Shown here one piece after another: positions 1-29,688 of a stretch of 29,688 bases of DNA (its first letter is position 1; each line of letters starts with the position of its first letter). This DNA comes from Catajapyx aquilonaris. Lineage: Eukaryota. Position numbers and translations under genes: made by a program. Location: positions 62,001 to 91,688 of the forward strand of contig KZ538254.1 of NCBI GenBank assembly GCA_000934665.2, in the 5' to 3' direction. The notes beneath the pieces are model-generated. The model had not been told where the DNA came from, searched no databases, and saw only the letters and a program-made list of their open reading frames with translations.

Positions 1-3000
1 TCGACGACGTCGCAGCACCGCCAACACCCAATTTCTCTCTCTCTCTCTGCTGGGGGACCACCAGCACCACAACCAAGGGTCGACGACCCTCCTCTTCTCT
101 CTTCCAGAGCCGCCTCCTCCCCAAACACACACGTTATCGTCCCATCAGACCAGCGGGTAAGGACCACGTGGCTCCGACGGAAGGAACCGCCGACCGCACC
201 CACAACCACCAAAGGCAACTTCCTCCCACACATTTCCTTCTCTCCTCTAGTATACATTATTTTCTCTCCGCATACAGCCAGCAGCAATAACAATCCAGCC
301 CGCCCTCGGTGTCCCCCCGAGGCTTTTTTTTTTTTCAATTCTCTCCGTAAATCACGTATATTGGTTGTTTCCTACACCATACATCTTCATTGATTGGCTC
401 CATTTTTCACCAAGTTTGCTGCAGACTCGAGCGGCAGCTGGTTGGCTGGATGTGGATCGGGTGCTGCACTGATCCAGTCCAAAAATTCAAGACGGGAAGG
501 TCCAGCACATAAATCCCATGGTCCCACACGTCGATCAGACAGCCCCATTTTTTTGCCGCATGATTGTTGCTTCTCTTTGAGCGCGGCTGCTGGAGTGAAC
601 AATATATTAGCATCTTGCCCCCATCAAGGAGAAATGTAATTGGGTAGCAGTGTGCACCAGCCTGTGTGCACCACCATCAGAAGGGGGGGTTTGGAGAAAT
701 GCGAAGATGCACAGAAAGCTGTAAGGTCTTGGTGGTGTGAGTGTCGCGCTCCACAAAGTTCCTCCATGGTGAGGTATGCGGCCATCATGTTGGTTTTCAA
801 ATACATAACCCCCCCCCTCCCCCCCCTCCCCCCCACCTCTTATCTTTATAGCCTCCAGCATGCACCATAGTCTCCTCGCTCTCTGGCTTCGAGAATCTAT
901 TGGCTGAATTTAAGCACAATACCCTCGTCCTTTCTCCGGCCCCCTTTTCATATAGCCAATTCTGGAGTCGAGCTTTTCCGGAGAATCGCAGCTCATACAT
1001 CACCGTGATCATCAGCAACCGAGGGCAAAAGGTGGAGCAAAAGGAGGGCAGAGCTACGTAGTCAAGGGTCGTGCTGCTGTTGCTGCAGGCGGAGACAGCA
1101 TTTGACGTATCGCCCTTTTGGAAGGAAAGAGGGAGGGGGGAGGATATGGAGGGAGGTGGAGGTTGGGTGGGGTGGCACACCGGTCTTGCTTCATGCGCAA
1201 TGACTCCAATACTACTTCCGCCATCACATCACAGCTGCCCCACCACCACAACCACCTCCAGGCAGGCAGGCAGTCTCCATCTCTCAACAATGGCTATCGG
1301 GGAGGGCGTTGTCTTCATCACTGCCAAACTCATCTTCCTGCTCTCTCTCTCTCTCTCTCATTTCTACTCACACCTGACAATCCGACTCAAATATTCTCTC
1401 TTTTCGCCAATTGCACACATTTCAGGGATAATTACTCGAGGGGGACACACCCCCCACTCTTGCGCGACTTTTCCTATCATGTTCTCACCCTCCAGGCTCT
1501 CTTTTTTTTTACTCCAATACCGTTCGCTTCTTCTCTGCATGGTCATGGCCGTGTGTCGCCTGCATTTTCAAACCATGACGAATGAGGATTGGAGGGAGGG
1601 GGGGGNATGTAGAGGAGGTACAGTAAATGGGGTGAGGGGGGTGGAGGGGGGAATGCGGAAGTACGCCTGCTGTGCAATGTGTGTGTTTATATGCCCGAAT
1701 CGCCCAACTCAATGGGGATTGGTGACTTATACGTACGCATGGGCCACATTATGATGCATCGCGGGACGAGGAGGCGCAGCGAGAGGTCCCAATGTGAGCA
1801 TGGTCACGTATAAAACACATGGTGAGAGTGACATATTATATACTCCTCGAGTTCAAATGAACAAGACACGGACCATTCACTGTGCCAACCAGTTTCGAAA
1901 AGAAAAGGAACACTGGGCATGCAAATGTGACCCTGATTGTTGCTCATTCGTTATTCCAATTGGGTTGCTTCTCTACACTGCTGGTTGCTGGGGATGAACA
2001 ATCCATTACGCCCCCCCCCCCTCCCCTCCAACACTTAGACTGTGGACTTGGGAAGTGCATCTTCACGACCCAAAACTCTTTCTGGGAAGCAAGTCTTGCC
2101 ATTAATTTATTGCATCCACCTGGGTTGAAGAATGAGCGTGAAAATGCAAATACAATCGGCGCTCTTTTTTTCGCATAATAGGAATGGAAACAGGTTCTTA
2201 AAAACCCAGTAAGGTCATAAATGGGGAGGTGGATGGACATTTGGTCGGGAATTAAAAAATGAAATGGATATTGCACCAATGTATAAAAATGTAGATATTA
2301 ATAATTATAAGCCGAGCTCGAGCACATTTGCATCGTGAATTTTCGACGGCCAAGCAAAATAGGTGCCACGAAGATTGTCCATCTTACTTGCCAGGATTAC
2401 GTGCAACTTTTAAACCCAGGTTTTCATACCACAAAGAATATATGCAAAAACAAGTATTTTTTTTTCTTCAGCTACTGGCTAAATTGTTAGGAACAACTGC
2501 TAAAGTTCATCATGCTGCAGCACACAGCAAAATCTATTCTGCAACGGATCCTTTCATTGAGTGATGCATGTTGATATGCAGTCGCTTTACTCAATAGTTA
2601 CCATGTACTCAATATCAGCTATAAAGAAGCGAAAATGCCCGTCATTCAATAGCAGCGCTTTGTTCACTTTCAGTTCTTATTGTGACATGCTGAATGGGAA
2701 TGGAACGACCACTTTTCTATATCCATTCTTCAACTATATACGATTTCATCTCACAGATTCGGTTGCTATTCGCCTTGCTTGCTGCTGGCCAGTGACAGGG
2801 GTATTTCCTAATCAAGTTGTGCCACACTTAGATGACACCAAATCGTGACATCGGCAGGAACAAACAAGTGGGCTATTCAGTCACGAAATACACGACGGAA
2901 TGGTGACCCTTCCGCAGCAGGGTCCGGTTGTAGAATGCTATAGAGCGAATGACATCACCATCATCATCATGAGAATACGGTGCCTTATCGTTCATTGCAC

Positions 3001-3285
3001 TATAGATGACGCGTATGTGTCACAGGTCACCGATCAGTGTCAAATGGAAGGTCAAGAGGAGGGCACAAAAAGGGGCGCTTATTGTCCAGCATTATTGGCC
3101 CGAGGACTTGGGCAGCGAAGCACTTTGTATCTTGAACCTCCCTATATAAAATGGGCTGGTCGTGCGCTCCTTCCTTCCCCTCATCTGATCAAAATTCAAT
3201 TACAACTCCCTCCCGATGCCGCTGATGGTGCCAGCGAGGAGGAGCCAGGACCACCATCAACGACCGGCATGGGCCTCAGAGAGAG

Positions 3286-3289
<4 letters not shown>

Positions 3290-3328
<39 letters not shown>
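3290..3328. repeat. (AG)n microsatellite
   Basis: About 19 uninterrupted AG units. Confidence 0.95.
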
Positions 3329-3331
<3 letters not shown>

Positions 3332-5144
3332 AAAGTGTGGGTATTGAGCATCTTGTGCATGGCAGCACCACCTATTGTTGCCTGGGGAAAGCAGACCGGG
3401 GGCCTCCTCCCCCGCCGGCCAAGCCCCACACAGACTGCTCGGCCTTCCATGATATACTGGGGGTTTTATATACGGTTGTACACAGTATATACGTGCAGAC
3501 TGCACTGGTGAAATGGGCCCAATGCGGCGTCCTTGCCCTAGCTCTCCAGTGGAAGTGGAACCCGAATGGGAGCAGCTGCACAATGCCATCGGACCACGCC
3601 CAATATTGAAACAGAGCACTGGCTCGCAACCCCCCCACCACGGTGCACCTATACAGCCATACACCACCAGTGGAAGAGCTGCAGCTCGATACATACACGG
3701 CCACGCGCCCCAATCAAATGCGCCTGACGCAGGTGAGAAGGTCTTGGGACCAACGGACTTCCGCTCACACATCGCAGTACAACCACTTGCGGCCATAACA
3801 CACTCGGTATTGCACCCTCTCATATACATACAGTCGTGCACGAGTACGCGAGTGCAGCTCGAACGTGAGCGGTGGTGGATTGAGGCGGTTTCATCCTGCA
3901 GGCTATACTTGCCCTCCGAACAAGCGCGAGCAGGTTGAAACGTTCGTTCCGAATATTTATTAACACCGTCGCTATATATTAGAGTGCACTTCGTATAGGG
4001 GCGTCACCTTGGGCGTCACGATGCGTCCGAAGAGTGTGGCACTGCACAAACGGGCGAGCGTGCTAGTAATAACAATCATCATTATAATGAATGATGCAAT
4101 GTCCTTATAATAGTCGGCCATGCCCGACAGTCGTCACTGTCGCTGCTTGCATTCGAGACCCACTTCCTTTCGAGTCCAGGCAGGAAATGAGCCTAGTTGT
4201 ACTGACGCTGTTGTACACACACAATATAAGACGCGGTCCGTGGCCATGAAGGATGATGCCTGCCTCTCCTCCTCGGTCCACAATAGCATGCCCTCTCTTA
4301 ATTGGCTCAATAAGTGGAGCCAGCAGCATCCAGTATGCATGTACTCTACATATACTGTATATGTGACCGAGGTCCGCTGAATCCATGCATGCAGGACGGA
4401 GGTGCATTCCTTCGTACTCACAGGCATTTCCCCATCGCCAATGACGTCACCCAGATCACGTCATGCGTGGCAATCGCCAGCTATCATCGCCCGCTTCCTA
4501 TACTGCATTACATATACAACTACAATGCAATATCACAGGTTGCTCCAATACAGTTTGAAATAACTCATCCATGGATGTGCTTGGTGGCAACGGCCGTGGC
4601 CACAATAATCGGTTGCGCAACACCGAATTATTGCAGCTGAAATGCTGTGGGTGGACGGGATGTATCCATCGCAATGCAGCATCCCATCCCCCCCCCTCTT
4701 CAGAGGGATCAGTTTTTCCCCCTCCCAACCCCTTCGAGAGATGGACCGCAGCAGCATGATACTGTAAGTCTGTCTCATCCATGGGTGGAGAAGTTGTGTC
4801 ATCGAAGGAGGGGGTTGGAGAGATTCGTCCCAGGGCCCTCCTCATGACTCATCCAGCCAGCCAAAGAAAGGCAGTATCACTGTCTGCACTCTCTGATGAC
4901 CAGGCAGCGGGACACACCCAGAGTCACAGTGTGTCCGAGAAGAACTCTCTGCATGTGCCCCCCTCCCCATCATCCATTTCCAGAGTGTGGCAGGAAGGAA
5001 GGAAGGAAGGAGCAGCCCAGATCTGGATAACCCTGGGTTAGAATATCAAATTCCCCAACAGCAGTCGCCGATGAGTTGGAAAAGCAAACCTTGCCAAATG
5101 CACATTTCTCAAGGCGGGGTTGGAGGGGGACGGAGGGATTTGGA

Positions 5145-5174
5145 GAAGAAGAAGAAGAAGAAGAAGAAGAAGAA
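5145..5174. repeat. (GAA)10 microsatellite
   Basis: Direct reading of the sequence. Confidence 0.9.
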
Positions 5175-7452
5175 AAAAGAAAGGCAATGCGAGAGGGGCA
5201 TCACCTGCTGATGCTGCCGCCTATTTTAAACAGTTCTATAAATAGAAATCGTGGTTCGGGTTGAGGGGACTCTTGTTTGCGGCCCGTTTGGCCTCAACCA
5301 TCTGACTCTCTTTTTACGATTCCAAGCACACTTCATAAACATACTTTCACGCCGCTTGACACTGTCCTCTCCGGACTTGAAAAGGCCACTTGCACTGACC
5401 CTCTCCCTTTTGGGGACCATGATGTAAAAATGTCACGCGGCATTTGCCATGGCCCGCTCCTGTTCCCCCCCTATATAGCTAGAACAATGTTTTGGTTAAA
5501 AATAAATAGATGATCAGGGGGTCCTCCTTATGGCGATGATGACAGGGTTTCCTGCATTGCGGGCCTAGGGCCACGCCTTTACAGAGGAGGTGGGGATGGG
5601 AGGTATATAGTCCCCCTCATGATGACCTTTCGACAGCTTTTGTGCCCGACCACACTGGCTACGCCCCCCTTCTCCCTCTTCCTCCCTCCCTCCCTCCCCC
5701 ATTCAACACTTCCGGCCATTTGGAACGTCCGTCCGTGAATCCTCCTCCTCTTCATCCCGCTTATAGTTTAGGCACAGTATATAATATGGCTCGAAAAAAA
5801 GAAATCAGGTTCACACGCTCACCTTGACCCACCCAGCAAAGCCACAACGCGCTCTACTCATGCTCTACTGACTATACGATCACTATACATTGGCACACCC
5901 TCGGGTATCCTAGCTGCGTCCAGCTATCCATTCCCCACTACGATAACTGAGGGCGATTAGAAGCTCGGTATAAGACTGAGAACCTTTCATGCCTTCATTG
6001 CAATATAATTTCCGAGGTATATGCCTTGTGTCAAAACGGCACGACTAAAAAATTCCCCAGCATCTCGTTGTACCCATCAAATCAACAGATGGACATTAGT
6101 TTTTCACTGAATGAAGAAATTTTGCCTGTTGCAATAAGATTGCGTCCATTCTCTGCATGCATCCCGACCCTATATGAACAGAGTGGGGGCAAACTCCAAC
6201 CACAGAAGATAAGAAAACAAGGTACGGATTGTTTAAAACGAAAGATATATCAAAAAAACTGCAGTTTAAATACGTAATTATGAGAAGCCCGAGTACCTGG
6301 TCCAATGGATTTGGTAAGGAATTACGAATTGTTCTCTACATAAACAATTTTCAAGGCGAAACTTTACCCGTTGCGTTTGAGACAAAGAATCGGGGGAATC
6401 CACTTCTTGTCGTGCTATCCGGATAATCTCAAAAGTTTTTCGCAAACGGCTTTGCAATTAGGTGGATTATACCGTGTATTTGCAGGAAAATTGCAAGCCA
6501 CGTCATTTAAAAAATAATAATAAACTTGTGGCTGGGACCGAACAGGCCACACCTATACTCCCATTTTCCCTGCTTTTAGACTGTGAAGTTAATTGGGCAG
6601 CGTAATTGCCCCGAGTGTACGGAAATCTCGTAAATAATCCGCAAGCAAGGTGCCAATATATAGGGGAAGTGGCTCCCGTCCAATCAGGAATATAATATAG
6701 GACCGACCTCTGATTAGATCCTGTCCCTCCCCCTGTTATTTCCACCGTTTTCTCTATACAGAGTTTCATTCAACCACGTGCTGTGCAGCCACATGATATT
6801 ATAATCCAACCAGGCATCAGGCAGGCATTCTTCCCATCTGAGGACCCCGTTCCTTTTTTCCCCACTCCGCATGGTGATTAGACGAGTCTGCCAAGAATTC
6901 ACGGGCCGAGTATACGTATACGCGATGGCATCCACGTGCTTTTTTCAAGCGACATCCACTGCTGGGCGACTTTGGGAACGGGGAGGGAGGGAACTTATTT
7001 TGGGTGACTGCTAACTAACTATATACCGCCTACATCTCTCTCCACTCGTGCCCCCTTACTCCAAAATCCATTCATTCATTGCCTTCGAGGCGTGTTTGCA
7101 TAAACAGGGCGGTTCAGTGCCCAAGTCCCCTCATTTCCAGATCATCAGGGGGCTAGGGAGGGAAGGGCGGGATTATTCATCCCGCAGCTTCCCATTTTAA
7201 CTGACTGTTACTTGCAAAGGGTTCCTTCTTCTCATAATTCCTCTTGGAGTGAACAATCCCATGGAACTGAGCCACGCATCACCCTGTACATATGAACAAA
7301 CACAAGACAGGAGGGGGGGAGCTAAAAAGGAACCATCAGGAGCGTTCGAGTCATTTCCATCACTTTCTCGGCTTCGGGCATCGCCACCCGCATATGGACC
7401 AACTCTGGCTGATTTGGAGCAAGTCATGGAGCCCTGCACTATGGTTGTAGAT

Positions 7453-7688
7453 CAGTGCTTCCCAAAATGTGGGTCGCGAACATAATATGATTCGGGGTCG
7501 CAAGGGAGTGTAATAAATTATTTTAGCAAAATTATCTCAGCTGGAATATAAGCCCGTAAACGACATGTATTAATTTATCGGTGGACTATATACCATTGTC
7601 TTTTCATGTTGGTGGTCAAGTGGGGGGTCGCGAATTTTTCGGGGCGATTTCCTGTGGTCTCCAGCGAAGTATAGATTGGGAAGCACTG
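7453..7688. mobile_element. Non-autonomous hAT-superfamily (Buster/Charlie-like) MITE, 236 bp
   Basis: Perfect 13-bp TIRs: CAGTGCTTCCCAA (7453-7465) and TTGGGAAGCACTG (7676-7688). Three internal GGGTCGC(G)AA repeats (~7471, ~7495, ~7625). Left flank TTGTAGAT resembles the NTCTAGAN target, but the right flank CTGGTATA does not match it. Confidence 0.75.
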
Positions 7689-10600
7689 CTGGTATATAGA
7701 TTGAATGGCTCATATATCTACTCGAAAGAACCAAGGGTCGCCCGTGTGAATGCGACTGATCGGGGGGTCATTTGCACGCAGCAGCATCGGAGAAACTGGA
7801 TCCGGTCTACTATTTGGTTGCCACAGTCACGCAGTAATCGATATGGAGAGTCAACATGGATGAATTCAGTTGGTCTACATAGACCGGATTAGGTTTCCTG
7901 CGGTGATCGCGCATAAATTCCCCCGATGAATTTCCCCACTCCGCCAGAAACAGCACGTATATGCGGGAAAGCGAGAAACTATTCTAGGAATATACGCGAT
8001 AGTCATCGTCATGCAATCCTGCTGCCGTCTCCCCCTTCATCAGCTCGAAGAGCTAAACGTGTCGTCAGAATATATATACTCAGGGACAAGAAGTCATCTC
8101 TATATATGTATAAGAGCTGCCTGTGGGAGATGTGGGGTGACGTCATGAAAAGTTACACGGTGATTCGCTGTGTGATATACTGAAACCAGGAAAAGGCATG
8201 AGTTCGGCCACCTGAATCGTCCATGCAGTGCATCATGCACCACATTCCTTCTGATCAGAATCTGCTGCCGGCTCAATGATTCATGCCGCTGATTGTGATA
8301 CACACTCGGAAGATACGGTGCCGCGGAGAAACCTTGCGAAATGAAAAAGTGCATAATAAAATACGCCGCGTACATAGGATGGCTGCAATGAGAACGCCTA
8401 CAGATCTGGCATCCTTAGCGCAAGGAAAGCGGTACATGCAGTGAGCAATAAGGCCTTCAACATCCTACTTCGGCTGCTTTATGTTGGTTTTTGCGGGGCC
8501 GAATTCAAGAGGAAAAGCCGGTAATTGTTCGCCCCAGCATATTATTTGCCGCGAGAGTTGCTCACATTTTATATTGGTTGCTGTGATGGGTGAACAATCC
8601 CCGTTTCCTTCCCTTGAAGTGCGGATTTGTGAGGCGCACCACACCTGATATGGATGCGACCCTCTCTCTCTCTTTCATCAGTTGGGTGGGTGGTGGTCCT
8701 TGTCCTGAATCGAGTGGGTGCTGCTGCCTGTACTATACGCGATCTGTGGACCCCGTCCAAGGAAGCAAGGAGCAGGCCCGCGCACCGTATAATGTGAACC
8801 TACTATATATACACGCTCCAGTGATGGCGATGATGATGATGAGGGTGCTGGGTGGAGGCCATCGGCAGAGGGGGAGGGATCGACATTGAACTAGATTCCA
8901 GGCACTTACTGAGACTGGCAGCAGCAATAAAGGTCTGGGGTGCTCGAATGGAATCCGGCAGAAATAATACGCAGCTCATCAAACGGAATGGAACAGCAGC
9001 TTGCTGTCCATGCATCAGGGGCAGGTGCGTTATTCGAGTATGTACCATGTATATAAGGACGGTGAGGACGTGTGCAGCACATCTCGCGTATTACGTCCAT
9101 GCAGCCATGCATGGTTGCTGCGTATACCCATCACTTTCATACATCGCGCTCGACAGACTGCGACCGCGCAGGGCAGCAACAGCTTGCTGTCTGCTGACCT
9201 CCCACCAACCTAACATGCCTGCCTCTTGCTGACGACTTCTGTGTGTGTGTGTGCATGTGGAGTGTATACGTGCCCAGACCGAGCACAATTATATTCCTCA
9301 GGAAAAGAGGCATAAAAAGCAGGCAGGCAGAAACAAAAAAGAGAGATGCCTCCCCTCATTTCCGCTCCCTCTCCCAACTTCGTAAACGAGTAGCCTCCGA
9401 CATTGTAAGTATATATACCTGTCGGCTCTGACAGCATGTACTCGAGAGCGATATATTGTACGCGTATCGGCGCAGTGATAAATGCATACCGTGTATAGGA
9501 GGCCATCATCCAGCGAGTGAGGGCCTTTGACCAGCAGCAGATCCGCGATACATGGAAGGACAATGAGCTTCCCCCCCCCGATCTCCCACCACCTCCTCTA
9601 TACATGAAGACCCCCCCCTACATCCTCTGCACGCACACAATGAATGAGTGCATGGGCCACCATCCGTACGATCACCGCACATATACACATTCGAGCTACA
9701 GCTATGGTGTCCGCTAACCTGCTGTCATGTACAGCACTATACACTAGCACTGAGGGCAAACCGCCAGTTCATTTTGCAAATGACCAGCAGCTACGGGTAT
9801 AAAAGAGAGGTACAGTGCATGATGATGGTGTCGTTTGTGGGGCCTCAGGTAGCTCTCGTTGTATAGCAGATTTCTACATTTGTATACTACGTGTCTCTCT
9901 CCCCCACGTCCGGCGTGACTAATAAAGACCAAGTTGGTGGGACAAATAACAGTGATTATAGGTATGGCTGTGGCTACCGAAAATTACCCCGCCCTGGTTG
10001 TCGTGTGACCATAAAAGCCATCCATGATGACGGGATAGCATGGCTGTATACATTGTGTGTCTATGTGCACCATATCGATCGCATCCGCAGCTCTGTATAT
10101 TCTGCTGGTAGGCCACGCACATCACGTGCCATTTATGCCGTTATCCCAACGCCATCGAGTCGGGGAAATAAAATTAAAAGTCAGGCTGATGGTCAGTTTG
10201 TTGAGCTGCGAATGTTACAGTGTGATTATGCCACGATGAATAACATATGCTCGGGCATCATAGGTCACTCCACCGTGCGCAAGCACCGGGGACACTCCGT
10301 GAATAGTGATTTAAATCATTCTGCGCGTGGGTTTTCTGGTCAGCGCGACAACAATATTGGGTGCATCTATATATGAGAGAGACTTTTGCCGGCTCTTTTC
10401 TTATATCGACCATGCCGGCTGAAGGGAAGGGAGGGTGTGGGTGGGGTTGGGGTGAATACAGCAGCAGCAGTCTGGCTATGGCTACAGCTGATCGATACAT
10501 CCGTCTCAGAAACATTACTGATTTCGTTTTTCCCCCTCCCCCACACACCCTCGCAATCCCCTGAGACATAAGCCTGCTGGATATCGCAGCTTATTCCAGG

Positions 10601-13600
10601 CAGGCAATGTCATGACCTGCATATATCACCTCAGCATGCCCCCCCGGACCACCTGTGCAATTAGCGAGGCGTGACCTGTCGAGTGTCTCCCACCAAAAGA
10701 AAGGTAAAGGTCAGCTCTAAATGCCAGCAGCCGGAGTGAGCCGGGATGAAAATGTTTAAAAATGTGTCAACATCTGTAGGTTGTCAGCGAAGTTGTCAAG
10801 TGTGCCGCAGAATGCACACGTGATCGGTGTCTATAGTATTCGGTTACAGAAAAGAGTAAGGTCGGGCGTGCAGTGACCTTCAGGCGTTGTCACCAACGTT
10901 ATCACCACGCCCGCGGACCTCAACAGAAAAGGGCAAGTGCCTGGTGCCAAATAAGATGAGATACAGTCCCGCAATTAGCAAGCCACCCAGGACACCCGCC
11001 CACCGGTGACGTCACGCCCGGTTTCTGGCCTCTCTCCTCGGCATGTGTATATGTGTATTGTACGTGCTTCGTCACCCTTCCCCTGGTCTTGTGTCACGTT
11101 AAAAGGACCGGCACCAGACCATGACGTCAGCCCACCCTTTTAAAAAATCTGCATCATCTCTATACTATACACTCGATAATGATGCATAATTCGCAACAAT
11201 GGGGCCCACCATATACACTCTTAAAACATTTGTCTCGACCCGAGGGACTGCCATTGTCTGGAGTGTAATACGTGCATATACAACACCCTCATCAGCAGGT
11301 TACATCGTTTGGAGGCTTTCTCTCTCCCCGGCGGCCCTTCTCGCCCAGCACACGACGAGACGCTTCTTTGCACAACAAGGTTGCCGGTGCAGCTTATTGC
11401 ACCAGGCCGGACACTGACCCTCCCCCCCCCCCCCCTTCTTCATCCTACCCACCCAAGTCGGCCAACTTACCATACGTATATACTCGTGGTAATAAACCCA
11501 AGGCTGATGACGCTTATCATAATCCTACCCCATAATACGTGTACCCCACATGGGTGATTGACTACAGGCTGCGCACCTGTCCGCATGTGTCTCACTGCCT
11601 GTCACGTGCGCGGGTATTTTTACATCTCCGATTGCCCCCCTCCCTTCCACTCAATCTCCCCCTGCACGAATTGCAGGGAATCAATAAGACAGTCTCGCAT
11701 GACATGTAGTACACATGCGTACATGCCCAGGAGGGCCACTGCATGCGTATGGAAATGAGCGCCCGTACCTTGTGTGCCGGACACGTCCGAGTACACGAGA
11801 GCCACCACCATCCTATCCTGGACAGTCCTTCTGCTGCACTGCGCACACGGTGCAGTCCCCACTCACACACACACACCTCTCTCTGAACCACCAATGTCGA
11901 CGACGAGGACTGCCGTGTCCCCCCGCGCACTGCTCTAGCTTCAGACTGCCGCACTCTCCTGCCCAGTGCAGCACGCACACTCTCACCCACCGACTACCAC
12001 CACATCTTCCTTACATGCCCCCCTAAACTTTTACACAAAAAAAAACAACCGATCCTTCTCACACATGGCGCCCTCTGACTCTCCCTCCAACCCTCTCACC
12101 CCCTACCACCACCCTCAGTCTGTCTCGCAAAAGATGTACAGGGTCCTACCATCTGCCGGCCGAACATCCAACACCGAGTCCCACTCCACCCCCCTTAGTA
12201 ATGCCATGAATATAAAATGAATGGGAAGGAAGGAGGGCCATACTGACTGAACAATGCAGCAGTGTGGAGGAATCACCACACGCCTCATCACACATGCATG
12301 CATGCATGAGTGTGTGCACACCTCTGCGTGGCCCAGTTATTACCTCACCATCCAGCATCAACCTATACCTATTGCACTGCAAAGAGGGGCTCCTTCACTT
12401 TTCTCGCTTGTATTCACTCCCTTTCCATTCAATCCTGCCCCACCCTGTTAACGAGTGTGTGTGACATGCATGCCATTACTTGCCATTTGCACAAAAACAT
12501 ACACCTGCGATTTCCTGTTACACAACCAAACCGGCTCTCGTCAGGCATATCAAACCTGCATTTTGCAGGGCTATGCGGATCGCTCTTATCTTCCAATGTC
12601 CACAATATCATTCTAGTTCCACATCATTCAACTACAAAACAGACACAGAAAATTTGGAGAAATGCAACTGGCTAACTTTATACGCACTTTAAATAGTGCT
12701 CGAACTCAGTGCCTCCTAGTAATCCAAACAACGCACAAGGTCAACTCGCGTCATTAAAACAGCAAGTGCAACATTAAACAACCCCTCTGAATTACTTCCT
12801 AGCACAGCTCACATTCCCTCATATAAAGGCCCAATAACCACAGCTACTTCCTCAGCACAAGCAAACAAAATTAGCTCACTTTTGATGTAGAAAAATTAAG
12901 CTCCTGAAGTTCATATTGGAAAACAGTCACCTTTACTCCAGTTAATCATATTGATTGCGGTAAATCACTTGTAGGGTGATTATCAAGTCTCACATGTGAG
13001 GAGAGCAATTAGTAAAACCAGCATGTCAGGGCGTGTGCAGGAGAGGTAGGGGATCACCCAGTGCACCCTTCATAGATAGGAGTAAAAACCATGGCTAGGG
13101 TAGCAGCAGATAAGGCAGAGATAATGCAAAGGTAACATATGCCACGATTATCTTGCACATTTAGCGTACAAGTGGTACATCCTAATATTATGCAAGCCTC
13201 CCTTAATAACCAGGCAAACCTAAATATTAAGAGACATACACCGACAAAACTCGTGGGTTTAAAGAAAAAACGTGGCTATCCCATTCCCTCCAAGTTGTGC
13301 TTTTCTCAATCAATGGAATAAGCTACGTAAGGATGAGGATGTGAAGTGATCACAGCACATTCTGGGGAGCCAGTCTGCTTCCAGCAATGAGCCACAGGTG
13401 TTGACAACGTGTCGAGTCTTTTCTATGCGGCATCATGAGGCAGGATAATCCCTTGGTGGTGGTCAAAATGTCACGATTCAAGTAGTGTCGACGTTGGATA
13501 AACGTCACATACATTAGGCTAAAGTAGAAATGGTGATGCAAGGTCAGAAATAAGCATTGCAGTGGAGAGCCATCCATGTGGAACTTGGCATTGGGAATGT

Positions 13601-13813
13601 GCATATTGCGACGAAGGGGGATGGGGCCACCTGTGTGAGAGCAGTGGCCGCCTTCTTCGCCTCCTCTTCTAGCCCACCACCGTCCCTCCCCGTCCCGCAG
13701 GTGAGTGTCCTGGCGGTGGTCGCTCCACCTCGGGCAGAGCGAGGGAAGGGCGGTTGGGCAGGAGGTTGCGGTGTGTGCCTCCCCGGATATGCACAGCCTC
13801 TCTCTCTACTCAC

Positions 13814-13964
13814 CCGCTGCTGCCGCTGCTGGAGGTGGAGGTCCTCCCGCCTGGGTCCCGTCGTCCCTGCCGTGGTGGTCTCCCCGTGGTGGCCCTCCCC
13901 AGTCGCTCCTTCCGCAGTCCGCAGCTGCTCCTCCAGATCCGCCACCACTGACACCGGACGCCAT
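13814..13964 (-). CDS. Putative first coding exon of an unidentified gene running leftward (Gly/Ala/Pro-rich N-terminus)
   Basis: AAGATGGCG start context; 50 codons plus 1 nt (MASGVSGGGSGGAAADCGRSDWGG...PPPPAAAAA) ending at a consensus donor G|GTGAGT (13813-13808). GC/CpG-rich and divergent from ACAT2. No homology recognised and no downstream exon found. Confidence 0.4.
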
Positions 13965-14698
13965 CTTCTTTTTTTTCTCTCCCCCCCTCCCCCCTCCCCC
14001 TCTTCCTCCTCCTCCTCCTCCCGGGGACACTAGCGCTCAACTGGGAGGAGGCGGCCGATATGCAAAGCTCCTTCCCGCCCTCAATTCAAAATCAAATTTT
14101 TTTTTTTGTCTTGCTCATTTGCATGCTTCGCGGGAGTCACTTCTTCTTGGGGGATTAGTGATTGGGAATAAATTAGTGACACGCCGACTGGGTGGGAGTG
14201 CGTGTTGGCAACCGTGCGTCGGACCCAATATGGCTGCCCCCACCACGTCCCACTGATCTGCCCGCGCAGCACCGCGTGTGTCTATACTAGTAGGAGGTAC
14301 CCACCGGGCCACGGGTACCCGCATTTCCCCGTTCCTCGACCCTGCCTAGTGCCGGCGTGGGTGCTGCTGCCCCATCCACAGACGGAGACGGCCCACGTGC
14401 GACAGACGACAGGAAGAGCGGACCAGGCTCTTTTCTTTTTTTCATTATTATTTTGCAAGGCCAAGGCTGGCCAAGTGGTCAGGCCAAGGACACACGTCAT
14501 CTCTCATCCCCCTTCCCACTGCCTTGAGGGGGGAAAAAAGGGGGTCGAGAAGAGAGAGAGCTGAGCTGGCTGTGGGGAAGAAGACCCCTTTCTCATCCCA
14601 GCTACCATCCAGGAAGGACAGACGTGGCCACAACTCGTGTCTTCAGGAGGACCTATCTGCACACAGCGACCGGAGACCACCAGACCCCACAGAGGAAG

Positions 14699-16615
<1,917 letters not shown>

Positions 16616-16809
16616 GGCCACGCCCCACGGCCAAAAAAAGCTGGAAAATTATAGTTCTTCCAATTGGTGCCTAGATCTCTTATCAATTTTAATCAAAATA
16701 CTCTATTTTTCTACATGGTTGTTGGCTACTTTTTAAAATGATCATGATGTATACACACCAATGTATGCTCAGATCATGTACGTGGATATTTTTGTTACGG
16801 GTGAAGTGC

Positions 16810-16815
16810 AATAAA
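16810..16815 (+). terminator. Poly(A) signal AATAAA for ACAT2
   Basis: First AATAAA about 195 nt after the ACAT2 stop, with T/GT-rich sequence downstream; a second AATAAA at 16860. Confidence 0.6.
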
Positions 16816-16878
16816 CACGTTGAATTTTTATGATAGGTTTATGCTGATTCCAAGTACATAATAAATTAGAAGGGTTGA

Positions 16879-19234
16879 CTACTGTTGCTCCATCCGCTGC
16901 TCCATCTTCTCTCGAATCTGGTCCTGAATGGCTGCTACGGTTTCGTCGTGCCGCCTCTGCACCAGCCTTGCCTTCCTGCTGGACTTGCGACCCTCGTTTG
17001 TCTGTTGCCGGCCCCTGCCTCTCTCCATCTGGGCCTCCAGCACACGCCTCATGTCCACCTGGCAAACATGGCACATTTAATACGCTTTGCAGGATTCCTA
17101 CTGCTCAGTGGCGGCAGCAGCTCTCCTGATGCCCCCAGGCACCCCAGGGTAGAAGCCAAAGGGATTGCGCCCCTTGTCAAAGGTTGGGAGCCGCTCGGTC
17201 AGTGGCAACCCCACCAGGGTGTCCACGCTTGGGATGCACAACCGGCCGTAGCTGCGAACCGTGTGCCCCCACATTGTCTCTTCAGCCCTGCAAGTGAAGT
17301 ACGACCCCCACTGGGAGGACACAATCAGATCCCTGTCGGGATGGGTCTGGCCCTGGGGAGACTCTGCCCCTGCCTCTTCCAGCACAGCCACGCTGTCGCA
17401 GGACGAATAGCGACCGGGAGCCATCACATCTTGCCCTATGTGGTCACCAAAGTAAAGGCACTTTGGTGGTCCTTCCTGACCTGAAGCACGACCCAACACC
17501 TTGCACAGGTCAGACCAATTGCCCTGGAGGAAAAAGTCGGGCGTTGACAATCTGAACGCTCCGTATAAAGGACCAGCTTCCCTACCTGCGTGTAGTCTCC
17601 TCCTCCCTCCATGTCATCCACCCCAACCACAGTGTCCGTAGCTGCCCCACTCTCCACCTTGTAAAAAGGCCTGTCCCCAGTAAAGAAACCAGGCTTCCTG
17701 GCAAAGAAGACGACCACGTCAAACAGGCTTCTCCAGTCTGGTCCCAGGGCAAACTTGGCAGTGTGACTAGCAAAGTCCACCTCCGACCCAGTTATCATGA
17801 ACGTCACCTTTTCCTTCCTAACTTTCCTGAGCCACTGAACCATCTCGGCCCTGCATTCGTAGTAATATTTTTCCGGATTGGCCTTGATGGACTCGAAGAA
17901 CCCACCACTCCCAGAGGAGAATCTGTCTGGCTTGAACTGGTCCAGCAGGCCCTGGAGGACGTCTGGCCAGAAGTTGTACTTCTCCAGAGGGCCACCGTTC
18001 TTGTAATCCAGTGCGTCCACAATGCGCATGGACGCCAGAGCAGAAGGCATGTCGAAGTAGTCGGAAAAGCACCTCATTTTGGTGGCGAGGCTGCCTCCAA
18101 ACCCATCCATGGGACGCTCCACAAACTCCTCCGCCACGTCCCACCTGCGGTCCCTGTAGGCGGCCTCCACCTCCACCTGCGTCATGACCCTGGTTCCGTG
18201 GCTGGCCATCTGCACCCGTCCCTCTGGAGATATCTGCACCAGGTTCCCCCTGGCCATGTCCAGCACCAGCCCCTTCCGCAAGAAGTCCACCTGCTCGTCA
18301 ACAGGCCGCAGCAAGGACTGGTCGTACCCTTTCCTGTCCACCAGGAACCTGGCCAGGTGTCCGTACTCCATCCGGACGAGGCCTCCGATCCTGTATCGCG
18401 CCAGGGTGTTGTCCAGGTCGAACCCGATGCAGTCGTAGTCTCCCAGGGCGAAGGTCGGGTTGTTGCTGGTGCTGGCCATCCTTGCAGCTGTGTTGCGGAC
18501 GAGTGCTGACCAACAATAAGCGGTGAGCTGCAGTGTGGATCTGGGCAACATCCACGCCCTTTCCCTGGCTGCCCCTTGCCCTCTCCCCTACGCAACAGGT
18601 CAAACAGGGGGTTATCAGGTCAGGCGATCGGAAAGGAAGTGACAAGAAGTTACATAACCAACGGACGGAGAGAAAAACAACATGCTTCAAATGAGGCGCC
18701 ATCTTGGGTCCATCAGCTGGGCGAGGCCGGTAGCCATGTTGGGTCCAAGTGGCAGGGGGTGCCAGACGAAGCGTGTCAGATACGGTATGCTGACTGTACG
18801 AAGGCCATTTGACTTAGCTTTAATTACTTCACACCCAAAGGACAGGCTGCTGCCGCCGCTGCCATTAAAGAGTACCTGCGCTTTGGCATTACCTGGTTTG
18901 GAACGTGTATGAGTCGTATGGCCCTGGCCTGCACAAAGAAGGTCGAGTACTGGTGGACGTTCCCAAGGCCATCTGTCATCACCGCATCGGACAGTATGAT
19001 GTTCATGAACCTGTGTACGGAGGCCAAATATATGAGCACCGCATTGGGGGCAGCAAGAGGAGGAGAATAACAATTATAGTGGCTGGCGTACGGGTCTGCA
19101 GACTGGACGTATCCCCTGACAGCCCAGTCGTTCCTGAGGTCCACGGTGATCCTGTACCTCTCCAGACCGTGCACCAGTCCGGCCAGGGTGTTGTACAGGA
19201 ACCAGCGCTCCCTCTTGGTCGTCTTCACCTCCAT
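16879..19234 (-). CDS. LSM10: U7 snRNA-associated Sm-like protein LSm10, 3 exons, ~146 aa
   Basis: Exons 19234-19092, 19010-18893 and 17058-16879 (441 nt in frame). RER..YNTL..L...L....ITVDLRND, D.FMNI.L and FFVQARAIRLIHVP match the LSm10 Sm fold. The phase-0 donor CAG|GTAATG joins the phase-0 acceptor TTTGCCAG|GTGGACATG, giving HVPNQ-VDMRRVLEAQM, similar to the HIPDD-VNITSTIEQQL recalled from human LSm10. Exons 1-2 are high confidence; exon 3 assignment is moderate. Confidence 0.85.
17098..18479 (-). CDS. NT5DC1: 5'-nucleotidase domain-containing protein 1 (cN-II-like HAD phosphatase), 2 exons, ~439 aa (463 aa if started at upstream ATG 18551)
   Basis: Exons 18479-17586 and 17523-17098 (TAG); 62-nt GT-AG intron. 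HAD motif I in DYDCIGFDLDNTL, plus FMITGS, ARKPGFF, QGNW and motif IV YFGDHIGQD, all typical of the NT5DC family. Confidence 0.9.
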
Positions 19235-19935
19235 CAGACGCTGCCAGACAAGACAGAAACCAAGGAACCGTCACGGAATCCTGTCCGATCCCACAGGAAG
19301 CGCCATTTTGGATTCCCACGCAGTTCGATGCTCCCTTGTCGTCTTGGGGGTGCGTTCAGTATCTCCATTCGTGAGGTCACTGCACTGGTCATCGCAATAG
19401 GCGGAATTTTGTAGGCGCATGCAACGGACGAGCACGTACTACGTTACATGTCCGACAATGTGGTGTACTCACAGCTCCGTAATTAAAACAATGAGCGCAC
19501 GGCATAAAATTAATTCACATTGTTCAATTTCTGAACGCTGCCTTGCCACTGTAGCCAGCTGCAAATAATACGGTATCCAAGGATGTCGAGCATACCGTAT
19601 TTTTTCCAGCCAGTAACATGATTGTAGGTAATTATTAGAAAATGCGTGATTTTTTTCCCCCTTTTGTGCCAGCTGTATTATTATCTCATCTGGTCATGAT
19701 TATGTACAACAAGCACACAGATACAAATACACAGGAAATGGGGCCAAAATTTTTTGGGGAGGTTTTGCTGCTGGTACTTATAATTACTCACGCTAGTATT
19801 CTCGCCATTCAATTACGCAAAAAAAAAAACAGAGTTTATGTTTTAATATAAAGTTGAGGGGAGGGGAGGATGGGTAAGGGCAATAAATGGGAGTAGGGAG
19901 CATTAATTGATTGATTGATTAATGAATTAGTAGGT

Positions 19936-22900
19936 TCAGAGGCTGTCGTCACTCTGGAGCCCCTGCAGCATGGGGAACTCCAGGGACTCTTGAGACGACG
20001 ACTCTTGCGCAGGAAGGGAGCTTCCTTCACTCGCAAATTCATCTCCTGTGGGAAATGTAGCAGAAAGAGTGGAGATTAATAATTATTCAGAAAGGCACGT
20101 CTTGGAGCAAGCTGGGGCGACGACTCACCTGCTTCTGCAGCATTGCTAGGGGCAGTGGGAGTAGGTGTGGTGGAAGCGGCAGCTGCGGCCATCTCCTCCT
20201 GCTGCCTGTTGATTGCTGGGTCGATGGCCTCCTTGATGTGGGAGTTGGCTCCTTTAGGGTCGAGGTCCATGGCGCAGCTGAAGTTGAGGAGGGCCAGGTG
20301 GGTGTTCCCAAGCTTGTTGTGCACTTTGCCCATCAGGAAGTAGACCAGGCTCTCCTTCGGGACCATCTCCTTCAGCTCCTCCAGCTCCTTCAGGGCGTCC
20401 AGATGCCTGTCCACCGCAAAGTATATGGAGGCCCGGTGGAACTTGCAGAGGGGGTTGCGAGGGTGGTTGGCAATGGCTGCGTCCAGGGTCTGCAGGGCTC
20501 GTTCAGTCTTCTGCAGGGCGTGCTGGACCACCCCCATGTGGCACATCAGCACTGACGACTGGGGGTTGATCTGGAGGGCACGACGGAAGTACACCTCTGC
20601 CATCTGGTACTTCTCCTGCTTGTAGTATATCATACCCACACCGTACCTGCAACGTCACCATTAATATTAGCAATCTGACAATCTGCCAGCGTGCCACCAG
20701 TACTGACCATGCATTGTAGTGCCTGGAGTCAAGCCTGACTGCATTCCTAAAACAGCTCATGGCCTTGTCCAGCTCCTCGTTGGTGACGTATTCGTGCCCC
20801 AGCAAGGTGTAGGCATAGGCAAAGTTGGGTTGCACCTGCACTGCCCTTTGGAAGAAGCGGATGGCAGCGTCGTGCTCCTTCTGCAAGGAGAAACAGTTCC
20901 CTGCTGCACACCACGCTGCTGCGGAGCCCCTGTCTAGTGCGAGGAGGTCGTGGGCCAGGGCAGAGAGGGCCACTTCCTTCTGGAGGTGCCACAGGGCAGT
21001 GGAATAGTACTCTATGAGGTCAGTGCGGTGATGCTCCTTCTCTCTGACACGTGAAAAGTGTCTGCAGGCATTCTCGTACTCCCCCATCTCCAGGTAAGCC
21101 TTTCCAAGCTGGCTTAGCACCCATGCTGTGCGACCCTGCTTGCCAGACACGCTCTTCAGGCATTCCACGGCACGTTTAAGCTCAAACTGGGACAAATGCA
21201 GCTTAGCAGCACCAAGTTCACGCAGGAGCTGCATCAGGCCCTCTGAAATGGTTTGACAACAACGTCATTAGCTATGTTCACGGCAAGCACTGCCATTCAA
21301 GCACTGTACCTGCAGACTGCTTCTGCATGCTGAGGGCATGCTTGCAGAGGGTGGGCTGCATCGACTTGTTAAAGATGAGCTGCGCAGCCACTTTAGATTC
21401 AGGTGCTAAGACGGAAGGGTTTCCAGTGGTGGGGTTGTTGTTGTTTCCCCCGCCTCCACCACCAACCACGTTGGCATTGTTGTTGGTGGTGGGTGTGGTC
21501 ATGACATTAGTTTCCGCCTTGTTCCTCTCATTGAGCTGCTGGAAGGAGCGAGTGACTCTGGATTTGGACTTGCGGGATGAAGGGGACTTGGGAATGCTGC
21601 TCAGCTTGGACCTCCCCCCTCCAGGGCTCTTGTTGTTCTCTTTCACCGAGTTGTTGGTGAAGAGTCGGGAGGAGCGTCGCACGTTCAGGGTGGGCTGCAG
21701 GGGGGGAGGAGGAGGGGGCGCCTGCTGCTCCTGCCCTTGCCCTTGGCTCTGCTGTGACGTGGGTGGAGGAGGCGCAGAGTTGCTTGTATTGCACGATTGG
21801 CTGAACACAGACTTGCTCTGAAAATGTGACGCCAGCGAGTAAGGTCTTCTCCGTGGTGAAGGGATGGAAATACTCACTCGTTTGGTGACAGCGGTGGAGT
21901 CAGCATTGAGTGCATGCCAGGGGAACACTGGTGGCGTCAAAAACGCGAATGTGCTTGACATCGACTCCCCACCGGATGAGTCCAGCGGTAGCACCCCAAA
22001 GCTGCGAAGTTGCGAGTAGTTAAATTTGCATAGTACAAACACAACATAAGATGGGGGATGTGTACACAATGTAAACACAACGTACCTGGGAGTGAGTGGG
22101 CTGATTGGCAGGGGAGCATTGAATACGCTGACGTACTTGACTGGTTTTGTGGAAGAGGAGGTTCGTCCTTGGCAGCGCTGGGCGGCAGGCGGGAGTGGCG
22201 GAGGGGGAGGAGGGTGGTTGGGCGTCCTCATCCCCACAGGGGTGTCCTCCGACTTGATCCCACTTCCTATCAAGGGTAGGGGTATGCTGACGGCACACAC
22301 GTTGTGCACAGGGGTGCTGTAGATCATGGGGTTCATGCCTCCGTCCCCGGGGATCATGCTGCTGATGGGGGTGCTGACAGAGGTGGGAGGCATGGGGGTC
22401 TGGGAGGGAGGGGGAGGGACAGGGGTGGGCAGCAGGTTGTCCAGCCCTTGAGAGTTCACCAGGTTCACCACCGTATTGCTCCCGTGGCACATTGAGAATG
22501 AGTCCAGGTGCGACACCTGCAGCCCCACCAAGAGAGAAATTCAGGGTCGGTCATCACACTGAGAATTCCAATGCAATCCTTTGTGGAATTACCTGAAAGG
22601 TGCGCAGGGGGTCTGGCTTCTCCCCTAGGTTGCAAAGGGCCTCAAAGGCAGACCAGAGGAAGGGATTGAGCTTGAGGGCACGTCTGTAAGCCTCTGCAGC
22701 CTTGGAAACCTTTTCCGACTGGACAAAGATGCGGGCCAGCAACTGCAAGGCAAAGCAGGACGAGTCTCCAAAAGCGGACACCACTTCATCCAGTGAGGGA
22801 GGACCAATGCCGGATGACATGGACGTGGGTGTGACGGGAGTTTCTGGAGTCATCATTCCGTCCCCACCGCCATCTCCAGCCCCAGATGACCCCAATCCTC

Positions 22901-25491
22901 CGCATCCCCTGAAGACAGACTCTGCCTCCTCCAGGTGTCCCAAGTCCAGGCAGCACTTGGCCAGCAGGAATCTGCACTGGGCTGATCTGGAGCTCCCTGC
23001 CCCCTTCCCCTTCAGCAAGGAGTAGGCCTGCCCAAATTTCCCTGAGCGGTAATAGCAAGTGGCCAGGAGGTACAACGTCTCATCCGTCTCCACTGAAAGC
23101 GACCAAGAACAACATTAATATCTCAGATTGGGGAGGATGCACGGTGGTCTAGTGGTTATGCCACTGTCCAGCCAAGTCCTCTCCATCACCTTCGCTTGGT
23201 CAGGTCTTTTTCCTCTAATATATTTCTAAACAGAGGTGAACATGAAGTGGCTCAGATGTGAAGAATCAACAAATTTATTGCTGAAGACCTTGCTCCTATC
23301 AAAGGCTAGAAAGTGGTAGCACATGTGATTCATGTGATATAATCTCCGTATGAGGTGGCTGCTCTAATGCTGAGATGCAGTTAAACAAATCTGACAATCC
23401 ACGTGACGAAAGCAAGGAATTAATCACAGAAGTAATCATGTAGACATTTGTCATCACATGACAGGCAGTAATGTGCACATAGAAAATTATTGCAAGTGGC
23501 AATCTGAATCAAAAATAATGAAAAGGAAATGTCCATTGCTTACAATGTAACCAAGAATCAACAAGCCATAAAAGTTATGAAGAAGCAGCAACTAATCCAA
23601 TAATCCACATGCCACCCAATTGAAAACTAATCGGCATACTTGAGATTTTTTTTCTGATAAAATGTTAAGAGCTGGGGCAGTGAGAGACAGACAAAAAATT
23701 AAAAAAGGAATGTGGGCCTTCCCCAGCAGATGTAAACACTAGGGGGAGGTCAAAGACCTCAGGTGGCACTGAAAACAAGTCAGACAACCTGATGCTCATG
23801 ATAAGCCCCCTAAAAAATTTCAAGGTCACAAGGCAACTCACAGGCAGGACTCGGGACTAATGGCAATTAACCCAGCAGAATATAGAATAATTCCTCCGAC
23901 TGCCCATTTCTAATCGGGTACAGGTATCTCCAGCCTGATTAGTATTACTGACATGATCCGGGGGTGATTACCTTCAGCACAGAGTCTTTCGGCGAGGAAG
24001 GTGGCATCTCCATATGCATAGTGGTTCAGGCAGTGCCAGATGGCCGCCTGAAAGAAAGAGACAATTTGAGGTCAAAGGTCTGAATGCCAAGGTCAAACAC
24101 TTTGCATGAAGCGTGCCTCTCTGATTTACTACCCCCTTTTGTTTAGAACCACACTATGGCTATATACTAATGGGTACACCTCATTGTCCAACCCCTTGGG
24201 CTTATTACGACAGCAGTAAGAATGTGAGTGGGGAGGGGTACAATACAATTCATGCCAAGTGTTGCGTAGGGCTGTTTGTCTTGGAAGTGCACCGGTTGGA
24301 TCACAAAGGGACTGCAACTGGAAATATGCAAAACTGTGTTTGCAGGCTTCCGAGAAGGATGCAGATGGTAACTCAATAATTTACAAAGGCACATTGCAAT
24401 GCCAAAAAGTGAATCCTATGTATGACAACTCTAGCTTTGCACTCTGGAATTACATTTATCTGTGCATTTGCTCCAAGACTAAATGAGCTACTGAAGCAAC
24501 AATAAACCAAATAAAAAAGAACATTTCCAGAATCCCAAGGAAACTCATGCAAACACCGAGAGAACCCTCGAATGCCATTTCCCCATGAGCAATAACTCTG
24601 CTATTGTACCACAGCTCCAAAAAACTTGGTCAGAACCCTGGTGCAATGCAGTAAAACCCATCTGTAATGAATCCTTGCTAAAGTGAAAACTTGTGCACTA
24701 CAGCTTATGAGTGCACATGACTGTTTAAGAGATACCTGAAAGTTGCAACTTACTGACACTGTGTTTGGTATAGAATTATTCGAGCAAAAAAGAAGTACTC
24801 TGCAACAGAATTTTGCAGAACAGCCAGTGGTATAACTTGAATGAATGTGTGGTCGAGTAATAACTGCCTACATCAGACACTAAAATGACGTGAAAACTTT
24901 TCTACTCTGTGAAATTATTTCAGTCCTGACAGTGAGATAGGTTATCCCATGTACATTTCCCAATAGAGTTGAACCTGTCTGACGTGGAAAACATGGTCTC
25001 TGAGGATGGAAAACCCTTTGAAGAGAATTATTGTGCGAGCTAAAGGCTGCATCACAACTTTGACAAACATGACAAATCTGGCGCTTGACAAGTGCACAAA
25101 CTAGGGACACCAATTTGGAGGCATGCCAATGAGACTGAAATTAATTCCCCCTGTAGTTTAATGGCGTCTGACATTCAGTCAACCAATATGCAAAATGTAC
25201 AGGCGTGACTGCAACATCAAATCAATGACTTCTAAAGCAACGCTGTCCTTTCCATTTCTGATGAGAGAATCAAGTGACATTTGGTAATACTATGCTGACA
25301 GGAGGAGGCAGTGTCGGAGGATGGCTGGAAGGATGTGTGCAGGGAAGGACCTGGCGTTGTCACAAGCCAGCAAGGACTGACGTAGCAAAGACAGGGCAGG
25401 CAGGCACATGAAGCTGTGACAGGTGAAACGACTGGCGTTGCGATGACCTGATGAGCGTGAGACCCACCTGCACAGGTTCCTGCACAATCAT
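19936..25491 (-). CDS. CDC27: Cell division cycle protein 27 (APC/C subunit APC3, TPR protein), 9 coding exons, ~941 aa
   Basis: Exons 25491-25468 (MIVQEPVQ), 24047-23972 (AAIWHCLNHYAYGDATFLAERLCAE), 23092-22593, 22516-22086, 22001-21878, 21817-21310, 21242-20708, 20646-20129 and 20045-19936; 2826 nt in frame; all introns GT-AG. Hallmarks: YLLATCYYRSGK, LNPFLWSAFE, SPLTPSFG, VRRSSRLF, YYSTALWHLQ, WCAAGNCFSLQKEH, YAYTLLGHE, RHYNAWYG. Confidence 0.95.
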
Positions 25492-26285
25492 TGCAGACTC
25501 CTCCTCCTCCTCCTGAAGGGTGCGTGCGGGTGCTGCTTGACCAGTGCGTGCAGGGTGTATACAGGGGGGGTTGAGGGTCAGAGCGTAGTGGGATGATCCC
25601 TTCTCCTCTGTCTCATCTCACGCACTCCCTCCCTTCACTTGACACTGGTTGTCCACTGTGTGGCACACTGGGACACTACACTGCCTGTGGTGTCCAGAGG
25701 GGCAGCAACCAGCCAGCCAGTTGCCAGTCGAGGGGGAGGCAGGCCTCTACCAGGGGGGGAAGAAGAAGAGTCCGAGAGTCGGGCAGGCAGCCAGTCTAGT
25801 TGTGCGGGGGAAGGGGGGCGGCCTATGCAGGGAGGGGGTGGCGTCGTGTGTCTCGCTCTCTCTTTCCAAACCAGGGGCAGGTACACCACACGCAGGCCAG
25901 CCAGAACTGGTGGTGGTGGGTCGATCAGGCCATCAGTCCTCCGGCGGCCCACAAGAAAAGAAGGAGAGGAACGGAGGGGAGGAGCGGCTGGCTGGCCCAG
26001 TCACCACCAGGAGGAGGGGGATGGGAGAGGGAGGAGGGGATGGGAGAGGGAGGAGGGGATGGGGAAGGAGGAGCAGGGTGGGGGGGAGGTCAGCAGGATC
26101 GCCAACAGAAATGGAGCAGCCATCAGAGACATCTGCCGGCGGACCCTGCAAGGGAAGTAGCAGCTACCAGCCAGCTACTAGCTGCTATGGGGTGTGAAGC
26201 TGCTAGTAGAAGTCGGCCAGCAGCAGCTGCGTTTAGCCGTTTTCATGGAACGGCGAATAGGGGTGTGCCTGCGGGTCATACCACT

Positions 26286-26324
<39 letters not shown>

Positions 26325-26947
26325 CGTCTAGCTCCCACAGTGTATTTTCCGCCGAGGGGGATTTGCATCACAGTCATCACACGGGAAGGACGAGCAGTTC
26401 AGTGAGTATGCCATTCATTGCCGCACACACACGATTCGTGGGTGATGATCATCATCGCGCTGTTCCATCTCGTCGTCGTCGGCCTTGATCGTGAACTTGT
26501 CGTCTGCACAGCGGAAAGGGCGGTCCGAATGGAATTCATATCGGGCCGATTAAAAGGGTGGGATGATGATGTGACGACCGAGTGTCATATTATATAGGAA
26601 GTATCTTAGAGTTGGTGGGGTGTGTGGGGGGCAAAGGTCCTCGTTTCTGCATCCTCATTCACCCCCTTGCTGACGACTCAGCTGTTTTTCTGCTGCTGCA
26701 AGCGCACTCGGCTATTACAACACCGGTGCACTGGGCACGGGGTTAGGTAATAATTATGTGATGCCATCCCCTCCTTTGGATAAGAGCGGGGAGATCAGCT
26801 GCTGGTGGGGCAAGGGTCGGCCACACAGACCGCCTGTTGCCTGCCTGGCGCTTTTACGTCTGGACTCATTGCAGCAGAGGAAGAGAGAGAGAGAGGGTGC
26901 CGGGCACTGCTGGATGAGCGTCGATGGGTGGGAAGCATCAGCCCACC
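25492..26947. promoter_or_regulatory. Divergent promoter and 5'UTR region shared by CDC27 (-) and AGPAT3/4 (+)
   Basis: Head-to-head ATGs 1.45 kb apart. A minus-strand acceptor at 25515-25513, a plus-strand donor GTGAGT at ~26402 and an acceptor TTGCAG at ~26874 suggest non-coding first exons for both genes. Confidence 0.55.
26291..26320. repeat. (CT)15 microsatellite in the CDC27/AGPAT divergent interval
   Basis: Direct reading of the sequence. Confidence 0.95.
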
Positions 26948-28833
26948 ATGGCAGGAGGAGGAGGAAGGACCACTGGCCTGCACCTGCTGCCCTTCCACCT
27001 CTCCCTTGGCTTGATCTTCCTCCTCTCCGGACTCATCGTCAACGCCATTCAGGCCACCCTCTACATGCTGCTCAGGCCATACAGTCCGCAGACCTACAGG
27101 AAGATCAACTACTACCTAGCATACGCACTCAATTCACGTGAGTTAGCAGGGGGGGAACAACAACTCCTTCATGCCTCTCCTATTTTCGTGGAAGAAGGGC
27201 ACATACTTTGAGATAATCCCCCCCACCTGTTGCATTATGTGCACACAGCCAAAGCGCTCCTTTCATGTGGCATTGTCATTTGGGAAATTTAACGAGACAT
27301 GTGCCTCTCTACATATTTCTATGCATGCACCTGCGAACGCACATCTGCCACTTGTTGTATTTGTGGTGACACAGGTGGCCCCTATTTGTTTCTCTGGCAT
27401 TGCATCAAGTACACACACGGTTCAGCTTTGAGCCAAAACCAAGGCCACGACACGTAGCCCAATAAAATTCTATATTTCGCTCGCTAACAGTCCTAAATTT
27501 CGTTTCAGCTTTGCATGGTTTTTGATTTACTTCCTTGTTGTTCATTTTATTTCATCTGTTTCATTTCATTGCTTTCAGGCGTAATAATTGCATTATACAT
27601 GCATTACAAAAATAAAATGGTACTCACTGTCGCTCATGTATCCTTGCAGAGTTGGTGTTCCTGGTTGAATGGTGGTCAGGATCAGACACTATATTTTATG
27701 CTGACCCCGAGACAAAGGCCAAACTGTTGGGTCATGAGCATGCAATGCTTGTGATGAACCACACGTATGACGTGGACTGGCTCATGGGCTGGCTGGTGGT
27801 GGAACGCTTCGGGGTCCTTGGAAATGCCAAGGTCTTCATCAAGAAGATGCTGCGAAACGTGCCTGTCATGGGCTGGAACTGGTTCTTCAGCGAGTCTGTC
27901 TACCTGGAGAGGGACTGGACAAAGGACCAGCAGACGTTTGGGCCTCAGCTCCTGAGGCTTGTGAATTATCCAGACCCAATGTGGCTCCTTCTCTTTGCGG
28001 AGGGGACCAGGTTCACCGCGGAGAAGCACCGCCTCAGCATGGAGGTCGCCAGGTCAAAGGGACTTCCAGAGCTGAAGCACCACCTTCTCCCGAGGACCCG
28101 AGGCTTTGTTGCCAGCCTGCCACACATCCGTGGAAAGATCCCCGCCATCTACGACGTCATTGTTAGCGTCGCTCCACAGGATGCTCCAAAGGCACAGCTG
28201 CACTCCCTGCTGCTGGGCACCTGTCCCTTCCAGGCGCATCTTCTCATACGCCGCATACCTCTGGAGGAAGTGCCAGAGGACCCAACTGAGGCGGCCGACT
28301 GGCTTCAACAGCTATACCGGAAGAAAGATCGGGTGCTGGATGGCTTCATTCAGAGTGCCATGAAGGACCCTTCCAAAGCAACTTTCCCTCTGGACAAGGA
28401 GCACGGGCTGGAGACTTACCAGCAGTACCGTCTTCCTCGTCGGCCGTACTCGCTGCTGAATGAGCTGCTCTGGGGAGCCATCACCATCCTTCCGCTTTTG
28501 TATGGACTGATGAAGGTCTTCACATCTGGGAACTACCTCCTCATGTCTGTCGTTTCCGTCTTGATGCTCTTGGGTGAGAAGCATTTCCTGTTCACTTTTG
28601 TAGATGCATGTAGCAAAGACAGCAATTGGAATCATTGCTGCTGCCTTGTCTTGCAGTGGCTTAGCCAATTACTTGCAGGAGTAAAAACCAAATGAATTGT
28701 TTCAGCCCTGGTTGGACTGAAAAAGATGATTGGACTGACGAGAATCAGCAAAGCTTCTTCCTACGGATCTTCCCCGACTTCAGGTTCTCCGGCCCACAGC
28801 CCCGCAACGGAGAGGCACCTGAAGGCCCAGTGA
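26948..28833 (+). CDS. AGPAT3: 1-acyl-sn-glycerol-3-phosphate acyltransferase gamma/delta (AGPAT3/4 family), 3 coding exons, ~413 aa
   Basis: Exons 26948-27137 (Kozak gcccaccATGG), 27650-28573 and 28706-28833; 1242 nt in frame. Motifs [20 protein letters not shown] (motif I), FAEGTRF (motif III), [12 protein letters not shown] and C-terminal [19 protein letters not shown]3 versus AGPAT4 cannot be resolved by eye. Confidence 0.92.
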
Positions 28834-29165
28834 CGCAGGCGCCTCCCATTCGCTTGAAGCCAAAAAAGCCCCTCTCCTTATCCCCCCCCCCCCACCTCCC
28901 TCCTTGATTCCCGGAAACTGAAAAGGGCCAAACGTTCATTGTCGTAAATATGTGACCATGACAGGTGGAAACACTGCAAGAACAGAGCTCCCCCCTCTCT
29001 ATTTTGTCTATTGTTACTGCATTTTGTATGCTTTGTACTGGTAGGTGGTAGGATCTCTCTTTCCCCCTCCCCTCCCACTCCCCCCGCATGTTTTTTTTGT
29101 GGTTTGTACTTGAGAAGTCTATTGTTGTACAGTTCACACTTATGCCTGGGTGCACAATGAATGTG

Positions 29166-29171
29166 AATAAA
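29166..29171 (+). terminator. Poly(A) signal AATAAA for AGPAT3/4
   Basis: AATAAA about 330 nt after the stop, followed by TTGTTGT. Confidence 0.65.
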
Positions 29172-29688
29172 AATAATTAATACTTGTTGTCTACACCCGG
29201 ATTTGTGCTTTGGATCCCCCCCCTCTCACAACTCCGCTTGAGTAACACTAACAGGTGATAGCGCCCCAAATCACAGAGTACGAACCTGTGTTTTATAATA
29301 GCTTATCACTTGATAACGAGCCACGTGTGGGTGATTATTGGAATTACGCAATTACTCATTGGGCGATCCCAGCAACCTGCTTATGCGGTGCAAGAATAGC
29401 ACGTGGTATTCCTCCCAATTGCATGAAACACAATGGCCGTAAATCATATGCGCCTTGACATTTGTGAGTCAGTGCTGGTGAAGTATGAACACCCGACACA
29501 TTTTAAATGCGGTTACACCTATTGAGAAGTACATACAGCGCAATATATCGTTGCGGAACTTGTTTTGAAATCTGGATTTTTTGCCAGGTTTAAGTTGCTC
29601 CAACTTGTGAAGGGAAAAGTGTGGATTAATGCGCAACTAACAATCAAATGCAATTAATTTCACAAGCTCATTTCGACTGGATTCAAGC

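Follow-up and report, generated by a model that had tools for sequence, protein, structure and literature searches.

A complete NT5DC1 gene nested on the same strand within the last intron of LSM10 in Catajapyx aquilonaris

Nested genes and shared downstream exons

Choices between splicing and intronic polyadenylation are known from the immunoglobulin mu gene (secreted/membrane) and from calcitonin/CGRP, and in CDKN2A (INK4a/ARF) different first exons share their downstream exons. The LSM10/NT5DC1 locus resembles these systems in that a region is either removed by splicing or retained at the transcript's end, and in that a downstream exon may serve two products. It differs from them in that the products are unrelated and each has its own complete ORF, in that the shared exon codes for LSM10 and would be untranslated for NT5DC1, and in that the switch is only putative here. 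As in the dicistronic Drosophila genes stoned and Adh/Adhr, two ORFs stand in tandem on the same strand with RNA continuity between them; unlike in those genes, the LSM10 ORF resumes beyond the nested gene, and a dicistronic mRNA is only putative at this locus. LSm10 is a U7-snRNP-specific Sm protein; it shares the U7 snRNP ring with LSm11 and takes part in the 3' processing of histone pre-mRNA. The Drosophila host gene is reportedly essential, and in humans LSM10 and NT5DC1 are on separate chromosomes.

Same-strand nested genes are already known as a class, and LSM10/NT5DC1 is a real, old, and ordinary sort of nested pair. In the accessible part of a Drosophila survey, nested genes occupy the strand opposite their host in 71.27% of cases, which agrees with the predominance of antisense nesting stated in our preliminary description, and 72.53% of same-strand nested genes have a single exon (Lee and Chang, 2013; PMC3814207). 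Lethality is less frequent among hosts whose same-strand nested gene contains introns (26.0% vs. 42.33%; PMC3814207). Similar to the same-strand pairs in that part of the survey, NT5DC1 is a coding gene wholly within an intron of a same-strand host, and it is likewise intron-poor: the gene in the window has a single intron of 62 nt, and those in the insect-like loci described below are intronless. The pair departs from the same source (PMC3814207) in two respects: the definition given there has the UTRs of a pair not overlapping, whereas here the NT5DC1 stop lies 39 nt from a host exon into which RNA continues, and the host encodes a core snRNP protein, unlike the trend toward less lethal hosts. 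While many nested genes are young, this pair is old and occurs in several insect orders. No report of LSM10 and NT5DC1 as nested genes was found in the literature searched (LSM10, NT5DC1, CG12938, CG2277).

The LSM10 host gene and its C-terminal tail

The window is a stretch of 29,688 nt from the Catajapyx aquilonaris contig KZ538254.1. LSM10 occupies its minus strand as three coding exons (19234-19090, 19008-18893, and 17058-16879) with a spliced product of 146 aa, as read from the sequence and computed from it. Exon 1 (19090-19234) opens at 19234 with the ATG and closes in phase 2, and its translation matches human LSm10 residues 3-48. Intron 1 (19009-19089) is crossed by a cDNA-contig joint, 19008->19090, that skips 81 nt with CT..AC ends at depth 42.1. 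Exon 2 (18893-19008) encodes the second half of the Sm fold (Pfam LSM; human LSm10 residues 45-86), has joints on both sides, and is closed at 18893 by the phase-0 donor CAG/GTAATG. Intron 2 (17059-18892, 1834 nt), the host of NT5DC1, ends in the acceptor AG at 17060-17059, and exon 3 (16879-17058) begins at 17058 and encodes a 59-aa C-terminal tail and the stop codon TAG (16881-16879). The presumed 3'UTR (16790-16878, its lower bound a guess) contains two CATAAA variants (16843-16838 and 16832-16827) and overlaps the 3' end of a convergent thiolase gene. At the gathering score, Rfam returned no matches in the window.

The RNA evidence consists of the contigs of one public run, X1, the only run that carries the stretch. 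These contigs lack eight of eight canonical introns, and are thus cDNA; they carry no starts, ends, strand, or abundances, and their depths cannot rank transcripts. The junction from 18893 to 17058, which the preliminary description had named as a check on its gene model, is present among them: the joint 17056->18891 (cut +2) leaves out precisely 1834 nt bounded by CT..AC, at a depth of 42.1 (side 24 + both 6), compared with 61-83 nt for the other seven introns seen in the contigs. Record 4 (3099 nt) contains LSM10 exon 1, exon 2, and then 26 nt of exon 3. The host mRNA joins exon 2 to exon 3 across the whole nucleotidase gene.

Exons 1 and 2 match Pfam LSM (PF01423, covering the Sm1 and Sm2 parts of the fold) at 8.6e-9, over the curated cut-off, and their best solved-structure match is human LSm10 (6v4x_C, 3e-5), followed by LSm2 (0.2) and SmE (0.78). 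A word-based search for homologous proteins with these exons gave no match, a method too weak for a short divergent protein. Among 47 LSm10 library matches, those looked up bear the name LSm10 except for P0018, which was rejected as an unrelated repeat protein. The exon-3 peptide has no match in Pfam or PDB; it does align with arthropod LSm10 C-termini and scores 20.7 bits against a profile of LSm10 tails, and this bears out the C-terminal similarity proposed in the preliminary description. None of 1000 shuffles reached that score (best 10.9), and of the 656 ORF peptides from all six frames of the window, only the exon-3 ORF matches at E<0.1 (1.5e-5). The profile comprises 31 tails with the window excluded (14 of 45 homologues, with tails <30 aa, were omitted), and the LSm10 alignment omits P0016 and P0018 (both >200 aa). 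Judged from its sequence, the window protein is LSm10, a predicted U7 snRNP component with an invertebrate-type C-terminal extension. Human LSm10, as placed in the U7 snRNP/histone pre-mRNA 3'-end machinery (PDB 6v4x chain C), matches it in two stretches, which are the two halves of the Sm fold; the human protein is shorter (123 vs. 146 aa), identity is low, and the invertebrate-type basic tail of the window protein has no solved-structure match.

LSM10 might instead end without a tail at the read-through stop TAA (18826-18824), like several hymenopteran models of 89-115 aa, with the exon at 17058 accidental or belonging to another gene. The Copidosoma RefSeq models (89 and 90 aa) do stop directly past the Sm fold, and in the window an ATTAAA hexamer (18824-18819) overlaps the read-through stop (together 18819-18826, minus strand); this stop could mark the end of a short, tail-less 109-aa LSm10 form and the hexamer a candidate poly(A) site. 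Nevertheless, the contig that carries the junction has a depth of 42.1, while the read-through part (bin 18618-18818) reaches 3.6, and exon 3 is homologous to LSm10 tails, whose profile gives the read-through tail a score of -2.2 bits. In addition, ant-like loci contain an unannotated LSm10 tail exon beyond NT5DC1 (39.0 bits), and the short ant LSm10 models are therefore most likely truncated annotations. We regard an LSM10 gene that ends at this stop as extremely improbable.

The nested NT5DC1 gene and its transcripts

NT5DC1 lies complete within LSM10 intron 2, in the same orientation, as two exons (18479-17586 and 17523-17098) encoding 439 aa; the preliminary description had placed a two-exon NT5DC1 in the 1834-nt last intron, and every coordinate was confirmed, with 39 nt between its stop and LSM10 exon 3. 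Exon 1 (17586-18479, 298 codons, with partial cDNA-contig cover) and exon 2 (17098-17523, stop TAG at 17100-17098) match PF05761 (5_nucleotid) at 2.8e-38 and 1.8e-4, respectively. Near the N-end is HAD motif I (D-x-D-x-T), present as D-L-D-N-T and invariant in the alignment of homologues (A2), to which the protein aligns over its full length with coinciding ends, including the C-end encoded by exon 2. There are 269 homologues at E<=1e-5; among the best 120, with identities of 42-51%, those that bear a family name are labelled either 5'-nucleotidase domain-containing protein 1 or 5' nucleotidase A. By these names and identities, the nested gene is assigned as an orthologue of NT5DC1, not of NT5C2 or NT5DC2/3, and is a predicted nucleotidase. 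Its 62-nt intron (17524-17585) is consistent with the reading frame and is spliced out of NT5DC1 RNA, as seen in the joint 17522->17585 (cut +1, CT..AC ends, depth 13.8).

Considering these data together, we assign a probability of roughly 0.6 to the reading in which LSM10 is a three-exon gene whose last intron hosts a complete, expressed, same-strand NT5DC1 that would have its own promoter and share the LSM10 3' end. Transcription of NT5DC1 would begin from a promoter within the ∼400-nt spacer past LSM10 exon 2. This spacer, from the exon-2 donor to the NT5DC1 ATG (18480-18892, minus strand, 413 nt), is presumed to include the promoter and 5'UTR, and it contains nine ATGs, including an in-frame one at 18551.

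An unlikely alternative is that NT5DC1 is promoterless and the locus is one transcription unit, in which LSM10 transcripts retaining intron 2 would be dicistronic NT5DC1 mRNAs (a 109-aa LSm10 ORF, then NT5DC1); the splicing or retention of this intron would then split output between two proteins, a consequence that we consider equally doubtful. The depth at the start of the intron (∼3.6 in bin 18618-18818) is near the 3.8 of the contig at the 5' end of NT5DC1, record 4 demonstrates that contigs cross gene borders at this locus, and one Microctonus model (P0287) runs stop-free from LSm10 exon 2 into a long NT5DC1 N-end. However, the nine ATGs and the LSm10 ORF precede the NT5DC1 start and would hamper its translation. 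Contig cover is missing over 18216-18416 and almost so over 18417-18617 (the NT5DC1 start region), a gap that is uninformative on expression and across which no continuity is seen. None of the run X1 contigs connects LSM10 exon 2 with the start of NT5DC1, although contigs cannot prove absence. Further, four loci preserve a spacer of 341-419 nt, as might be expected of a promoter, and according to the accessible part of a published study, CG2277, the Drosophila orthologue of NT5DC1, cycles daily in all tissues (PMC7846174), which suggests that it is under its own control. In-frame chimera joints (LSM10 exon 2 to NT5DC1 exon 2, or NT5DC1 exon 1 to LSM10 exon 3) are absent among the eight joints, in contigs that drop rare forms.

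For the 3' end, the nested arrangement that we favor would have NT5DC1 transcripts bypass the LSM10 3' splice site, with the tail exon as their 3'UTR and the LSM10 poly(A) site shared. Record 2 (783 nt, depth 13.8) covers 17033-17522 and crosses the 62-nt NT5DC1 intron; it is unbroken from spliced NT5DC1 exon 2 through the stop and into LSM10 exon 3, to 17033. Record 1 is continuous over 16334-17062, and the 30-nt overlaps at 17033-17062 are the output of a k=31 graph where spliced and unspliced paths enter one shared exon. The preliminary description suggested that the 3'UTR of NT5DC1 may extend through the last coding exon of LSM10, which fits the unbroken contig, although unspliced LSM10 pre-mRNA could yield the same k-mers. 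LSM10 exon 3 probably also serves as the 3'UTR of NT5DC1 transcripts. If NT5DC1 is read through while the host is spliced, then a single 3' splice site is used by the host and ignored by nested-gene transcripts.

It is also possible, if somewhat unlikely, that the nested gene has a separate 3' end, being cleaved and polyadenylated at an ATTAAA hexamer (17081-17076, minus strand) near the LSM10 3' splice site, such that the tail exon is not its 3'UTR; in that tentative case, host splicing and NT5DC1 cleavage would be in direct competition. This hexamer falls in the 39-nt gap between the NT5DC1 stop and the exon-3 acceptor (17076-17081; 0.019 expected by chance), is followed by CA and GT-rich sequence, and could be an NT5DC1 poly(A) signal that coincides in part with the region of the 3' splice site. 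An AATAAA occurs in the ant-like loci, 45 nt past the NT5DC1 stop and 190 nt ahead of the tail exon. Given these two hexamers, NT5DC1 may stop short of the tail exon, whether in every species or only in some. Against this, the cDNA path enters exon 3 unspliced by at least 25 nt, two ATTAAA per 1834 nt is about the chance number, and two other loci (L012, 119 nt; L008, ∼56 nt) have neither AATAAA nor ATTAAA from the NT5DC1 stop to the tail exon, with one past the tail stop.

Conservation of the nest and its significance

The order on one strand of LSM10 Sm exons, NT5DC1, and LSM10 tail exon recurs in metagenome contigs, some ant-like and some otherwise insect-like. Across 38 metagenome loci, LSm10 Sm exons lie upstream of NT5DC1 in ten and the tail exon downstream in five, and all of these LSm10 parts are on the NT5DC1 strand (0 opposite). 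Whole nests are found in three ant-like loci (L009-L011) and in L012; in L009, L010, and L012, the host introns measure 2076, 2080, and 1927 nt, respectively, and the spacers before NT5DC1 376-419 nt. The shared phase-0 intron position is two residues past the conserved H-x-P of the Sm fold. In public genomes, locus tags for LSM10 and NT5DC1 are consecutive in Ooceraea biroi (an ant) and Diploptera punctata (a cockroach), and two wasp models (Microctonus P0016 and P0287) are fused in the order LSm10 Sm part, NT5DC1, LSm10 tail (Pfam LSM 2.2e-8, 5_nucleotid 6.4e-57, tail profile 19.4 bits). The synteny that the preliminary description had proposed to look for in related genomes is therefore seen in consecutive tags, fused models, and metagenome contigs alike. 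The LSM10/NT5DC1 nest is not private to this genome; it is old and common to several insect orders.

An LSm10 signal is absent at three of the metagenome loci, L020 (4.1 kb upstream, 6.8 kb downstream), L019, and L024, and in cockroach- and termite-like loci no tail exon was detected at E<5 up to 4.2 kb downstream. Adjacency of the two genes in Anabrus simplex was discarded as a case: one 107-Mb record holds both, but their accessions are 102 apart. A search for LSm10 parts within the NT5DC1 proteins of other species was likewise set aside, with 0 of the best 120 of 269 homologues containing an Sm-like part and a best tail-like match of E=1; the only fused proteins are the Microctonus models, found via the LSm10 search. 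As a separate observation, the window groups with decapods at a support of 89/92, which is not strong, and its composition was flagged as deviant.

In each of the 12 insect-like loci in which the whole gene is seen (L001-L012), NT5DC1 consists of one uninterrupted ORF, and the copy that first inserted into the intron was probably intron-poor. The pair would be kept together by physical nesting rather than by linked functions, because any break between the genes would cut LSM10. A broader proposal, which we consider quite improbable, is that the two genes form one 3' processing module of ancient origin, found throughout insects and perhaps across Pancrustacea, in which the last coding exon of LSM10 is the NT5DC1 3'UTR. 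Whether the single 3' splice site is used or bypassed, or whether a hexamer that lies on it is cleaved, would then set the ratio of full-length LSm10 to NT5DC1 and to tail-less LSm10. If true, such a module would tie the capacity for U7-dependent histone mRNA processing to the activity of a nucleotide-catabolic gene. The coupling or trade-off between the LSm10 and NT5DC1 products anticipated in the preliminary description may follow from the arrangement of the locus.

This analysis provides a verified LSm10 gene model for the genome, and the locus shows why automated annotation fails here: the public ant models end in read-through or are marked partial, the cockroach model stops at 92 aa, and the two wasp models are fused. 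Work on the insect U7 snRNP that relies on such faulty public models misses the conserved basic tail of LSm10. The pair is also an unusually old same-strand nest, and its host, reportedly essential in Drosophila, goes against the trend toward less lethal hosts in the part of the Drosophila survey considered above. LSM10/NT5DC1 is thus a good natural case for the splicing of a host across an active gene on the same strand, and its 39-nt gap makes shared versus competing 3' ends directly testable.

Gene structure and transcription of LSM10 and NT5DC1

LSM10 and the nested NT5DC1 both lie on the minus strand, and reading of the sequence with scripted exon joining found every coordinate in the preliminary description to be correct. 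LSM10 is comprised of three coding exons: exon 1 (19234-19090), which has a phase-2 end, is separated by an 81-nt intron from exon 2 (19008-18893), which ends in phase 0 at the donor CAG|GTAATG, and exon 3 (17058-16879), whose first base adjoins the AG at 17060-17059, closes with the stop codon TAG at 16881-16879; the spliced product is 146 aa long. Without use of the donor at 18893, 22 further codons lead to a TAA at 18826-18824 (the read-through stop) and the product is 109 aa. The interval between exons 2 and 3 spans 1834 nt and holds the NT5DC1 coding sequence, in which exon 1 (ATG 18479 to 17586), a 62-nt intron, and exon 2 (17523 to the stop TAG at 17100-17098) encode 439 aa; a gap of 39 nt separates this stop from LSM10 exon 3. 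The NT5DC1 frame is also open upstream (18480-18587), and an in-frame ATG at 18551 would add 24 N-terminal residues. Many NT5DC1 relatives have 40-80 additional N-terminal residues, rich in basic and hydrophobic positions, and a longer isoform, possibly targeted to an organelle, might be made.

The identities of both proteins were examined by profile and structure searches. LSM10 exons 1-2 contain the Pfam LSM domain (8.6e-9), and their top match among solved structures is human LSm10 of the U7 snRNP (6v4x_C, 3e-5), including both halves of the Sm fold, with LSm2 (0.2) and SmE (0.78) as runners-up. Because this match stops at residue 86 of 123, a C-terminal part of LSm10 is expected. A HMMER search of 1.84 billion representatives returned 47 matches (E<=1e-3). 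Those looked up carry the name LSm10, with the highest-ranking ones coming from ants, a chalcid wasp, a lacewing, a weevil, and a damselfly. One match, P0018, is a repeat protein unrelated to LSm10. For NT5DC1, the Pfam 5_nucleotid domain was detected in exon 1 (2.8e-38) and exon 2 (1.8e-4), and 269 relatives were found at E<=1e-5; among the best 120 listed, the family-named proteins, which come from insects and decapods, are called NT5DC1 or 5' nucleotidase A (42-51% identity). The NT5DC1 C-terminus matches the position of those of its relatives.

Run X1, the sole public sequencing run with this stretch, has no kind on record; it is available as contigs and was compared over 15000-21000. All six X1 records compared are at least 99% alike to the window, with zero differing letters. 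Their joints comprise eight canonical introns out of eight, in the plus-strand thiolase gene (66, 64, and 63 nt) and on the minus strand (61, 83, 81, 62, and 1834 nt), which identifies X1 as cDNA of this organism. The longest joint is exactly the 18893->17058 junction that had been proposed (reported as 17056->18891, cut +2, CT..AC; contig depth 42.1), and record 4, a contig of 3099 nt, continues from LSM10 exons 1 and 2 into 26 nt of exon 3. Record 2 (783 nt, depth 13.8) extends over 17033-17522 and then across the 62-nt intron, which demonstrates that NT5DC1 is expressed and spliced. The LSM10 host transcript is spliced across an expressed same-strand gene, and the short intron of the nested NT5DC1 is itself spliced out. 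Since all four splice sites concerned are in phase 0, both possible mis-joinings of LSM10 and NT5DC1 would be in frame; neither is present in the X1 contigs. The 1834-nt intron is an outlier relative to the other seven of the eight (61-83 nt), and its length is wholly explained by the gene inside.

Several features of the neighboring genes were also observed. Over 19090-20644 of the minus strand, LSM10 is closely preceded by a TPR/ANAPC3 (CDC27-like) gene in the same orientation (Pfam), and record 4 runs unbroken from the last exons of that gene (61- and 83-nt introns) through ∼700 nt of inter-gene sequence to LSM10 exon 1; this reflects either overlapping UTRs or transcriptional read-through. 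An ATTAAA occurs at 19847-19842. On the opposite side, over 15280-17062, the plus-strand thiolase gene (Pfam Thiolase_N and Thiolase_C) converges on LSM10, and one X1 contig spans 16334-17062 unbroken. With plus-strand AATAAA hexamers at 16810 and 16860, the 3' ends of thiolase and LSM10 overlap in antisense, possibly as far as the LSM10 stop codon. A single N occurs at position 1606, far from both genes.

The LSm10 C-terminus

When the spliced product was aligned (MAFFT) with 45 homologs shorter than 200 aa, the exon-3 peptide aligned with basic tails that many invertebrate LSm10 proteins carry at their C-terminus. A profile of 31 tails of at least 30 aa, with the window left out, scored 20.7 bits against the exon-3 peptide, compared with 10.9 for the best of 1000 shuffles and -2.2 for the read-through tail. 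Of 656 peptides from six-frame ORFs across the whole window, only that of exon 3 matches at E<0.1 (1.5e-5; next 0.15). As homology and RNA are independent lines of evidence and agree, exon 3 is the real end of LSm10, as the preliminary description had supposed. Termination of LSM10 at the read-through stop is contradicted by the cDNA junction, the tail alignment, the tail profile, and the tail exons found in metagenome loci.

Conservation of the arrangement

The LSM10/NT5DC1 arrangement is conserved, a feature absent from the preliminary description, which had proposed a synteny check. Two fused gene models from Microctonus, P0016 (566 aa, M. aethiopoides, recovered in the LSm10 search) and P0287 (631 aa), which belongs to the same cluster and stems from a second assembly, have the order LSm10 Sm part, NT5DC1, LSm10-type tail, which is the window order on one strand (Pfam LSM 2.2e-8; 5_nucleotid 6.4e-57; tail at residues 501-537, 19.4 bits with the tail profile). 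P0288, the remaining protein of three in the cluster, consists of NT5DC1 only and has its own C-terminus. Consecutive locus tags are assigned to LSm10 and NT5DC1 in the ant Ooceraea biroi (LSm10-like DMN91_011358, DMN91_011359) and the cockroach Diploptera punctata (L9F63_013442, L9F63_013441), and the conserved tail is missing from both LSm10 models, of which the ant one (148 aa) closes with unrelated sequence and the cockroach one has 92 aa.

Scanning of metagenome contigs with the NT5DC1 alignment yielded 38 loci, in which six-frame searches with the LSm10 and tail profiles were conducted. Ten loci have Sm exons upstream of NT5DC1. In six of them, L001-L005 and L013, NT5DC1 shares 67-71% identity with Periplaneta; the others are L009-L011, at 89% identity with an attine ant, and L012, at 50% with a thrips. 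Downstream of NT5DC1, a tail exon occurs in five loci, namely L009-L011, L012, and L008, the last at 71.5% identity with Chironomus. All of these matches are on the NT5DC1 strand, with none on the opposite strand. In splice-aware models, the LSm10 proteins of L009, L010, and L012 measure 148, 148, and 137 aa, with the junction at the same phase-0 position, two residues past a conserved H-x-P, and host introns of 2076, 2080, and 1927 nt. Between exon 2 and the first ATG of NT5DC1, these loci have a spacer of 376-419 nt, and the window has one of 341 or 413 nt. The tail exon follows the NT5DC1 stop after 39 nt in the window and after 233 nt in the ant-like loci, where an AATAAA occurs 45 nt past the stop; the distance is ∼56 nt in L008 and 119 nt in L012, and no canonical hexamer is present there in either locus. 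Throughout L001-L012, NT5DC1 forms one uninterrupted ORF or match, which fits an origin of the gene as an intron-poor copy inserted into an intron.

Several results count against a universal nest. In Anabrus simplex, both genes occur on one 107-Mb record, but their accessions are 102 apart. No tail exon was found within up to 4.2 kb downstream in the cockroach/termite-like loci, and the flanks of L006 and L007 are too short to reach exon 2. LSm10 signal was not found around L020 (4.1 kb upstream, 6.8 kb downstream) or L019 (0.65 and 3.5 kb), or in the flanks of L024 and L014. The GC-rich contigs (0.49-0.55) of L016-L020 and L024 contain NT5DC1 relatives with introns, 42-47% identical to the window, about as close as to any insect; no LSm10 exon occurs in their available flanks of up to 6.8 kb, and the organisms behind them either lack the nest or have a much larger one. 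All other loci are fragments or distant paralogs. In a midpoint-rooted tree, the window NT5DC1 falls outside the sampled insects, together with three decapods (89/92 support; its composition was flagged), and by this phylogeny the nest may predate insects, although this is not secure.

Expression of the nested pair and its implications

RNA passes unbroken from the last NT5DC1 exon through the stop and the 39-nt gap to 25 nt within LSM10 exon 3. Record 1, another X1 contig, begins at 17062, and the 30-nt overlaps at 17033-17062 are the pattern of a k=31 graph in which a spliced and an unspliced path enter a shared segment. The earlier proposal that the NT5DC1 3'UTR runs through this exon fits these observations, but unspliced LSM10 pre-mRNA would yield the same k-mers, and the X1 contigs reveal neither transcript ends nor amounts. 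In the most likely scenario, NT5DC1 transcription would start in the conserved ∼400-nt spacer, and the transcripts could bypass the LSM10 3' splice site, since with their own intron gone no donor is left to pair with it. They would finish at the LSM10 poly(A) site, which would make the tail exon coding for LSm10 and 3'UTR for NT5DC1. The short introns are presumably recognized across the intron, so the 62-nt NT5DC1 intron could be removed independently of the host intron.

Alternatively, NT5DC1 may be made from intron-retaining transcripts of the LSM10 promoter, an option that agrees with two comparably low contig depths (3.6 and 3.8), whereas nine upstream ATGs and a gap in RNA cover argue against it. 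NT5DC1 may also have its own poly(A) site on the LSM10 splice acceptor; the gap in the window contains an ATTAAA (17081-17076; 0.019 expected by chance), and the ant-like loci have the AATAAA after the stop. A second ATTAAA (18824-18819) overlaps the read-through stop, two per 1834 nt being about the chance number, and 3' of the LSM10 stop there are only CATAAA variants. LSm10 and NT5DC1 might be coupled or traded off, as had been suggested; long-term linkage needs no functional tie, because any rearrangement between the genes would cut LSM10.

The same-strand nest itself is supported by RNA and comparative evidence, and the pair belongs to a known and common class. As described in PMC3814207, ∼10% of Drosophila genes are in nested structures, 71.27% of nested genes run opposite to their host, and most of those nested on the same strand have a single exon, a pattern shared with NT5DC1 of the insect-like loci. 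Compared with usual nested genes, this pair is less usual in its age, in having a core U7 snRNP protein as its host, and in an NT5DC1 3' end that nearly touches or overlaps a host coding exon. Going by the title of the Godfrey et al. 2009 paper, LSm10 is reportedly essential in Drosophila. Literature searches on the LSM10/NT5DC1 pair found no paper. The Drosophila ortholog of NT5DC1 is given as CG2277 (PMC7813868), which is listed as one of 14 genes cycling in all tissues (PMC7846174).

Faulty public LSm10 models include P0001, P0003, P0188, P0016, and P0287. The LSm10 models of attine ants (115 aa, marked partial), Ooceraea, and Diploptera stop at or read through the exon-2 donor, and in the ant-like L009-L011 an unannotated tail exon (39.0 bits) lies past NT5DC1. 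The practical gain is a corrected LSm10 gene model, together with a reason why LSm10 models in public insect annotations are truncated or fused.
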